Below, one piece after another: positions 1 to 64,000 of a DNA stretch of 64,000 nt. The stretch comes from a virus (Duplodnaviria; Caudoviricetes), in the IMG/VR virus record IMGVR_UViG_3300021400_001692, positions 1-64,000 of that record; one strand, given 5' to 3'. Every line of letters begins with the position of its first letter. Positions within the stretch are counted from its first letter, which is position 1. The notes beneath the pieces were generated by a model. That model was not told the DNA's origin. It ran no database searches and was given only the letters and a program-made list of their open reading frames with translations. A program made the translations under genes and the position numbers.

Positions 1-10
1 GAGCTTAGCT

Positions 11-1801
11 ATGTCCCTTCAACTATGGCTGCCTTTGACTGGAAACTTGAATAATAATGGACTGGCTGACGCTACCATTACGAATTCAGGCGCTACAGTA
101 GACGCGATGGGCAAGATCGGGAGCTGCTACAGGTTTAATAAGAACGCTTATCTATCTGTAAATAAAGAAGTAGCTAGTACGAATATCTCAGGAGAGGGCT
201 CGTTCTGCCTGTGGCTAAAAATTAACTCGTTTAACACTAACTGGGATACCTATGTTCAAATAGGCTTGGGAACTTCTCCTTGGACAGCTTATATCATGGG
301 GCTGCTCAGGAGTGGTGCATCCAGCAATAAGTTAGCTTTTACTATATCCAATACATCTACCAGTTCGAGCGATAGCTATAAAACTCCTGACCTTACATTA
401 GGACAGTGGTATCATATTGCCTGTGTGTACCGCGAAGGGCATTGTCTGATTTACATAAATGGTTCACTGCACCATGACTACACAACTACAATAGTGCCCA
501 AGTTCTCGTCGGTAGCGTCGATTGTTCTTGGTGGATTATCAAGCACCTATAAGAGCGATTGTTACCTGAATGATTTTCGTTACTACGACCACGCCCTGTC
601 TACCAAGGAAGTCAAGGAAATATCCAAAGCTTTGATTCTGCACATGCCGTTGGATAATAATGGTATTGGGAACCCAAATCTTATCAATTCAAGTGTTGAT
701 ACCACTGGACGGACTATAACGGGTTGGGAAGCTAATCAAAATGTAACATTTTCAATTGTTGAGCAAGATGGTGTACAAAAGATTAAATGTAAAAGTGCAC
801 AATCAACAAGTACCCCAGGTATGAAGTGCAGGGTTACTGGTCTTACTGCGAATACTAGCTATACTATTTCGTGCCGTGTGCAGACATTTAGTCTGTCTTC
901 TGGGGTAAGTTTGCAAATCTGGAAGACTAGCAGCAGCGCGGCTATTAGTAGCATAGGGTATACACAGTATGCAAATGAAACAAAGATCTCGTTGACATTT
1001 AATACAGGTAGCGAAACTTCGATTTTAATTTACCTATTTATGTATGGTGTCACTACGGAGTCATATATTTTAGCCAGGAATTTTAAACTGGAACTTGGTA
1101 CAATAGCATCACAATATGTTCCAAATATAGAGTCAGACAATATTGTTTACGACACCTCCGGCTATTGCAACAACGGCACCTACAGTACTAATCGGCCAAC
1201 ACCGGACGCAGACTCGCCAAGGTACAGTTCAAGTATGCTGTTCAATGGGTCTAATAACTTCATTATATGTGGTAGGGGATCCTTTGTACGCGATGCCATA
1301 ACCGTAAACTTCTGGGCATACATGGCTAACTGGGGTTCATACACCAGGGCGGCTTCATGCACTGAGGGTGGTGGCTGGAATTTTGAGCCGGGCAGCGGCA
1401 GCAAGATGAACTTCGCCATGGGCACTGGTGTTTCTGGTTGTACATATAAAAGCGCATTGGCGGAGCAGACGTTTGCATCGCTGTCTGGCTGGGTAATGTT
1501 TACAGGCACTTATGATGGATTTGCTACAAAGATTTATATAAATGGCGTGTTGTCCAACACGAACAACGCCTATACTACGAAAACTCCAATATTTTATAAT
1601 GCCAATAATGGATTATTCATAGGAGCAGAAGCTGGTAGTAGCCCAACGGCGCCTGTTGGAAGTTATTTCAATGGCAAGATATCGGATTTCCGTATTTATG
1701 CTACGGCGCTGTCAGCTGACGACATAGCTGATTTGTATAACAAGCCGATTTCCATAGATAATACTGGCAAGGTATTCGCACTGGATTACACAGAGATGTA
1801 G
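11..1801 (+). CDS. Tail accessory protein with two LamG/concanavalin-A-like domains flanking a carbohydrate-binding-like module
   Basis: 596-aa ORF; N- and C-terminal blocks with LamG signatures (WYHIACVY...IYING...DFRYYDHALS; W..FTGTYDG..TKIYING...DFRIYATALS); begins a tail-fibre gene run. Confidence 0.75.
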   Translation: MSLQLWLPLTGNLNNNGLADATITNSGATVDAMGKIGSCYRFNKNAYLSVNKEVASTNISGEGSFCLWLKINSFNTNWDTYVQIGLGTSPWTAYIMGLLRSGASSNKLAFTISNTSTSSSDSYKTPDLTLGQWYHIACVYREGHCLIYINGSLHHDYTTTIVPKFSSVASIVLGGLSSTYKSDCYLNDFRYYDHALSTKEVKEISKALILHMPLDNNGIGNPNLINSSVDTTGRTITGWEANQNVTFSIVEQDGVQKIKCKSAQSTSTPGMKCRVTGLTANTSYTISCRVQTFSLSSGVSLQIWKTSSSAAISSIGYTQYANETKISLTFNTGSETSILIYLFMYGVTTESYILARNFKLELGTIASQYVPNIESDNIVYDTSGYCNNGTYSTNRPTPDADSPRYSSSMLFNGSNNFIICGRGSFVRDAITVNFWAYMANWGSYTRAASCTEGGGWNFEPGSGSKMNFAMGTGVSGCTYKSALAEQTFASLSGWVMFTGTYDGFATKIYINGVLSNTNNAYTTKTPIFYNANNGLFIGAEAGSSPTAPVGSYFNGKISDFRIYATALSADDIADLYNKPISIDNTGKVFALDYTEM

Positions 1802-1807
1802 GAGGGC

Positions 1808-2449
1808 ATGGGTGTGAGTTTTTACAAGACAGGCGTTGTTTCTGCCAACAGCGTATTAGATGCATTACGGTGCCCATTTGATAAGCAGGTGTACCTGGAA
1901 CCAGACGGAAGTGCCTGGATAAGGATTGTACATCATAATAACCCGGCTGCTGCTAGGTTTGCGAGCACCGATCCATTTGAAACGCTAGTATACAAGGACG
2001 TCGACCGCTGGTTTGCGGCTGCGTTGTGTAACTCAGTGACCAGATGGGAGTTGATGATCATCCAGGCAGTCAACTCCGGTGACACTGCGAGCAAATTCCG
2101 GTGGATCCAGACTGTAAATCCAATGGCGGCTGTATTTGCAGACGTTTCCGCTGCCAACGTCACGAAAATTACGACGACTGGCTATACGACTCCTAGTGCC
2201 AGCTATGGCGGCATATACAAGTTTAATACCAAAGACACGTTCTTTGTGTGCAACAATGGTTCTTCAGGCAACTGGTGGGGAGCATTTGGTAGCTGGACAG
2301 ACTACCAGGGCGGAATTCCTGGATATAATCAGGTAGTTGTCAAGAGTGGTTACATGGATCTGTATCTAAGGCTAGACGGCGTATCCGCTGTCGATAGGGC
2401 ATCGGTATACGAAGACAAAATAACCACTGATACACTTATAGAAGTTTAG
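1808..2449 (+). CDS. Tail accessory protein, possible fibrinogen-C-like lectin fold
   Basis: 213 aa, RBS GGAGG upstream; DGSAWIRI and GNWWGAFG motifs resemble fibrinogen-like domains of phage tail modules. Confidence 0.5.
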   Translation: MGVSFYKTGVVSANSVLDALRCPFDKQVYLEPDGSAWIRIVHHNNPAAARFASTDPFETLVYKDVDRWFAAALCNSVTRWELMIIQAVNSGDTASKFRWIQTVNPMAAVFADVSAANVTKITTTGYTTPSASYGGIYKFNTKDTFFVCNNGSSGNWWGAFGSWTDYQGGIPGYNQVVVKSGYMDLYLRLDGVSAVDRASVYEDKITTDTLIEV

Positions 2450-2472
2450 AATACGCACTGTAGGAGCACGTA

Positions 2473-3459
2473 ATGGCACACCTTGGAAATACTATCATAA
2501 ACGGCAACCTCAAAGTTCTGAACGGCATAGCTGGGAACGGCACGCTTGTTGATCTGAAGGACAATACACGCAGCATAGAGTACATAAAAGGCACTCAGAC
2601 AGCCGCCACAGGAAGCTGGACTGGTATAACTAAGGATACGGCTTTGTATGACGGCAAGACGATTCTGTACTTCCTGCCGTTCAATGGAAGCGGGAACGCA
2701 TCGCTTAACCTCACGCTTGCCGGTGGCACGACTACTGGTGCCATTGAAGTGTGGGTAACTGGAAACAGCAGGTGCACAACGCATTATGCCGCTAACTCCA
2801 CTATATTGCTCACCTACGTATCCTCTTTGAATCGGTGGACACGCGCTGATTACTGGGACGGCAATACTTATGACCGGCTTTTGGATACATGGAACAGGTT
2901 CCACGCGGCAGTAGCGATCTATCCATACAAAATTATAATGCTTGGCGCCGATGGGCAGGCGTATCCATTAAGCCCTACAAATTCTACAGGGTCAAGCAAG
3001 GCTGTTACCACAACTGGAATGTACCCTGATATGGCGTGGTACTGGTACAGCAGTGGTACTTGCGCCGCAGGTTCCAGGTTGACATCCCTATACCGCACAT
3101 TTCCATTTTCGACTCCCACGTATTGCTTCAACGCTGGTATCCCCCAGTTTAACTACGTATTTCTTTGCGGCGACTACGACAAGTCAACAAACTTGTTTTA
3201 CTTGGCTACAACCAACGGGGCAAACAACAGCACAGGTACCGCAAGTGTTACTAATTATTATACTTTTGTTCCTAAGGGGGCAACACTGTCCAGTTACTTC
3301 ATTGCCGGCAGGTATTACAAGTTGATTGGATGGCCAGGTGATACTGCAAATTATATGCAGTTCGATGGGACTCAGCCCCTCCAATATTTTACCGGGACCA
3401 GCTTAATTCCGGTTTCGAACATGGCTATCCCTGATTCCACGATAAACGCGCTTTCCTAA
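2473..3459 (+). CDS. Tail fibre-associated protein
   Basis: 328 aa, RBS GGAG, Thr/Gly/Tyr-rich beta-type sequence, N-terminal MAHLGNTIINGNLKV typical of phage tail accessory proteins; context. Confidence 0.55.
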   Translation: MAHLGNTIINGNLKVLNGIAGNGTLVDLKDNTRSIEYIKGTQTAATGSWTGITKDTALYDGKTILYFLPFNGSGNASLNLTLAGGTTTGAIEVWVTGNSRCTTHYAANSTILLTYVSSLNRWTRADYWDGNTYDRLLDTWNRFHAAVAIYPYKIIMLGADGQAYPLSPTNSTGSSKAVTTTGMYPDMAWYWYSSGTCAAGSRLTSLYRTFPFSTPTYCFNAGIPQFNYVFLCGDYDKSTNLFYLATTNGANNSTGTASVTNYYTFVPKGATLSSYFIAGRYYKLIGWPGDTANYMQFDGTQPLQYFTGTSLIPVSNMAIPDSTINALS

Positions 3460-3469
3460 GGAGTAACCA

Positions 3470-5833
3470 ATGGCATTTCTCGACGAAGCAGGTTTGCAGA
3501 CACTGTGGGCTAAAATAAAGGATAAGTTTTCCCTTAAAACGCATACCCACACTGCAGCGGAGGTTGGTGCGCTTGCATCCGATGGTACGGCTGTAAACGC
3601 TAGCGCCCTTGGCGGCGTAGCTGCCAGCAGCTACGCGCTTAAGTCGGAAATACCAGACGGCGCGGTGGTTGATTCCGAGCTGAACAGCAGCAGCACCAAT
3701 CCTGTACAGAATCAGGCTATTAACTCTGCATTAGCTGGTAAAGCAGACAGTTCTCATTCCCATACATATTCCAGCCTTACTGGCAGACCCAGCTCATTAG
3801 CTGGATATGGGATAACAGATGCTAAAATAAGTGGTGGAGTGGTTACGCTTGGCGGGAGCAGCATTACGCCGCTGGTCGCGTCTGATCTTACAGGATATGC
3901 CACTACTACTTATGTATCTGGAGCTACAGTAGCTAGTGCTGGAAATGCTACTTATGTAAATGGGAAAACAGTATCTGCCAATGTTCCTGCTGATGCTAAG
4001 TTTACTGATAGTAGTACACTTGTAATATCTAATTCAAGTGGAACTCAAGCTTATTTACTAGGCACAATGTTTGGTGGATTTAGTAGTGGTATAGTTGGTG
4101 GTTTGGCATATAAAAGTACTATTTATACTTCAGGAGATGCTATATATGCCACAACATTTAGTGGACTTGCAACACAAGCTGCTTCCTGCACAGGCAATGC
4201 AGCTACAGCTACTTCAGCTACTTATGCAGAAACAGCAAGTTCTTGTACAGGCAACGCCGCTACTGCAACCAGTGCCACTAATGCAGGAACAGCAACCAAA
4301 TTAGGAACAGCTACCATAGGCGGAGCAAATAATCCTGTTTACATTTCTGGTGGAAAGGCAACAGCAGGTAATACGTTTGTTCCTAATAGTGGGGGTACGT
4401 TTAGTGGTGATCTTCATGTAACCAGTAAATTTTTTGTTGATGCTGGCTACATATATGGCTCTGATCCATCATTTAGCAAAGGAACAACACCATCAGGTAG
4501 TGAAAACTACATATTTCAATTACTAGCAACTGATGCTGCTGGTGACTCTGCTAAGTATCGTTTAGGGGCATATCAAGTATATGTAACTACTGCTGGTACT
4601 GTCTGTAATGAAATAAGTACATACCCAAATATATCTGGAAATAGCAATACAGGAGCTAGACTTAGTGTATGGCAACCTCTTTCAGGATCGGGTTCTGTCA
4701 CAATAGCAAGTGCGCGGCCACCAGAAGATGACGATTCATCAAAAGTACCTGATACACATTGGGTTCGTAGAACAACAGTAGCTAGTGCTGGTAGTGCAGG
4801 CACTATTACTTCCACATTGCCAATAAGCAAAGGTGGCACTGGACGGACAGAATTCACAAATACCAATGGAGTATTAACCGTTGCTGCTGCAACTTCACTT
4901 GGTGCTATAGCTACTGCAAATGGTGCTTTTTATGCAACATCAGCTAATGGTGTAGCTAAATTTGGAACATTGCCTGTTGCACAGGGAGGAACTGGTGCCA
5001 CAACATTGGCAAGTGCTGGCATTATTACATCTGGTGGAGCGCAGACCATTACAGGTGAAAAGACATATGCTGCTGGCGAATTAAATTTCACAGCCACATC
5101 AGCTTATCTTGTAAAAACTCTTTCTGTAGCAAGCAACGCTTTTCCAACAGGTGCTAATTATTTAGCTACTAGAGTAATGTGTTCAGGTGGCACCACAACT
5201 ATGGCTGGCGTGTCACAATGGTGGACTTCAGATAATACAGGTATTTCCCTTTCTGTTTTCAATCCTCGAAATAAAACGCAATACACTGTCAGCCTTCGTC
5301 AGCATAGCAATGCATCATGCTACTTTGAACCAACTACAGCAGGCATTCTTCTTGGTCGTAACGCTGATGGATATAAATGGCAGCAGCTCGTAGCCAGCAC
5401 AACGACAATCGCAACGTCAGATGAACGGTATAAATCCAATATCAAGGCTATCCCTGACACTATTCTTGATGCCTGGGGTGGCGTGCAATGGAGGCAGTAC
5501 CAGTTTAATGACGCCATCAAGGAAAAAGGTGAAAGCAAGGCAAGATTGCATACTGGCGTCATCGCCCAGCATGTAAGCGGAGCCTTTGCTGAGAAAGGCA
5601 TAGATATTACGCGCTATGGCTTATTCTGCCATGATGAATGGCCTGCTGAACCAGAAGAAAAAGATGATCTTGGCAATGTCGTAGCGCCAGCCCATGAAGC
5701 ATCTGATGACTTTGCCATCAGGTACGAGGAAGCCCTTTGCATGGAAGCTGCTTACCAACGCAGAAGGGCGGACCGCATAGAATCAGAGCTTGAAGCAATG
5801 AAGCAGCGTCTTGCAGCATTGGAGTCCGCATGA
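3470..5833 (+). CDS. Tail fibre 1 with C-terminal intramolecular chaperone (peptidase S74-like)
   Basis: 787 aa; GNAATAT and LPISKGGTG fibre repeats; TSDERYK autocleavage-type motif followed by chaperone ending YEEALCMEAAYQRRRADR and coiled coil. Confidence 0.85.
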   Translation: MAFLDEAGLQTLWAKIKDKFSLKTHTHTAAEVGALASDGTAVNASALGGVAASSYALKSEIPDGAVVDSELNSSSTNPVQNQAINSALAGKADSSHSHTYSSLTGRPSSLAGYGITDAKISGGVVTLGGSSITPLVASDLTGYATTTYVSGATVASAGNATYVNGKTVSANVPADAKFTDSSTLVISNSSGTQAYLLGTMFGGFSSGIVGGLAYKSTIYTSGDAIYATTFSGLATQAASCTGNAATATSATYAETASSCTGNAATATSATNAGTATKLGTATIGGANNPVYISGGKATAGNTFVPNSGGTFSGDLHVTSKFFVDAGYIYGSDPSFSKGTTPSGSENYIFQLLATDAAGDSAKYRLGAYQVYVTTAGTVCNEISTYPNISGNSNTGARLSVWQPLSGSGSVTIASARPPEDDDSSKVPDTHWVRRTTVASAGSAGTITSTLPISKGGTGRTEFTNTNGVLTVAAATSLGAIATANGAFYATSANGVAKFGTLPVAQGGTGATTLASAGIITSGGAQTITGEKTYAAGELNFTATSAYLVKTLSVASNAFPTGANYLATRVMCSGGTTTMAGVSQWWTSDNTGISLSVFNPRNKTQYTVSLRQHSNASCYFEPTTAGILLGRNADGYKWQQLVASTTTIATSDERYKSNIKAIPDTILDAWGGVQWRQYQFNDAIKEKGESKARLHTGVIAQHVSGAFAEKGIDITRYGLFCHDEWPAEPEEKDDLGNVVAPAHEASDDFAIRYEEALCMEAAYQRRRADRIESELEAMKQRLAALESA

Positions 5834-6333
5834 CCACCACCTACTACGAAGCAGCGAGCGCATGGCTTGCATCAATGGCTGATAACTGGAGCCTGAAGCT
5901 CGTCATAGGCACGGCGACTGCTTTCCTTGCCGACGTATTCGGCGAGGACTTGTGGCTCATCACGGTGCTGTTCTGCCTGATAGCTGCGGACTTTACGCTT
6001 GGCATGCTGTCGGCACTGAAGCGCACGGGCGGGCTGGACGGCAGGCGCTTGCACGGCGGCATGGTGAAGTTCATTGCCTACGCCGCTGCGATAATCCTGG
6101 TATGGCTCGTGCAGGAGATCTGCATCAGGTCGATACACATAGAGCTGCCCATACTTGCGGTGTTCGCTGCGTATCAGAGCCTCACTGAGCTGAGCAGCGT
6201 CACCCGCCACCTGGAGCGCCTCGGCCTGAAGATGCCGGCTTTGCTGCACCGCATAACATCTGGCGGGGCTAAAAAGATGGATGAGAAGATTGATGAGGTG
6301 CTTGGGGTTGACGAGCACGTTGAGAATAGCTAA
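5830..6333 (+). CDS. Holin (toxin secretion/phage lysis holin-like)
   Basis: 167 aa with about 3 hydrophobic segments; family-like motifs ADFTLGMLSALK, GMVKF, TELSSVTRHLERLGLKMP. Confidence 0.75.
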   Translation: MTTTYYEAASAWLASMADNWSLKLVIGTATAFLADVFGEDLWLITVLFCLIAADFTLGMLSALKRTGGLDGRRLHGGMVKFIAYAAAIILVWLVQEICIRSIHIELPILAVFAAYQSLTELSSVTRHLERLGLKMPALLHRITSGGAKKMDEKIDEVLGVDEHVENS

Positions 6334-6364
6334 AAAGGAAACGGGGCGATTGCTCGCCCCGGTT
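6331..6364 (-). terminator. Intrinsic terminator of cassette A
   Basis: CGGGGCGA/TCGCCCCG stem with GCAA loop on minus strand followed by TTTCCTTTTT. Confidence 0.75.
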
Positions 6365-6423
6365 GAGGGTTTTTTATTTAGCCGCCGTGGTACCGGCGGC
6401 GCCTTTTACGGCCGCAGGGTAGC

Positions 6424-6654
6424 TTACACTACCCTGCGGTTTCTTGTTTGCCTGGCGTCCCATTTCGCCAGGACAAGAAGTGCAAACGCACCTCCGGTCA
6501 CGAGCGAGATGAGCCCTCCCGCCAGGCAAGCCCACATCGCGTGTGGGTACATGGCGGGAGTTTCGGCGAGACCTGCGTAGAAGCCTGTTGCCAGGCTCAG
6601 CAGGTCGCCGCCAACGCCCAGGCAAAGCAGACATAGCAGTGCGTATTTCAGCAT
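6424..6654 (-). CDS. Small two-TM membrane protein (cassette A cargo)
   Basis: 76 aa, RBS GAGGAG, two hydrophobic stretches and basic C-terminus; own promoter and terminator. Confidence 0.7.
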   Translation of the reverse strand: MLKYALLCLLCLGVGGDLLSLATGFYAGLAETPAMYPHAMWACLAGGLISLVTGGAFALLVLAKWDARQTRNRRVV

Positions 6655-6727
6655 GCTTGTCTCCTCTGCTGAGGTTACCGGACAGCCTCCGGCTGGCGGC
6701 CTCGGAACCTATTTCCTCAGCCATATT

Positions 6728-6735
6728 CTTATACC
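6728..6735 (-). promoter_or_regulatory. Putative early promoter -10 (GGTATAAG), cassette A
   Basis: Same octamer upstream of five minus-strand genes (one-base variant at the sixth), AT-rich upstream. Confidence 0.7.
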
Positions 6736-6776
6736 GTTTTCATTTTTCAGTTTTATAAATAACAGTGCGGAATAGC

Positions 6777-6830
6777 TAAAAAGAAACCCCGGAGGCTGGT
6801 GCGCTGTGCGCTTCCTCCGGGGGATTTTTG
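6777..6830. terminator. Bidirectional intrinsic terminator (cassette B)
   Basis: CCCCGGAGG/CCTCCGGGG stem with A-tract before and T-tract after. Confidence 0.75.
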
Positions 6831-7307
6831 TTATTCCATCATGGCCTCAATAGCCCTGTGGGCCATCTTGGCCGCAGGCATGAACCCGTCTGCCAGTGCC
6901 TTAGACTCAAGTACCATGGAGAACGAGTCGTCTCCGTTCATCCTTTCAAGCAGTGGGATGAGCTGCCTTTCGGCGTATCCCTCGTCATACCAGGGGCAGT
7001 TGCAAACTGCCGCCCAGACGTCGCGGATATCGCCATCACCGATGGTAACGGCCCCAACGGAAAAACCATCGGGAAGCGTTATCCCGCTGGTGTCACCAAC
7101 GATGATGGGAGCCTCCACAGCCTGTTGCCAGGCTGTGGAGATTATCACGTTTCCGATCCAGCCGCTGCCGATCAGCATTCCCGCTGTCAACACCTGCCAG
7201 GCTTTGGCGTGGCCGTTCGAAGGGGGGACGACGAGAACGAAGTCTTCCCTGCCGAGGTGGCCGAGAGCGTGCCTAATTTCAAGACCTTTAAGGGTTAAGT
7301 TTTCCAT
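6831..7307 (-). CDS. Hypothetical protein (cassette B cargo)
   Basis: 158 aa, perfect RBS TAAGGAGG, own promoter and terminator. Confidence 0.85.
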   Translation of the reverse strand: MENLTLKGLEIRHALGHLGREDFVLVVPPSNGHAKAWQVLTAGMLIGSGWIGNVIISTAWQQAVEAPIIVGDTSGITLPDGFSVGAVTIGDGDIRDVWAAVCNCPWYDEGYAERQLIPLLERMNGDDSFSMVLESKALADGFMPAAKMAHRAIEAMME

Positions 7308-7381
7308 GAATGCCTCCTTACCGTCTTGTTTTGCACAGACAACCCTGTGTCGGCGACCGTGTACAGTTCCACAGTCATATT

Positions 7382-7389
7382 CTTATACC
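7382..7389 (-). promoter_or_regulatory. Putative early promoter -10 (GGTATAAG), cassette B
   Basis: Conserved octamer; downstream AATATGACTGTGGAA nearly identical to cassette A. Confidence 0.7.
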
Positions 7390-7417
7390 AGTTTCCATAT
7401 CTCAATTTCTAATAAGC

Positions 7418-7466
7418 TAAACAAAAACGCGGCGGGTTGTTGACTTGTATGTCCGCCGCGTTTTTT
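7418..7466. terminator. Bidirectional intrinsic terminator (cassette C)
   Basis: AAAAACGCGGCGG/CCGCCGCGTTTTT stem. Confidence 0.75.
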
Positions 7467-7470
7467 CGCC

Positions 7471-7773
7471 TTAGAAGTCCACGGAGCGGGCCTTCGCCCG
7501 TTCCTCGTAGCTTCCCCTGAAGCAGGGGACACCTGCCCAAAGGCAAGTGTGCCCTGCCGGAACATATACGTCGTATTCCTGGGGCCACCCAGGAAATTCG
7601 ACGTATATGTTCCCGCCAGTGGCTGGCACAAGCAGGGAGCCGTTGAACTTCTCGGCTACCAGGAGCGCTGCCCCGACAGGGCCTCGCTCCTCGTACTCCT
7701 TACGGAGCTCTGCGCGGTGCTCCCGCGCCCACTCCAAGATTTCCGCCTGTTCGGCGGTGATGGGCAGTATCAT
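7471..7773 (-). CDS. Hypothetical protein (cassette C cargo)
   Basis: 100 aa, RBS AAGGAGGT, own promoter and terminator. Confidence 0.8.
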   Translation of the reverse strand: MILPITAEQAEILEWAREHRAELRKEYEERGPVGAALLVAEKFNGSLLVPATGGNIYVEFPGWPQEYDVYVPAGHTCLWAGVPCFRGSYEERAKARSVDF

Positions 7774-7826
7774 GGATACCTCCTTGCCCGTTTGAGCTTG
7801 GGGACCTATTCCCCGTTGCTCAAATT

Positions 7827-7834
7827 CTTATACC
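7827..7834 (-). promoter_or_regulatory. Putative early promoter -10 (GGTATAAG), cassette C
   Basis: Conserved octamer followed by TTTGAGC...GCTCAAA leader hairpin. Confidence 0.7.
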
Positions 7835-7876
7835 TCTCTCTCTTCCCAGGTTTTTAATCACTGCATACTAATCAGG

Positions 7877-7893
7877 CAGGCCTGCAATATTTA
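7877..7893 (+). promoter_or_regulatory. Putative late promoter (CAGGCCTGCAATATTTA)
   Basis: Motif recurs upstream of + strand operons. Confidence 0.6.
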
Positions 7894-7895
7894 GT

Positions 7896-8285
7896 ATGTC
7901 ATTAAGCAGGGTCTACATAGCTGGAGCGCTGGTGCTCGCCGTTGCCGCAGCGCTGGCATGGCATACGTGGGTGGTTGACAAGCTGCAGAAGGCGCTCGCC
8001 GCTGAAACGCTGCGCGCCGTCACTGCCGAGGCCTCCCTTGCCGAAGCGCTGAGCGCCAAGGAAAGACTCGAGGCGACCGTTGCCAGCCTCGAGCAGTCCG
8101 TGAAGGAAGCCCAGCAGAAGCGCAAGGTAATCTATAAGGAAGTGCAGAAAGAGGTTGCGAAGGATGAAGCTTCCCGCAATTGGTACGATGCTCCTTTGCC
8201 TGACGGCATTCGCAGGGTGCTCAAAAGCGCCGCCGCAGGTGCGGGAAATAGCGGTGCCAAGGCAGGTGACGTCGCAGGTAAGTGA
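7896..8285 (+). CDS. Inner-membrane spanin (Rz-like)
   Basis: 129 aa, N-terminal TM then coiled coil; overlapped by a lipoprotein gene in another frame. Confidence 0.8.
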   Translation: MSLSRVYIAGALVLAVAAALAWHTWVVDKLQKALAAETLRAVTAEASLAEALSAKERLEATVASLEQSVKEAQQKRKVIYKEVQKEVAKDEASRNWYDAPLPDGIRRVLKSAAAGAGNSGAKAGDVAGK

Positions 8286-8412
8286 GCCTGACGTTTCCCA
8301 GGCAGGCACCAACGGAGAGCTGCTGGAACTCCTCTTCGACTACCGCATGGCGCTGCACATGTGCAACGGAAAATTAGAGGCCATCGAAAAGGCCTATGGA
8401 GATAAGGAATGA
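8164..8412 (+). CDS. Outer-membrane spanin lipoprotein (Rz1-like)
   Basis: MKLPAIGTMLLCLTAFAG-C signal peptide with lipobox; overlaps Rz-like gene; start chosen at ATG 8164. Confidence 0.8.
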   Translation: MKLPAIGTMLLCLTAFAGCSKAPPQVREIAVPRQVTSQVSEPDVSQAGTNGELLELLFDYRMALHMCNGKLEAIEKAYGDKE

Positions 8413-8678
8413 TACACGCATTGATCGCCGCGGCGATTGCCGTCGTCCTTGGTTTTTTCAGCTGCTGGCTTGCTTTGCTGCCGGGAGTGTTCTTCTTTGG
8501 CCGTGAAGTCGGCCAGGCTGAGCGACGCTACCTTCTCAATCACGACAACAGTTATCACAAGAGTCCCTGGTACTGCGGGTTCCTGCCAGAGTCGTGGAAC
8601 AGGAAGAGCCTGTTGGACTTTGCGCTGCCGCTGCTTGTAAGCATCATCATTGGAGGCCTGTACTATGCGTTCCATTGA
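8409..8678 (+). CDS. Small phage membrane protein
   Basis: 89 aa, hydrophobic ends, FFFGREVGQAE motif; translationally coupled within the lysis module. Confidence 0.7.
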   Translation: MIHALIAAAIAVVLGFFSCWLALLPGVFFFGREVGQAERRYLLNHDNSYHKSPWYCGFLPESWNRKSLLDFALPLLVSIIIGGLYYAFH

Positions 8679-9396
8679 TAAGATTATCCTTCACTGCTCT
8701 GCCAACGGCCCGAACAGCAACATCGGCGCCAAGGAAATCCGGGCTTACCATATGCTGCCCGTGTCCAAGGGTGGGCGCGGCTGGAGCGACATTGGATACC
8801 ACTATGTCATCAGGCGCGACGGCACGCTCGACGTTGGCCGCGACATTACCAAGGCTGGGGCGCACTGCACTGGCCTCAACGCGCACAGCATCGGAATCTG
8901 CCTGGTCGGCGGCGTGAAGTCCGACGGCAAGACGCCTGAGGACAACTTTCTGCCGGCGCAGTTCGACATGCTGGCGAAGCTGATCCGCGACCTCCGCCTG
9001 CGCTTTCCGAACACGAGCATTCACGGGCACAACGAGTTTGCCCAGAAGGCCTGCCCTGTGTTCAACGTGGCGGCGTTCCTGGCGAAGTACGGCATCTCCA
9101 AGATGCCTGATGCCGGCGAATGGAAGTGGCCTCACTTCAAGCCGTCTGAGTTTACGAAGCTTTGGGGCAGCGGGCCCATGCCGCAGGAATGGAAGGACGC
9201 GCTCGACGCCCTTGAGAAGCTGCGCGCGAAGTATGGCAAGCCGATAGTCATTGCGAAGTCCGACTACTCCAAGGGCGTGTTCTCCTGCGACCTCAAGATT
9301 CCGTACAGCATGGCCGACGCGGCGATGCAGAGCGGCTTTGCCAGCGTTCGCGAGGTTCCAGGGGTTGGCATGCGCGTGTACATAGTGGGGGCGTAA
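8665..9396 (+). CDS. Endolysin: N-acetylmuramoyl-L-alanine amidase (T7-lysozyme-like) with degenerate C-terminal M15-like domain
   Basis: IILHCSA, WSDIGYHYVI, GAH, SIGICLVGG, HGHNEF..KACP amidase motifs; start chosen at ATG 8665. Confidence 0.9.
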   Translation: MRSIDKIILHCSANGPNSNIGAKEIRAYHMLPVSKGGRGWSDIGYHYVIRRDGTLDVGRDITKAGAHCTGLNAHSIGICLVGGVKSDGKTPEDNFLPAQFDMLAKLIRDLRLRFPNTSIHGHNEFAQKACPVFNVAAFLAKYGISKMPDAGEWKWPHFKPSEFTKLWGSGPMPQEWKDALDALEKLRAKYGKPIVIAKSDYSKGVFSCDLKIPYSMADAAMQSGFASVREVPGVGMRVYIVGA

Positions 9397-11205
9397 ATGG
9401 CACTGCCTAATCTGCTTACGAAAATTACGAGCGCGTTTACCGATGCCAAGGCTGCGCTGACCACGGCCAATGCCATCGGCACCACGGCCAGCGCTGCGCG
9501 GGATACGGCCAACGCAGCCAACACGGCAGTTACGAATCTCAACGCGGCTGCCGTGCACAAGGCCGGGGCCGAGGAAGTGACCGGCGTAAAGACGTTCACC
9601 AGCGCCACGGAATTCAAGGGCGCCGTCGGGTTCCATACCGACAAGGTGTACATCCATACGCAGCAGGACGACGGAGTTGACCGGTCAAACCAGTTCTTGC
9701 ATGCGAGCACGGACAGCTCAGGTTACGGAACCAACCTTGGATTCGGCGCGATGGGCAACACCGTTGTCGGCGGTGGCGAATCCGTAATATCGCAAATTGA
9801 CGAACTGAAAGGCAACAACGGTGAAAACCTGTATCTTGTCGCAGACGGCGGCATCCAGATAAAGGTTGGCGCGCAGACGTATTCCTCTGCAAAGCTGCTG
9901 AACATCGGCACGGACGGCATAATCAGCGGCGTGATAACCAGCGCGGCGAAGGCGACCAGCGCGGCTACCGCCGGAGCCTGCACGGGCAACGCGGCTACGG
10001 CGACCAGCGCGACTAAGGCCGGCAACGCCACGACGGTGAACGGCTTTACCGTGTCGGCAAATGTTCCGGCGGGCGCCAAGTTTACGGACACCACGTATGG
10101 CGCTGGAACCGCCGCTCTGGTTACGTCCGGGACGGACACGGCCCAGCGTACCTGGACGCCGAAGATTCTGCACGACTACGTTGCCGGGGCGACGGTTACC
10201 GCTGCCAACAAAGTCGGCACGGCTACAGTTGGTTCCGCGACTGTGCCTGTGTACATCAGCAAGGGCGTTCCGAAGGAATGTGGCGTGGTGGCAAGCGCCA
10301 CAATGGCGGCGCAGGCGGCAACAATTACCTCGACGCTGCCGATTGCCAAGGGTGGCACAGGGCTTACCAGCCTTGCCACCTTTGTGCGCACCACGGGCGA
10401 TCAGAGTATTGCCGGCGTGAAAACGTACACCAGCGACGCGAAGTACACGATACCTGGCAGTGACTACCGACACCTGGACTTTGCCACGTCTGCCGTGTTT
10501 GGCACGGCCATATCCGGATACCAGGGCTGGAATATGCGGCTGCTCGACAAGGCCGGCTCGAACGCGTTCTGCGCGTACAGGGCATGGCTGAACAGCAGCA
10601 GCAACGTGCAGCACAACTGGCAGCTGAAGCGCAACTCCACAAATTCTGAGCTTCGGATGATCGAGTTCACCTACGCTGGCTCCTTCTGCGCTTTTACGCC
10701 GCAGACTGAGTCCATCGGGCTGGGCAGCACGAGCGGGCAATCCGTACGCTGGGCGAACGAGTATTTTGCCACAGCGCCGAACGTGTCGTCCGACGAGCGC
10801 ATTAAGGAGTCGATCGGCCGCGTGCCGGACGAGGTTCTGGACGCCTGGGAAGACATCGACTGGAAGCAGTTTCGGTTCAGCGACGCCGTTGGCAAGAAGG
10901 GCGACGCCGCACGCCTGCACAACGGCCTTGTCGCGCAGCAGGTTGGACAAGCGTTTTCCAGGCACGGCCTGGATGCGGCGAAGTACGGGCTGTTTTGCCA
11001 TGACGAATGGGATGCACAGCCTGCGGAGTACGACGGCGCAGACCTTGTGAGCCCGGCCATTGAGGCTGGCGACCTTTATTCCATCCGCTACGAAGAAGCC
11101 CTCGCCATGGAAGCGGCCTACCAGCGCCGCAGGGCTGACAGGCTTGAACAGCGCGTTGCCGCGCTTGAAGAAACCGTGAGGAGGCTTGCAAATGGCGCTG
11201 CCTAA
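9397..11205 (+). CDS. Tail fibre 2 with S74-like chaperone
   Basis: 602 aa; CTGNAATATSAT and LPIAKGGTG repeats; SSDERIK then chaperone ending YEEALAMEAAYQRRRADR. Confidence 0.85.
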   Translation: MALPNLLTKITSAFTDAKAALTTANAIGTTASAARDTANAANTAVTNLNAAAVHKAGAEEVTGVKTFTSATEFKGAVGFHTDKVYIHTQQDDGVDRSNQFLHASTDSSGYGTNLGFGAMGNTVVGGGESVISQIDELKGNNGENLYLVADGGIQIKVGAQTYSSAKLLNIGTDGIISGVITSAAKATSAATAGACTGNAATATSATKAGNATTVNGFTVSANVPAGAKFTDTTYGAGTAALVTSGTDTAQRTWTPKILHDYVAGATVTAANKVGTATVGSATVPVYISKGVPKECGVVASATMAAQAATITSTLPIAKGGTGLTSLATFVRTTGDQSIAGVKTYTSDAKYTIPGSDYRHLDFATSAVFGTAISGYQGWNMRLLDKAGSNAFCAYRAWLNSSSNVQHNWQLKRNSTNSELRMIEFTYAGSFCAFTPQTESIGLGSTSGQSVRWANEYFATAPNVSSDERIKESIGRVPDEVLDAWEDIDWKQFRFSDAVGKKGDAARLHNGLVAQQVGQAFSRHGLDAAKYGLFCHDEWDAQPAEYDGADLVSPAIEAGDLYSIRYEEALAMEAAYQRRRADRLEQRVAALEETVRRLANGAA

Positions 11206-12910
11206 TTTACTTACGAAGCTGTTTGCAGCGATAACCCAGATGGAAGGCGCCGTAAACACGGCAAACAACGCTAAAAAAGAGGCAGCAGACGCCTCTTTGG
11301 CAGTATCTGGCGCAGTAGAGCGCATTGGCGAGCTGGAAAACACTGCCGTGCACAAGGCCGGAGCGGAAGACATTACCGGCGTAAAGACATGGAAAGGCGA
11401 CTCCATTGGCCCGCGTGTCACGAACGTCAAGGGCAAGCGCAACATCGCCCTCGAAGCATCTGCCGCAGATAATTTTGGGCTGTATTACAAGGCCTCAGAC
11501 CTGGCCAATCAGAATAAATGGCTTGTTTTTTGTGACGACCAGGGCGGGGGGCATCTTAACGGAATTGCCACGAATGCGGCCAAGGACGTAAATAACAAGA
11601 ACATTACCTCGTACGCCGCAGACATAGTCATCAGCGGGAAAACCATCTCGCTCAAGGATGGCACCGGCACCCTTATAAAGTCCATCACCACGCAGGACAC
11701 CACCTACGCGGTTATGCAGGGCGCCACTGGAAACGCTGATGGCGTTGCTGGCCTGGTTCCGAAGCCTGTAATAGCCAACCGCGAGATGTACCTTGGCGGC
11801 GACGCGAAGTGGCACGGCACGTTCACCAAGAACGCTGCCGGGCTTGTACCCAGCTCTGGTGGCGGCACCACGAAGTTTCTCCGTGCCGACGGCACCTGGG
11901 TGGCCACGCCAGACACCGTGTACTCGCATCCGACATACACCGCGCGCACGGGTCAGCCCACGGCAGACGTTGCGCCAGCCTTTGGCGGGACGTTCAACGT
12001 GACGCAGCCTGTGTGTGACAAGTGGGGCCACATTACGGGCCTGACCTCGCGCAAGATCACCATCCCAAAGACAGCTGCAACGGCTACCGCCGCAGGGCTT
12101 GTTTCCACGGGCGAGCAGCATTTTGCCGGGGATAAGTACTTTGGCACATCGTTGTACATTGACATGTCCGGTACTAAGCCTACGTCCAACACCCCGACGG
12201 CAGTGCCTTTTTATATTAGGCATCAGGACATCAACGGGAATAAGCATAACCGTACCGTGATGCAGCTTATCACCCCGACAGGCAGCTCTGCAGCGCAGGC
12301 AGGCATCGCCTTCAAGGCTGCCGGCGGCGTATGCATGCTTACCGGAGGCGACGGGGATACTCCTAGCAAGATTGTGACTGGTGAAAGACTGAGCGGCAGT
12401 GAAGAGCGCCTGTACTTATCGTCTGATTCGTTTATGCGAGTTTTCACCAACATGGATGACGGGTATTCATCGGCGAAGGCGTTTACTTTTTCAGCAAACG
12501 GCAGCCTCACTGTCCCAGGCACTGTGAATACGGGGTCCGACGAGCGTCTGAAAAAGGATATTATCGCCATCCCTGGCAAGGTGCTTGACGCCTGGGGAGA
12601 TATCAGGTGGGCTCAGTTTAAGATGCTTGCCGATGGCGATGCCGCGAAGATGCGCACAGGCCTTATCGCGCAGCGCGTTGACGAGGTTTTCCGTGAGCAT
12701 GGTATGAATGCCAGGGATTACGGGTTCTTGCAGTACACTAAGTATGCCGACGGCGAAGCTATCGGGCCAAAGATACCGGGCGCTGATGGGGTTTACACCA
12801 TCAGCTACACGGACGCCTTGTGCCTTGAAGCCGCCTACCAGCGCCGCCGTGCGGACAGGCTTGAGGCCCGCCTCGCAAAAATTGAAGAGAAAGTTTTTGC
12901 TGACAACTGA
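11192..12910 (+). CDS. Tail fibre 3 with S74-like chaperone
   Basis: Start at ATG 11192 after RBS GAGGAGG gives MALPNLLTK, identical to fibre 2; GSDERLK and LEAAYQRRRADR. Confidence 0.85.
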   Translation: MALPNLLTKLFAAITQMEGAVNTANNAKKEAADASLAVSGAVERIGELENTAVHKAGAEDITGVKTWKGDSIGPRVTNVKGKRNIALEASAADNFGLYYKASDLANQNKWLVFCDDQGGGHLNGIATNAAKDVNNKNITSYAADIVISGKTISLKDGTGTLIKSITTQDTTYAVMQGATGNADGVAGLVPKPVIANREMYLGGDAKWHGTFTKNAAGLVPSSGGGTTKFLRADGTWVATPDTVYSHPTYTARTGQPTADVAPAFGGTFNVTQPVCDKWGHITGLTSRKITIPKTAATATAAGLVSTGEQHFAGDKYFGTSLYIDMSGTKPTSNTPTAVPFYIRHQDINGNKHNRTVMQLITPTGSSAAQAGIAFKAAGGVCMLTGGDGDTPSKIVTGERLSGSEERLYLSSDSFMRVFTNMDDGYSSAKAFTFSANGSLTVPGTVNTGSDERLKKDIIAIPGKVLDAWGDIRWAQFKMLADGDAAKMRTGLIAQRVDEVFREHGMNARDYGFLQYTKYADGEAIGPKIPGADGVYTISYTDALCLEAAYQRRRADRLEARLAKIEEKVFADN

Positions 12911-12914
12911 TAAA

Positions 12915-12932
12915 CAGCCCAGCAATATTTTA
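12915..12932 (+). promoter_or_regulatory. Putative late promoter (CAGCCCAGCAATATTTTA)
   Basis: Motif upstream of the head-protein operon. Confidence 0.6.
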
Positions 12933-12982
12933 TATGGCGGGCGACGCCCGTTGAAACCACTAACTTTTCAGAAGGTAAAGAA

Positions 12983-13465
12983 ATGGAAAAGCTTTCCGCT
13001 ATACGAGACAGTGAAGTGCGCGGCGTTCTTGCCGCCCTCGTGGATTCCAACCTCGTGAAGTGCGCCTCCCGCGCTGATTTTGACAAGATGGCCTCCGCTG
13101 TTTCCCAGGCCGTTGGATATGACTACGACATCAATAAGATTGCCGGCGCCGTCGACGCCTATATGAACAAGGGCCAGACCAAGACCGCTTCCATGGAGAA
13201 GACCGCTTCCCAGAAGCTGGCCGCCCGTGAATCCGAAGTGTACACCGCGCTTGGCGAAGCCCTGCTGATGAAGACCGCCGGATACATTTCCGACGACCAG
13301 TTCACCAAGGTTGCCGACGAGCTTATGGAAGAGGCCGCCGCCACTTCCGGGCTTAACGATGCTCTCGATGAACTTCCCGAAGACGTGAAGGACGTCATCC
13401 TCGAAGCCGTGCTTGAAGACGCTGCTGCCGAGGCCGGCGCCGAAGAAGCTCCTGCCGAGGCGTAA
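12983..13465 (+). CDS. K-x-A-rich acidic putative internal head/core protein
   Basis: 160 aa; 8 of 11 lysines in K-x-A; acidic C-terminus; paralogous motifs with 23079, 19885, 20880, 21784. Confidence 0.7.
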   Translation: MEKLSAIRDSEVRGVLAALVDSNLVKCASRADFDKMASAVSQAVGYDYDINKIAGAVDAYMNKGQTKTASMEKTASQKLAARESEVYTALGEALLMKTAGYISDDQFTKVADELMEEAAATSGLNDALDELPEDVKDVILEAVLEDAAAEAGAEEAPAEA

Positions 13466-13785
13466 TGTTGGACGGATACACGCGTGACCAGCTCGAATCC
13501 ATCGGGCGCCAGTACTTTGAAAAGACGGCGTTCGGCATTGGCACGATGCTGACGCTGCCACTCAGGGCTGCAGGCTTCGGCATGGGCCTCATGGGCAAGG
13601 GCGTTGCTACCGCTGCCAAGGGGCTAAACTGGGCGTCGAACACGCGTGTAGGCAAAGCTGCGCTTTCCCCGTTCGGCGGGAAGGTCGGCTTGGGCATGGG
13701 CGCCATAGGCGCCGCTGCCGCGGCCGGAGCAGCAACAGACGTTTCAAGCTCCGCCACGCTCGGTGGCGGTGGCGGAGGTGTATGA
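13465..13785 (+). CDS. Glycine-zipper hydrophobic protein with EKTA-terminated leader
   Basis: 106 aa; polar 20-aa leader, FEKTA, then Gly/Ala-rich hydrophobic helices. Confidence 0.7.
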   Translation: MLDGYTRDQLESIGRQYFEKTAFGIGTMLTLPLRAAGFGMGLMGKGVATAAKGLNWASNTRVGKAALSPFGGKVGLGMGAIGAAAAAGAATDVSSSATLGGGGGGV

Positions 13786-14024
13786 CAGTGACTTACGAAC
13801 AGTTTTTGAAGACGTATGCCTCGCCGCACCATGTGTGGGCCTCGCTTGCGTCGTCCAGCGACAGGGAAGATCCCGGCACCACGAAGGTTCAGTACGGCTG
13901 GCAGATAGAGAAGCCGTCGCACTCGACGTTTAACTGGTGGATGCGCCGCACGGATACGCGCCTTGACGAGCTTGAGAAGCGCGTTGCCTGGCTTGTTGCG
14001 GAGAAGGAGGCCGACAATGGCTAA
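13782..14024 (+). CDS. Small protein paralogous to the N-terminus of the 63051 protein
   Basis: GW...P...FNWW..R.D.RLD.LE shared with 63051..63611. Confidence 0.7.
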   Translation: MTVTYEQFLKTYASPHHVWASLASSSDREDPGTTKVQYGWQIEKPSHSTFNWWMRRTDTRLDELEKRVAWLVAEKEADNG

Positions 14025-14622
14025 CGCTTATTACAGCAACGCCTACAACGCTACGCTTGGCCTGGTGAAAACCGCGGCCGGCTGGGGCGGCAGGGCTGCC
14101 GCGCTCGGCCTTGGCGGACTTGGCGCGTACGGGGCGTACAGCATGGCCAATAACAGGGCTGGGCTTTTGAATGCTGCAAGCGGAGACAACGGCACTGCAG
14201 GTTATGGAGTGCTTCAAGGATTAGGCTCCGGTGCGCAGCAGCTGTACGGAGGCATTAAGGATACTGCTTCTGGCGCATGGGATAGTTTATCCGGCGCAGC
14301 TAAAGACGTATGGAACGGCGGTGATCTCGGGCAGAACCTGAACACTCTCGGCACTAACGTCTCTGACTGGGCATCTAGGGCAGGAGAGGGCATTTCGAAC
14401 TGGATGGCCGATTCCCCTGAAGCTGCCGGCGTAGCCGGTGGAGCCCTTGCCCTTGGCGGCCTTGGCCTTGCTTCCCGCATGTTCCGACGCAAATCGAAAC
14501 CGGTTCCGGCGGCCCCGAAGGGTATGTCTGGTGCTGCCAAGCTCGGACTTGGCGCAGCCGGAGCGCTCGGCGCATATGGCTTGTACAATCACTTTTTCAA
14601 CAATAATAACCGGCAGCGCTAG
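14017..14622 (+). CDS. Glycine-zipper protein with Tyr-rich leader ending VKTA
   Basis: Start at ATG 14017 after RBS AAGGAGG; three GxxxG hydrophobic segments. Confidence 0.75.
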   Translation: MANAYYSNAYNATLGLVKTAAGWGGRAAALGLGGLGAYGAYSMANNRAGLLNAASGDNGTAGYGVLQGLGSGAQQLYGGIKDTASGAWDSLSGAAKDVWNGGDLGQNLNTLGTNVSDWASRAGEGISNWMADSPEAAGVAGGALALGGLGLASRMFRRKSKPVPAAPKGMSGAAKLGLGAAGALGAYGLYNHFFNNNNRQR

Positions 14623-14643
14623 CCTGCCATAGAGGATGACAAT

Positions 14644-15141
14644 ATGAACAAGTACGAAGAAGCGTACCAGAACGGCTATGGCGCCGTCGTGAACACCCTT
14701 ACCAAGATTGCTGAAGGACCTTTGTCCGCAGAAGAGCTTACTCGGGCTCTTTCTGGGTATACCGGAGAAGGAGGGCAGGGGACCATTGACTCGATCAACA
14801 GGGGCCTGGAAGGCTGGAATAACCGTCTTGCAAACCTTGCTGAGGGCGAGGAAACCAACAGGGCTATTCAGACTGGCCTGAACCGCTGGAATTCCGGATT
14901 TGCCGGCGAGGGCAGCCAGGAAACTGCTGATTTCATCAATAAGGGTTTGGCTAAATGGAATGCCACTGCTGACGCAAAGGCCGCTTTGAAGAGTGAGCTG
15001 ATGCCTAAGCTGCTGGCGGGCGGTGCTGCTGGAGGTACCGGACTTGCTGCTCTCGGCGCACTTCTCGGCCGCAAGACTGCTCCCAAGCCTGCTCCTGCGC
15101 GTGGCGTGGCCGCTGCCCTGAGGGCTCTTCTCGGCCGCTAA
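14644..15141 (+). CDS. Glycine-zipper protein with Tyr-rich leader ending TKIA
   Basis: 165 aa, RBS GAGG; internal NRGL..WN repeats; C-terminal LAGGAAGGTGLAALGALLG plus basic tail. Confidence 0.75.
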   Translation: MNKYEEAYQNGYGAVVNTLTKIAEGPLSAEELTRALSGYTGEGGQGTIDSINRGLEGWNNRLANLAEGEETNRAIQTGLNRWNSGFAGEGSQETADFINKGLAKWNATADAKAALKSELMPKLLAGGAAGGTGLAALGALLGRKTAPKPAPARGVAAALRALLGR

Positions 15142-15149
15142 TTAGTTTA

Positions 15150-15181
15150 TAAGTAACGGCTGGGCATCCAGCCGTTACTTA
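15150..15181. repeat. Perfect 14-bp inverted repeat without T-tract
   Basis: TAAGTAACGGCTGG-GCAT-CCAGCCGTTACTTA between co-oriented genes. Confidence 0.9.
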
Positions 15182-15193
15182 CGGGGTGCACAC

Positions 15194-15655
15194 ATGAGCG
15201 CATATGAAACAGCATACAGCGAGACCATGTCTCTGATAAAGCAGGCTGGCGTTTCCGACGCTTACAAGACCAGGTCTTTGCTCCAGAAATTGCTCGGCGG
15301 GCATTTTTCGACGTTAGGCGCTGCCAGGGCTATGGAATTGTCTCCTCTCGAAGCCAATGTGCTTAAGCAGACTTACGGACTTCATCCGAATGCTGACTTG
15401 GCCAGCCGAAATGCTTGGCGGTCTGTAGCTGGCGGTACCATTGGCCAAGGTGTAGGAGCGCTGGCCGGTGGAATAGGTGGTGCCACACTTGGAGGGCTTC
15501 TCGCTGGAGAGGGTGGAGCTGCCGGACTTGGTATGCTTGCGGCGGCGCCTGCCAGTATTCTGGGGGCACTGAAAGGCAGCATGCTCGCCACTAAGAAATA
15601 TTCCAAGGAAGAGGCGGAGAGAATCATGGCCGCCGCTATTGCCGGAAAGAAATAG
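15194..15655 (+). CDS. Glycine-zipper protein with Tyr-rich leader ending IKQA
   Basis: 153 aa; long GxxxG run VAGGTIGQGVGALAGGIGGATLGGLLAG. Confidence 0.75.
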   Translation: MSAYETAYSETMSLIKQAGVSDAYKTRSLLQKLLGGHFSTLGAARAMELSPLEANVLKQTYGLHPNADLASRNAWRSVAGGTIGQGVGALAGGIGGATLGGLLAGEGGAAGLGMLAAAPASILGALKGSMLATKKYSKEEAERIMAAAIAGKK

Positions 15656-16374
15656 TGTCAGACCTTGAAGACAGCATAGGCCCGGTAAAAGGCTCATTGT
15701 ACGGGAGCGCTGCTGCATTGGCAGCGCTTCGTGCGATGGAGCGTCTTAATTTGCCGGTTGTCAGCACAAAGCCGCAGCTGTCGGAGGCTGAAAGCGCTTC
15801 CCTGATAAAGCATTTTGCCCGCAAGTCGAAGGTTCCCCTGCGTATCAACAACATTCCGATTAGGTATGCAGGGGAATCGTTTTCATTGGACAGGCCCCAG
15901 CTCGGCGACCATATTGTGCAGGCGCCGCTGAAAAGCTATGTTCTGGCGCATGAGCTAGGACATGCTACAAGCCCGATGCTCAAGCTTCACAGGGCGACAA
16001 GGTCTTTGTCAAATGTTTTGCTGGGCAGCCTTCTATTGTCCTATCCGCTTACGAAGGCGTATGAGGCTTATGCCAAGGCGCGCAACCCTGAGGGTTACGC
16101 TGAAAAAGATCACAAGGCGCTGGACGCGCTGAATACCGCGGGGCTTACGGCGAACGCTGTGCAACTTGGTGAGGAAGCGCAGGCTACATTGCGCGGCGCC
16201 TATGCAATAGGGAAAATTAGTGGGGCCGCAAAAGGGCTTAAGGCTCTGGCATCCTTGTCCCCGGCGTATGGAACGTATCTTGCTGCTTTTCTGGCTGCAC
16301 ATAAATTAGCTCCTGCGGCTGCAGGGTGGTACGGAAAGAAATTTTCAATAGAAGGAGACAACGATGCCTCTTGA
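15655..16374 (+). CDS. Membrane-associated zinc metallopeptidase (YugP/neutral zinc peptidase-like)
   Basis: LAHELGHA (HExxH), hydrophobic segment, EE..A..RG third-ligand region and AYGTYLAA end motif. Confidence 0.7.
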   Translation: MSDLEDSIGPVKGSLYGSAAALAALRAMERLNLPVVSTKPQLSEAESASLIKHFARKSKVPLRINNIPIRYAGESFSLDRPQLGDHIVQAPLKSYVLAHELGHATSPMLKLHRATRSLSNVLLGSLLLSYPLTKAYEAYAKARNPEGYAEKDHKALDALNTAGLTANAVQLGEEAQATLRGAYAIGKISGAAKGLKALASLSPAYGTYLAAFLAAHKLAPAAAGWYGKKFSIEGDNDAS

Positions 16375-17881
16375 TAGTTACATAGACGATTTGCTATCCG
16401 CCTACGGCGGCGGTGGCAATCCGGTGCTGGACAATCTTCGTTCCGGCCTGCACCCCGGCTCAGTCGAGCAGGCAGAGGGCGTACTCAACGGCTTGAGAGA
16501 ACGTCTTAGCCTGAATGGCCCTGCAACCGCGCCAGCTTCGGGTGGGGCTTCCACAGGATCCATACTTGATAGGACACTTCCTTCTGGAGGGTCAGCTTCT
16601 GCGCGTGCCCGTTCTGCAATTAGGGACGCCCTTTTTGCCGGAGGCGGGGGCAAGAACCCTGCTGCCGCTGCTCTTGACGCAGGCTTGCATGCGGGGACGC
16701 CATCTGAGGCGGCAGGCGCCATTAGCCGTTTGCGTGACAGGCTTGGAGGCGTAACTCCTTCCCTTGAAGAGGTTGTTCCGGAAATCGAGGGCGGACGCTC
16801 TACTTCTCTTGGCGAGCTTACGGAGAAACTTAGGCGCAGGCTTAGCCTGAATGGGCCTGCAACGGCGCCTGTTTCCGGAGGGGCTTCTACGGGAAGCATC
16901 CTCGACAGGACTTTGCCGCAGGGAGGCAAATCTTCAGACCGGGTGCTTTCCAGGATCAGGGAAGCCATCTTTGCTGGCGGCGGAGGACACAATCCTGCTG
17001 CCGAAGGCCTTGGCACCGGATTGCATGAAGGCACGCTTGCCGGGGCAAAGGGAGCGCTTTCAGATTTGAGAAGCCGGCTTGCCAGCTCCCCAATAGCTCT
17101 TGAAGAGGTGCCTGAAGTTATAGAAGGCGGGCGCTCTACTTCTCTTGGTGAGCTTACAGAAAACCTCAGGCGTAGGCTTAGCTTGAACGGGCCTGCAACT
17201 GCGCCAGTTTCAGGAGGAGCTTCCACGGGAAGCATCCTCGACAGAACCCTGCCGAACGGCGGCAACGCTTCTGCCAAAGTGCTCAACAGCATTAGGGATG
17301 CCCTTTTTGCCGGAGGCGTGAGCAAGAACCCGGCCGCTGAAGGGCTTGCGTCCGGGCTGCATGAAGGCACGCCTGCTGGAGCAAGGGAGGCGTTTGCCCG
17401 GCTGAGGGATAGGTTCGCTCAGCTTCCTATCAACTTAGAGGAAGCCCCTGTCGCAGAGGAATCCGGCACTGCAGCAGCTAGGACTCTTAAGAAAATGATT
17501 CCAAGCCTGCCCGAACCTCCGAAGGCAGCTCTCCCTGAGGCCGTAAAGGCTGTTGTTCCTGATGCGCCGGCACGCACCCTTCCTGATGTCGTAAAGGCCG
17601 TTGTTCCTGATGCGCCAGCACGCACCCTTCCGGAAGCCGTAAGAGCTGTTGCCCAGGAAGCGCCACGCACGGCCATCCCTGCGGCACCTAAAATTATAGC
17701 CCAGGCGCCTCCGGTAGTGCGCGCACCCATTCCGCCGTCCGCGCCGGTAACGGAAATAGCCAGCAGGGCTGCAGAGCCAATGTCTAACGCAATGAAGGCT
17801 CTCATTGGAGCCGGAGCCCTTGGTTCCTTGCTTGGCGGGCGGTCAGCTTGGCGTGAATGGGCGAAAAGGGCCAGGAGGTAA
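16364..17881 (+). CDS. Repeat-rich protein with C-terminal glycine-zipper anchor
   Basis: 505 aa; three 112-aa repeats, three 16-aa repeats, C-terminal LIGAGALGSLLGG plus basic tail. Confidence 0.8.
   Translation: MPLDSYIDDLLSAYGGGGNPVLDNLRSGLHPGSVEQAEGVLNGLRERLSLNGPATAPASGGASTGSILDRTLPSGGSASARARSAIRDALFAGGGGKNPAAAALDAGLHAGTPSEAAGAISRLRDRLGGVTPSLEEVVPEIEGGRSTSLGELTEKLRRRLSLNGPATAPVSGGASTGSILDRTLPQGGKSSDRVLSRIREAIFAGGGGHNPAAEGLGTGLHEGTLAGAKGALSDLRSRLASSPIALEEVPEVIEGGRSTSLGELTENLRRRLSLNGPATAPVSGGASTGSILDRTLPNGGNASAKVLNSIRDALFAGGVSKNPAAEGLASGLHEGTPAGAREAFARLRDRFAQLPINLEEAPVAEESGTAAARTLKKMIPSLPEPPKAALPEAVKAVVPDAPARTLPDVVKAVVPDAPARTLPEAVRAVAQEAPRTAIPAAPKIIAQAPPVVRAPIPPSAPVTEIASRAAEPMSNAMKALIGAGALGSLLGGRSAWREWAKRARR
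16505..17430 (+). repeat. 336-nt intragenic tandem repeat (about 3 copies)
   Basis: LSLNGPATAP codons start at 16505, 16841 and 17177. Confidence 0.9.
17531..17674 (+). repeat. 48-nt intragenic tandem repeat x3 (LPEAVKAVVPDAPART)
   Basis: Units at 17531, 17579, 17627. Confidence 0.85.
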
Positions 17882-17883
17882 CT

Positions 17884-18207
17884 ATGGGCTCCATGGCATC
17901 ATACATGGCTGACGAGTTTATGGGAGGCAAGCCCGGGCGCTTAGAAGATCTTGGTACGGGTGACGTATTCCCGCTGGGAAAGCAAGTGAAGGCGCCAAAG
18001 CTGGATAGTGCCCAGGAGATCGACGCGTTTAGGCAAACCGCTAATAAATTGGTGGCTAGCAAACCGGCGCCGACAATAGGAGCAGTTAGGCATTATAATG
18101 GTGATGAAGCAGCGCGTATTGCACGGGCCGCCTTATTAGCCCTTGCTGCAGCTGCAACATTAGGAGCGCGGTCACGCTATTCTTTAAGAAGCAAGCCTGT
18201 TAAATAA
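17884..18207 (+). CDS. Small protein with C-terminal hydrophobic helix and basic tail
   Basis: ATG 17884 after RBS AGGAGGT; ends AALLALAAAATLGARSRYSLRSKPVK. Confidence 0.7.
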   Translation: MGSMASYMADEFMGGKPGRLEDLGTGDVFPLGKQVKAPKLDSAQEIDAFRQTANKLVASKPAPTIGAVRHYNGDEAARIARAALLALAAAATLGARSRYSLRSKPVK

Positions 18208-18218
18208 ACTTGTTGATC

Positions 18219-18268
18219 TAAAAAATAAATCCGCGCGGCTTGTGTATTTGTACACCGCGCGGATTTTG
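18219..18268. terminator. Bidirectional intrinsic terminator (cassette D)
   Basis: AAATCCGCGCGG/CCGCGCGGATTT stem between convergent genes. Confidence 0.8.
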
Positions 18269-18269
18269 T

Positions 18270-18770
18270 TTAACTGGCGGTCCAGTCGGAGACGCCGTAA
18301 TTCCAGTCGCCTTCGACGGACAAGTGCGAGCCGTCCGCGAAGTCGTACTCGGAACTGTATGTGCCGAGCCTTGACTCTGACTTCGTGGGCTTGGGCTTCC
18401 GGCTCTTCAATTCCCGGAACCATTGCATTTCGTCCAGGAACGGGATCATGACATAGGTCAGCCCGGCGTCGTACAGGATGCCCCATTTTTGGGCATCAGT
18501 TGGTCCTGCCGCTTCGCTTGCGAATTTTTCGTGGCATTTCATTGTGAGGATTGCCACCTTCACAATTCGTTCTGTGTTGGGGAGGCGCCCCTCGGCCTTG
18601 ACCTCCTTGAGCATCTTGTTTAGGAGGTCAAGGCATTTCTGCCGATATCTTAGCCCCCCTTCCAGGGGCAGCCCTTGGATAAGGCGATAGACTGCCCTTT
18701 CCGGCCTGACCAGCTGATCAAGGTCGTGGGTTTCCTTTTCGATGAGTTTGAGCAGTTCGATGGTTTCCAT
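18270..18770 (-). CDS. Hypothetical protein (cassette D cargo)
   Basis: 166 aa, RBS AAAGGAG, own GGTATAAG promoter. Confidence 0.8.
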   Translation of the reverse strand: METIELLKLIEKETHDLDQLVRPERAVYRLIQGLPLEGGLRYRQKCLDLLNKMLKEVKAEGRLPNTERIVKVAILTMKCHEKFASEAAGPTDAQKWGILYDAGLTYVMIPFLDEMQWFRELKSRKPKPTKSESRLGTYSSEYDFADGSHLSVEGDWNYGVSDWTAS

Positions 18771-18886
18771 AAAGTTCTCCTTTGCCCGCTTTTCGCAGGC
18801 AGATGATTGTTAAACGAAAAAGGCGCCCCCGTTTCCAAGACGCCTTCCCAGCCAGCGGTGTCAAGGTTGGCTTTCGTTGCCACTAT

Positions 18887-18894
18887 CTTATACC
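18887..18894 (-). promoter_or_regulatory. Putative early promoter -10 (GGTATAAG), cassette D
   Basis: Conserved octamer. Confidence 0.7.
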
Positions 18895-18934
18895 AGCCGC
18901 GCCCCCTCAAATTTCACGCTGCACGCGCCCATGC

Positions 18935-18951
18935 CAGCCACGCAATATTTA
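18935..18951 (+). promoter_or_regulatory. Putative late promoter (CAGCCACGCAATATTTA)
   Basis: Motif copy divergent from cassette D promoter; followed by CGTAGCAGA as at 20847. Confidence 0.65.
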
Positions 18952-18978
18952 CGTAGCAGAAATTGACATGGAGGCGCT

Positions 18979-19638
18979 ATGGGCGCAGATTTTTACGATA
19001 TGTTTTCGCTGGAAAAACGAGCTGACTGGGATGCTCCGGAGTTCTTGCGCATGGTTGGGGAGAATCCTGCGCCGGTGGGCAGCTCGTTTTCTTTGAGCGA
19101 CTGGCTGCCAAAGGCGGATCGCAGCGGTGTTTGGGATACGTGGCTACCCAGAATACAGCATGAGCAGAACGACTTGCTGGCCACTACGGCAGCGAAGAAG
19201 CTTTGGAACGGCGCAGCCTATACGCTTGACATTCCGCGCCTGGCGCTCAAGGGCGTGCTTGGCTTAACAGACGTCATCAAGTACCCGTTCAGCCTGGCTT
19301 CCGATGCAATTACAGGTACGGGAAATGCGTTGAACAGCGCCCATGCATTGGCAGCAGGGCACGCGCCACGCGTAACAAATTTTGTTGATAACCACTGGGG
19401 TAAGCTGCTTGGCGGAGGCACACTTGGTGCTATAGGCGGTTACACCATGGTTGACCAGGCAAAGCGCAAAGCAGCGCGCCTTGCGGCCCTGAAGTCAAAT
19501 GGGCTGTCACCGCGTGCAGCGATGCGTGCCGGCGGTGCGCTGGCTGGTGCTGGAGCTCTGTATGCGCTGTTTAAGCATCACCAGCGCAAGCGTTTTCTGG
19601 AGAACGCATTAGGAGGCGACGATGCCCAGCAATCTTAG
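18979..19638 (+). CDS. Glycine-zipper protein with EKRA leader
   Basis: 219 aa, RBS GGAGG; two C-terminal GxxxG segments each followed by basic residues. Confidence 0.75.
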   Translation: MGADFYDMFSLEKRADWDAPEFLRMVGENPAPVGSSFSLSDWLPKADRSGVWDTWLPRIQHEQNDLLATTAAKKLWNGAAYTLDIPRLALKGVLGLTDVIKYPFSLASDAITGTGNALNSAHALAAGHAPRVTNFVDNHWGKLLGGGTLGAIGGYTMVDQAKRKAARLAALKSNGLSPRAAMRAGGALAGAGALYALFKHHQRKRFLENALGGDDAQQS

Positions 19639-19873
19639 GGACAGCCTGCTTACAAAGCTTTCAGCTTGGGGCGCTGGTGTTATAAAGACGATAAATAGCC
19701 AGGCAAAGCTTCCGAAATCACCAGTGAAGGGCGTTGGTTCGGCAAGCAAAACTCCTGAACTTGAAAACGTCGCATTGATGAGTGGCAGCCAGCCGAAAGT
19801 ACTGCCTAACCAATCAGCAGCAACGATTGCTGGAAGCGCTGTTGCTGGTGCGGATGCTATACCAATAAAATAG
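19622..19873 (+). CDS. Small hypothetical protein
   Basis: 83 aa, RBS AGGAGG, overlaps upstream stop. Confidence 0.55.
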   Translation: MPSNLRDSLLTKLSAWGAGVIKTINSQAKLPKSPVKGVGSASKTPELENVALMSGSQPKVLPNQSAATIAGSAVAGADAIPIK

Positions 19874-19884
19874 GATAACAATCC

Positions 19885-20250
19885 ATGCAAAACACAGAAT
19901 ACATCGGCAAGCTTCTCTTCGCGAAGGTCGCCGGGGGCATAACGGAAAAGGAATTTAAGGACGAGTTTGAGAAGACGGCCGCCAATCCGCTTTCATGGGG
20001 CAAGTTTTTCAACGGCCTCGGCATGAAAGGCGCGAACTGGGCTACAGGCGGAAACAAAGGCGACTGGATGAAAAACATGACAACCGCCTGGAACAACACC
20101 TCCGGCTTTATGAACAAGGCTAATCTTCTTGGCAATGTTGGATGGCATTGGGCCAAGCGGAATAAGGGCGCGCTTGCTTTGGGAGCTGCCGGCTTGTATG
20201 CAGGCAACAGGCTGCTCAATGGCGGCGGTGGCGGTTACGGATATAGATAA
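19885..20250 (+). CDS. Glycine-zipper protein with double K-x-A leader (AKVAG...EKTAA)
   Basis: 121 aa; leader paralogous to 20880 and 21784; Trp/Gly-rich mature part. Confidence 0.75.
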   Translation: MQNTEYIGKLLFAKVAGGITEKEFKDEFEKTAANPLSWGKFFNGLGMKGANWATGGNKGDWMKNMTTAWNNTSGFMNKANLLGNVGWHWAKRNKGALALGAAGLYAGNRLLNGGGGGYGYR

Positions 20251-20252
20251 GC

Positions 20253-20278
20253 TAAAAAAGGGGCGCAAGCCCCTTTTT
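20253..20278. terminator. Bidirectional intrinsic terminator (cassette E)
   Basis: AAAAAGGGGC-GCAA-GCCCCTTTTT. Confidence 0.85.
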
Positions 20279-20286
20279 GGTTAGGG

Positions 20287-20700
20287 TTAGCGGCGCTTTT
20301 TGCGCCCGAATTTGTCGTAGCCCTTGCTGGCTTTGTTAGGTACGTAGTACTCATTCATTGTAATAACTTCAGGATTCATGGCATCTTCGCCAGGACCGAT
20401 TACGTCATACAAAGTTACGAAGTTTGTTTTTAAGTTACGTACGTATAGGCTACTACCATCTAAGAGTACAGCTTCATCACCGGTAGAGCATCCGCGTATA
20501 CGAACTTCGCAACCCTGATTTACCCTGACATATTTCCATACTACGTATGGCAGGACAACAGGCGTGAATTTGTCTTTTTCGCGTGCGTCACGTTCTCGGT
20601 TAAGCATTGTATTCAGCTGGTAGTTCTGCTTATCCATGCTGTGCATTTTGAATAGCAGGGCAACGACGACAACTGCAAGTATGGCGATTACCACCTCCAT
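20287..20700 (-). CDS. N-terminally membrane-anchored protein (cassette E cargo), paralog of 30082..30435
   Basis: Start moved to ATG 20700 with RBS GGAGGG; MEVVIAILAVVVVALLFK anchor. Confidence 0.8.
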   Translation of the reverse strand: MEVVIAILAVVVVALLFKMHSMDKQNYQLNTMLNRERDAREKDKFTPVVLPYVVWKYVRVNQGCEVRIRGCSTGDEAVLLDGSSLYVRNLKTNFVTLYDVIGPGEDAMNPEVITMNEYYVPNKASKGYDKFGRKKRR

Positions 20701-20795
20701 ATCAGTTTTCCCTCCACAGCTATGGCGACCCCACAATGAGGCATGCCTGGGTGAAGGGTAGATTAAGCGCGGAATGATGTCCACGCATTTAAGGG
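20701..20795 (-). ncRNA. Putative structured 5' leader RNA (copy 1), RBS-sequestering
   Basis: 28-nt and 14-nt blocks identical to copy 2; compensatory stems including anti-SD CCCTTCAC:GTGGAGGG. Confidence 0.6.
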
Positions 20796-20803
20796 CTTAT
20801 ACC
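20796..20803 (-). promoter_or_regulatory. Putative early promoter -10 (GGTATAAG), cassette E
   Basis: Conserved octamer; GCGAAA 17 nt upstream of TATAAG. Confidence 0.7.
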
Positions 20804-20829
20804 AAAGATTTTTCCGTGTTTCGCGCTTT

Positions 20830-20846
20830 CAGCGTAGCAATATTTA
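20830..20846 (+). promoter_or_regulatory. Putative late promoter (CAGCGTAGCAATATTTA)
   Basis: Motif copy upstream of 20880 operon. Confidence 0.65.
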
Positions 20847-20879
20847 CGTAGCAGATATTTTTACCTATGGGGAACACTA

Positions 20880-21773
20880 ATGGATCGGTATCCAGCTACA
20901 TATGACCAGACATGCGAGTTTGCCGGGCGCATGCTGATGGCGAAGTGCGCAGGGCAGATAGATGACGGCACATTTTCGGCTGCGATGCAGGAGTTTTACG
21001 AGGTAAACCCAGGCATTTCCGAAGAACTGGAGAAGACGGCATTTTTAGGCATGCATCCAATTCGCGGCGCCCAGAACATGTGGAATAGGTTCCAGATGGG
21101 CAGGATGGCACGGAAAGCCGGTGAAATGGATAAGATGCTTACTGGGCAGACATTTACTTTTAGGCCACAGTATGGCGCGTCTAAACAGATGTCGATAGGC
21201 GATGCTGAAAAGTGGCGAGAAAATATGATCTCTAAATATCAGGGATTGCTTAATAATAAAAAAGCGCCTGACTATGCTAAAAATAAGGCTAAGTATGAAA
21301 GCGCTCTGAGATATTACCAAGGCACAGACGCCCAGATCGAAGCCGCAAAGCAGCAGTTTAGGGCTAATAATAAAATGTCCTACGACTACGTCACCGGCCA
21401 GCGAAATCAGTTCAATAGCCGTGGCGACATTTACGCGCAGCGGCTTGCACGGAACCAGAACATGCCGTTGCAGCAGATGCAGGAACAGCAGCGCATGACC
21501 GAGTCCTTGGATAGGCAGCGGCAGGCCATGAATGACCGCACTATTGCCGAGCAGGACGCCACTACGAAGAGGCTCCAGCAGGAGGCGACGGACTTCCGCA
21601 ACGGCACGCAGCCTCAGCAGCAGGGCGGCGCCATAACTCAGTGGGTGAAGAACAATCCGTGGGTAGCCATTCCGGGGGCGGCAGCCGGATTTTACACATT
21701 GAATAATTTTATTGCGAACAGGCAGCCGCAGTATCCCCAGATGCCCATGTATCCCAGGGTAATGATGTACTAG
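20880..21773 (+). CDS. Putative internal head protein with double K-x-A leader
   Basis: 297 aa; AKCAG...EKTAF leader, Gln-rich coiled coil, C-terminal hydrophobic helix and Pro/Met/Tyr tail. Confidence 0.75.
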   Translation: MDRYPATYDQTCEFAGRMLMAKCAGQIDDGTFSAAMQEFYEVNPGISEELEKTAFLGMHPIRGAQNMWNRFQMGRMARKAGEMDKMLTGQTFTFRPQYGASKQMSIGDAEKWRENMISKYQGLLNNKKAPDYAKNKAKYESALRYYQGTDAQIEAAKQQFRANNKMSYDYVTGQRNQFNSRGDIYAQRLARNQNMPLQQMQEQQRMTESLDRQRQAMNDRTIAEQDATTKRLQQEATDFRNGTQPQQQGGAITQWVKNNPWVAIPGAAAGFYTLNNFIANRQPQYPQMPMYPRVMMY

Positions 21774-21783
21774 AGGTGGTTAG

Positions 21784-22503
21784 ATGATAGACACTAGAGA
21801 ACGCCTCGGCCACCTCCTTCTGGAAAAGGTTGCCGGCGGCATGGACGAAAGCACATTCAAGGCCGTGTTCACCAAGATGGCCGCTGGCGACCCCGTTTCG
21901 CTCACCATCGGACAGTGGCTGAAGAACGGCGCGTTTTTGCACAGGCCGCTGAATGCAGTGGCCGAGTCCCTTGTTGACTATGGCGCACGCAAGGCTTTGA
22001 AGGACAAGGCTGCAGCCAGGATGGCCGGCAGGGCCACGTTTGGCGCCGGTCCTATTGGAGGGCCTGCAAGCTGGCTCGGCAAGAAATTGTTCCAATACAC
22101 CAACGCCGGCACGAGGGCCAATCTTGGTTCGCTTGGGCCGACAGCCGCGGTGCTGAACGACGCTACGTCGACCATGAATGATCTTCGCACGTCGATGTTC
22201 CGCAATTCGGAATACGGCGGGAAGAAAGCGCTCAACAGCATTCTTGGTGAAAAGGAAATCAAAGACATCGCTGATTACGTTGCTTCGAAAGAGCAGCAGA
22301 ACATGAAGTATAAGCTGATCCGCGATGCCATAATTGCAAGCGGCCTGACTGGCGGCGGGCTTTTTGCCTATCACAAGCTGCTTAGGCCACAGCTTCAGCA
22401 GCCTCAGCAGCCTCAGCAACAGCCGATGGCAATGCCGATGCCAATGCCAATGGCAATGCCGATGATGATGCCGTATCCGGCAACGGTAAAGGCGGGTAGT
22501 TAA
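21784..22503 (+). CDS. Putative internal head protein with double K-x-A leader
   Basis: 239 aa; EKVAG...TKMAA leader, C-terminal hydrophobic helix and Q/P/M low-complexity tail. Confidence 0.75.
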   Translation: MIDTRERLGHLLLEKVAGGMDESTFKAVFTKMAAGDPVSLTIGQWLKNGAFLHRPLNAVAESLVDYGARKALKDKAAARMAGRATFGAGPIGGPASWLGKKLFQYTNAGTRANLGSLGPTAAVLNDATSTMNDLRTSMFRNSEYGGKKALNSILGEKEIKDIADYVASKEQQNMKYKLIRDAIIASGLTGGGLFAYHKLLRPQLQQPQQPQQQPMAMPMPMPMAMPMMMPYPATVKAGS

Positions 22504-23082
22504 ATGGGCGTGCTTCTTCCAGATAAGAATAGCCCGATCAATGCGCTGGGCTTCCACAGGGGAAAGATGTTCTCGATGCGCAACCTGTTGCCGGCGGCCT
22601 TTATTTTCGGCATGCCGGCGTACCAGTTTGGCAGCGGGAGCGATTCGCTTGGCGGGGCTGTCGGCGACAGCGTTGCCGGATGGTATGGCTTTGGGCTTGG
22701 TGAGCGCCTCATAGACAGGCTGTATCCCGACAATCCCATGGCGAAGGCGCAGGCGCAGAACTCCATCGACCGCGGGCTGGCAGCGCTTAAGCTGCATACG
22801 CCGGGAGAGACTCCGTCCATGCTTGCCCGTGCGCTGACCAGCAAGTTTGCGCGCGGGGCGCTCCGCATGGGCACGGGCATGGTGCTTGCCGGTGCGCTTG
22901 CGGACATGGGCAAGAAAGTTGGCGACAAGGTGCTGCCGCTGCGTAGGAAGAACGCTGAGGAGCAGGCCCGTGAGCGCCAGGAGCTTGTGGAGCGCGCCAG
23001 GTATGCGCAGCGCGTGCGCGAGACGCAGCTTGAAATGTTGAAGCAGAAGTACCCAGACGCGTTCACCGGAGATTTCGCATGA
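22504..23082 (+). CDS. Glycine-zipper membrane-like protein
   Basis: 192 aa; LGGAVGDSVAGWYGFGLG and GALRMGTGMVLAGALA segments; translationally coupled. Confidence 0.7.
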   Translation: MGVLLPDKNSPINALGFHRGKMFSMRNLLPAAFIFGMPAYQFGSGSDSLGGAVGDSVAGWYGFGLGERLIDRLYPDNPMAKAQAQNSIDRGLAALKLHTPGETPSMLARALTSKFARGALRMGTGMVLAGALADMGKKVGDKVLPLRRKNAEEQARERQELVERARYAQRVRETQLEMLKQKYPDAFTGDFA

Positions 23083-23405
23083 GATGTGAAGACATAGCTG
23101 TAGCGGCCGCGCTTGTTGACGCAGGGCTTGTGAAGGTGGCGTCCGACGAGGAATTTGAAGGCTTTGTCAAGGAGGCCTCGGCAGTGCCTGGCGACGACCG
23201 CCTTGTGGCGGCTCTGGGCACGGCGATCGAAAAGACGGCTGGTGATGAGCGCCAGAAGCTGGTTGACCTGCTGCTGCAGGTTGCCAGCAAGCCGCCCGTT
23301 ATAGCGGGTACGGCAGGAGCGGCCCTTGGCCTTTACCTTGGCAATGAATCTAAACGCACGCGGGACCAGCTGGGCCTGCCATACAATTACGAATACGAGT
23401 TCTAA
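23079..23405 (+). CDS. K-x-A-rich small protein, paralog of 12983
   Basis: AALVDAGLVKVAS and ALGTAIEKTAG match the 12983 protein. Confidence 0.75.
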   Translation: MRCEDIAVAAALVDAGLVKVASDEEFEGFVKEASAVPGDDRLVAALGTAIEKTAGDERQKLVDLLLQVASKPPVIAGTAGAALGLYLGNESKRTRDQLGLPYNYEYEF

Positions 23406-23407
23406 CG

Positions 23408-25435
23408 ATGCCTACTCCTACAGTGCAGCAGTACATGCAGCCGGCTGGCCCTGGCCCGGAACAGGGCGGTCCCGTTTCCGCGGACCAGATGTTTGAACAG
23501 ACCTTTGGGGATGCCGCATTTGCGCAGCTCAGTTCGCGATATCCGCAGCTGGTGAACTACGTTGTCACGTTCAAGATTCTCGATTCGAATGTTGACGAGG
23601 GCAAGGCTTTCGGCACGTTTGTGCTGCAGGCCGGAAAAGACTGGCGGTACATCCCCGTTGTCAGGGCGGAAGGCTCCGTAAATTCCTGCGAGCTTGTCTA
23701 CGACAAGGTGAGCAACACGTTCGAGCCGCTTTCCAATGATAGCGCCCAGAAGATAGTTTCCGGCAACATGACGCTCGGCGGGCAGCTGATGAACGGCAAT
23801 GTGCGCGTAGAGGATACACGCCAGCTGTTCAAGGACATGATCCGCCCGCCGTCGTCATCCAACGTGCTGCTGGCTTCCGGGCGCGGCGTTGCTGCGTTGC
23901 CAGACAATGCCAAGGAAGTTGTCGCCTCGTGGTTCAACGAGCACCCGCAGGAGCTTGCCAAGCTCGCGCAGTTCTACGACGTGAAGGAGCTTGCCGCGAA
24001 GCTCGCTCCCTCGCATGAGAAGGTTGCAGCCGAGCCAAAGAAGATGCCGGTGCACACTGTTGACCTGAAGAGCCTTACTGCAGACGTGGCGAAAGGCTTG
24101 AGCGACGATCAGAAGGCGTGCCTGAAGAAGCAGGGCTACCTCGTTATCCGAGAGGACGAGCCTGCCGTTGCGGCGCTCCCCTATGTCGGATTTTCCGACG
24201 CCGTCGAGCGCGATTTTGCCCTTGAGCAGTACGCATTTCCTCCCTGTGCAGAGCCTCCCAGGGCTGACGACATCCGTGTGTTTGCCGCTGACGTGTTCAA
24301 GGTCAACGGCAACGAGATGTCCTCGGAGCCTGCGCTGATTACGGGCAAGTACGCCTTCTTTGCCGGAGGCTATGCACGCACCGGCGAGTTCGGCGACCTG
24401 AAGAACGTCCTTTTCAGCAATCGCAGGTTCGAGCTTAAGCCTGAGGATTTTGAACGTGCCGGCGCAGTCAGCCCCGCAGAAGCTGTCCGCCGCGGCATCG
24501 ACGGCAAGAACATCGTCGTGCTCACTCCGGTGTTTACCGGACAGTGGAAAGTGGTTTGCGAAAACTTTTGGGCGCGCGGCGCAGGCAGCATTGTCAACGG
24601 CGACGTATACATCAATACGAGCGAAGGCGAGCTGCATTTCTCCCCTGTGCTGGAGCACGGGTTTATCTGCACTGGCGATAAGAAGCTTATTCCTACCAAT
24701 GCGAAGGTGATCGCCTTTGAGATGCGCGCCGACAGCTACGTGCCGCACGGGCTTGTGCGTTCTTTTGCCGAGCTGCGCACGCTTATCGCCGGGAGGGGCA
24801 AGAGCATCAAGGTTGTGCAGAATGGCCCGACCACGAGCATTACGGACGGCGAGACCAAGAAGACGGCAAGCTTCCTGTCCAAGGCGGCTGCTGCACAGCA
24901 CCTTGCTGAAACGTATGGCATGGATAACGCGCAGGTTGCACGCGCAATGGACAGCAGCGTGACCATGCTCTTCAACAAGACGGCCTTCGAGCAGGGCATG
25001 AGCGTTCCGCTGTATCCGCAGAGCCTGCCTCCGCAGGCGCCGACGCCACCGCAGATGCCCGGCGGCAATATGCAGAACTTTGCACCAATGACGCCTGGAA
25101 TGCAGCCAGGTACGCCGGCAGCCCCGATGTTCAATCCGCAGCCAATGCAGGCTGGCATGGCCACTGGCGATCCCCAGGCGGTGGATACCGGCATCCTGGC
25201 ATCGTTTGCCCAGGATCCGGACATCAAGCAGCTTCTCGTGGACTACCTGCCTGACTTCCTCAACCTGATGGACAAGCTTGGCCGCATTATCCTGCTGCTC
25301 TGCCTGGAAAAGAAGTCGCTTGAAGAGTTCTACGGCGGAGACAAGTACAGCGACCTGCTTGGCTCGTGCAGGAAGATGCTCAAGCTGCTTGGCGACGTGG
25401 CGTCTTCGCTGCAAACGTATGTGAGCATGGCGTAG
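23408..25435 (+). CDS. Large putative virion structural/core protein
   Basis: 675 aa, highly expressed-type codon usage, internal KLAA/KVAA/KTAS/KTAF sites, Pro/Gln/Met linker; family not recognised. Confidence 0.6.
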   Translation: MPTPTVQQYMQPAGPGPEQGGPVSADQMFEQTFGDAAFAQLSSRYPQLVNYVVTFKILDSNVDEGKAFGTFVLQAGKDWRYIPVVRAEGSVNSCELVYDKVSNTFEPLSNDSAQKIVSGNMTLGGQLMNGNVRVEDTRQLFKDMIRPPSSSNVLLASGRGVAALPDNAKEVVASWFNEHPQELAKLAQFYDVKELAAKLAPSHEKVAAEPKKMPVHTVDLKSLTADVAKGLSDDQKACLKKQGYLVIREDEPAVAALPYVGFSDAVERDFALEQYAFPPCAEPPRADDIRVFAADVFKVNGNEMSSEPALITGKYAFFAGGYARTGEFGDLKNVLFSNRRFELKPEDFERAGAVSPAEAVRRGIDGKNIVVLTPVFTGQWKVVCENFWARGAGSIVNGDVYINTSEGELHFSPVLEHGFICTGDKKLIPTNAKVIAFEMRADSYVPHGLVRSFAELRTLIAGRGKSIKVVQNGPTTSITDGETKKTASFLSKAAAAQHLAETYGMDNAQVARAMDSSVTMLFNKTAFEQGMSVPLYPQSLPPQAPTPPQMPGGNMQNFAPMTPGMQPGTPAAPMFNPQPMQAGMATGDPQAVDTGILASFAQDPDIKQLLVDYLPDFLNLMDKLGRIILLLCLEKKSLEEFYGGDKYSDLLGSCRKMLKLLGDVASSLQTYVSMA

Positions 25436-25436
25436 C

Positions 25437-26108
25437 ATGGATGAAAAAGCGGTTCAGGTAGAAGCGTGGGCTAAAAAGAAGGGCGCTCCCAAGGGATTTT
25501 CCAAGGCGCAGCTGCTCTATCTCAGGCATTGCCGCAAGGAGCCCGTGAAAAACGCAGATGCCGAAGCCGCTTTTGACGTGCATGAGAGCCTTTGGCAGCG
25601 CCGCATTGTCGAGGCGCTCATGCTCAGCGGATGCCCAGACGATGTTTTTACAGAAGCACTGGGTTTGCCGCAGGAGGCCATGGATATTTACCGGGAATTG
25701 TTCTTTGACCCTTCCAGGTTCAGGAACAAGCTGGCCATGATAGCCTATCTTGAGGAGCTTCCAGACCCGGAGGAGCGCACGCTCAAGATAATGGCGGTCA
25801 ATCTCGGCTACGAATTTGTGCTGTTCAAGTACATGAGCATCGTTCCGAAGTCCGAGGCACAGGATCAGATTGTGCAGAGGCTGTTCCTCTCGACGGCGTA
25901 CAAGGCCATGGCCATGAACTACGTGTCCATGAACTCAGCCACGATGAAGGTTGCCATTGAGCACGCGAAGCTCATGCTCAAGGCATACGAGGCGCTCAAG
26001 GATTTGAGCAGCGACAAGATGGAAACGGCGAACAATTTGTTTGAGGTGCTCGTAAAAGTGGACAGCGAGGCCAAGATAACGGAACAGATAGATGGAGAGA
26101 TAGGCTGA
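25437..26108 (+). CDS. Hypothetical helical protein, possible HTH
   Basis: 223 aa; IVEALMLSG..DDVFTEALGLPQEAMDIY resembles a helix-turn-helix. Confidence 0.55.
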   Translation: MDEKAVQVEAWAKKKGAPKGFSKAQLLYLRHCRKEPVKNADAEAAFDVHESLWQRRIVEALMLSGCPDDVFTEALGLPQEAMDIYRELFFDPSRFRNKLAMIAYLEELPDPEERTLKIMAVNLGYEFVLFKYMSIVPKSEAQDQIVQRLFLSTAYKAMAMNYVSMNSATMKVAIEHAKLMLKAYEALKDLSSDKMETANNLFEVLVKVDSEAKITEQIDGEIG

Positions 26109-27148
26109 TGGAATTTACAAGCGTGCCTTTTCAGGAATTGGCAGACAAGATAGCCCGCGCATTCATTGAGGATGGCGTTGACCTTGAGGACGGCGTCGTG
26201 CGCGAAGCGAAGGCGCGCGACCTTACGCCGGAAGAAATCAAGCGCCTTGTGGAGAAGAGCAATACGGCAGCTTCCGTGCTGTACCTGCGCAGCTCCGGTG
26301 ATAAGAAAGGCACGTTTACGCTTGCCAGCGTAAGCGGTGTGCTTGGAAAGACGCATCCTGACGAAGAAGATGAGGAAGAGGAGGGGGAAGAGAAAACCGC
26401 CTCTGAGTTCCCGGTGACGCGGTTTGGCGGGCTTGAGAAGCAGGCTGTAGTTGCTCCGATGCTGTTTGGCTCAGCGATTCTTGGCCAGCTGGCTGCCAGC
26501 CCGCTGCTGTACACTGCGCCGCTTTATGTTGCTATGGCTAGGAACAATCATAAGTTCCAGAGGGCCATGGCTATCCAAAATCACAGGGCGCAGCAGGCAT
26601 TTCGCCGTAAAGCATTGCTTACCGGCGCAGCTGTTGGCGCTCCGGTGGCCGCTGGCGGCGTCGCTGTTGCCGCAAACAACATGGATGCGGTGTCTCAGCG
26701 ACATGCGCAGCAGGCTGAAGAGGCAAAAGCCCGTGTTGATCGTGCTCTCGGCAAGACTGCGGCGCAGTATAACTCTGCAAAAAAGCATATTGCCGAGAAA
26801 AAAGTCGAAAAAACGGCTTGCGAGCAGGAAATGGGAGGCCAGTTGTCCGCTTTGCGGCGCATGTTCCTGTATAAACTGGCCGATTTCGACCAGTTTGCAG
26901 CTGAATCGCAGGCTCTTTTCCCGAAAACCGCCGCTTCCGTAGTCAAAGGCATCGCCACCGCGCTTAAAATTGAGCCGAAACAGGTAAAAATTGCATCTTT
27001 TATCGACGATTCGGCTCCGGAACTGGTGATTATGCGTTCCCTTGACAAAAATATGCGCAAGCACGCCGAAATTTCTTCGGAAATTGAGCAGCTTGAAGCA
27101 TTTCGTGATGATTTTATCCGCCAGTGGAAGGAAAAGGTGCTGAAATGA
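26108..27148 (+). CDS. Putative head protein with multiple K-x-A sites
   Basis: 346 aa; DKIA, EKTAS, EKQA, GKTA, EKTA, YKLA, PKTA, VKIA; hydrophobic segments between sites. Confidence 0.7.
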   Translation: MEFTSVPFQELADKIARAFIEDGVDLEDGVVREAKARDLTPEEIKRLVEKSNTAASVLYLRSSGDKKGTFTLASVSGVLGKTHPDEEDEEEEGEEKTASEFPVTRFGGLEKQAVVAPMLFGSAILGQLAASPLLYTAPLYVAMARNNHKFQRAMAIQNHRAQQAFRRKALLTGAAVGAPVAAGGVAVAANNMDAVSQRHAQQAEEAKARVDRALGKTAAQYNSAKKHIAEKKVEKTACEQEMGGQLSALRRMFLYKLADFDQFAAESQALFPKTAASVVKGIATALKIEPKQVKIASFIDDSAPELVIMRSLDKNMRKHAEISSEIEQLEAFRDDFIRQWKEKVLK

Positions 27149-27663
27149 TCACTTTGAGGGGCAAAGCGGCATTGCTGAAGCAAGGCAGCGCATTATCCGG
27201 GCAGCTAATGTCTGCTGCAGCGACAGCTGGCGGCATGGGGATGCTGTACAAGATGCTCCGTGGCGCAAACTTGCGTGGCGCCGTCTATGCAGAGGCGGCC
27301 CGCAGGGCTAAACTTCGCAAGGCAATGCTTCTCGGAGCCCCCGTAGCGGCAGGCGGAGCGGCCCTTACTGCACAGCAGCTCGGAGAAATGCAGAAACGGC
27401 ATGAAAAAACGGCTGGGGTGCTGTTCAATATGTTCACTGCCCCGGCAAAAGCGGCAATTGGCACCATTGGGCATACCGTGCAGGGCGCAGCAAAGTACCC
27501 TGTGCTCCTTGGAGCTCCTCTGGCGGCTGTTTTGCTCAGCATGGCTGGCAAAAACAACCCGATAGCGCGCGCGACCGCATATTCTGACCCATTGAACAAC
27601 GATTATTACCTTGAGCCGGGCTTCCTGGCTCCAAGCATTAAGAAGGTGCCTGGAAATGGCTGA
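27145..27663 (+). CDS. Glycine-zipper protein with internal EKTAG site
   Basis: ATG 27145 overlapping upstream stop; three hydrophobic segments. Confidence 0.7.
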   Translation: MITLRGKAALLKQGSALSGQLMSAAATAGGMGMLYKMLRGANLRGAVYAEAARRAKLRKAMLLGAPVAAGGAALTAQQLGEMQKRHEKTAGVLFNMFTAPAKAAIGTIGHTVQGAAKYPVLLGAPLAAVLLSMAGKNNPIARATAYSDPLNNDYYLEPGFLAPSIKKVPGNG

Positions 27664-28111
27664 TTATCCTAAGAGTTTAGAGAAGGAAGCTGACGACAAG
27701 CAGCAGTGGCAGCTTGTTCGAGCCGCGGACAACGGCTTTTCCCTTGCAAAGCTGCTCCAGGAGGGAGCGGGAAAGGCATTCATCCCTGGACTGGTGCTCG
27801 GAGCGACCAGCCTCGGCGTTTTGTATGACAAGCTGAAGGGCGACAACCGCAGGAAGGCCATTTTTGAGAGCCTTTGCTGGGATCCGATGTTCAAGGACAT
27901 GGATAAGTCGCAGCTTTTGCAGTGGTACACGACGATTTACCATTATGCTCCGCGCACGTCGCTGGACAAGGTGGCTACGAAGGAGCTTCTGCGCCAGTTC
28001 ATGACGTTTGGGCGCGTTGACCTGCAGACGCTGAAGACGCTTGCTGAAACAGAGAAGGCCATGGCCGAGGCGGAAAACAAATCACCGTCACTGGCGGCAT
28101 TATGGAAATAA
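27656..28111 (+). CDS. Putative head protein with EKEA leader
   Basis: ATG 27656; one hydrophobic segment then helical domain. Confidence 0.7.
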   Translation: MADYPKSLEKEADDKQQWQLVRAADNGFSLAKLLQEGAGKAFIPGLVLGATSLGVLYDKLKGDNRRKAIFESLCWDPMFKDMDKSQLLQWYTTIYHYAPRTSLDKVATKELLRQFMTFGRVDLQTLKTLAETEKAMAEAENKSPSLAALWK

Positions 28112-28245
28112 TCAGCGGAAAAACGATTCTGGAGAAGCTTGGCGCGGCACTTTACCTGCATGTGAAGCAGGCTGAGGATGCGAAAAAGGCCAAGGAAGCG
28201 GTTGAGTACCTGCAAAGCAAAGGCGTGCTTAAATGTACAAAGTGA
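28102..28245 (+). CDS. 47-aa ORF missed by the ORF track (contains VKQA)
   Basis: MEIISGKTILEKLGAALYLHVKQAEDAKKAKEAVEYLQSKGVLKCTK fills the gap and overlaps both neighbours. Confidence 0.55.
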   Translation: MEIISGKTILEKLGAALYLHVKQAEDAKKAKEAVEYLQSKGVLKCTK

Positions 28246-30035
28246 TTGAGCTTGGCGCCACTGTTCCGGGCACCGGCGAAGCCAGGGTAAGCCTGATCAA
28301 GGACGGCATTTTCCAGAAGACCGCCTCCAGCGAGATACAGGACTACTGGGACAAGCTGAGCAAGGAAGACGGCAAGGCCTACTTGTGGGTGATTGGCGTT
28401 TCCGCGCAGGAGTTCTACGGGTGCAACTCGAATGGCGATGCCTTTACCGAGGCAGACCTGAAGAAGAATCACCATTACTTCACGGACGAGGCGCATGTGT
28501 TCATGCACCATGTGAACAAGGACCCTGCGAAGTCGATAGGGAAGCCTGTGTTCACTTGGTACAACGACGACATGCACCGCGTGGAGATGATTCTCGGCAT
28601 CGACCGCAATGCCAACGGCGCAGCCGCCATTGTGCAGCGCCTGGAGCGCGGAGAGCAGCTGTATGTGAGCATGGGTTGCAGGGTAGCGTTCGACCAGTGC
28701 TCCATCTGCGGCAACAAGGCGCCATCCCGCATGAAGTACTGCGAGCATCTTCGCTACCACATGAAGAAGATTCTCAAGGATGGCCGCCAGGTTTGCGCGT
28801 ACAACCCTGACCCGCACTTCTTTGACATTTCCATCGTGAACCGCCCGGCCGATCCGACTGCCTTTGCCCTGGACAAGATAGCTTCGGAGGGAGGCATGGA
28901 ATACGAGGACATTGAGAAAACCTCTGCGGAGCTTGGTGAAGAAGCTGAAGCCTATCAGCAGAAGCTTGCTGCCGTGGATAAGCTGGCGGACATAATCAAG
29001 CGTGTGAAGGGCGAAATTGTGGACCATACGGGTATACGGGACATCCGCGAGCGCGGATTTGAAGATACTGAGTACCCGTCCACGCCACACAAGAAGCTGA
29101 TTGTGATGAAGGTCAGCCCTGGCGGATTGGCTGCGCTGATGCCGTCGCTTGGCGCTCCGCTTTCCTTTGGCGACGCGCTCTACATGGGCGGAAGGCACAT
29201 GTTTGGCGACGGGTTCACAGAGAGCCTGATTCCGAGCATTATGGAGATGATTCCCCGTGCGCTCGGAATACTGCATGAGCATCCGGAACACCTGGATGGC
29301 ATAGTCCGCGAGGTTACCGGCGATTATGGCGGCGAGTTCGATGACCCTGTCCGCCGGGATTCCATTGTGCGTGCCATGCGCCCGCATGCGGAAATACGCA
29401 TCACTGTGTTTTCCAAGATGGCGGAGTCTGTTACGGAAGAGAAGGTGCCTGGGCTTGCCAGGGAGATATTCTCTTCCCAGGGAAGCAACTTCAAGCCTGT
29501 CGTGCTCAAGGATGGCAGTAAGACGTCTCCATACCACATCAGGGAAACGGCCCAGTTTGAAAATCTTGGCGGCTTGAGGAGCAAGGTGCTTGGCGCTGCG
29601 CTTGGCGCGGCAGCTATTGGCGCCGTACTTACGGCTCCCAGCAGCGCAGATGCCATGCTTTACGGCACGGTTATGGGCTTGCCTGCAGCGCATCTCTTGA
29701 TGGGCAACAAGCCTGACAAGGTTGTGAAGACGGAAGATGGGCGCACAGTGTCCGCCGGGCTGATGAAAAATACCTGGCGCTCGCACCCGGACAGGGAGAA
29801 AGTCGCATCGCTGCGCCTGCCCACCATAGCCGGCATGGCTATTCCGGCAGCGCTTGCACTGGATTACTCCTTCAACGACTGGGTGTATGACAACGACCCC
29901 ATGGCCCAGATGCAGAACGACTCCTACTTTGACCGCATCCGCAATCATGTCGGGAAGTTCTCCAAGGAAAATCCGCTGATTGCGGTAACGCTTGGCGGGC
30001 TTGCCGGGGCGGCGCTGCCTTTCGGCAGGCGCTGA
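28233..30035 (+). CDS. Prohead (capsid maturation) protease with Zn-finger insert and long C-terminal extension
   Basis: NGDAF, FMHH (His), VSMG (Ser), CSIC...C..H, DISIVNRPAD, resembling HK97/assemblin-type protease motifs; upstream of scaffold and capsid genes. Confidence 0.8.
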   Translation: MYKVIELGATVPGTGEARVSLIKDGIFQKTASSEIQDYWDKLSKEDGKAYLWVIGVSAQEFYGCNSNGDAFTEADLKKNHHYFTDEAHVFMHHVNKDPAKSIGKPVFTWYNDDMHRVEMILGIDRNANGAAAIVQRLERGEQLYVSMGCRVAFDQCSICGNKAPSRMKYCEHLRYHMKKILKDGRQVCAYNPDPHFFDISIVNRPADPTAFALDKIASEGGMEYEDIEKTSAELGEEAEAYQQKLAAVDKLADIIKRVKGEIVDHTGIRDIRERGFEDTEYPSTPHKKLIVMKVSPGGLAALMPSLGAPLSFGDALYMGGRHMFGDGFTESLIPSIMEMIPRALGILHEHPEHLDGIVREVTGDYGGEFDDPVRRDSIVRAMRPHAEIRITVFSKMAESVTEEKVPGLAREIFSSQGSNFKPVVLKDGSKTSPYHIRETAQFENLGGLRSKVLGAALGAAAIGAVLTAPSSADAMLYGTVMGLPAAHLLMGNKPDKVVKTEDGRTVSAGLMKNTWRSHPDREKVASLRLPTIAGMAIPAALALDYSFNDWVYDNDPMAQMQNDSYFDRIRNHVGKFSKENPLIAVTLGGLAGAALPFGRR

Positions 30036-30039
30036 TAGC

Positions 30040-30077
30040 TAAAAAAGGGCAAGCGGCTTTACGCTGCTTGCCCTGTT
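30040..30077. terminator. Intrinsic terminator (cassette F)
   Basis: AGGGCAAGCGGC/GCTGCTTGCCCT stem preceded by A6. Confidence 0.75.
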
Positions 30078-30081
30078 ACCG

Positions 30082-30435
30082 TTACCCGAACAGGCGGTGG
30101 AGCAACGAAGCCTCACGGAGAACCTTGCACTTGCCGAGCCGCCCTACGCCGTCTTTTCCGACATATGGGTGGAACACAACAAGTTTGCCACGCTTGTCCT
30201 GGACGATAAGCTCCTTGCCGGCAAGCATAACTTTTTCTCCGGTTCTCTTTATGGTTACGCGCTGTCCCTGATAGACCCGTGTGCCATGGTACTGGACCCA
30301 CGGCATAGCCTCATTGCGGATGCGATGAGCCATGCGTTTCATCATGGGAAGGTCGCTTTCGGACTGGGCTATCTTTCCCTGAAGGTATGCGGCGCCGAGA
30401 CAACAGGCGCCAGTGATTACGGCTAACGGCCACAT
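30082..30435 (-). CDS. N-terminally membrane-anchored protein (cassette F cargo), paralog of 20287..20700
   Basis: Start moved to ATG 30435 with RBS GGGAGGG; MWPLAVITGACCLGAAYL anchor. Confidence 0.8.
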   Translation of the reverse strand: MWPLAVITGACCLGAAYLQGKIAQSESDLPMMKRMAHRIRNEAMPWVQYHGTRVYQGQRVTIKRTGEKVMLAGKELIVQDKRGKLVVFHPYVGKDGVGRLGKCKVLREASLLHRLFG

Positions 30436-30526
30436 AGGATTCCCTCCCATTGTTATGGACGCCCCACAATGAGGCTTCCGTAATGGAAGGTATATTAAGC
30501 GCGGAATGATGTCCACGCATTAACGG
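30436..30526 (-). ncRNA. Putative structured 5' leader RNA (copy 2), RBS-sequestering
   Basis: Identical blocks with copy 1; anti-SD CCTTCCATT:AATGGGAGG pairing. Confidence 0.6.
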
Positions 30527-30534
30527 CTTATATC
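30527..30534 (-). promoter_or_regulatory. Putative early promoter -10 (GATATAAG), cassette F
   Basis: One-base variant of the octamer; GCGAAA 18 nt upstream of TATAAG. Confidence 0.65.
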
Positions 30535-30568
30535 AAATATTTTTTCTGAATTTCGCAAACTAGGTGCT

Positions 30569-30587
30569 ACAAACTTTATGTAGCAGA
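30569..30587 (+). promoter_or_regulatory. Degenerate late-promoter motif (ACAAACTTTATGTAGCAGA)
   Basis: Shares TTTA(C/T)GTAGCAGA with the 18948 and 20843 copies; upstream of the scaffold-capsid operon. Confidence 0.4.
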
Positions 30588-30628
30588 TATTCAGCGCCTT
30601 ACGGCGCCATAAACAAGAGGATAACAAC

Positions 30629-31600
30629 GTGTCTGAAAAACCGGCAATCAGCATTTCCGACATCCTGGCTGACTTCAACAGCAGGATGAAGGTCGCCGAG
30701 GACGAAGAGAAGCCCGAAACCGTCGATGGCGGTGATGAGCCCAAGGAAGACGTGGCGGAAGACGCCAAGGACGATTCCGAGGACAAGGAGAAGGGCGAGG
30801 AGCAGCCCGCGGACGATACTGGTGACAAGGAAGACGACGATACGCTCAGCGACAGCCTCAAGGACATAGCCGAAGAGGCTGTGAACGAACATACGGCGGC
30901 CCTCAAGAAGGAAGCGGCCCTGTTCGGCCAGGTGTTTGCTGACAGCGTCATTTCCAGCATGCGCCGCGCAGCTACGCAGGAAAAGCTTGCTGAGCTGTAC
31001 GACGCCACATATATGGAAACCCTCAAGAAGCTTGCGGACGCCATGCCCATGCCCGGCACGATGCCGGCGATGGCTGCCGACCCTGCCGCCCAGGCAGGAC
31101 AGCAGCAGCCTGCGATGATGCCCGGCGCCGCACCGCAGCCTGTGGATCCCAATTACGGGCTGATGTATCCGACGCCTGCCGCCGGCCCGAACCTGCCTGG
31201 GTACTTCCCGCCGCAGGACGGAGCCAACCCCGAGCAGGTGTATCCTGAAAGCCTGCCGCCCGAAGAGCCGGCTCCTGCCCCTGCGCTGCAGCCCGACCCA
31301 GCAGCCATGAAGCAGGTTGCCAAGGCCGTTTCCAGCGCGTCTGACGCCGCTGCCGAAGCCGCCCGCGCTGCCGGACTGCTTTCCCAGGCTTTGACGGAAG
31401 GTTCTGCTGCGCCCGAAGAAGCATATCCGCAGTCCCTGCCGCCTGATGCGACGCCTCCGGCTGACCCGGCCATGGCTCAGCCTGACCCGGCCATGGCTCA
31501 GCCTGACCCGGCCATGGCACAGCCTGACCAGGCCATGGCACAGCCTGACCCGGCCATGATGCAGCAGCAGGGCGGATACCCGCAGGCACTGCCATACTAA
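30629..31600 (+). CDS. Capsid scaffolding protein
   Basis: GTG start; very acidic N-half with K-x-A sites, Pro/Gln-rich C-half; between protease and capsid genes. Confidence 0.7.
   Translation: MSEKPAISISDILADFNSRMKVAEDEEKPETVDGGDEPKEDVAEDAKDDSEDKEKGEEQPADDTGDKEDDDTLSDSLKDIAEEAVNEHTAALKKEAALFGQVFADSVISSMRRAATQEKLAELYDATYMETLKKLADAMPMPGTMPAMAADPAAQAGQQQPAMMPGAAPQPVDPNYGLMYPTPAAGPNLPGYFPPQDGANPEQVYPESLPPEEPAPAPALQPDPAAMKQVAKAVSSASDAAAEAARAAGLLSQALTEGSAAPEEAYPQSLPPDATPPADPAMAQPDPAMAQPDPAMAQPDQAMAQPDPAMMQQQGGYPQALPY
31463..31562 (+). repeat. 21-nt tandem repeat x about 5 (DPAMAQP)
   Basis: GACCCGGCCATGGCTCAGCCT units at 31463, 31484, 31505, 31526, 31547. Confidence 0.9.
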
Positions 31601-31609
31601 GGAGCGGAC

Positions 31610-31753
31610 ATGGACATTTCGGCCATGCTTACGAAAACTGCCGAGAGCCTCCGCAAGGAAGCAGAGCGCATCCGCAAGGAGCCTGTTGAGAAGCAGGCTT
31701 CCTACCGGATAGACGTGAAGGAATTGAGGAGGCTTATCCGCAATGGACGCTGA
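31610..31753 (+). CDS. 47-aa K-x-A micro-protein (not in ORF track)
   Basis: RBS AAGGAG; MDISAMLTKTAESLRKEAERIRKEPVEKQASYRIDVKELRRLIRNGR. Confidence 0.7.
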   Translation: MDISAMLTKTAESLRKEAERIRKEPVEKQASYRIDVKELRRLIRNGR

Positions 31754-31889
31754 GAAGATCAAGGAGATAGCCGGAACGCTGCGCAAGGTTGCAGAAAGCC
31801 TGCGCGCGGAAGGCGTCGAAAAGAAGGCTGAAAAGCTCGACTCAGGACATGTGCTGAACTTCCTCCGCTTTTTTGGAGCGAAACGATGA
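31743..31889 (+). CDS. 48-aa K-x-A micro-protein (not in ORF track)
   Basis: RBS GAGGAGG; MDAEKIKEIAGTLRKVAESLRAEGVEKKAEKLDSGHVLNFLRFFGAKR; coupled to both neighbours. Confidence 0.7.
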   Translation: MDAEKIKEIAGTLRKVAESLRAEGVEKKAEKLDSGHVLNFLRFFGAKR

Positions 31890-32086
31890 GCAGTAATTCC
31901 AATGAAACGACGGCCCAGCTCATAGAGAAGCTCGCTTCTCAGATCGAGGCTTTCGCAAATACTTTGTCAGAAGCAAAGCAAGAAACAACCCCAACTAAAA
32001 CGGCGTCAGCCGTGGAAAGCTACGGATCCCTTGATACCCGCGTGGTGTCTGGCAACGATGCGTTCACGGCCTGGCTGCTCAGCTAA
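31886..32086 (+). CDS. 66-aa K-x-A micro-protein
   Basis: EKLAS and TKTAS sites; ATGA overlap with upstream gene. Confidence 0.7.
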   Translation: MSSNSNETTAQLIEKLASQIEAFANTLSEAKQETTPTKTASAVESYGSLDTRVVSGNDAFTAWLLS

Positions 32087-32097
32087 GAGGTAAAAAC

Positions 32098-32496
32098 ATG
32101 TACCAGATCTCTAAAGGGTGGCCCAGCGACGCCGCCATCGACGAGGTTTTTAAGGCGGCTTCCGGGCAGGAGCTGCATGAAGGAATGATTGTCAAGCTCG
32201 ATGCCAACCATGAAGGCTCCGTTGCTAACTCCGTTCCTACGGATGGAACGCTTGTGTTCGTTATTGGCCACGAGTTTCTGAATAAGACCTTCACCGGACT
32301 CATGCACCCCTGCGTCATTACCTGTGACAAAGACTGCTTTGATGACACAGCCACCTGGACTGGCGGAGCCCTTGTGACCGTTGGCACTGGCGGCAAGTTT
32401 AAGCCCGCTGGCGACAATGATACCGCCATCGGCCGTGTCCTTGCGTATGACGCCGCTACCGGCATCCTCCGCATCCACTGGTTTGAATCCAAGTAA
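32098..32496 (+). CDS. Capsid decoration/stabilising protein
   Basis: 132 aa beta-rich, immediately upstream of the capsid gene, strong RBS TAAGAGGT. Confidence 0.65.
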   Translation: MYQISKGWPSDAAIDEVFKAASGQELHEGMIVKLDANHEGSVANSVPTDGTLVFVIGHEFLNKTFTGLMHPCVITCDKDCFDDTATWTGGALVTVGTGGKFKPAGDNDTAIGRVLAYDAATGILRIHWFESK

Positions 32497-32509
32497 GAGG
32501 TAAGAAGAC

Positions 32510-33583
32510 ATGCCTGAATACACCACCACCTCCGTGAGCACGGAAATGCTCAATTCCGCTTTCTGCGAGAAAGTCTTTGGCGGGCAGATCAAGGAAGCCG
32601 AAGAGAACGGCTCCCAGTATATCCGCACCAAGCTCTATGAAAACGGTATTTTCCGCCGCGTGTTCCAGTCCCGCACCGTCACCCCCGACGAACTGGACCC
32701 TGAAATCGGACACGATCAGCCGTCCATCATCTGCGAAATCGCTCCCGAAGCGCCTGCCGCCACGTTCGTTCCCTTCAAGGGCACTGCCGACCGTGAATAC
32801 TACAACGGCAACCGCTTCCGCATTCCTTTCGGCCTCGTCGAAAGCGTGCGCCAGAGCAAGAGCAAGTACGAGCTGATGACCATCCGCATGCCCATCCAGG
32901 ATTGGCTGCAGGAACATCAGGTCAAGGCCCTTCAGCAGGAAGAAGATTCCTACATCATGGGCACGCTCCGCGACATCCTTGAAAAGAACCGCGTTGAAGC
33001 CAAAAACAGCCCCAGCACCATCAAGCAGACCATCTACATCCCCGGTGACATGCATTTCAAGGATGACTTCATTGGTGGTCTCAACCTGATGACCCGCCTC
33101 CGCCTGCCCATGGGCAAGGTGCTGATGCATGCCAACACCTTCACTGAAATTCTGAAGCTGAAGATTGACGAGATCGGCCATACCCCACAGGAAGAGCATT
33201 ATCGTCGCGGCCTGGAAGGGGAAGACTCCTTCCTGGGCGTGCCGGTCATTACGACCATCAAGGACGACATCGTCCACGAAAACGAAATGTTCTTCTTCAC
33301 CAGCCAGGATTACTTCGCGAAGTTCTACTTCATTGACGACGCCATCCTGCATCTGAAGACGGAAGGCCATATGGTCGAGTTCTACACCTACGAAGTGCCT
33401 GGCTTCGGCATCGGCAACACCAAGGGTGTCGTCCGTGTTGCTTGGGAAGCTGACCCTGACAACTCCACCACCGCTGGCGGCACTGGCACTGGCACTGGCA
33501 CTGGCACTGGCACTGGCACTGGCACTGGCACTGGCACTGGCACTGGTACGGGCACTGGCACCACGGACCCCAGCAACCCCTAA
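32510..33583 (+). CDS. Major capsid protein (HK97-like fold) with (Gly-Thr)n tail
   Basis: 357 aa, position after protease/scaffold/decoration, strong C-ending codon bias, LGVPVITT-type A-domain motif. Confidence 0.8.
   Translation: MPEYTTTSVSTEMLNSAFCEKVFGGQIKEAEENGSQYIRTKLYENGIFRRVFQSRTVTPDELDPEIGHDQPSIICEIAPEAPAATFVPFKGTADREYYNGNRFRIPFGLVESVRQSKSKYELMTIRMPIQDWLQEHQVKALQQEEDSYIMGTLRDILEKNRVEAKNSPSTIKQTIYIPGDMHFKDDFIGGLNLMTRLRLPMGKVLMHANTFTEILKLKIDEIGHTPQEEHYRRGLEGEDSFLGVPVITTIKDDIVHENEMFFFTSQDYFAKFYFIDDAILHLKTEGHMVEFYTYEVPGFGIGNTKGVVRVAWEADPDNSTTAGGTGTGTGTGTGTGTGTGTGTGTGTGTGTTDPSNP
33479..33562 (+). repeat. (GGCACT)n hexanucleotide repeat
   Basis: 11 perfect units plus 3 further, partly synonymous units, encoding (GT)14. 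Confidence 0.95.
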
Positions 33584-33616
33584 CGGCCAGATAAAAGGTC
33601 GCGTTTAGATTAGCCG

Positions 33617-33646
33617 AGGGCGGAGGCGGAAGCCCCCGCCCTTTTT
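33617..33646 (+). terminator. Intrinsic terminator after the capsid gene
   Basis: AGGGCGGAGGC-GGAA-GCCCCCGCCCT followed by T-tract. Confidence 0.8.
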
Positions 33647-33657
33647 AAGAGGTTGAG

Positions 33658-33975
33658 ATGAAAATCAAGAATGTGACTAATTCATACTATGGGCTGGGCC
33701 ACGGCTTTCTGTTTAAGCCAGGTTTCCTGCTCGACCTGAATAGCCATCCAGAGCTTGACACTCCGTATGTCCGCAGCTGCATCGCCAATGGCATTTTCGC
33801 CGTTGTTGATGCGCCCAAGGCGAAGCCCGCTCCCGCTCCCGTTGTGGAAGAGCCTGTTCCTGCTCAAGTTGTGGAAGAGCCAGTTCCTGCTCCCGTTGTT
33901 GAAGAGCCCGCTCCTGTTGTTGAAGCAGAAGCCGAAGAGCAGCCGAAGCCGCGTGGCAAACGCCGCAGGGGATAG
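33658..33975 (+). CDS. Small head-associated protein with Pro/Glu/Val repeats
   Basis: 105 aa; VVEEPVPA repeats and basic C-terminus. Confidence 0.65.
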   Translation: MKIKNVTNSYYGLGHGFLFKPGFLLDLNSHPELDTPYVRSCIANGIFAVVDAPKAKPAPAPVVEEPVPAQVVEEPVPAPVVEEPAPVVEAEAEEQPKPRGKRRRG

Positions 33976-33978
33976 CAG

Positions 33979-34425
33979 ATGGCCCTGAGCGTTGCCGACA
34001 TACGCCTGTACTGCAAGGACATCGAGCCGATGAACGTCCTTCTCGAAGGGCGTTTGCAGTCGTCTGACGAGCTCATCATGTTCTGCATGAAGCTCGCCTG
34101 CAACGACTTCAACATTGTGCCTCCCGTCGGGAAAGCCACGGTTGCGAAGTTCCCATCGGACACCATCATGCTCTACGGCACGCTGCACCACCTGTGCAAC
34201 GCGGAGGCGGAGCGACAGCTCCGCAACCAGGCGACTTACTCGGCACAGGGCCTGAACGCTGGCATCGACGACAAGTTTGAGCAGTACAACCGCCTTGCTG
34301 CGTACTATAAGCAGCTGTTTGACCAGAAGATAGCCGAGTACAAGCAGTACCAGAACCTTGACAAGGCCTGGGGCGGATCAGGCTCGCCGTACGCCTACCT
34401 CAACGAGTACAACTTCAGGAGCTAG
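33979..34425 (+). CDS. Head completion/neck protein
   Basis: 148 aa helical, position after the capsid gene. Confidence 0.55.
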   Translation: MALSVADIRLYCKDIEPMNVLLEGRLQSSDELIMFCMKLACNDFNIVPPVGKATVAKFPSDTIMLYGTLHHLCNAEAERQLRNQATYSAQGLNAGIDDKFEQYNRLAAYYKQLFDQKIAEYKQYQNLDKAWGGSGSPYAYLNEYNFRS

Positions 34426-34426
34426 C

Positions 34427-34984
34427 TTGGAAGACTTCCTCAAGTACGGCCCTTCCGCGCCCAAGGATACGCACGAGTTCGAGCGCTTTCCCACTCAGAA
34501 ATACCTGACCGGGTACGCGTCAAAAATCACGCGCGACCTTGAAACGTGGGCGAGGCTGTACAACGGGAAGAAGATCGTGCTTTTCACGCTGGAAGGCACG
34601 CACCGCTGCCCTAAATGCACGAACGTGATAACCGGCGAAACGCTTTCGTCCTCCTGCAAGGAGTGCGGTGGCACGGGCATTGTCAATGCCTGGAAGAAGC
34701 GCGGCGAGTTCTGGGCGTATGTTGACTTCGGGCCGAACTATGAAATGGAAGGCCCGTACGGCAACACCAAGAATCCTGGCGGAGTGAAAGAGACGTTCAT
34801 CATTATCGGGGCGCCTCCCATCCACGACCAGGATTTCTTTGTCACCTACGACACCAAGGAAGTGTTCAAGGTGTTCAACGCCGAGCCGCGCATCATTGCG
34901 ATGGGCGGCACGGTTGTTGCCCAGGCGGCGCAGGCGTCCAACACGGAAGACGATTCCCCGCTTTACAGGGAGATTGACTGGTAA
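34427..34984 (+). CDS. Neck/head-closure protein with Cys4 zinc finger
   Basis: TTG start after AGGAG; RCPKC...SCKECGGTG. Confidence 0.55.
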   Translation: MEDFLKYGPSAPKDTHEFERFPTQKYLTGYASKITRDLETWARLYNGKKIVLFTLEGTHRCPKCTNVITGETLSSSCKECGGTGIVNAWKKRGEFWAYVDFGPNYEMEGPYGNTKNPGGVKETFIIIGAPPIHDQDFFVTYDTKEVFKVFNAEPRIIAMGGTVVAQAAQASNTEDDSPLYREIDW

Positions 34985-35604
34985 TGCTGAAGAAGCCCAT
35001 CGGGAGCAAGCTTGTTCCCTATGCCTCGCCGCTGCACGTCACCGAAGTGGCCATGCTGCTTCTCAAGATGTATTTCAGCAGGCTGCCGGAAGACGACCCC
35101 TACCGCTTTTGCAATGAGCTCGACCTTACCGGAGTGCTGTTCGATACCGCATTGAACAAGGATTCCTCGGTTGTTGCGAACAAGCCGCTGATAACGGTCG
35201 GGCGCGGCATGCAGAGCTTCAACGTCGCCATGCTCGGCGACGTTGCCACGTTCAGCATGCCGAAGGCGTCCAGGCAGGCATCCAACCTTGTTGAATCGGC
35301 AGTCGACGTGCATGTGCTCAGCAGGAAGCGGGCGGAGGCGGACATACTTGGCGAGCGTGTGTTCGCCATGCTCATGGAGATGCGGGCCTTGCTGCCAGTG
35401 CTGCTTCCGCTGCACATGGTAAGGGCTGTCACGATGACGCAGGCGCAGCCTATGGAGCAGGACGACCAGTGCTTTGCCGTCGACCTGTCCATGCAGTACG
35501 TGATGCAGTACAAGTGGGACCATTCCACGAATGCCGACATATTGCAGGATATCCGAGGTATAATTAACGCGCCCGATAGGACAATATTTAATCAAACAAC
35601 TTAA
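34984..35604 (+). CDS. Tail completion/terminator-like protein
   Basis: 206 aa directly upstream of the sheath gene. Confidence 0.5.
   Translation: MLKKPIGSKLVPYASPLHVTEVAMLLLKMYFSRLPEDDPYRFCNELDLTGVLFDTALNKDSSVVANKPLITVGRGMQSFNVAMLGDVATFSMPKASRQASNLVESAVDVHVLSRKRAEADILGERVFAMLMEMRALLPVLLPLHMVRAVTMTQAQPMEQDDQCFAVDLSMQYVMQYKWDHSTNADILQDIRGIINAPDRTIFNQTT
35581..35590 (+). promoter_or_regulatory. Partial late-promoter motif (ACAATATTTA)
   Basis: Core of the motif 38 nt upstream of the sheath gene. Confidence 0.45.
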
Positions 35605-35627
35605 ACCATCAGCATGAGGTTTCAATA

Positions 35628-37604
35628 ATGGCCTATATCGAACCCCTAGTAATGGTGTATCAGGAGTATGCCAGCCTGAGCACCTCTACGGAGACTGCCA
35701 CTCTGCCGGCGTGCATCATCGGCCCCTGCTATGATGTTGTCGACCCGGTTGAGGACGCGGCCACGGCCTACCTTGGGACGTACGGGCGCGAGGGCTTGAG
35801 CGCTTACCTTACCTCGCTGCATACGGCAGGCGCCATCATAGACGAGTCCACCATCCAGGTGCTCTTTTCCTCCCCCAGGGCGCAGGTGTCCACGATTTCG
35901 GTTACTGCCAGCGCGGATTCCGTTTCTACGATTACCCTCGACACAGACGCCCTCGCGGCGGTGAAGGTCGGCGATTACATTGAGTTCGCGGTTGACGACA
36001 CGTTCCAGGAAGGCACTTGGCGCGTCGTGTCCATTACCGGGGATAAAGCCCGCCTGAGCAATCCTCTTCCCCTGGACAACACCGGAGCCGTGCTTTCCGG
36101 CCTTACCGGATACGTGTGCCGCACTGTCAGCGACTTTACTAAGAAGCTCGCTGACGTTACCGGAATGAGCTATACGGCTGCGGATGATTCGCTTGACGTT
36201 CCCTCCGGCATCAAGGTCGAAGTGAAGGTCGGCACTACGACGGTGGACGCCGATGTCGTGTACGCCAACATCTATGTCGGCTTCAAGGCGCTCCGCCAGG
36301 ATCTCTCCGAAGTCGGCGTCGTCTACTCCGTCGATGAGATTATCGCCCAGTGCGGCAAGATCACCAAGGAGAACCCGCTGGCCTTCGGCCTCAGCGTTGC
36401 CCTCGCCAACTCCGCGGACACCGGTATCTACTATGTTGGCATCGACACGGACGATCTTGAAGGCTACACCGCCGCCAAGGACAAGATCGAGCACTACAGC
36501 CCGCTGTACTCCATCGTTCCGCTGACTTTCCAGAAGGGTGTGCTTGCCATGTTCAAGCAGCATGCGGAAGCCATGAGCCAGGCTGAAATCGGCCAGTGGC
36601 GTGTTGCGTTCGGCTGCACTGAGTTCCCCAAGGAAATTGTCCTCGCTGAGGGCAACGGCACCGTGAAGCTCATGGGTGAAAAGCTTCGCCGCATCGAAGA
36701 CCTGGACGGCTCCTTCATCGAGGACGGCGTTGACGCCAACGACATCCTTGAGGTTTGGCAGACTCCTGCGGAAGGCGCGGAAATCGTTTCCTATCGTCTG
36801 CCAATCAAGGAAGTCACCAACACGCTCATTGTGCTTGACGCAGCTAAGAGCCTCACCGGCCCCACGCCAACGCTGGTCGACGGCGTTACGCTGGCCACGG
36901 GCGTGTTTGCCGCAGGCGACTTGGTCAACTACCGCATTATCAAGAAGAACGTGTCCAAGGTCGACGAGGCCAAGGCCATTGCCGCTGTGTCCAAGTCTTA
37001 TGGCAGCCCTCGCTTCGTCAACGTGTGGCCTGATGTTTGCGTGATCGACGGCGAAGAGCTCCCCGGCTACTACCTGTGCTGCGCCATTGCCGGCGCGGTT
37101 GCCACGCTGCAGCCCCATTACGGCTTCACTCGCACCTCCATTGCGGGCATTGACGCCGTGAAGCACTCCGGCGACTACTTCAACCGCGAGCAGCTGAACA
37201 TGATCGCCGACGGCGGCACGTTCATCTTCGTGCAGGAAGCCCCCACGGCAGTGCCCAGCATCCGCCATCAGCTGACCACGGACCGCAGCGCCCTCGAGTT
37301 CCAGGAACTCTCCTTCGTGAAGAACTTCGACTACGTGTGCTACATCCTCAAGGATGTTCTCGACCGCTTCATCGGTAAGTGGAACATCACGGAAAGCACC
37401 CTTGCGGCAGTCCGCACCGCCATCACCGGCGTGCTGGAAAACCTCCGCCTGGAGTCCTATCCGAAGATTGGCTCCCCTGTCATTTCCTACAGCGTCAACG
37501 AAGTGCGCCGCAGCGACGTTTCCCGCGACCGCATCGAAGCCTTCGCGGACGTTGAATTCCCGTACCCCCTCAACACCATTGCCATGCACGTCATAAGCGT
37601 GTAG
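35628..37604 (+). CDS. Contractile tail sheath protein
   Basis: 658 aa; sheath-like C-terminal domain (IRHQLTT, ELSFVKNFDYV, FIGKWNIT, VEFPYPLNTIAMHV). Confidence 0.88.
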   Translation: MAYIEPLVMVYQEYASLSTSTETATLPACIIGPCYDVVDPVEDAATAYLGTYGREGLSAYLTSLHTAGAIIDESTIQVLFSSPRAQVSTISVTASADSVSTITLDTDALAAVKVGDYIEFAVDDTFQEGTWRVVSITGDKARLSNPLPLDNTGAVLSGLTGYVCRTVSDFTKKLADVTGMSYTAADDSLDVPSGIKVEVKVGTTTVDADVVYANIYVGFKALRQDLSEVGVVYSVDEIIAQCGKITKENPLAFGLSVALANSADTGIYYVGIDTDDLEGYTAAKDKIEHYSPLYSIVPLTFQKGVLAMFKQHAEAMSQAEIGQWRVAFGCTEFPKEIVLAEGNGTVKLMGEKLRRIEDLDGSFIEDGVDANDILEVWQTPAEGAEIVSYRLPIKEVTNTLIVLDAAKSLTGPTPTLVDGVTLATGVFAAGDLVNYRIIKKNVSKVDEAKAIAAVSKSYGSPRFVNVWPDVCVIDGEELPGYYLCCAIAGAVATLQPHYGFTRTSIAGIDAVKHSGDYFNREQLNMIADGGTFIFVQEAPTAVPSIRHQLTTDRSALEFQELSFVKNFDYVCYILKDVLDRFIGKWNITESTLAAVRTAITGVLENLRLESYPKIGSPVISYSVNEVRRSDVSRDRIEAFADVEFPYPLNTIAMHVISV

Positions 37605-37617
37605 TCCGGAGGCACTC

Positions 37618-38376
37618 ATGGCTTCGAACGCCGATTATTCCAAAGTTACTTTCGGGCCTACCGGATCTTGGAACATCTACAAGGATTCCATCTCCGGCAA
37701 GGTGAATGATGTCAATTCCTGGGTCGAAGAGTACAAGCACGCCTTCATCAACCAGAACCACGATGAGTCTCAGCTCAACCTGATTCTGCCTGACGACTGC
37801 CTTGTGCTCATCGGGCCGCCCCGCCTCAAGGACGCCCAGGACACCAGCGGCATGTACGCCGTCGGCTTCCTTAACCAGATTTCCTACACGGAAACCCGCA
37901 ACGTGCAGCCCCTCAAGGCCATCGGCTCCCGCCGGCACATCTTTGCGGCCACCAACAACCCCGTGCAGGGGACCATCACGCGCCTGATGTTCATTGGCGA
38001 CAAACTGCTCCGCGCCCTGTCCAAGTCCCAGAGCATCCCGGACAGCATCGCCAAGAACGTCAACAGCACCTACTACGACGGCAAGCTGTTCAACGAAAAC
38101 GCCTCCAACGGCGAAGTCGGCGAATGGTTCTCCAACATCGAGGAAGACCTCTTCCGCGTGCCGTTCGGCATGGGCGTCATCTACAACAGCCCCTCCTCCC
38201 TCGCCTCCTCGAACAGCAAGTTCGACGCCGGCAAGGGCGTTGCCGAATACATTGAAGGCTGCGTGCTGCTTAACCGCACCATGAGCCTCCAGTCCGGACA
38301 GGCCATGGTCATGGAGCAGGTTACTTTCATGGCAGACCGCGTGGTCGGCTGGTCCAGCTGGAACGGCAACAACTAA
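37618..38376 (+). CDS. Tail tube protein
   Basis: 252 aa after sheath; AVGFLNQISYTETRNVQPLKAIGS and IEGCVLLNRTMS motifs. Confidence 0.75.
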   Translation: MASNADYSKVTFGPTGSWNIYKDSISGKVNDVNSWVEEYKHAFINQNHDESQLNLILPDDCLVLIGPPRLKDAQDTSGMYAVGFLNQISYTETRNVQPLKAIGSRRHIFAATNNPVQGTITRLMFIGDKLLRALSKSQSIPDSIAKNVNSTYYDGKLFNENASNGEVGEWFSNIEEDLFRVPFGMGVIYNSPSSLASSNSKFDAGKGVAEYIEGCVLLNRTMSLQSGQAMVMEQVTFMADRVVGWSSWNGNN

Positions 38377-38401
38377 ATCAACCTCCACACCCCTCCCCCT
38401 A

Positions 38402-38442
38402 GGCTGCGTGCGCTCATCCTCCGGCGTGCGCAGCCATTTTTT
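38402..38442 (+). terminator. Intrinsic terminator after the tube gene
   Basis: GGCTGCGTGCGC/GCGTGCGCAGCC stem then T-tract. Confidence 0.75.
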
Positions 38443-38480
38443 ATGCTGATATTTGCCTACCAGGTGGGCAATCTTTAGGC

Positions 38481-39707
38481 ATGAACACGAGCCCTTTCCG
38501 CACAGGAACGATAATCAGTTTCGAGCCTAAGACGTGCACCTGCGACGTCAGCTTTTCCTTATGGGACGGCGTCATCAAGAACGTGCCCATCATGGGCACC
38601 GCCGGTGGAACCTTCTCAAACGACCTTACCGTAACGCAGACCTATGTGGGGCAGCTTGCCCTGCTGGCATACGTTGACGCCCAGTGGTACGTTGTTGGAA
38701 CGCTGCCCATGCGCAAAGCCATCTCCGCTTCCGGGATAACAAGCACGACGGGGACGGACACTGGCGCAGATACATATTCGCGCAGCGAGAACCCTAATGA
38801 TTACGTTGCTGGACGCTTTTCCGACTATCTGCCCGGAGACAAGGTTCTTCAGGCTGACAACGGAGGGTTCCTGCTGCTCGGCACTGGCGGACTTGCTATT
38901 CTGCAGGCGTCTCCCTTGGCGCAGGTGCAGCTTGGCGCTGGGAAGGACTTTTGCCGCATTGTCGCCCGTGAATTCGAGGTGGCATCAGACGTCGGCATGA
39001 TGCGTTTTACTGGTGGCGGGCCGAATGGCGGAACAAGCCTTCTGTTTACCGGAGGGGCCAGCTACAGCGATGAATCTGCAACGGACGATGCTCCGGCGAC
39101 TTCCGTGAAGATGGCGCTTGGCAATGTGCCAGGCGATCCTAATGCGCGGTTTGCCTTGCTTGTTGATCATCCGCTAGGAAGCAACCATGTGCACACCTAT
39201 GTTGGCATAGACGGAACCTATTCGACGGAGATGACCGACGATAACGACCTCCGGATTGGCGGCAACTCAACGCATGTGGTCAATAAGAACGAGTACCACT
39301 ACGTTATCGGCGACCAGGTCGAGGTTATAGGCGACGACCCTTCCGAGGCCGAACGCCAGGCGTACGGAGAGGACTACACGGATGACATTACCGTGGCTGG
39401 CGTTACCATTCCAGGTAACCGTCCGAAGAAGTCTGGAAATAGGGATGTCACGGTCAAGCTGAAGGATAAGCTTACTGTTGAGGGCGACCAGGAAACGACT
39501 GTGCAGAAGTCGCGGTCCGTTTCCGTGCTGCTTAACGATAGCGAAACCGTGCTGCTGAAGAAGGACGTTACTGCGCTGCTGCAGTTCGATATCACTACGC
39601 GGCTGCTTAACCTGAAGGTGTGCGGCATTTCCATATCGTCACCTCCAGGATTTAAGGGCGCTGCGTGTACGCTGTCCTGTTCTTCGTTCAATATATCAAG
39701 AGGTTGA
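38481..39707 (+). CDS. Baseplate central spike (gp5/gpV/VgrG-like)
   Basis: N-terminal OB-fold-like GTIISFEPKTCTCDV and C-terminal beta-helix-like repeats; a PAAR-like gene lies two genes downstream. Confidence 0.65.
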   Translation: MNTSPFRTGTIISFEPKTCTCDVSFSLWDGVIKNVPIMGTAGGTFSNDLTVTQTYVGQLALLAYVDAQWYVVGTLPMRKAISASGITSTTGTDTGADTYSRSENPNDYVAGRFSDYLPGDKVLQADNGGFLLLGTGGLAILQASPLAQVQLGAGKDFCRIVAREFEVASDVGMMRFTGGGPNGGTSLLFTGGASYSDESATDDAPATSVKMALGNVPGDPNARFALLVDHPLGSNHVHTYVGIDGTYSTEMTDDNDLRIGGNSTHVVNKNEYHYVIGDQVEVIGDDPSEAERQAYGEDYTDDITVAGVTIPGNRPKKSGNRDVTVKLKDKLTVEGDQETTVQKSRSVSVLLNDSETVLLKKDVTALLQFDITTRLLNLKVCGISISSPPGFKGAACTLSCSSFNISRG

Positions 39708-39709
39708 TA

Positions 39710-40510
39710 ATGGGTATCAGTGCCATAGCTGTTTTAGCCTGCGAAACGCTGCTGTCCTTGTACAGGGAGATGTTCAACACTCTCAAGGACATGATAAAGC
39801 GCATAAAGAAGCTTCTCCGCAAGGTAGTGAACATGTTCACTATTCCATTTGAGAAGATTCTCAAGCAGATTATGTCCTACATAGATTTCCTGAAGAACAT
39901 CAACTTTGATTTCAGGTTTGGGCTTCAGGATCTGATCGACGCGATAGACCTTGTTTTCAAATGCCCTATTTTGGACGCCATGATAGGCACGACGGCAAGG
40001 GGATTGATGGACGCAATTAAGAAGGGCTTGGACCTGCCAAAAACCCTGTTTGAGAACTTCAAGAACATGATTGTCGCCAAGATATCGGCTTTCATGGCTT
40101 CCATCTATGCGCTCGTTAACAACCCGTTGTCCAAGATGATGAACAAGCTCAATGGGTTTATGTCTGGGTCTTTTGGGTTGAACTATGTCCTCAATTTTAT
40201 GAACGACATAGAGAAGTGTCTTGGCTTCTGCTGCAAGGCCGGGACGAAGGTGAAGATGCTTGGCGACGCTATCATAGCTGACCCGTGGGCAATGCTCGGT
40301 TTTGTTAAGGACGGCAAAGACGGGCACAAGTTTGATCCGGAAGGCGCGATTTCCAAAACCTGGAGAAATCTTAAGAACAAGGTTACGGACTCCGCTACGA
40401 CGCTGAGCGACACCTGCTCGAAGCAGTTTGACGAGCTGAAGAAGGCGCTGTCCGACTTTAAGGACAAGCCCATCATCATGCCTCCGAAGCAGGCCAAGGC
40501 TGGTGCGTAA
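39710..40510 (+). CDS. Helical baseplate-region protein
   Basis: ATG 39710 after RBS GAGG; amphipathic helices. Confidence 0.6.
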   Translation: MGISAIAVLACETLLSLYREMFNTLKDMIKRIKKLLRKVVNMFTIPFEKILKQIMSYIDFLKNINFDFRFGLQDLIDAIDLVFKCPILDAMIGTTARGLMDAIKKGLDLPKTLFENFKNMIVAKISAFMASIYALVNNPLSKMMNKLNGFMSGSFGLNYVLNFMNDIEKCLGFCCKAGTKVKMLGDAIIADPWAMLGFVKDGKDGHKFDPEGAISKTWRNLKNKVTDSATTLSDTCSKQFDELKKALSDFKDKPIIMPPKQAKAGA

Positions 40511-40812
40511 TGGCTCAGGCAGTTGCCTTTGAAGGGTGCGAGTTCGAGGGTGCCTGCGACAACCCTGACCACGGGCACGTTACCGGGCATCTTGATCCGG
40601 AAACCTGCGAGTTCGCAAAGATTGAGGGAAAGAAGATCGCCGTGGTCGGTACGAAAGGCATAGGCTCTTGCGGATGCACATGCTACGTCACCACGGGGTC
40701 GGAAGTGTGGTTCATAGAAGGAAAGGCCGTGGCACGCGAAGGAGACAGCGTAGGCCATGGCATAACCGGGCATATAAAGCCCGTGCCGAACGCTTTTGTT
40801 TTTACTGATTAG
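40510..40812 (+). CDS. PAAR-like spike tip protein
   Basis: 100 aa; IEGKKIAVVG and IEGKAVAREGD repeats with Cys/His metal ligands. Confidence 0.75.
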   Translation: MAQAVAFEGCEFEGACDNPDHGHVTGHLDPETCEFAKIEGKKIAVVGTKGIGSCGCTCYVTTGSEVWFIEGKAVAREGDSVGHGITGHIKPVPNAFVFTD

Positions 40813-40828
40813 CTTAGAGGAGTGAGGT

Positions 40829-41422
40829 ATGGATATTAGGACTGCTACGAAGGGTACGAAGCCGCAGAAGCTTGTTACGGAGGCCGCCGTGCCTACTGTT
40901 ACCGACAAGACGCCTACTGAGGAGCTTTATGACGGCGATGCCCTTGTGAAGGAATACATGGAATTTCTCAAGGAGCATAACATCAGCAAGGATGATGTGA
41001 TGCGCCTGCTTGATGCCATTATCACGGACGGCTCGGTTGACTGGAACGCCACGCTGTTCAATGGGCGCGTGCCTATCAGCTTCACCATGCGCAGCGGATG
41101 GGTGGAGGACGAGGTTGCCCGGCGCGTTGATGAAACCTCCGCTGATGCGAAGGGAATGTCCATGCCAAGGTTTTCTAATCTGCTCAGGATGCTCAATATT
41201 GCTGGTTCGCTCACGAAGCTCGGTGAGCGGACGTTCTCCCTGGAGAAACCAGAAGATTTTGATGCGCAGTATGCCTTTGTGCAGTCATTGCCGTATCCGC
41301 TTATTGCCGCCATCGGCACGGAGCTTGCCGTGTTTGACCGTGCCGTAGCCGTTGCCACGTCAGACTGGGCCTTGCGAAATTTTACTGCACCCCAGAAGGA
41401 AAGTTCGCAGCCTGGCAGCTAA
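40829..41422 (+). CDS. Tail assembly chaperone (G-like)
   Basis: 197 aa acidic, two genes before the tape measure; slippery heptamer near its end. Confidence 0.7.
   Translation: MDIRTATKGTKPQKLVTEAAVPTVTDKTPTEELYDGDALVKEYMEFLKEHNISKDDVMRLLDAIITDGSVDWNATLFNGRVPISFTMRSGWVEDEVARRVDETSADAKGMSMPRFSNLLRMLNIAGSLTKLGERTFSLEKPEDFDAQYAFVQSLPYPLIAAIGTELAVFDRAVAVATSDWALRNFTAPQKESSQPGS
41377..41383 (+). promoter_or_regulatory. -1 programmed frameshift site A AAT TTT
   Basis: X XXY YYZ heptamer in the G frame; -1 frame is open into the 41455..41805 ORF. Confidence 0.7.
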
Positions 41423-41454
41423 AGAACTCTGGGGTTGTTTTTAGCAGGGGAACT

Positions 41455-41805
41455 GTGCAGTACCGGCTGCTTGGCTTGGAGTACAATGTCAGCAGTATGG
41501 TCGGCAATGCGATCGAGCGGTGGAAGGGTGCACGGCTGGCTGAGGCGAATGTGATAGCCTTGGCTGGCAGGCCGGCAGCCGCTGATTATTTACAGCAGGT
41601 TATGGCGCAGTATGACAAGCTTGCGCAACTGATTACGAATCCGTTTATGGTTGGAAACTCCTCTAGTGCGGCAACGGATGAGGATTCCCGCAAATACCTG
41701 CATTTGATGGACGGGAAGTTTATGGGCTTCGGCGAGGCTATCGAAGCCATGAAGACAGTGAACAGGAAAGTTATAGAGGCCAAAGAGAATGCTGACCCCC
41801 GCTAG
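41455..41805 (+). CDS. Tail assembly chaperone T-segment (likely translated as a GT fusion)
   Basis: Frame open from 41377; the ORF lacks a convincing RBS/ATG start. Confidence 0.65.
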   Translation: MQYRLLGLEYNVSSMVGNAIERWKGARLAEANVIALAGRPAAADYLQQVMAQYDKLAQLITNPFMVGNSSSAATDEDSRKYLHLMDGKFMGFGEAIEAMKTVNRKVIEAKENADPR

Positions 41806-44800
41806 TTACGCCCTGTATGGAATGACTCCCGAGCAGAGGGATGTGTATTTGTCACAGTATGACATGATGTCTCCTGGCATCACGCACTATGATCCTTTGC
41901 GCGTGTCAGCCTATACTGGCGGTAACATGCCTGGGCTTCCTCCGGCGCAGTACCTTACTCCGGCAAGCTATGGGCTTTTCAGGACTCCGCCGGCATACGA
42001 CCACACTATCATCCCGACAGCGCAGCAAGGGTTTATGCGTAACCTGATGATAGCCACAAACGGATTTGGTACTGGATTTTTGCCGTATAACCCTGCTGTA
42101 AATCCAGTAACTTATGAAGTTGATTCCCGCAGGCAGCTTCTTGACAAGTCTGTGGCCTTCGGTACCTCTATGGCCGGACTTCCGCTTGACATGGCGCAAA
42201 GCGCGGCGTGGGGCTTAGCTGGCAAGGGGTTGGCTAAAGCTTTCGGGCTTGGAGCAATTGCCACTCCAATAGGCTTGGCTGCTGGTATTGCCATGCCTAT
42301 GCTTGGGGCTACTTTTAGTTTAGGGGATGCCATTGCTGATCGCATACGAGAGACGCGTGCGATTCAGTATGCCACTCGTTCAAAGATAACGTCTGGTCCG
42401 GATTTGGACCAGGCTACGGGCATGGGCTTTTCAACCAGGGCGGCTCGAGACATTGACAGGTTTATCCGCAAGTCTGCCATACATGACTTTCTATTCAAGG
42501 AAGATGATTACCGCAGCATGCTCAATGTCGGCATGCAGGAGGGCATGTTTGACTTCGCCAACACTGCAGAGCAGTACAAGGATAAGCTTAAGCAGCTGCG
42601 CAAGGTGACGTCACAGGTAATGGACGTTATCGGCTCGTCTGACTTTAAGGATATTGTTAAGCATCTTAAGCGGTTGCAAGATGTTGGCATCACGAATATG
42701 GCCAGCCAGGTGAGCACGATACGCCGAGAAGGCGTACTTGCCAGGGCAGCAGGCATATCGCATGCCCAGCTTGTCGAGCAATATGTGAAGCCTGGCATGA
42801 TGATGTACCAGCAGCTTGGGCTTGATCCGCTGCGTGGCGGTGAGGCTATGGCTGCGAATGCCGCCATGTTTGAAACAATGCGTAGGCAGGGGCTCATATC
42901 GCCTGCTCAGCTTGCCCGCATGGGCGGCATGTCCGGCGCTGTTCAGGCAGTTACCGAAACTACGGCCAGGACGCAGCGTACTTTGATGGACTATATGATT
43001 CCATATGTGTCCAACCAGAGCGCCACAGGCATAGACATGAACCGCTTTGACGAGCTGTATAATGGCCTGATGAGCGGAAAGATGGGGCATGGCGACTTGG
43101 TGCGCGGCGGCACTAGCAGGATGGCTAATGATCCTAAGTTTAACTTGCTGCAGCGTATGAACCATGCTGACCTTACGACAAAGCTTGCTGATGCTGTGCC
43201 GCAGACGAAGCTTGACCAGATGACTTTGCTTATTGCGCATAAGATGGGCGAAGAGATGGCTAAGGGCATGGGCATACAGCTGGATAGGTATCAGCAGACC
43301 CAGCTTGGCTTGCAGAAGATGGGTTATACAGAAGACCAGGCCCGCCTTTTCCACTCAAGAGTTGTAAACGCTCCCATGGAAGAAGCCATGCGCGCCCAGG
43401 AGCGCCGTGAAGCACGGCTGAAGGAGCTTAATGAAGAGCATCGCCAGAAAACGTATAATGAAGGACTGGGAGGCGTGATACCGATCCTTAAAGGACTTGG
43501 CAATACAATAACCGAGGCTTTTATGGGGATAGGCGGGCTGCATGATAAGTATGTCGGGCTGAGTGACAAATTGGGGTTGACTGTAGGTCGGCAAGATGAT
43601 GGAAGGCTCCCGGCCAGTGCCTATAATGCGTACTTTGGCGGAGGTGACCGTGGAGCTTTAGGGCTAGCTAACTTTGCAGGGGTTGAGTTAAAGCGTAGAA
43701 ATTTAGGAAGCGCCCTGCTTGCTGCAGAGCGGTGGATGGAGGCTAATGGGATAAAATACCAGATAACAGGAGGCCACAAAGCAGTAGGAAAAGATGCACT
43801 AGAAGAGTATTATCAGGGTAAGTATGATAAGCTACCTACAGTTTTTACAAGAAAGGATGGTAGTAAGTATAAAGCCATTGATTGCTCAGCCTTTGCTTCG
43901 GCTGTTGGCATGCACGTAGCACATGCCATGGATATCGACATGGAAAGCGCTACTCAGCTCTTTTTTAAGAAGCAAGGTAATCAGTTTGTACCGCGCACAT
44001 CAATGGAAATATTGGACGCGGTGTCTGCCGGCGGGGCTGAATTGTTAGACATGTCTAAGGAGGAGAATTGGGTACGCGAAGGCGTTGTTGTTGGCTTTGA
44101 TGGAGATATAGCGCGCGGTATTGGCGGAGATATAGGAAACATAGATCACGTTGGCTATTGGACTATGGAAAATGGGAAACCGGTGTTTATACATCGGGGT
44201 GCGCGGACAACTAGGATGTCTAAGGAGCGGTTTTTCAAATACTACAGCCAGTACCACTTTGAGCTTTCAGCAGACAAAGCTAAGGAGCATAAGTTTTCCG
44301 GTGATATTGTAAAATATAATGCAGGAAAGCTCGGTACGCTTACTTTTAGAAAAAATGACAAAGGCGGATATGTTTCAGACGCGGTTAACTTACTAGCGAG
44401 CGGCGGTATATTTGCTGCTGATTTGGCAAGGTGGAATAATATATACAGGTCGCAAAATCCGGTAAAGTCTCAGGAGCAGCGTGAGCAAATAAGAAAGAAT
44501 CAAGAAGCCGCTTTTAAGCAGGCTATTGGGATGCTTGAGCCTAGGGGAAATGTAGGTATTGTGGACATAGCAAAACAGTTTGCTATCAATTTGCCATTGA
44601 AAAAACTAGGGGACGGGGAAGTTATCCTGGATATGATTGGCACAAAGGAGGCTAAGAGCCCGAAAGAATACCTTGCTCAGCAGGGATATGGTTACCTGTA
44701 TGACATTATAGATAGCATGACTGCTGGTAAAGCGCTTTTTGATTATAATCAAATACGTAAGGAGGGTCCTGATAAAGTTAGGGACAGCATGAAAAAGCGG

Positions 44801-45847
44801 TTAAAGGCTCTTAATGTTGACGTAGATAAGCTTGATGAGTTTCTTTCGAAGAATACTGATTATGAGAAGTTAACACTGTCTGCCTTAAAAAAGGCTATGG
44901 GGGAAAAGAAATTAGTTCTTCCTAAAGGCGTGTCTCTTGATGATGTGCAAAAATATGCCTTTGCGGCGTTGTCCGGTGATGATTCTTTTCAAGCTAGCAT
45001 GAAAAGGCAGTTTGATAAGTTTTACTCATCTACACCTGCGACAAACGCTTCTGCCGCTATGTTGGAACGCCTTGGTATAAAAACGGACTCTCAAGAGGCA
45101 AAAGAATTTACAGAGTTTTTTCATAGTGTTACACGGGAACATGCGCCTAATGTCCGCGGCTTTGGAATATTGCCGTTTATTATAAGTACAATAAAAAACA
45201 AAAATGGTTCCATATCTGAAAAAGACTATAATTCTATAGTTGAGTATTTAGGGCTCTCTGGGAGAGGGATAGACACCAAAAAATTGGCGTCTGAGACAAA
45301 TTTAACTAAAATTCTTGATACGCTTGGACTGAGTGATCTTTATAAGCAGAAGCAAATCAATATTGACCGTATTGCTGGTATGCTCGACACTGGAAGTAGA
45401 GCTTCAGTGAATAATGGCCTGCAAGTGGCCCAGGCAATGGAAGCTTCTTCTGCCGCTGAAAAATATAGGCTTTTGGCGCCATTTATGTACGTACAGTGGC
45501 TAAGCGGTAAGTCTCTCACGCAAGACGTGTTAAAAACCGAGGCGTCTCAGCGTGAGTATTTAGAGGAAGGCCTGAACAAAGTCGCAGGGCTAAGTCTTGC
45601 TGATACTCAGATAACAGGGATGATCCTCAACCCAGAGCAGCTAAGAAACTTTGGACTTATAGATCAAGTCGGAGACTCTCCTAACTCGACATCCCCGGTA
45701 GACAAGCCCGGTGAGAAATCAGCACCATTCTCTGGAGACCTTACTGCTATTTCTGATATGGCAAGGCGCGCATCTACTCCCGGGCTCGGAATCTGGGTTA
45801 ACATCAATAATGCTGGTGGAAACAGCGGTGGAATAGATTTGAAATGA
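41789..45847 (+). CDS. Tape measure protein with internal NlpC/P60 peptidase domain
   Basis: 1352 aa after G/GT; helical; YQITGG...DCSAF...PRTS...HVG...FIH. Confidence 0.8.
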   Translation: MLTPASYALYGMTPEQRDVYLSQYDMMSPGITHYDPLRVSAYTGGNMPGLPPAQYLTPASYGLFRTPPAYDHTIIPTAQQGFMRNLMIATNGFGTGFLPYNPAVNPVTYEVDSRRQLLDKSVAFGTSMAGLPLDMAQSAAWGLAGKGLAKAFGLGAIATPIGLAAGIAMPMLGATFSLGDAIADRIRETRAIQYATRSKITSGPDLDQATGMGFSTRAARDIDRFIRKSAIHDFLFKEDDYRSMLNVGMQEGMFDFANTAEQYKDKLKQLRKVTSQVMDVIGSSDFKDIVKHLKRLQDVGITNMASQVSTIRREGVLARAAGISHAQLVEQYVKPGMMMYQQLGLDPLRGGEAMAANAAMFETMRRQGLISPAQLARMGGMSGAVQAVTETTARTQRTLMDYMIPYVSNQSATGIDMNRFDELYNGLMSGKMGHGDLVRGGTSRMANDPKFNLLQRMNHADLTTKLADAVPQTKLDQMTLLIAHKMGEEMAKGMGIQLDRYQQTQLGLQKMGYTEDQARLFHSRVVNAPMEEAMRAQERREARLKELNEEHRQKTYNEGLGGVIPILKGLGNTITEAFMGIGGLHDKYVGLSDKLGLTVGRQDDGRLPASAYNAYFGGGDRGALGLANFAGVELKRRNLGSALLAAERWMEANGIKYQITGGHKAVGKDALEEYYQGKYDKLPTVFTRKDGSKYKAIDCSAFASAVGMHVAHAMDIDMESATQLFFKKQGNQFVPRTSMEILDAVSAGGAELLDMSKEENWVREGVVVGFDGDIARGIGGDIGNIDHVGYWTMENGKPVFIHRGARTTRMSKERFFKYYSQYHFELSADKAKEHKFSGDIVKYNAGKLGTLTFRKNDKGGYVSDAVNLLASGGIFAADLARWNNIYRSQNPVKSQEQREQIRKNQEAAFKQAIGMLEPRGNVGIVDIAKQFAINLPLKKLGDGEVILDMIGTKEAKSPKEYLAQQGYGYLYDIIDSMTAGKALFDYNQIRKEGPDKVRDSMKKRLKALNVDVDKLDEFLSKNTDYEKLTLSALKKAMGEKKLVLPKGVSLDDVQKYAFAALSGDDSFQASMKRQFDKFYSSTPATNASAAMLERLGIKTDSQEAKEFTEFFHSVTREHAPNVRGFGILPFIISTIKNKNGSISEKDYNSIVEYLGLSGRGIDTKKLASETNLTKILDTLGLSDLYKQKQINIDRIAGMLDTGSRASVNNGLQVAQAMEASSAAEKYRLLAPFMYVQWLSGKSLTQDVLKTEASQREYLEEGLNKVAGLSLADTQITGMILNPEQLRNFGLIDQVGDSPNSTSPVDKPGEKSAPFSGDLTAISDMARRASTPGLGIWVNINNAGGNSGGIDLK

Positions 45848-46581
45848 ATTCCATAGGCAATGCGATATTACAGCATATAGGTGTTAGTCCTGTCGCTGAA
45901 GGTACTAATAAGGCGACGGGTAAGCAGTCCGTATTTGAGCATGGATACATACCTACTTCGGACGCTGCTACTCTGAGCATGCAGGGTAAAGCGTACTTTA
46001 GGGGGCCGAACTCAGTGTTCTGGGAGATGATAATTACTGAGTTTAGCGAAGACCATAATGAGAAGTACGCGCTGCATGATACGCACGCCCACGCGTATCT
46101 CATGCATGCTATGGGGGCTCAGCCTATCAATGTACGGATTACAGGATACCTTGCGTCTGGCAGGGACGTTGACCACCGCGTACAATTTCTAAAGCGCTAT
46201 TTTGGGGAATACACCCCGCGGGTCACAGATAAGCCAAACTACGATTTGCAGGTTGTTATTAAGCACACTACTTTTAACATGCTTATTACACAGCTTGTCG
46301 TTAATGAGAGTAATGAGCTTGAGGATTTTACGACGGTGTCATTAGAGGGGCTTGCTTATAATTATAATCAGGACAATGGCGATAAGCTATTGTATGAGTA
46401 TGATAATCAGCTGCACGAATCTACAGATAACCCAACTTTTCAAAGCCCTAAAGGTGCATCGCTCGTGAAGAAGGATGGAGCGCAGGACGCATCGGCTTAT
46501 AATGCTAAGGCAGTTTCTTTAGCAGCGCCGTCACAGGGTAATGGATTTCCGAATAGCCGGGTAACTAAGCTTACGGAGTAG
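45844..46581 (+). CDS. Baseplate/tail tube initiator-like protein
   Basis: 245 aa after the tape measure; tube-like beta motifs (PINVRITGYL). Confidence 0.5.
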   Translation: MNSIGNAILQHIGVSPVAEGTNKATGKQSVFEHGYIPTSDAATLSMQGKAYFRGPNSVFWEMIITEFSEDHNEKYALHDTHAHAYLMHAMGAQPINVRITGYLASGRDVDHRVQFLKRYFGEYTPRVTDKPNYDLQVVIKHTTFNMLITQLVVNESNELEDFTTVSLEGLAYNYNQDNGDKLLYEYDNQLHESTDNPTFQSPKGASLVKKDGAQDASAYNAKAVSLAAPSQGNGFPNSRVTKLTE

Positions 46582-46583
46582 CC

Positions 46584-47366
46584 ATGGAAGAGCCTCTAGC
46601 TACAGCATCTTTGATAAAGCCTACGAAGGCTGCGGCAAAGGCAGCCGTTGATAAGACCGTAAGCCCTATACTTAGCAAGATAAATGACGCCGTACAAAAG
46701 GTTGTCACTCCGCTCAGCAGGGCTGTTGATTCTGTTTATACGGATAAAACAAGCCAGTCACGGTACGACTACCGCAGCAAATATAACGATGATGGCAGTT
46801 ACTACGCCACTCCGTTTCAAGGCCCCTATTCCATAGATTTTTCTGGAAGGGCAAGGATTATAGCGCACTATAGAGAATTGGACATAGACCTTGTTCTGAC
46901 GAGCATGGATTTAACCCTTGCGGATCATTTACAGGTGGAGTCGCATCAGGGTGATACATACAGCACTCTTGTTTTTGGGAAGAGCCCAGCGCAAGCAACG
47001 TGCACGGGTGTCTTGCCGGAAACACCTGATAATTACGGCCGCGTAAACATGGCAAATGCATATAAAAACATATTGCGGCTGTATGCTGTTTCCCGTTCCG
47101 GGGAAGTACCTGTGCTTCGCGTTAAGGGCATAGATATTTATGGACCCTGGACTACCATGACTATGACGGACCGTTCTGATTCTGAGGATACGGTTGACGT
47201 AACTTTTACCATAGCTGTGACTAAAATACAGGCTGTAGGGGATACAAACTTTGTCATGGCTGATTATGAGAATGGTGAGCACCTTGAGGCTTTTGGGGTA
47301 GATGCCAGCATAACGGATAAGCTTCCGAAGGGCGCTGACTTTATTAAGACGGTGTGGCCGAAATGA
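46584..47366 (+). CDS. Baseplate/tail tube initiator-like protein
   Basis: 260 aa; VFGKSPAQATCTGVL tube-like motif. Confidence 0.5.
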   Translation: MEEPLATASLIKPTKAAAKAAVDKTVSPILSKINDAVQKVVTPLSRAVDSVYTDKTSQSRYDYRSKYNDDGSYYATPFQGPYSIDFSGRARIIAHYRELDIDLVLTSMDLTLADHLQVESHQGDTYSTLVFGKSPAQATCTGVLPETPDNYGRVNMANAYKNILRLYAVSRSGEVPVLRVKGIDIYGPWTTMTMTDRSDSEDTVDVTFTIAVTKIQAVGDTNFVMADYENGEHLEAFGVDASITDKLPKGADFIKTVWPK

Positions 47367-50300
47367 ATACATATCTTGCAGATACGAAGGTTTATATTGC
47401 TGGTGTTCTTATGCCGTGCATCCAGGTTACTATCCAGAGTACGGTAAACCAGCCTCCACAAGCTACCATAGTTGTTCCGGCTGATGCCAGGCTTTTTGAT
47501 GTCGGCCGCAACGACCGTGTTCCTGTGCACATTTTCCAGAAAGACGTGTATGGCGTTGACGCGGACGACTATACTAGGGATTACCTGCTTCTTTTCGAGG
47601 GGCAGATAACAGCCAGGACGTATATGTCGTCTGCCTTTCAACGCGCCATTTCTTTTCAGGCTGTTGGCGTAATTGCCATGCTGGACGATTACCGCATTCA
47701 GTATGTGAATCAGATGACTGACATATTCCAGTACGCTAAAAGCAACATGATAGTGGATGCTGCAGCCTACCCTGGCGTGTATTCGTTTCCTGAATGCTTC
47801 ATGCTGCAAGGGCTTCCTGATAGAAATAGCAAAGACGAAGCAGACGCAATAGAATTCCCCTACGAGTATATACAGAACGTATTTAACTACATGGCCAGCG
47901 GACATTCTAATGAGCTGTACAAGCGTACCGCCTATTCTGTTTTTTACAGTGGCGAGGCAGAGCGCCTTAAGCTCATTCGCGAGAAGGAAGAAGGAAAGCG
48001 CAGATACCTGAAGGTTCCTTTCTTTGACGAACTTAAGGAAGGTAAAGAATACGTCTGGCAAACAAAAGAGGGCGAAAAGAATGTTTCCGCCGTGTTCTTT
48101 CCCATTATGGCTGGTCTTAAAAAGAAGATTACCGTAACCGAGCTAACCAACGCCTTTACCGGGCAAACGCAGAAGCTTAGCACGGCCATGGATTTGATTA
48201 AGTATATGCTTGATCCGTTGGAGTTTGAGTTTGCTATGCCTGCCTCTCCTGTTTATTGCAAGACAAAGGAGGCCGTCTCGTCTTCAACGTCTGAAAATAG
48301 TAGCGCTGCAGAAGATGAGTCCAGGAAGAATGCAGAGGATGCCAGGGAGGAGGCTAAGGCGTCCCAGCAGGAAAAAGCCAAGGAGGAGAAACCGTCAGCA
48401 ACGCCTTCTGATAAGGAAAAGAAGGCGGCACTGGATAAGGCAACTGAGGAAGCTGGGAAAAGAAATGAGCAGCTCAGTGCGGCTTCTTTAGATAAGGCAA
48501 AGAAAAGGATTGCTGATTTTAAAAAGGAAGCTTCTGAAGCACAAGGCAAAGCGGATGGTACCAGTGGTACTGAGAGCCTAAGTTTTAAGCTGTCAATGCA
48601 GCAAAGCTTACTTGCGGCAGCCCAGGATAGGTTCGATGTATCAGACACTGCAGTGCGTCTAAATTATGCGGGAGCTGCTTACGCAGCTAATAGATATATA
48701 CTCAGTGGGCACGTAACAAAAAGTATAGATGTTGAGGCTCGCTTTTCTGCATATAAGGAGTCTCTTGGGCGCCAGCGTGCGTATGTAGAAGAGCGCCTTG
48801 CCGATATGCGCGACATAGAAAGCCAGATGCTTAAAAGAAAGGAGGATCTTGGTCGGCGGTGGCAAGAAGTCGGAGGGATAAGTTCCATGCTGGAAAAATG
48901 GGAGCAGGAAGAGCTTAATAAGTATTTCGAAGCTACTCCTCCAAATGCTAAGGCGCGTAGCGCTATTGTGCAAGGTGAAGCGGATCTTAAAAAGATTGAT
49001 GCTGAGCAGCAGGCGGCAGACTCGCTTATGCAAGCATACAAAAAAGCTAAGAGCGATAACGAGGCCAAGGCTAAAAAAGCAGAGCAGGAAGCTAAGGCTG
49101 GGCAATCGCAAGCTGAAACACCAAAAGCTGAGCAGCAGCAGGCTGAGACGCCCAAAGCCGATGCTGAGCAATCACAGGCAGGGGCCGGGCAGTCCCAGGT
49201 AGGGGCCGGGCAGTCACAAGAAAAAACGAAAGAGATAACCTCTCTGGGCACTTGCTATCTTAAGCCAATACTCTCTGAGTCTATACCGCCGCAGTGCAAT
49301 GTTATTTTTAGGTCGCAGGTGCTTAGCATTTCGGCTAATGAAAACTTTGCGCGGCCTGTAACTCGTGTGCGCGTACCTGATGTCGGCACTCCTATGTCTA
49401 CATTGCGGGCTGATGGGGCCACTGATGAGGACTTTCTAAGAGATGCGACTACGCGGTTTTACCCGCAGGAAGAAGGTGTAACTGAAGAATGGCTTAACAC
49501 TCCTGAGGCTTTCAAGGGCATGACCAGAAATATGCTCGAAATGGAGAAGTACGTCGGCCCCTTTGTGCAGGAAGTAGGTACTCCGGCATGGTGGGGGTGG
49601 TGCCGCGAGAGGATAATGACATGCGAGGATGAAGACGTTGAAAAGTATATGGTGATGCAGATGGGCCTTTGCCACAGGCAGCTTCTGCAGTTCCGCTATG
49701 CACAGCGCCGCTTATCCGTGTCCATATCTTTTGATCCGTTTATTGCCGTTGGGTATCCAGCCGTAGTGTTTGACGAAGCTGATACCGGGCTTGCCTTTGC
49801 TGGGTATGTAATGTCCGTATCTCATAATATCGACAACTCTACTCAGGGCATGACAACTAATATTGAGCTTGGGTATGTACGCTTGCTTGGCGAAGCCTGC
49901 ACAATGAACATTATACATCCGGTTCAGCATTTGCAGGAGCTGTATCACAACCCTGAAAAAATGACAGAGATTTATAACAGGTTGCTTGGGAAGGATATTC
50001 CGGAGGAAAAGCAGGAGCAGGCTGATGATAAGGGGGGCGTTGTCAGCAAAGCCATTGATCAGGCCACTAATGCTGTATCTGCTGTGCAGGAGAGGATTGA
50101 CAAAAGCAGTGCTAATAGAAGCAAGGATCAGATGCCTGGCGCTTTAGCTATGACGTTTAACCAAATTGCTGAGAAGTGGGCCTTTGAAGAGGGTGATTCA
50201 GGAAGCCCGCAGCGCAGTGTTGATGAGGCTTATAAGTTGCATCGCCGTAACATTTGCACATTTAAGCAGTACATGGATTTTATGGGGCTGCATTACGTTG

Positions 50301-51046
50301 AGGAGGTTATTACCGGTGATGAGCCTACCGTAGTACGTTTTGGAGAGAATCCAAGCAATGATGATTGCGATGATAAAGGAAATCCTAAGCCGGAGTTCCT
50401 TGAAAAATGCTATATTTTAAGGCGACGTCCTTTAGTGTATTACGAAAAGGCGCCGAAGGAAGAAGAGGAGAAAAAGAGTAGCGAGGCAAAGGGGGATGAT
50501 TCTAAGCCCGCCGCCTCAGCCGAGCCAGGCTCTGATGAATGGTATAATAATGTCGATAAGATGACCGATGCCGAGAAGGAGGCTAAAAAGAAAGAGCTTG
50601 ATGACGCTTTAGCTAAAAAAGAGGCGCGTATAAAGGCGGACAAAGACACCAGCGTAGCCCAGCTAGCCGAAGCAAAAGCAAACCAGGAGCACGCGAGCGT
50701 TTTGGATGACAAAGAGTGGTATGACAGGTCGTCTGCCGAGGCTGCTTGTAATCAGGCAGCTATTAGCGGCTATGACGTTATGCTTGAACGTGCCCGCGCT
50801 GAACACGATACCAAGGTAGCTTTGCTTGAGGGTAGGGCTCCGAAGTATACTGAGGATCAAATAGTTGAAATGTCTCATCGGCACATGGCGTATTTGGGAG
50901 ATGTTCGTGATAACGCCAATAAGCTTGAACCTGCTCGGGCTGATGAGATTACTAAGAAATTCAATAGTACTATTAAAAATATTCGTAGTCAAGCGGATAC
51001 TGCCCTTAAAATACATAAGGCAGCAACACAAAGAGCCAAGAGGTAA
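47354..51046 (+). CDS. Baseplate hub protein (gp27-like) with large charged insertions
   Basis: 1230 aa; hub-like N-terminus (VYIAGV, PPQATIVVP, LFEGQI) and later FDPFIAVGYPAVV...YVMSVSH; coiled-coil inserts. Confidence 0.6.
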   Translation: MAEMNTYLADTKVYIAGVLMPCIQVTIQSTVNQPPQATIVVPADARLFDVGRNDRVPVHIFQKDVYGVDADDYTRDYLLLFEGQITARTYMSSAFQRAISFQAVGVIAMLDDYRIQYVNQMTDIFQYAKSNMIVDAAAYPGVYSFPECFMLQGLPDRNSKDEADAIEFPYEYIQNVFNYMASGHSNELYKRTAYSVFYSGEAERLKLIREKEEGKRRYLKVPFFDELKEGKEYVWQTKEGEKNVSAVFFPIMAGLKKKITVTELTNAFTGQTQKLSTAMDLIKYMLDPLEFEFAMPASPVYCKTKEAVSSSTSENSSAAEDESRKNAEDAREEAKASQQEKAKEEKPSATPSDKEKKAALDKATEEAGKRNEQLSAASLDKAKKRIADFKKEASEAQGKADGTSGTESLSFKLSMQQSLLAAAQDRFDVSDTAVRLNYAGAAYAANRYILSGHVTKSIDVEARFSAYKESLGRQRAYVEERLADMRDIESQMLKRKEDLGRRWQEVGGISSMLEKWEQEELNKYFEATPPNAKARSAIVQGEADLKKIDAEQQAADSLMQAYKKAKSDNEAKAKKAEQEAKAGQSQAETPKAEQQQAETPKADAEQSQAGAGQSQVGAGQSQEKTKEITSLGTCYLKPILSESIPPQCNVIFRSQVLSISANENFARPVTRVRVPDVGTPMSTLRADGATDEDFLRDATTRFYPQEEGVTEEWLNTPEAFKGMTRNMLEMEKYVGPFVQEVGTPAWWGWCRERIMTCEDEDVEKYMVMQMGLCHRQLLQFRYAQRRLSVSISFDPFIAVGYPAVVFDEADTGLAFAGYVMSVSHNIDNSTQGMTTNIELGYVRLLGEACTMNIIHPVQHLQELYHNPEKMTEIYNRLLGKDIPEEKQEQADDKGGVVSKAIDQATNAVSAVQERIDKSSANRSKDQMPGALAMTFNQIAEKWAFEEGDSGSPQRSVDEAYKLHRRNICTFKQYMDFMGLHYVEEVITGDEPTVVRFGENPSNDDCDDKGNPKPEFLEKCYILRRRPLVYYEKAPKEEEEKKSSEAKGDDSKPAASAEPGSDEWYNNVDKMTDAEKEAKKKELDDALAKKEARIKADKDTSVAQLAEAKANQEHASVLDDKEWYDRSSAEAACNQAAISGYDVMLERARAEHDTKVALLEGRAPKYTEDQIVEMSHRHMAYLGDVRDNANKLEPARADEITKKFNSTIKNIRSQADTALKIHKAATQRAKR

Positions 51047-51049
51047 ATT

Positions 51050-52009
51050 ATGGATGACAGACATTTTCCAAAAAACGCATTGCCCGCACCTGCACCTAAT
51101 AAGACAGATCCAAAGCTTTCATTGCCGAAGGCTGAGGCAAAACCTGCACCTGCACAGCAGCCTGCTAGGGCAGCACAGGCGTCTGAGCCTGTTAAAGCTC
51201 CGAGCCAGACCCCTGTATATAAATTGTCTGCAGATTACGCCTCTATAGTTCGTAGAGAGACGCAGAATAGCCAGTATAATTCTGAAATACCGAATAAGCT
51301 TGTTGCCGCTTCAAATAAATATGGTGTCGACCCGCAGATTATCTTCGCTATTGTCCATAAGGAATCTAATGGCAGGCACTATATAACAAACCAAGATAAA
51401 CGTAGGGGTGAGGATATTGGTAGATCTGATATACGGGTAATCAACAACGTATCCAAAAATGGTAAGTATTTAAATAAAGACGGGTCACGTGATATCGGTG
51501 TTATGCAGATAAACACCATACATACTGTCGGTAAATACAGACGGATAACATTAAATGAGCTGTTAGATGTCGATAAGAACATCAATTATGGTGTAAAGTA
51601 TTATAGCGAATTAGAGCAGCGTTATCACGGGGATGCCGCGCTCGCCGTTGTTGCCTATGGAATGGGGCCAGGAGGCGTGGATGCTTGGCTTAGAGGTGAG
51701 GGACAGCTTAGTTCAGACATGCGAAACCGCGTTAAGGAGTTTTTTGGCATTGAGCTTCCGCAGGATGGCAGGCAGTATAAGCGCGGCAAATATAGCTATG
51801 CGGGGGGCAGCGGTAGCAGCAGTTACCCTGCTAGCGAGGCAGAATCGGAAATTGGCCCGGTACAGATTTCTAAATTATGTATAAAAGAAGGGGCGCTTGA
51901 ATTTGCGCCGCCAGAGAAAGAGCAGAAATACAAGGCAAAAGAAGAGCCTTGTGTTACTATTTTGCAGACTGTAGCAACGCTTGCCTTCCGCAAGCACATT
52001 TACGCATAG
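51050..52009 (+). CDS. Lytic transglycosylase (SLT domain), virion-associated
   Basis: YGVDPQIIFAIVHKES (catalytic Glu), DIGVMQIN, NINYGVKYY, AYGMGPG. Confidence 0.88.
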   Translation: MDDRHFPKNALPAPAPNKTDPKLSLPKAEAKPAPAQQPARAAQASEPVKAPSQTPVYKLSADYASIVRRETQNSQYNSEIPNKLVAASNKYGVDPQIIFAIVHKESNGRHYITNQDKRRGEDIGRSDIRVINNVSKNGKYLNKDGSRDIGVMQINTIHTVGKYRRITLNELLDVDKNINYGVKYYSELEQRYHGDAALAVVAYGMGPGGVDAWLRGEGQLSSDMRNRVKEFFGIELPQDGRQYKRGKYSYAGGSGSSSYPASEAESEIGPVQISKLCIKEGALEFAPPEKEQKYKAKEEPCVTILQTVATLAFRKHIYA

Positions 52010-52010
52010 C

Positions 52011-52037
52011 TAAAACAAAACAGCCTGGCTGTTTTGT
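52011..52037. terminator. Terminator-like hairpin preceded by ATAGCTAAAA
   Basis: AAAACAGC-CTG-GCTGTTTT. Confidence 0.55.
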
Positions 52038-52087
52038 GTTCTCTGTGTCCCTTGCAGGACACTGCTTTCGCCATGATTTTCAATGCC

Positions 52088-52104
52088 CAGCCTGGCAATA
52101 TTTA
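52088..52104 (+). promoter_or_regulatory. Putative late promoter (CAGCCTGGCAATATTTA)
   Basis: Motif directly upstream of the sigma factor gene. Confidence 0.65.
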
Positions 52105-52120
52105 CCAGAGGTGAATTGCC

Positions 52121-52864
52121 ATGGTTAAGCAGCCTGCGCCTGTCAACGCGCAGTTCAAAGTTGACGACATCGACCTTTGGAAGCAGTACAAGAAGTCGCA
52201 TTCCAATGTTGACAGGGACGCCCTCCTGAAGCGCTTTGACAGTCTGATACAGACGCAGGTGAACAAGTGGGCCGGCCCTGTGCCGCGCCAGGTGCTGCTT
52301 ACCGAGGCAAAGCTGCTGGCCATCAAGGCGTTCGACACATACAAGGAAGGGCAGGGCGCTGCCCTTGGCACGCACGTCGTCAACAATCTGCAGCCTCTGT
52401 CCCGCGTGGTGTACACGTACCAGAACTCCATGCGCCTGCCTGAGAACGCCACGCTTAAGATGCACGCCTACAACACGGCCAATGAGAACCTCAAGGCGTT
52501 CTACGGCAGGGCGCCAACCACGGACGAATTGCACAGCGAGCTTGGCTGGACTACGAAGGAAATTTCGCGCATCCGCGACTACGCGCACAACAACCTGATG
52601 GAATCAGGCCCAGAAGTTTCCGGCGACTTTTTCAGCAAGCGCGATGACGATTCCGACGTTATCCTGGCTGGCATCTATGCCGAGCTGCTGCCCGATGAAA
52701 AGACGCTGTTCGAGTTCACCACTGGCTACAACAACAGGCCGAGACTTTCCAACCCGGAAATAATGAAGCGCCTGCACATTACGCAGTCGCAGCTTTCCTA
52801 CAGGAAGAAGCTGCTCACCGACAAGATCAAGTCCATAGAAAAGAGGTACAACGTCAATGGCTGA
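52121..52864 (+). CDS. Phage-encoded sigma-70-family RNA polymerase sigma factor
   Basis: Region 2-like AIKAFDTYKEGQGAALGTHV, region 3 YGRAPTTDELHSELG, region 4 HTH LSNPEIMKRLHITQSQLSY. Confidence 0.85.
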   Translation: MVKQPAPVNAQFKVDDIDLWKQYKKSHSNVDRDALLKRFDSLIQTQVNKWAGPVPRQVLLTEAKLLAIKAFDTYKEGQGAALGTHVVNNLQPLSRVVYTYQNSMRLPENATLKMHAYNTANENLKAFYGRAPTTDELHSELGWTTKEISRIRDYAHNNLMESGPEVSGDFFSKRDDDSDVILAGIYAELLPDEKTLFEFTTGYNNRPRLSNPEIMKRLHITQSQLSYRKKLLTDKIKSIEKRYNVNG

Positions 52865-53243
52865 TCCGCAGCCGGGGTACGGCACCGTAATATCGCTTAT
52901 CGACCAGACGAACAGTACGGTTTCCGGAGAGGCGGATAAGGAATCCATCCACGCGGAAACCCTTTTCGATGGTGAAAAGAACACAGACCTTGCCAACAGT
53001 GGGTTTGCCTATAACAAGGACCATCCCCGGCTATATGGCGAGGAGATGGCCGTGCGCAGGGAGTACAACTTCATGCAGGGCGTTGCCCGCACGATGGCCA
53101 TCTACAACATGACGCGCGGCGACCTCTACGGAGAGCAGCTGAAGAAAGCTAATGCTCAGCGCAAGGCTGCACTGCAGGCCGCAAAGCAGGATTCGGCCAA
53201 GTGGCGCTCCATAGGCGACAAGGTGCGCAAGGGGGAAGCGTAG
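52857..53243 (+). CDS. Hypothetical protein
   Basis: 128 aa coupled to the sigma gene. Confidence 0.7.
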   Translation: MADPQPGYGTVISLIDQTNSTVSGEADKESIHAETLFDGEKNTDLANSGFAYNKDHPRLYGEEMAVRREYNFMQGVARTMAIYNMTRGDLYGEQLKKANAQRKAALQAAKQDSAKWRSIGDKVRKGEA

Positions 53244-53701
53244 TGGATTTTTCTTTTTACATCCTGTCCGGCGAGCGGAGGCTGCATAACAACCTGTACC
53301 GCCAGTATGCCATAGCCGATGTTCCGGATGCGGAAACGGCTACTGACGACCTCCGCATTATATGCGGCAAGGTAATGAAATTTCTCCTCACATATCGCGG
53401 TACAGATCCGTACGACCCTGACTATGGGGGCATTGCCCTGCATCGTACGCACATATCAGAGAGCCTGCTTCCGGAAATACGCAGTGAGCTGATGGACGAC
53501 ATAGACAGGTGCCAAAAATACTTGTGCGCCGCTGAAACGGAACGGAATGCTGTTGAAGGGCAATATGCTCACGAAAACATACGCAGCATTTCCCTTGCAG
53601 CCCTTGATTACGACAGAGAGGCAGCTGCCGACAGGATTGAGGTGCACATACTTATAGTAACAGATCGCAACAATACAGCTGTCATAGAGGTCACGTCATA
53701 A
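53243..53701 (+). CDS. Baseplate wedge protein (gp25/gpW-like)
   Basis: GTG start overlapping TAG; KFLLTYRGTDPYDPDYGG motif. Confidence 0.75.
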   Translation: MDFSFYILSGERRLHNNLYRQYAIADVPDAETATDDLRIICGKVMKFLLTYRGTDPYDPDYGGIALHRTHISESLLPEIRSELMDDIDRCQKYLCAAETERNAVEGQYAHENIRSISLAALDYDREAAADRIEVHILIVTDRNNTAVIEVTS

Positions 53702-55974
53702 TGTCAGAAATATTTGTTACCCGTGAAGCGCAGCGTAGGGCTGAAAATCTTATTACGCAATACCTGCGCAATGCTGGCTATGATGGAAGCCTGGAGGACG
53801 GCACTGGCTTATATGATGTAGTCATACGCCCGGCTGGAACCATCTATTCTATGTTCCGGCAGGATTTGAAGAAGGCGCATGCCTACATGAGCCTTCAGGG
53901 TGCTGAGGATGTGCGTTCCGCCCTTACTAAGGACGAATATGATGACGCCGTCGACAGCATATTATCTAACTGGTTCATTTCCAGAAATGAAGGCATAAAG
54001 CCTTATGGGTACGTGCGCGTTTGGTTCTCTGAAGCCATGGATTACTGGGCGTATAGTGACGGCGACCTGGTAGCTACCTATGGCGGCGCTTCTCTTATTG
54101 CAAATATCAAGGAAATATACGGAGAGGACACTAAAGCTTGGGGCTCACGTGACTTTAAGGAGCTGGTTAACACTACAAGCAATGCGTTAGAGTATTATAT
54201 TGATGTTCCCGTTACCAGCTCTGAAGCCCTTGATATAACTATAGACGCAGACACTGTGCTTTCCCCGAACCGCACGGACGTCCGCCTGCTTAGGGCTACC
54301 GCTGCGGCTGCGTTCTCTCCAGGAACAGACATTGAGTCGTCGGATCATTTTATTGAGCGGGCTAAGGACGCCATTACTACCAGGGAGCTGATTACTTACA
54401 GGGCTATAAACACAGTCTTGCTGGATACGTTCCCAGGCATCATAAACCTGTATACGGCAGGGCATGGCGTAGCCGAAATGATAAGGGACGTGGTAAATTT
54501 TAACGGGGTTGCCGCGCACGTAGGGAACAAGGCTGATATTTGGATGGCTTCGCCGCTGGTGGAGTTTGTTGAAACATGCCCCGTTACGGTAGACGATGAT
54601 GGTGTCGCGCATATTACGCTTAACTCCAGCCCTGCACACCTATTTTCTATTACAGATGATTATGCGTCGGAATGGCTTGTTACGGAAGGCGACCCTGATT
54701 GGGAAAGCAACATTTCAAACTACCACTTTGTTGAAGATAGTGGTTCAGGGTACGTAGACGTTGTCCAGTGGGTATATTCCGGGGAAGAGCAAGAATCCAC
54801 GGCAGCCGCTTCCGAAGATTCGGAAACGGTTCACGTAGACCAAGGCATTGTAACTACGCAGTTTTTGCACAAGGATGGATTTGAGATCAGCGGAAACGCT
54901 CCGGCGGACAGCTATAATGCGTATTCCGGAAGACTGCTTACCGGCGTAGGCAAAGACGTAAGCTCCGTATTTACTGATAGCCTGCCGGCCACCATAACTG
55001 TCGGGGCATCCGAACCGGCTGATATTACGGTTGCGATAACAGGAGAACCTGTGCAGAGCAGCTCCACGGCTGAGCTTACTGTCATGCTCGAAGCCCCTGT
55101 TTCTGAAGACGCAGAGCTTTCGTTTTCCCTGGAAAGCACTGCTTATACGGTGGCAATAGAGGCGCAGGCGTCTTCAGCGACATTTACCGCCGTTGTTCCA
55201 GACGCTCCAGACGTAGACGTTTACCAGGACGGGACCCTGCACTTCTTTAGGTTTTTTGACGAGGCCGGGGTTTTAGACGACTACAACGAAGACACGGCGC
55301 TGCCGCAGGCCTACGATTCTGAGAACATCCTCATTGCACGCTTGCTGCGCACCGGAAACAAAAACATCGACTACACTGCCGTAGTAAATGAGTTTTACTG
55401 GCTTGTTCCCGGCATAGGAGCGCAGGACATACGGTTTACGCTTCCTACGCTTACGGACGGCGAAAAGGAAGAGCTTGGCGACAGCACACGTACGGTAACG
55501 GTTCGCGGCCTCACTTCCGGGACTGCAAAAGAGGCTGAAGAGTTTGTATTTAACAGGGCGAACTGCGTCGCCTCATTTGATCCGCATGTGAAGATGAAAA
55601 CGCCTGTTGTGCTTTCCTTCCTGCTAAACATAAAGTCAGAGGTCGACGACCCCACAGACGCGGACAAAATTATCCTGCAGGACGACGTGCGCAGTTCCAT
55701 AGCCTCCTATATAAATCAGATAGCTTACACTGGCGAACCTTACGCGCAGTCGCAGCTGGTAAAATATGTGCATCAGCATACTTCAGACCTGGCCCGCATA
55801 GAAATGCCGATTACTTGCACCGCAACCATGTTCAATATGCTTACTGGAAAGAACGAAACATTCTCCGTAGGCAATACTTTTGCATTGCCGGAAGGTACAT
55901 GGTCTAAGCAGGTTACAGAGAATACGGTGCAGTTCTACACATCGGCTGACCTTATCAGCGTGACGCTCATCTAG
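53701..55974 (+). CDS. Baseplate wedge protein (J-like) with Ig-like insertion
   Basis: 757 aa; GTGLYDVVIRP and GTDIESSDHFIERA J-like motifs; follows the gp25-like gene. Confidence 0.75.
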   Translation: MSEIFVTREAQRRAENLITQYLRNAGYDGSLEDGTGLYDVVIRPAGTIYSMFRQDLKKAHAYMSLQGAEDVRSALTKDEYDDAVDSILSNWFISRNEGIKPYGYVRVWFSEAMDYWAYSDGDLVATYGGASLIANIKEIYGEDTKAWGSRDFKELVNTTSNALEYYIDVPVTSSEALDITIDADTVLSPNRTDVRLLRATAAAAFSPGTDIESSDHFIERAKDAITTRELITYRAINTVLLDTFPGIINLYTAGHGVAEMIRDVVNFNGVAAHVGNKADIWMASPLVEFVETCPVTVDDDGVAHITLNSSPAHLFSITDDYASEWLVTEGDPDWESNISNYHFVEDSGSGYVDVVQWVYSGEEQESTAAASEDSETVHVDQGIVTTQFLHKDGFEISGNAPADSYNAYSGRLLTGVGKDVSSVFTDSLPATITVGASEPADITVAITGEPVQSSSTAELTVMLEAPVSEDAELSFSLESTAYTVAIEAQASSATFTAVVPDAPDVDVYQDGTLHFFRFFDEAGVLDDYNEDTALPQAYDSENILIARLLRTGNKNIDYTAVVNEFYWLVPGIGAQDIRFTLPTLTDGEKEELGDSTRTVTVRGLTSGTAKEAEEFVFNRANCVASFDPHVKMKTPVVLSFLLNIKSEVDDPTDADKIILQDDVRSSIASYINQIAYTGEPYAQSQLVKYVHQHTSDLARIEMPITCTATMFNMLTGKNETFSVGNTFALPEGTWSKQVTENTVQFYTSADLISVTLI

Positions 55975-55982
55975 GAGGCGGC

Positions 55983-57788
55983 ATGGCATTCCTGGACTAC
56001 GATAAAAGCAGCGTCGAGCCTGGCCTCAGCGCAGTATTTGAGCAGCTGTATTTTCAGTCTGTGCAGACCGGCGCCGTAATGACGGGCCTCAGCAGCTACT
56101 GGAACGAGAAGTATGCCAACAGCAACGCCGAAGTAACCGGGCTTACCGGCAGGGAGGCCATAGCCCAGGCTTCCGCAGGGTACATGTCTGTTTTGTCTGG
56201 AGCGCGCACCAGGCTGCTGGAAACGATACTCCGCGCCAATATTCACGATGCTCCGGTAAACGAGCGCCAGCCTTTGGAACTGCTTTCCTTTGCGGAAAAC
56301 GACTGCGAAATCAACGAGTCGGCCGGAACGATAACCTTTACGGATACTGGCGTTCAGGACATAGAGTACCTTACTTCCCAGCTGTTCGAATCTGACGTTG
56401 TGCTTGTCAGGGGTACGCACTTTACCGTAGATGCCGCCGCAGGAACGGTTACCTTCCTGGTCGACATATTCAACGACGGCGACATATTCGACAACACGTT
56501 CCGCGTAGGCGTTTACCCTAACAGGCAAGTGCTTCTCTGGGGCTGGAACGTCACGGTGTTCAGCACGCACCTCTACGACCGCTACGGGCGCTTTTTATAC
56601 GGCAGGCAGCCGGATTCCATGCACTACAAGTGGATGGTAACGGCGCTGATGTACTACTACGCCAACCAGAAAAGCCTCACGGATATGGAGGCCGTGCTGA
56701 ACATACTGTACGGCGCAGCGTTCGCCCTGCACGACGGCGAGGTTGTGCAAAGCATCGAAACGGTAGGCGATGACAACGAATCCTACTACTCCGTGAAAAT
56801 AACCACGGACGAGCGCGAATACATATCGCACGGCTTCGCAGAGCCTCAGGTGAAGGTTGGCGACACGCTGAAGCAGTACCAGCTGCTTACCAAGATGAAC
56901 ACTGTGGACGACTGGATTACGCTCGAGGCCAATCCGGAACGCTTTATTACGGGCGACACCTCAGGGATGTCCCATGAAGAGCTCGTGCACAAGGCATACG
57001 AGTACTGGCATGTTCCTTCTGAGCTAACCGATGGCGAAGTGCCGGTAGATACGGCTGTTGCGCTGATGGAAAACGTGCTGAAGTACAACATGCTGTTTAT
57101 CCGCGTGACAGTGTCCCTGCTGACGTACAACTCGTTTCTCGCCCAGGAGGCGGAGATACGGAAGCTCGTGCAGTCGGGCATCCCCGTATACCTGTTTCCG
57201 CTGCTTACCGTGCAAATTGTCGACCGCATGTTCGACAAGGTCGACTCGGACGACGAGTTCGCCTTCGTCGACACATACGGCATAGAAGACCATGCCTTCA
57301 CAGAGGACAATCTCTACAACGGCGAGCGCACGTACAATGGCGACGCCTGCCTGTACCATGGCAAGGATTCCTTGCCGCACCGCGTATACTACGACGGCGA
57401 GCACTCCTACAATGACCAGCGCGTGCATAGCTGGTGGTGGTCGCCGGAGCAGCACTACGATGGCACATACAACTACGGCGTGTGCTTCAACAGCTTCCAC
57501 AACGGCGGGCGCGACATATTCCGCATGGACACCATCGGCTTCACCATGGAGGACAAGTTCGAGTTCTCCGACGCCTCAAAGGACTTCAGCACGCCCATAT
57601 TCTACGACGGCCGCTACGTGCACGAGGGCGGCGGGCTGCGCTACGGCAATTCCGCGGTTGTGATGCCTGAAATGGAGCACCATCTGACGTTCACGTTTGT
57701 CGAGGAATCCCCAATCGACGACGATTTCGCGGTTAGCGAAGGCACCCTCGGCATGCTCCGCGCACTCCGCAGAAGGGCTGTAATTTAG
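55983..57788 (+). CDS. Baseplate wedge protein (I-like) with YDG-type repeats
   Basis: 601 aa; follows the J-like gene; C-terminal YNG/YDG repeats. Confidence 0.6.
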   Translation: MAFLDYDKSSVEPGLSAVFEQLYFQSVQTGAVMTGLSSYWNEKYANSNAEVTGLTGREAIAQASAGYMSVLSGARTRLLETILRANIHDAPVNERQPLELLSFAENDCEINESAGTITFTDTGVQDIEYLTSQLFESDVVLVRGTHFTVDAAAGTVTFLVDIFNDGDIFDNTFRVGVYPNRQVLLWGWNVTVFSTHLYDRYGRFLYGRQPDSMHYKWMVTALMYYYANQKSLTDMEAVLNILYGAAFALHDGEVVQSIETVGDDNESYYSVKITTDEREYISHGFAEPQVKVGDTLKQYQLLTKMNTVDDWITLEANPERFITGDTSGMSHEELVHKAYEYWHVPSELTDGEVPVDTAVALMENVLKYNMLFIRVTVSLLTYNSFLAQEAEIRKLVQSGIPVYLFPLLTVQIVDRMFDKVDSDDEFAFVDTYGIEDHAFTEDNLYNGERTYNGDACLYHGKDSLPHRVYYDGEHSYNDQRVHSWWWSPEQHYDGTYNYGVCFNSFHNGGRDIFRMDTIGFTMEDKFEFSDASKDFSTPIFYDGRYVHEGGGLRYGNSAVVMPEMEHHLTFTFVEESPIDDDFAVSEGTLGMLRALRRRAVI

Positions 57789-57792
57789 CTGG

Positions 57793-57810
57793 CAGCCCAT
57801 GCAATATTTA
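57793..57810 (+). promoter_or_regulatory. Putative late promoter (CAGCCCATGCAATATTTA)
   Basis: Motif in the intergenic gap before the fibre-base operon. Confidence 0.65.
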
Positions 57811-57844
57811 CTAACAAAACCTTTGCAAAGGAAGTTTCATAGAT

Positions 57845-58339
57845 ATGAGCAGCGCCACAGATAAAGCCAAGCTGCGCGGCATTTTCAGCATGCGCGTGCT
57901 TGACCGCTCCGGCAATGTGCTGGAGGAGTATGAAGATAATAACATGATCGTCAACGGGGCCAAGCAGGCGATGTCCTTCCTTGTCAGTGATGCCAGCCAG
58001 GCTGCGAACAAGGTTGTCACGCGCATCGGCTTCGGCACCGACACCACGGAAGCCCAGCCCGAGGACGAAGCCCTCGGCAACGAGATTCCGCCTGTTGACG
58101 TGCCGGAGGGGCAGACCGTTGCCAGCGTGCGCAAGCAGCTTACCGGGCACTCCTATCCGAGCACGGACAGGGTGCAGTTCAACTGGGCGCTTGCCCCTGC
58201 GGAAGGCAACGGCAGCGACATCTGCGAGTTCGGGCTGTTCACGGAAGACGGCACGCTGTTTGCCCACAAGGTGCGCAGCGGCGTCGTGCACAAGGACGAT
58301 TCGATGTCCTTTGAGGGAACCTGGACCATTCTTTTCTAG
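57845..58339 (+). CDS. Tail fibre attachment/collar-like baseplate protein
   Basis: 164 aa; NMIVNG, RIGFGT, GNGSDICEFGLFTEDGTLFAHKV motifs. Confidence 0.65.
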   Translation: MSSATDKAKLRGIFSMRVLDRSGNVLEEYEDNNMIVNGAKQAMSFLVSDASQAANKVVTRIGFGTDTTEAQPEDEALGNEIPPVDVPEGQTVASVRKQLTGHSYPSTDRVQFNWALAPAEGNGSDICEFGLFTEDGTLFAHKVRSGVVHKDDSMSFEGTWTILF

Positions 58340-58347
58340 GGGCGGCC

Positions 58348-59646
58348 ATGTATCTTAAAGAGCAACCATACTGGGAGCCGGGAATCTACCGCATCGAGCC
58401 GGAAGATCCCATCCTGGGCGGCGAGTTCGGCATAGACAACGTGCAGGCGCGCCAGCTGGCCAACCGCACGCAGTACCTGCTCCGCTGGTTCCTCGCAAGC
58501 CACGACGCAGGCGGGCATCATGCGCTGAAAAACGCCGACGTGCTTGCCAATGCAGGCATCCCCGAATCCCGCGTGGCGTTTTCCGACAGCACGGCGTCCG
58601 TGAAGCAGGAGCTTGATTCCCTGCTTGCCCGCCTTGCCGCGCTGGAAGCCATGCTCGACAAGATCGGAAGCCTTTCTGGCAGCGGGGTGCAGGACCTCTA
58701 CAAGGCCGAGCTTCTGTCGTGGTACTACGGCAGCCAGGGCTTCGACTTCTGCCTGTTTACGGACCAGTTCAACTTCGATGACAAGAACTCCGGCCCGTGG
58801 CACGTTTACAAGGCCGTGGCTGGCGACGACTCCATCGACATCCGCATTGCGGACGACGACCCCAACCGCCCGAAGTCTGGCGAATGGTACCTGATGACCT
58901 TCAGTGACATCGAGCACGAGCCGATTCCGGTTTTGCTGAACTACGACCTCCAGCTTGAGCGCTTTGTGCTTTCCGAGCCGCTGCCCGTGAGCACGAGCGA
59001 CGCCACGCTGTCCCGCACCACATGGATAACCACCATCGGCAACGCGTATTCCGAGGCCGGCGGCGTATTCATGTCGCGGTACATCGAAACCGTAGCCGGC
59101 TACCCTGCGGCGTATGTGACCATCAGGCACACTAATCCCGACGACGTCATCACGCTCAAGTATTACGACGGCGCCTGGCATGATGCGGAGCTGCTTGGCG
59201 ACGCCGAAGGCAGTGCAACTTGGCGCGTGAGCACGGACAAGCCTTTCCGCCTTATGGTGAGCACGGCAACTAACGACAACATCACGCTTATTGCGGCGTA
59301 CCCCGATCCGGAATGGCTGGTGCCTGAATTTGTGCGGACTCCCTTCGTGGGCGAAAATTTCACCATCGAGCGCTACGGGGCTGTGTACCACGACCCCATG
59401 GATAAGCTTGTGCTGGAAACTGCTGCCACGGAAGACTTTGCCGGCTCCCTGACATTTGAGTTTTCTGCTGACAGGTTTGCTGAGAACTACAACGACCCCG
59501 TATGGTCGCTGACGTCTGTGCTTTATGATACGCATGAATTTACCGACGGCGACGTAGTGTGGTGGCGGGCCAAGTATTATTCTCAGGCAGGGCGCAGCTC
59601 CAGGTGGACGACGCCACGCGCCGACACGTACACGGAGGTTAGCTAA
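58348..59646 (+). CDS. Tail fibre base protein, paralog 1
   Basis: WEPGIYRIE..DPILGG..G..N.QA.QLANRT fibre N-terminal motif. Confidence 0.7.
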   Translation: MYLKEQPYWEPGIYRIEPEDPILGGEFGIDNVQARQLANRTQYLLRWFLASHDAGGHHALKNADVLANAGIPESRVAFSDSTASVKQELDSLLARLAALEAMLDKIGSLSGSGVQDLYKAELLSWYYGSQGFDFCLFTDQFNFDDKNSGPWHVYKAVAGDDSIDIRIADDDPNRPKSGEWYLMTFSDIEHEPIPVLLNYDLQLERFVLSEPLPVSTSDATLSRTTWITTIGNAYSEAGGVFMSRYIETVAGYPAAYVTIRHTNPDDVITLKYYDGAWHDAELLGDAEGSATWRVSTDKPFRLMVSTATNDNITLIAAYPDPEWLVPEFVRTPFVGENFTIERYGAVYHDPMDKLVLETAATEDFAGSLTFEFSADRFAENYNDPVWSLTSVLYDTHEFTDGDVVWWRAKYYSQAGRSSRWTTPRADTYTEVS

Positions 59647-61040
59647 TGGCTGAAGACATCGCAAGGCGCATGCCGGAAACGGGCTTGTGGCCTGAAGGAA
59701 TATACCAGCTCGAAGTTACCGACCGCGTGCTTGGCTACGAGCAGGAAAAAGACGACGGCGCATACTACGAAGCCTTGATGCAGGAAGAGCCCGGCTACGC
59801 CTACGGCCCCAGCAACACGCAGTGGTACCAGCTTGCCAACCGCACCCGCTACCTGCGCAACCTGATGGAGGTTGCCCACGACAGCGACGGGCATCACGTT
59901 TTGCGCGATGCGGACTTTGTCACCGGCGCGAACATCGAGGAAAGCAAGATTGCCATGGACTACCCCACGGCAGAGCTGCTTGAGGCCATTGAAACGGCTG
60001 GCAGCACCGCGGCTGCACTGGTGCAGGCCATACAAGCCGACAGCGTTTCCGGAAGGTTCCAGCTTTCCTGGGCGCTGCAGCAGCTTCTGCCCGTTTCGTG
60101 GACCATGGGCGGCGAGCGCTGCGCGTTCGACATGTTCGTGGACAGCCTGGCCCTGCGCAATACGAAGCGCTTCCATGTGTACAAGGCCGTTGTGGACGAC
60201 GAAACCCCCATTGGCGACGACTCCATCGACGTTGACGACACCACGGGCCTCCGCCCCGGCGAATGGTATGTGCTGTGCAGCGACAATGGCGAGCAGGCGC
60301 AGTTTGTGCAGGTGCGCGACGTGCTTAACGAGCACCGCCTGCGTATTTTCCAGCAGTCCGTGAACACGATTACGGACGGCTGGCTTCGCAGCTGCAACGT
60401 GCCGGCCAAGGACATGCAGGCCGTTGCTGGCACGAAGTTCTACTACGTTTCCATGCCTGTTGAGCTTGGCTTTGACGACGACGTTGAAATACGCATCCGC
60501 CACGACAAGCGCACCTCCGTTGTTCCGCAGTTTGAAATAATGGAGCCCGGCACGGACATGTGGCAGGCTGCCGGCACTTGCGCCAAGGAAACCTCGTACT
60601 CGTATGAGGAAGACGTTATCGTGCTGCCATCGCTTGAGATGGGCACGCGATTCCGCTTTGTTTACGAGGGCCTGGAAGAGGGCATGAAGTTTACCTCTGT
60701 GTTTCTGACCGGCGTGTACCGCAACGAGTACATCGACGACGTTTTCAGGCCGAGCGTTACCTTTGCCCAAACTGACGGAGAACACATTATACTCAGGGGC
60801 AGCGAATACCTTTCCCTTTATGGCATCGGCATAGCGAAGATGCAGGTGCAGCTGTCCGACAGCTACGACTTCCATACGGTGCTGGCTACGCTTAATAATG
60901 ATACGCCGGAGCCGGAACAGGCTCAGTCTTTCGACTACGCTTCTGAAACGGCTCCGGCGTACGTGCGCATCCGGTATGTGGACTATGAAGGCGCAGTATC
61001 CAGGTGGTCTGCTCCATTTATCATTGACAGGACGGCATAA
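59646..61040 (+). CDS. Tail fibre base protein, paralog 2
   Basis: WPEGIYQLE...QLANRTRYL; GDDSID; C-terminal VRIRY.D..G..SRWS. Confidence 0.7.
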   Translation: MAEDIARRMPETGLWPEGIYQLEVTDRVLGYEQEKDDGAYYEALMQEEPGYAYGPSNTQWYQLANRTRYLRNLMEVAHDSDGHHVLRDADFVTGANIEESKIAMDYPTAELLEAIETAGSTAAALVQAIQADSVSGRFQLSWALQQLLPVSWTMGGERCAFDMFVDSLALRNTKRFHVYKAVVDDETPIGDDSIDVDDTTGLRPGEWYVLCSDNGEQAQFVQVRDVLNEHRLRIFQQSVNTITDGWLRSCNVPAKDMQAVAGTKFYYVSMPVELGFDDDVEIRIRHDKRTSVVPQFEIMEPGTDMWQAAGTCAKETSYSYEEDVIVLPSLEMGTRFRFVYEGLEEGMKFTSVFLTGVYRNEYIDDVFRPSVTFAQTDGEHIILRGSEYLSLYGIGIAKMQVQLSDSYDFHTVLATLNNDTPEPEQAQSFDYASETAPAYVRIRYVDYEGAVSRWSAPFIIDRTA

Positions 61041-63049
61041 TGGCTAACTTAGTTGAAAGGCCGGAATGGCCGGATTACATATACAGGCTGCAGGCGCACA
61101 CGGATCCCGTGTCTGGCGGCTCCGAGGGCGTGCATAACCGCCAGCCCAGCCAGGTTGCCAACCGCACCCGCTGGCTGCTTACCATGCTTTCCAGGGAGCA
61201 CTCCATCACGCGCAACACGCACCTTGTTTCCGCCGAGCAGGTTGCCGAGGACGCCGCCATCGACGAAGAGAAGGTTGTGCTCGATGCCACGTTCGGCGAG
61301 CTGCGCGAAGCCCTTGCCGAAGCCGCGGCCAACATTGCCCTTGCCGAAGAGAAGGGCGCCGAGTTTGCCGGTTCCGACGGATACAGGCTGGAAGCCCTGA
61401 TGCAGGCGCAGATACGGCTTTGGAAAACAGGCGCGCACCAGCACGCCTGGGAGTTTTTCCGCGGGGCGCTCACCATATCCGGAGCGGCGAAGCCGACGCC
61501 CATTTTCTCGACCGTGCGCGGCGACGACACCATCCTCATTCACGACGTTTCCGGAATTTCCGTAGGCCAGGCGCTGCTTGCATGGTCTGGCGACGGAACG
61601 GACACGGAAGCGTTTGTTGTGAAGGAGATTCTGCACGACACCAGCATTGACGAGTACCGCATACTGGCCGATCATGCGCTGGAGCACACCCGTGATGGCG
61701 GCTACGTCGGCGCAACCAGCTGGGACGTGAAGGACGGCTACGCCATTGCCAAGCCTGGCAGCATCTACATGGCCGCAGGCGTCACCACGCTGTCCGAAGC
61801 GTGCTCCGGCCTGCTTGTTATGCATGCCGACCAGGAGCTCAGCGTTTATGTGCGCATGTCCGGCGAAGACACCTGGCAGAACATTGCAGTGTCTGACATT
61901 GTGAGCGGCGAAGACGGCGTCGACTACCTTTACAAACTGCCCAGTGGCGTATTCGACTTGCGCATAGTGAACAACTCCGGCGAAGACGCCGAGGTTGGCT
62001 ACCTGGGCATTATCCCCGACCGCCCTGCGCTGCGCCCCGATCCGATACGCAAGCCCAAGATGTATCTTCCGGCTGCCGGAACCGTGTACCGCGATGATCT
62101 TGCCCCGGTGGCTGACCTCCCAAGGGTGGCGTACGGAGATAACATAACAGGGGTTGATTTCTGGTTCCATAGCGACAATGTGGACAAGGTTTACCATTCA
62201 CAGGGGGCGCCTTTTTATCAGGTGCTGACCAGGATTCCTGCATCGTCGCTTAATGAGGTTGAGCAGGAGTTCAATGCTGCTTATAACGACGGCATCCTTA
62301 GCTGGAGCGGCATGCGCATATACGTGTTTTCAGATGAAGGCGTTGTTAGCAGTGCAGAGCTGACTCAAGCAGAGAGCTCAGACGACTCCATAAAAAACAA
62401 GGCGGACGAGCTTGTCCCAGCAGGCAACGTAATGTGCATGGACATTATGTCCTCCCCGGGCCGTGGACCGTTCATACGTTTCTTTACTAGGCACGGCAAC
62501 GCGTGGTCTTTGTTTATGGGAGTAGTGCTCCAGGCAGGAAAAAGCATAAGCAGCAGCACCGAAGTAGATGATTGCCGTGCCTATGTGAACGCTTCACTAG
62601 ATGCGGAGGCAATCAAGCTGAACGACATGTCCTTTACGGAAATCAGCACCCCGGGCACCACCCTTAGCCCAGAAGATATCCCTGTCGAGGCGGAAGACGC
62701 TTCGCGCCTCTGGCCAGACCTCGTCGAAGGCCAGTGGGAAATCCGCTGCCGCTACGTAAGCGATGTCGGCGACGAGTCCGACTGGTCAGATCCAGTCGCC
62801 ATACGCCTGGTTGATCCGGTCCGCTACTTCAGCATGTACACCACCACGGACGAAGATCATAACAATGCCCATTACGGGCCGTTCGGCAGCACTGAGGACG
62901 ACAGCGAAGGCGATATCCGCGATGCCGAGCGTTCCGGCGCGATGTATTCCCTCAAGGACGTCACCATTGGCCGCTTCGGCTTCGCCGGTGGAACCGATAC
63001 CTACGGATTCGATAACGGCACGTTCATAGTGCCTGGAATGGAGAACTAG
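61040..63049 (+). CDS. Tail fibre base protein, paralog 3
   Basis: WPDYIYRLQ..DPVSGG..G..N.Q..QVANRT; GDDTIL; IRCRY.SD.G..SDWS. Confidence 0.7.
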   Translation: MANLVERPEWPDYIYRLQAHTDPVSGGSEGVHNRQPSQVANRTRWLLTMLSREHSITRNTHLVSAEQVAEDAAIDEEKVVLDATFGELREALAEAAANIALAEEKGAEFAGSDGYRLEALMQAQIRLWKTGAHQHAWEFFRGALTISGAAKPTPIFSTVRGDDTILIHDVSGISVGQALLAWSGDGTDTEAFVVKEILHDTSIDEYRILADHALEHTRDGGYVGATSWDVKDGYAIAKPGSIYMAAGVTTLSEACSGLLVMHADQELSVYVRMSGEDTWQNIAVSDIVSGEDGVDYLYKLPSGVFDLRIVNNSGEDAEVGYLGIIPDRPALRPDPIRKPKMYLPAAGTVYRDDLAPVADLPRVAYGDNITGVDFWFHSDNVDKVYHSQGAPFYQVLTRIPASSLNEVEQEFNAAYNDGILSWSGMRIYVFSDEGVVSSAELTQAESSDDSIKNKADELVPAGNVMCMDIMSSPGRGPFIRFFTRHGNAWSLFMGVVLQAGKSISSSTEVDDCRAYVNASLDAEAIKLNDMSFTEISTPGTTLSPEDIPVEAEDASRLWPDLVEGQWEIRCRYVSDVGDESDWSDPVAIRLVDPVRYFSMYTTTDEDHNNAHYGPFGSTEDDSEGDIRDAERSGAMYSLKDVTIGRFGFAGGTDTYGFDNGTFIVPGMEN

Positions 63050-63050
63050 A

Positions 63051-63611
63051 ATGAGCACTAAATATCCCGCGTGGGCGGCTGACGGCGGCAACAACGTCCA
63101 GATGCCCACCCCTGAGAAAATCGCTTCCGGATGGGTGCAGCGCGACTATCCGCCGAACGAGTATTTCAACTGGTGGCAGAACAGGGCGGACAGCCGCCTG
63201 GACAACCTTGAGTCTCCGCGCCTGATGAACACAGCCTACAGCGCTGCAAACGTCCGCGAGGGCGTGCTTGCCGACGGGTCGCAGTACGACGTGCCCGAAT
63301 ACGTCGTGGGCAGCGGGCAGCTCAAGGTGTTCCTTGACGGCATCCTGTGCATGTGCGCAGGCGTGTACAACAGCACGGGCACAACCGTGTCGGACACCCC
63401 CGAAGGCACGTACTTCGAAGTTGGGCAGAACGGCAACACATCGACCACCATCAAGTGGAACAACTCTACCGGAATAGCTACGGATATCGAGATATTCGTG
63501 GCGGTCCCGAATAGGGCCACGGAGAACACCTACATTGAAGCTGCTGCTGAACAGGCTGTTGCCGAAGCACTCGGCGCTGCCACTACTGTTACGCCTGGAG
63601 AACCTGAATAA
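63051..63611 (+). CDS. Tail-associated structural protein
   Basis: 186 aa; GW...PPNEYFNWWQNR motif and LKVFLDG beta module. Confidence 0.6.
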   Translation: MSTKYPAWAADGGNNVQMPTPEKIASGWVQRDYPPNEYFNWWQNRADSRLDNLESPRLMNTAYSAANVREGVLADGSQYDVPEYVVGSGQLKVFLDGILCMCAGVYNSTGTTVSDTPEGTYFEVGQNGNTSTTIKWNNSTGIATDIEIFVAVPNRATENTYIEAAAEQAVAEALGAATTVTPGEPE

Positions 63612-63628
63612 CAAAACGGGGCTGACCC

Positions 63629-64000
63629 ATGCAAACAGTGAACGGATCATATATGGACGTGAGCTTTTTTGACCGGCTAATGACTATGTCGGAAAACTTC
63701 TGGTATTGCCTCAACACCTCCATCATCGGAGGGTTCGGCGGAGCTATCTACCATCTTCTGACAAGCAAGGACAACTCGGTCAGGGCCTTTATGAAAGCCA
63801 TCGTCGTTTCCATGTTTGTCGGTCTCACTGTGGGGCTGTTCTGCAGCTATGCGCACCTCGACGTTGCCATAGCCTGCGGGCTTTCCGGGATATTCGGATT
63901 TGCCGGGGGCATCAGCATACTGTGGTTCATCTCCATGGTGCACAAGAAATTCGGCATCAACGCGAGCGCAGATATGATGCAGCTGCGCGAGGGCATACTT
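63629..64000 (+). CDS. Holin-like membrane protein (truncated by window end)
   Basis: Open frame to the window end; three hydrophobic segments (IIGGFGGAIYHLL; AIVVSMFVGLTVGLFC; IACGLSGIFGFAGGISILW); alternative ATGs at 63653, 63680, 63686. Confidence 0.55.
   Translation, partial: MQTVNGSYMDVSFFDRLMTMSENFWYCLNTSIIGGFGGAIYHLLTSKDNSVRAFMKAIVVSMFVGLTVGLFCSYAHLDVAIACGLSGIFGFAGGISILWFISMVHKKFGINASADMMQLREGIL

What the first reader, a model, noticed from the sequence alone, without database searches (positions are those of the whole stretch)
20701..30526. Novel structured leader RNA with compensatory changes that hides the RBS (two copies)
The leaders of E (20701-20795) and F (30436-30526) keep an identical 28-mer (20762-20789 = 30494-30521) and 14-mer (20729-20742 = 30462-30475), although their proteins are highly diverged. 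In the transcript, the 28-mer forms hairpin GCGUGGA-CAUCAU-UCCGCGC flanked by UUAA. A second long stem pairs an anti-SD with the SD in both copies using different bases (CCCUUCAC:GUGGAGGG in E; CCUUCCAUU:AAUGGGAGG in F). It encloses GGC:GCC versus GGA:UCC and a G-U versus G-C pair around CCUCA-UUG-UGGGG. Covariation plus an invariant hairpin suggests an undescribed translational switch (protein-, ligand- or temperature-controlled).
Basis: partly seen in the sequence, partly recalled or inferred. Interest (0 to 1): 0.85.

Follow-up and report, generated by a model that had tools for sequence, protein, structure and literature searches.

The report
Ribosome-site lock on duplicated phage genes
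Two distantly related membrane-protein genes of a rumen phage keep the same two-hairpin RNA leader that hides the ribosome-binding site; it has no database match, but it most likely works like known phage and toxin leaders, where only a shortened transcript can be translated.

Summary
In detail: the 28-mer, the 14-mer and both folds are as described, there are only two copies in the 79-kb record, and there is no Rfam match. E and F are distant paralogs with saturated third codon positions, yet promoter plus leader stay about 76% identical, so the leader is under real constraint (or was gene-converted). The structure is RNA-like: G-U pairs form only on the transcribed strand. Covariation from two copies is only suggestive (p 0.015-0.14), and no third homolog was found. 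A thermometer or a two-state riboswitch is not supported. Best reading (about 40%): a two-promoter gate like T4 e/soc/49/I-TevI. The strong upstream TATAAG promoter makes a silent long RNA; a weak sigma70-like promoter nested in the 28-mer (TGGACA-17-TACCYT, p about 0.01) starts just past the anti-SD and gives a translatable short RNA. Main rival: activation by processing or a trans factor, as in type I toxin mRNAs. Related Desulfovibrionaceae phages carry unrelated small hydrophobic genes with RBS-occluding leaders in the same slot. This scan noted promoter-in-hairpin gates before, in other phages. Nothing was tested by expression data.

The parts
20287..20700 (-). Gene E, 137 aa: N-terminal hydrophobic helix plus small beta domain, function unknown; distant paralog of F
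   Evidence: no Pfam/PHROG family
30082..30435 (-). Gene F, 117 aa: weaker hydrophobic N-terminus plus beta domain; sits in the family-wide moron slot after the prohead protease
   Evidence: slot
20796..20803 (-). P1 of E: GGTATAAG -10-type promoter motif shared by all minus-strand cassettes; predicted start near 20790
   Evidence: motif recurs upstream of early genes in this phage and in relatives; start site inferred
30527..30534 (-). P1 of F: GATATAAG; predicted start near 30521
   Evidence: start site inferred
20767..20786 (-). Hairpin 1 of E (7 bp, 6-nt loop, -10.2 kcal/mol) at the 5' end of the P1 RNA; invariant core of the 28-mer
30499..30518 (-). Hairpin 1 of F, identical to E
20755..20783 (-). 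Candidate nested promoter P2 of E: -35 TGGACA (20783-20778), 17-nt spacer, -10 TACCCT (20760-20755); predicted start 20748, just 3' of the anti-SD
   Evidence: p about 0.01 in shuffles; 8/12 consensus, below the 9/12 cut-off; inferred
30487..30515 (-). Candidate nested promoter P2 of F: -35 TGGACA (30515-30510), 17-nt spacer, -10 TACCTT (30492-30487); predicted start near 30480
   Evidence: inferred
20751..20758 (-). Anti-SD of E, pairing with 20710-20717
20710..20717 (-). SD-containing 3' arm of the outer helix of E
30482..30490 (-). Anti-SD of F, pairing with 30443-30451
30443..30451 (-). SD-containing 3' arm of the outer helix of F
20729..20742 (-). Invariant 14-mer of E: apical helix of the long stem; would become the 5' hairpin of a short RNA
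30462..30475 (-). Invariant 14-mer of F; one strain change (30468) falls in the loop
20251..20278 (-). Intrinsic terminator of E (hairpin plus T run, flanked by A and T runs so likely bidirectional)
   Evidence: read from sequence
30037..30074 (-). Intrinsic terminator of F
   Evidence: read from sequence
20837..20848 (+). Divergent late-promoter motif (CAATATTTA) back to back with P1 of E; degenerate copy near 30567-30580 for F

Best explanation
The element is the promoter-leader module of a duplicated moron cassette, and it works as a translational gate set by where transcription starts. Shown from sequence and computation: RNA starting at the TATAAG promoter P1 begins with a protective 5' hairpin and folds the anti-SD onto the SD as soon as the SD is made, so it should be almost untranslatable. 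Inferred: a weaker sigma70-like promoter P2 is built into the same DNA, with its -35 at the stem-loop junction of the invariant 28-mer and its -10 overlapping the anti-SD. RNA from P2 starts just past the anti-SD, keeps the 14-mer hairpin as its own 5' cap and has a much freer SD. E and F protein would then come only from P2, while firing of P1 gives silent RNA and probably occludes P2. Inferred purpose: keep a membrane-anchored protein that is harmful in excess (superinfection-exclusion or toxin-like) at a low level, or confined to one stage such as the lysogen.
For: Lock: z -2.8/-4.3; SD unpaired probability 0.00 in full-length mRNA and RBS-opening cost 8-13 kcal/mol at nearly all transcript lengths; 4 and 3 G-U pairs on the transcribed strand, with the opposite strand folding 7-8 kcal/mol worse. 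Constraint: 79/104 leader columns identical against 20% third-codon identity in the paralogous genes. P2: a >=5/6 -35 with TAnnnT arises in about 1% of shuffled leaders, and only 17 such sites exist on both strands of 79 kb, two of them these; the 17-nt spacing is free of indels although indels flank it; the P2 RNA lowers RBS-opening cost from 10.7 to 4.3 (E) and from 11.1 to 7.2 (F) kcal/mol. An unrelated slot leader (L021) has an 11/12 nested promoter that lowers the cost from 15.4 to 5.1. Precedent: T4 e, soc, 49, I-TevI (PMC3014915). Desulfovibrio sigma70 has a shortened -10 box (PMC4045070).
Against: P2 is only 8/12 and breaks the TTG of the -35, whereas Desulfovibrio sigma70 relies on a strong -35. 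It is one of about eight patterns I looked for after the fact. The closest relative (L018) has the same two-hairpin architecture without a P2, and most other slot leaders lack one. The L021 -35 partly overlaps a TTG that often follows P1 anyway. In F the short RNA can still pair its SD weakly with the start-codon region (cost 7.2). No factor was found that would make P1 and P2 fire at different times; P2 does not match the phage late motif.
Confidence: 0.4

Rival explanations
1. Type I toxin-like activation: one primary RNA from P1 is inert and is switched on by endonucleolytic removal of the 5' part (an RNase III-type cut in the long irregular stem, or 5' processing) or by a trans factor (host or phage RNA-binding protein, or small RNA) that recognises the invariant hairpins. 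The active species is the same short RNA as in the best explanation, made by processing.
For: An untranslatable primary transcript with an anti-SD is a hallmark of type I toxin mRNAs (PMC6733600; PMC13000454). All 12 sampled genes in the post-protease slot encode a hydrophobic segment, and their leaders occlude the RBS more than other TATAAG leaders (mean 11.4 vs 6.7 kcal/mol, p 1e-4, not corrected for kinship). L018 keeps the architecture without P2. Invariant loops fit sequence-specific binding.
Against: No antitoxin RNA was identified. An antisense promoter-like site exists only in F (about 30184-30211, + strand), not in E. The phage ncRNA array pairs no better than background. E and F (117-137 aa) are larger than typical type I toxins, and toxicity is untested.
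Confidence: 0.27
2. No switch: a 5' stabilising hairpin plus a strong RBS helix set a constitutively very low translation rate for a membrane protein transcribed from a strong promoter.
For: Slot leaders of unrelated sequence converge on RBS occlusion; no alternative fold within 7.5 kcal/mol; 3 of 40 structural genes have equal or higher opening cost.
Against: It does not explain invariant unpaired bases in two blocks while silent sites are saturated. The anti-SD is made before the SD, which leaves no kinetic window, so output should be near zero.
Confidence: 0.15
3. Leader-peptide coupling: a leaderless AUG at the P1 start opens a uORF (first nine codons identical, with His-His in the hairpin-1 loop); a ribosome running into the anti-SD frees the SD.
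For: AUG lies 7-8 nt after TATAAG in both copies; a simulated footprint over the anti-SD lowers the cost to 4.7-7.6 kcal/mol.
Against: Hairpin 1 starts at the G of that AUG and should block leaderless initiation. The uORF frames diverge after about codon 14: it stops before the SD in E but runs out of frame over the start in F. ATG is common near these promoters.
Confidence: 0.07
4. RNA thermometer or ligand riboswitch.
For: The SD helix contains a conserved U-G wobble; invariant loops could bind a ligand.
Against: SD unpaired probability is at most 0.02 up to 60 C; no mutually exclusive fold is shared by both copies; no Rfam hit; no wider distribution.
Confidence: 0.05
5. The invariant blocks are DNA signals (an operator palindrome over the P1 start, or recombination/gene-conversion tracts as in PeSLs), and the RBS helix is incidental.
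For: The 28-mer is an imperfect 7-6-7 palindrome immediately downstream of P1; shared promoter cassettes mediate recombination in T4-like phages (PMC2839356).
Against: The imperfections are G-U wobbles only on the transcribed strand; differences outside the blocks keep the pairing; relatives show the same RBS occlusion. An operator role may coexist with the RNA role.
Confidence: 0.06

Closest known systems
T4 RBS-sequestering leaders with a nested promoter: genes e, soc, 49, I-TevI (review PMC3014915)
   Same: SD held in a helix on long transcripts; a promoter encoded in the 5' strand of the helix would give short, translatable RNA
   Different: In T4 the nested promoter is a proven late promoter and the long RNA is read-through from distant genes. 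Here the nested promoter is a weak, unproven sigma70-like site and the upstream promoter is only about 45 nt away with its own 5' hairpin.
Type I toxin mRNA leaders (aapA3, PMC6733600; timP, PMC13000454; dinQ, PMC5066626)
   Same: Stable, structured, translationally inert primary mRNA with an anti-SD, in front of a hydrophobic protein
   Different: No antitoxin RNA or processing site was identified; the proteins are 117-137 aa with a beta domain; toxicity is untested.
PeSL cassettes of T4-like phages (PMC2839356, PMC4122927) and lambdoid morons
   Same: Repeated promoter plus stem-loop module in front of orphan genes; single-gene units with their own promoter and terminator inserted against the structural operons
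   Different: PeSL stem-loops act as terminators for upstream transcription; here hairpin 1 has only 4 T in the next 8 nt, and the main helix hides the SD. The two copies go with paralogous genes.
RNA thermometers (ROSE, fourU) and translational riboswitches (from own knowledge)
   Same: SD paired in a 5' UTR helix with a G-U pair
   Different: The helix is far too stable to melt in the physiological range; there is no ROSE or fourU motif and no aptamer family match.

Membership tests
T4-type promoter-in-hairpin translational gate | SD sequestered in a helix on the long transcript | tested here: met
   (prediction only)
T4-type promoter-in-hairpin translational gate | Second promoter positioned so that its RNA lacks the anti-SD | tested here: inconclusive
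   8/12 sigma70-like site in both copies, p about 0.01, start 3' of the anti-SD; below the cut-off; absent in L018
T4-type promoter-in-hairpin translational gate | The two promoters fire at different stages | not testable with these tools
Type I toxin-antitoxin | Translationally inert primary mRNA with anti-SD | tested here: met
   (prediction only)
Type I toxin-antitoxin | Cognate antitoxin RNA, antisense or divergent | tested here: inconclusive
   antisense promoter-like site in F only; no complementary intergenic RNA in the held 57% of the genome
Type I toxin-antitoxin | Small toxic hydrophobic protein | tested here: inconclusive
   hydrophobic N-terminus but 117-137 aa; toxicity not testable
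PeSL cassette | Repeated promoter plus stem-loop upstream of orphan genes | tested here: met
PeSL cassette | Stem-loop is an effective terminator | tested here: inconclusive
   hairpin 1 has 4 T in 8 nt and is not called as a terminator (which also missed the real 3' terminators)
PeSL cassette | Recombination between copies shuffles genes | not testable with these tools
   cargo turnover in the slot is seen across relatives, mechanism unknown
RNA thermometer | SD helix melts between about 25 and 45 C | tested here: not met
   SD unpaired probability at most 0.02 up to 60 C in silico
Riboswitch | Match to a known aptamer family | tested here: not met
   Rfam gathering and E-value searches
Riboswitch | Mutually exclusive alternative fold that frees the SD | tested here: not met
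   best SD-free fold +7.5 kcal/mol, simple opening only; pseudoknots not modelled

The most novel reading that the evidence does not exclude
The invariant hairpins are the binding site of an undescribed trans-activator (a phage RNA-binding protein such as the Sm/Hfq-like gene, the E/F beta domain itself, or an RNA) that unlocks a silent, stored mRNA for a membrane effector only on superinfection or induction. That would be a new phage riboregulator, and the post-protease slot of Desulfovibrionaceae phages would be a reservoir of such RNA-gated membrane effectors.
Probability: 0.12. Interest if true: 0.75.

Novelty: new variant of a known kind. Interest (0 to 1): 0.36.

Why it matters
It gives a compact, testable example of translational gating in an uncultured phage family of sulfate-reducing gut and rumen bacteria, and shows that these phages keep a fixed slot where unrelated small membrane-protein genes arrive with RBS-locking leaders. 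If the two-promoter gate holds, it extends the T4 late-gene mechanism to a probably temperate myovirus. If a trans-activator exists, it would be a new phage riboregulator. The principle itself is known, and the element is confined to one phage lineage.

Tried and rejected
Homolog searches found nothing beyond 99%-identical strains: exact and gapped patterns in IMG/VR (hits unrelated, one a chance terminator); JGI metagenomes (13 hits, all inside coding sequence); GenBank phages; a covariance model over about 840 kb of related loci and five genomes; protein searches for E and F. BLASTP missed the E-F paralogy; Smith-Waterman with shuffles found it. Folds of E and F were low confidence and matched nothing clearly (Atlas); weak phmmer hits of E were beta-propeller repeats, so my KOW idea is unsupported. 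A stretch of the F coding sequence (30296-30334) complementary to both leaders looked striking (p 0.0003 within the two genes, 0.21 genome-wide), but it has no counterpart in E, and two strain SNPs weaken it by 4-5 kcal/mol without compensation, so it is treated as probable chance. The ncRNA array is not a base-pairing partner. Sigma54, RpoH (judged by eye) and phage late-promoter matches in the leader were rejected. Hydrophobicity does not correlate with RBS occlusion across all TATAAG genes. One search used a mis-typed structure and is void; one search replaces it. PMC12724379 does not describe this prophage group.
Full report
Setting. The window is the first 64 kb of a 78.8-kb virus record, about 57% complete. 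Strains about 99% identical occur in ENA metagenome assemblies, one on a 148-kb scaffold; the sample label SHIW14 suggests sheep rumen (my reading of the label). It is a myovirus (tail sheath, prohead protease). Relatives at 41-46% protease identity lie in Desulfovibrio and Mailhella genomes, including a block of about 55 kb in a Desulfovibrio piger scaffold, so the host is probably Desulfovibrionaceae and the family may be temperate. No integrase was found in the held part.

Observation. Both blocks are exact and unique to the two sites. On the minus strand each leader folds into a 7-bp 5' hairpin, an 8-nt A/U linker and a three-helix stem whose outer helix pairs an anti-SD with the SD (z -2.8 and -4.3). 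Rfam has no match. The shared DNA is longer than reported and includes a TATAAG promoter and a divergent late-promoter motif. E and F are two of six minus-strand cassettes in the window that use this promoter motif; the four whose 3' ends I read in full end in terminators, as do E and F.

Is the structure selected? E and F proteins are paralogs: Smith-Waterman score 60, reached by 0 of 20,000 shuffles, 18/53 identities in the beta domain, third-codon identity 20%. Neutral DNA should be unalignable at that distance, but 79 of 104 promoter-leader columns are identical. The helices contain 4 (E) and 3 (F) G-U pairs that become mismatches on the other strand, which folds 7-8 kcal/mol worse; this favours RNA over a DNA palindrome. 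All differences at paired positions keep pairing, but two copies give little power: 61 of 500 shuffles reach the covariation score, and random descendants keep an equally good stem in 1.5-14% of trials. The only strain change in a leader falls in a loop. Gene conversion between copies cannot be excluded as a cause of the invariant blocks.

Family context. In about a dozen related phages the position right after the prohead protease holds a small minus-strand gene behind the same promoter motif, with unrelated cargo. All 12 sampled products have a hydrophobic segment. Their leaders occlude the RBS more than other TATAAG leaders (11.4 vs 6.7 kcal/mol, p 1e-4; 0.004 against long leaders only; three pairs are kin). 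The closest relative, L018, has the same layout (short 5' hairpin, A-rich linker, irregular SD-hiding stem) in a different sequence; this leader is the top hit of the model there, though only at E about 1. RBS locking is therefore a recurring property of the slot, while this sequence family is private to one lineage.

What could unlock it? The SD is essentially never free in the P1 RNA at any length or below 60 C, and the best SD-free fold is plain opening at +7.5 kcal/mol. That argues against a thermometer or a two-state riboswitch, and suggests that the translatable species lacks the anti-SD. The 28-mer contains TGGACA followed after 17 nt by TACCCT (E) or TACCTT (F). Such a site arises in 1% of shuffled leaders and occurs 17 times on both strands of the record. 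Its predicted start lies just 3' of the anti-SD, leaving the 14-mer hairpin at the 5' end of a short RNA whose RBS-opening cost falls to 4.3 (E) and 7.2 (F) kcal/mol. This is the layout of T4 e, soc, 49 and I-TevI (PMC3014915). One unrelated slot leader has a stronger nested site with the same effect (L021). Against it: the site is 8/12 with a broken TTG, Desulfovibrio sigma70 has a strong -35 and a short -10 (PMC4045070), L018 and most slot leaders lack it, and I examined several patterns after the fact. The same short RNA could be made by processing, as in type I toxin mRNAs (PMC6733600, PMC13000454), but no antitoxin was found. A leaderless uORF and a long-range pairing with the F coding sequence were examined and rank lower.

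Verdict. A real, constrained RBS-locking leader on a duplicated moron cassette. It works like T4 promoter-in-hairpin gates or type I toxin leaders; membership of either is unproven. The lock is well supported by computation; the key is inferred (nested promoter 0.40, processing or trans factor 0.27, constitutive damping 0.15). Earlier notes of this scan describe promoter-in-hairpin gates in other phages; I had noted the idea before reading them, and they are not independent evidence. New variant of a known kind; interest 0.36.

Noticed in passing
window 30296-30334 (-), inside F coding sequence: Complementary to the upper hairpin of the E leader (22 bp, two 1-nt bulges) and of F's own leader (about 20 bp); top duplex hit genome-wide. 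Probably chance, since two strain SNPs weaken it and E has no counterpart.
   Followed up: yes
post-protease slot in L018:5195-5620, L019/L020, L021:11887-12141, L023:11931-12235, L024:11699-11915, L025:11901-13100, L038, L070, L071: Conserved moron slot between the prohead protease and the next late operon, with unrelated 39-117 aa single-helix membrane proteins, many resembling type I toxin peptides, behind TGTTATAAG promoters and RBS-occluding leaders.
   Followed up: partly
L018:5474-5570 (-): Two in-frame start codons, each with its own SD-occluding hairpin in tandem: a dual-start arrangement reminiscent of holin/antiholin starts.
   Followed up: no
window 20251-20256, 30037-30042, 6330-6340, 6770-6780, 7415-7425 and relatives: Cassette terminators end in a conserved TTTTTAGC(T) motif in this phage and in distant relatives; possible recombination or termination signal.
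   Followed up: no
window 20701-20784 and 30436-30516 (-): Both leaders are open and in frame with the main gene from a GTG near the 5' end (28 and 27 extra codons), and both have an AUG at the predicted start of transcription.
   Followed up: partly
window 30184-30211 (+): Sigma70-like site (TTGCCA-16-TAAGCT) pointing antisense through F toward its leader; no counterpart in E.
   Followed up: partly
window 7886, 12921, 18944, 20839, 35583, 52097, 57803 (+): Late-promoter motif CAATATTTA, conserved upstream of structural operons across the phage family; the 247-aa protein at 52121-52864 is highly conserved (58-70% identity in relatives) but has no Pfam hit.
   Followed up: partly
G000 65634-66725 and 77540-78326 (-), L072: The reverse-transcriptase-like gene and the Sm/Hfq-like gene noted by other readers have homologs in the 146-kb relative G002:C9 (41% and 40% identity); the ncRNA array does not pair with the E/F leaders.
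   Followed up: partly
window 7556-7616: A 29-bp near-perfect inverted repeat inside the coding sequence of cassette gene C (7471-7773).
   Followed up: no
G001:C47:92000-147000 (L057-L060): The D. piger ATCC 29098 scaffold carries a large block of this phage family's structural genes; I did not find it among the prophage groups listed in PMC12724379.
   Followed up: partly
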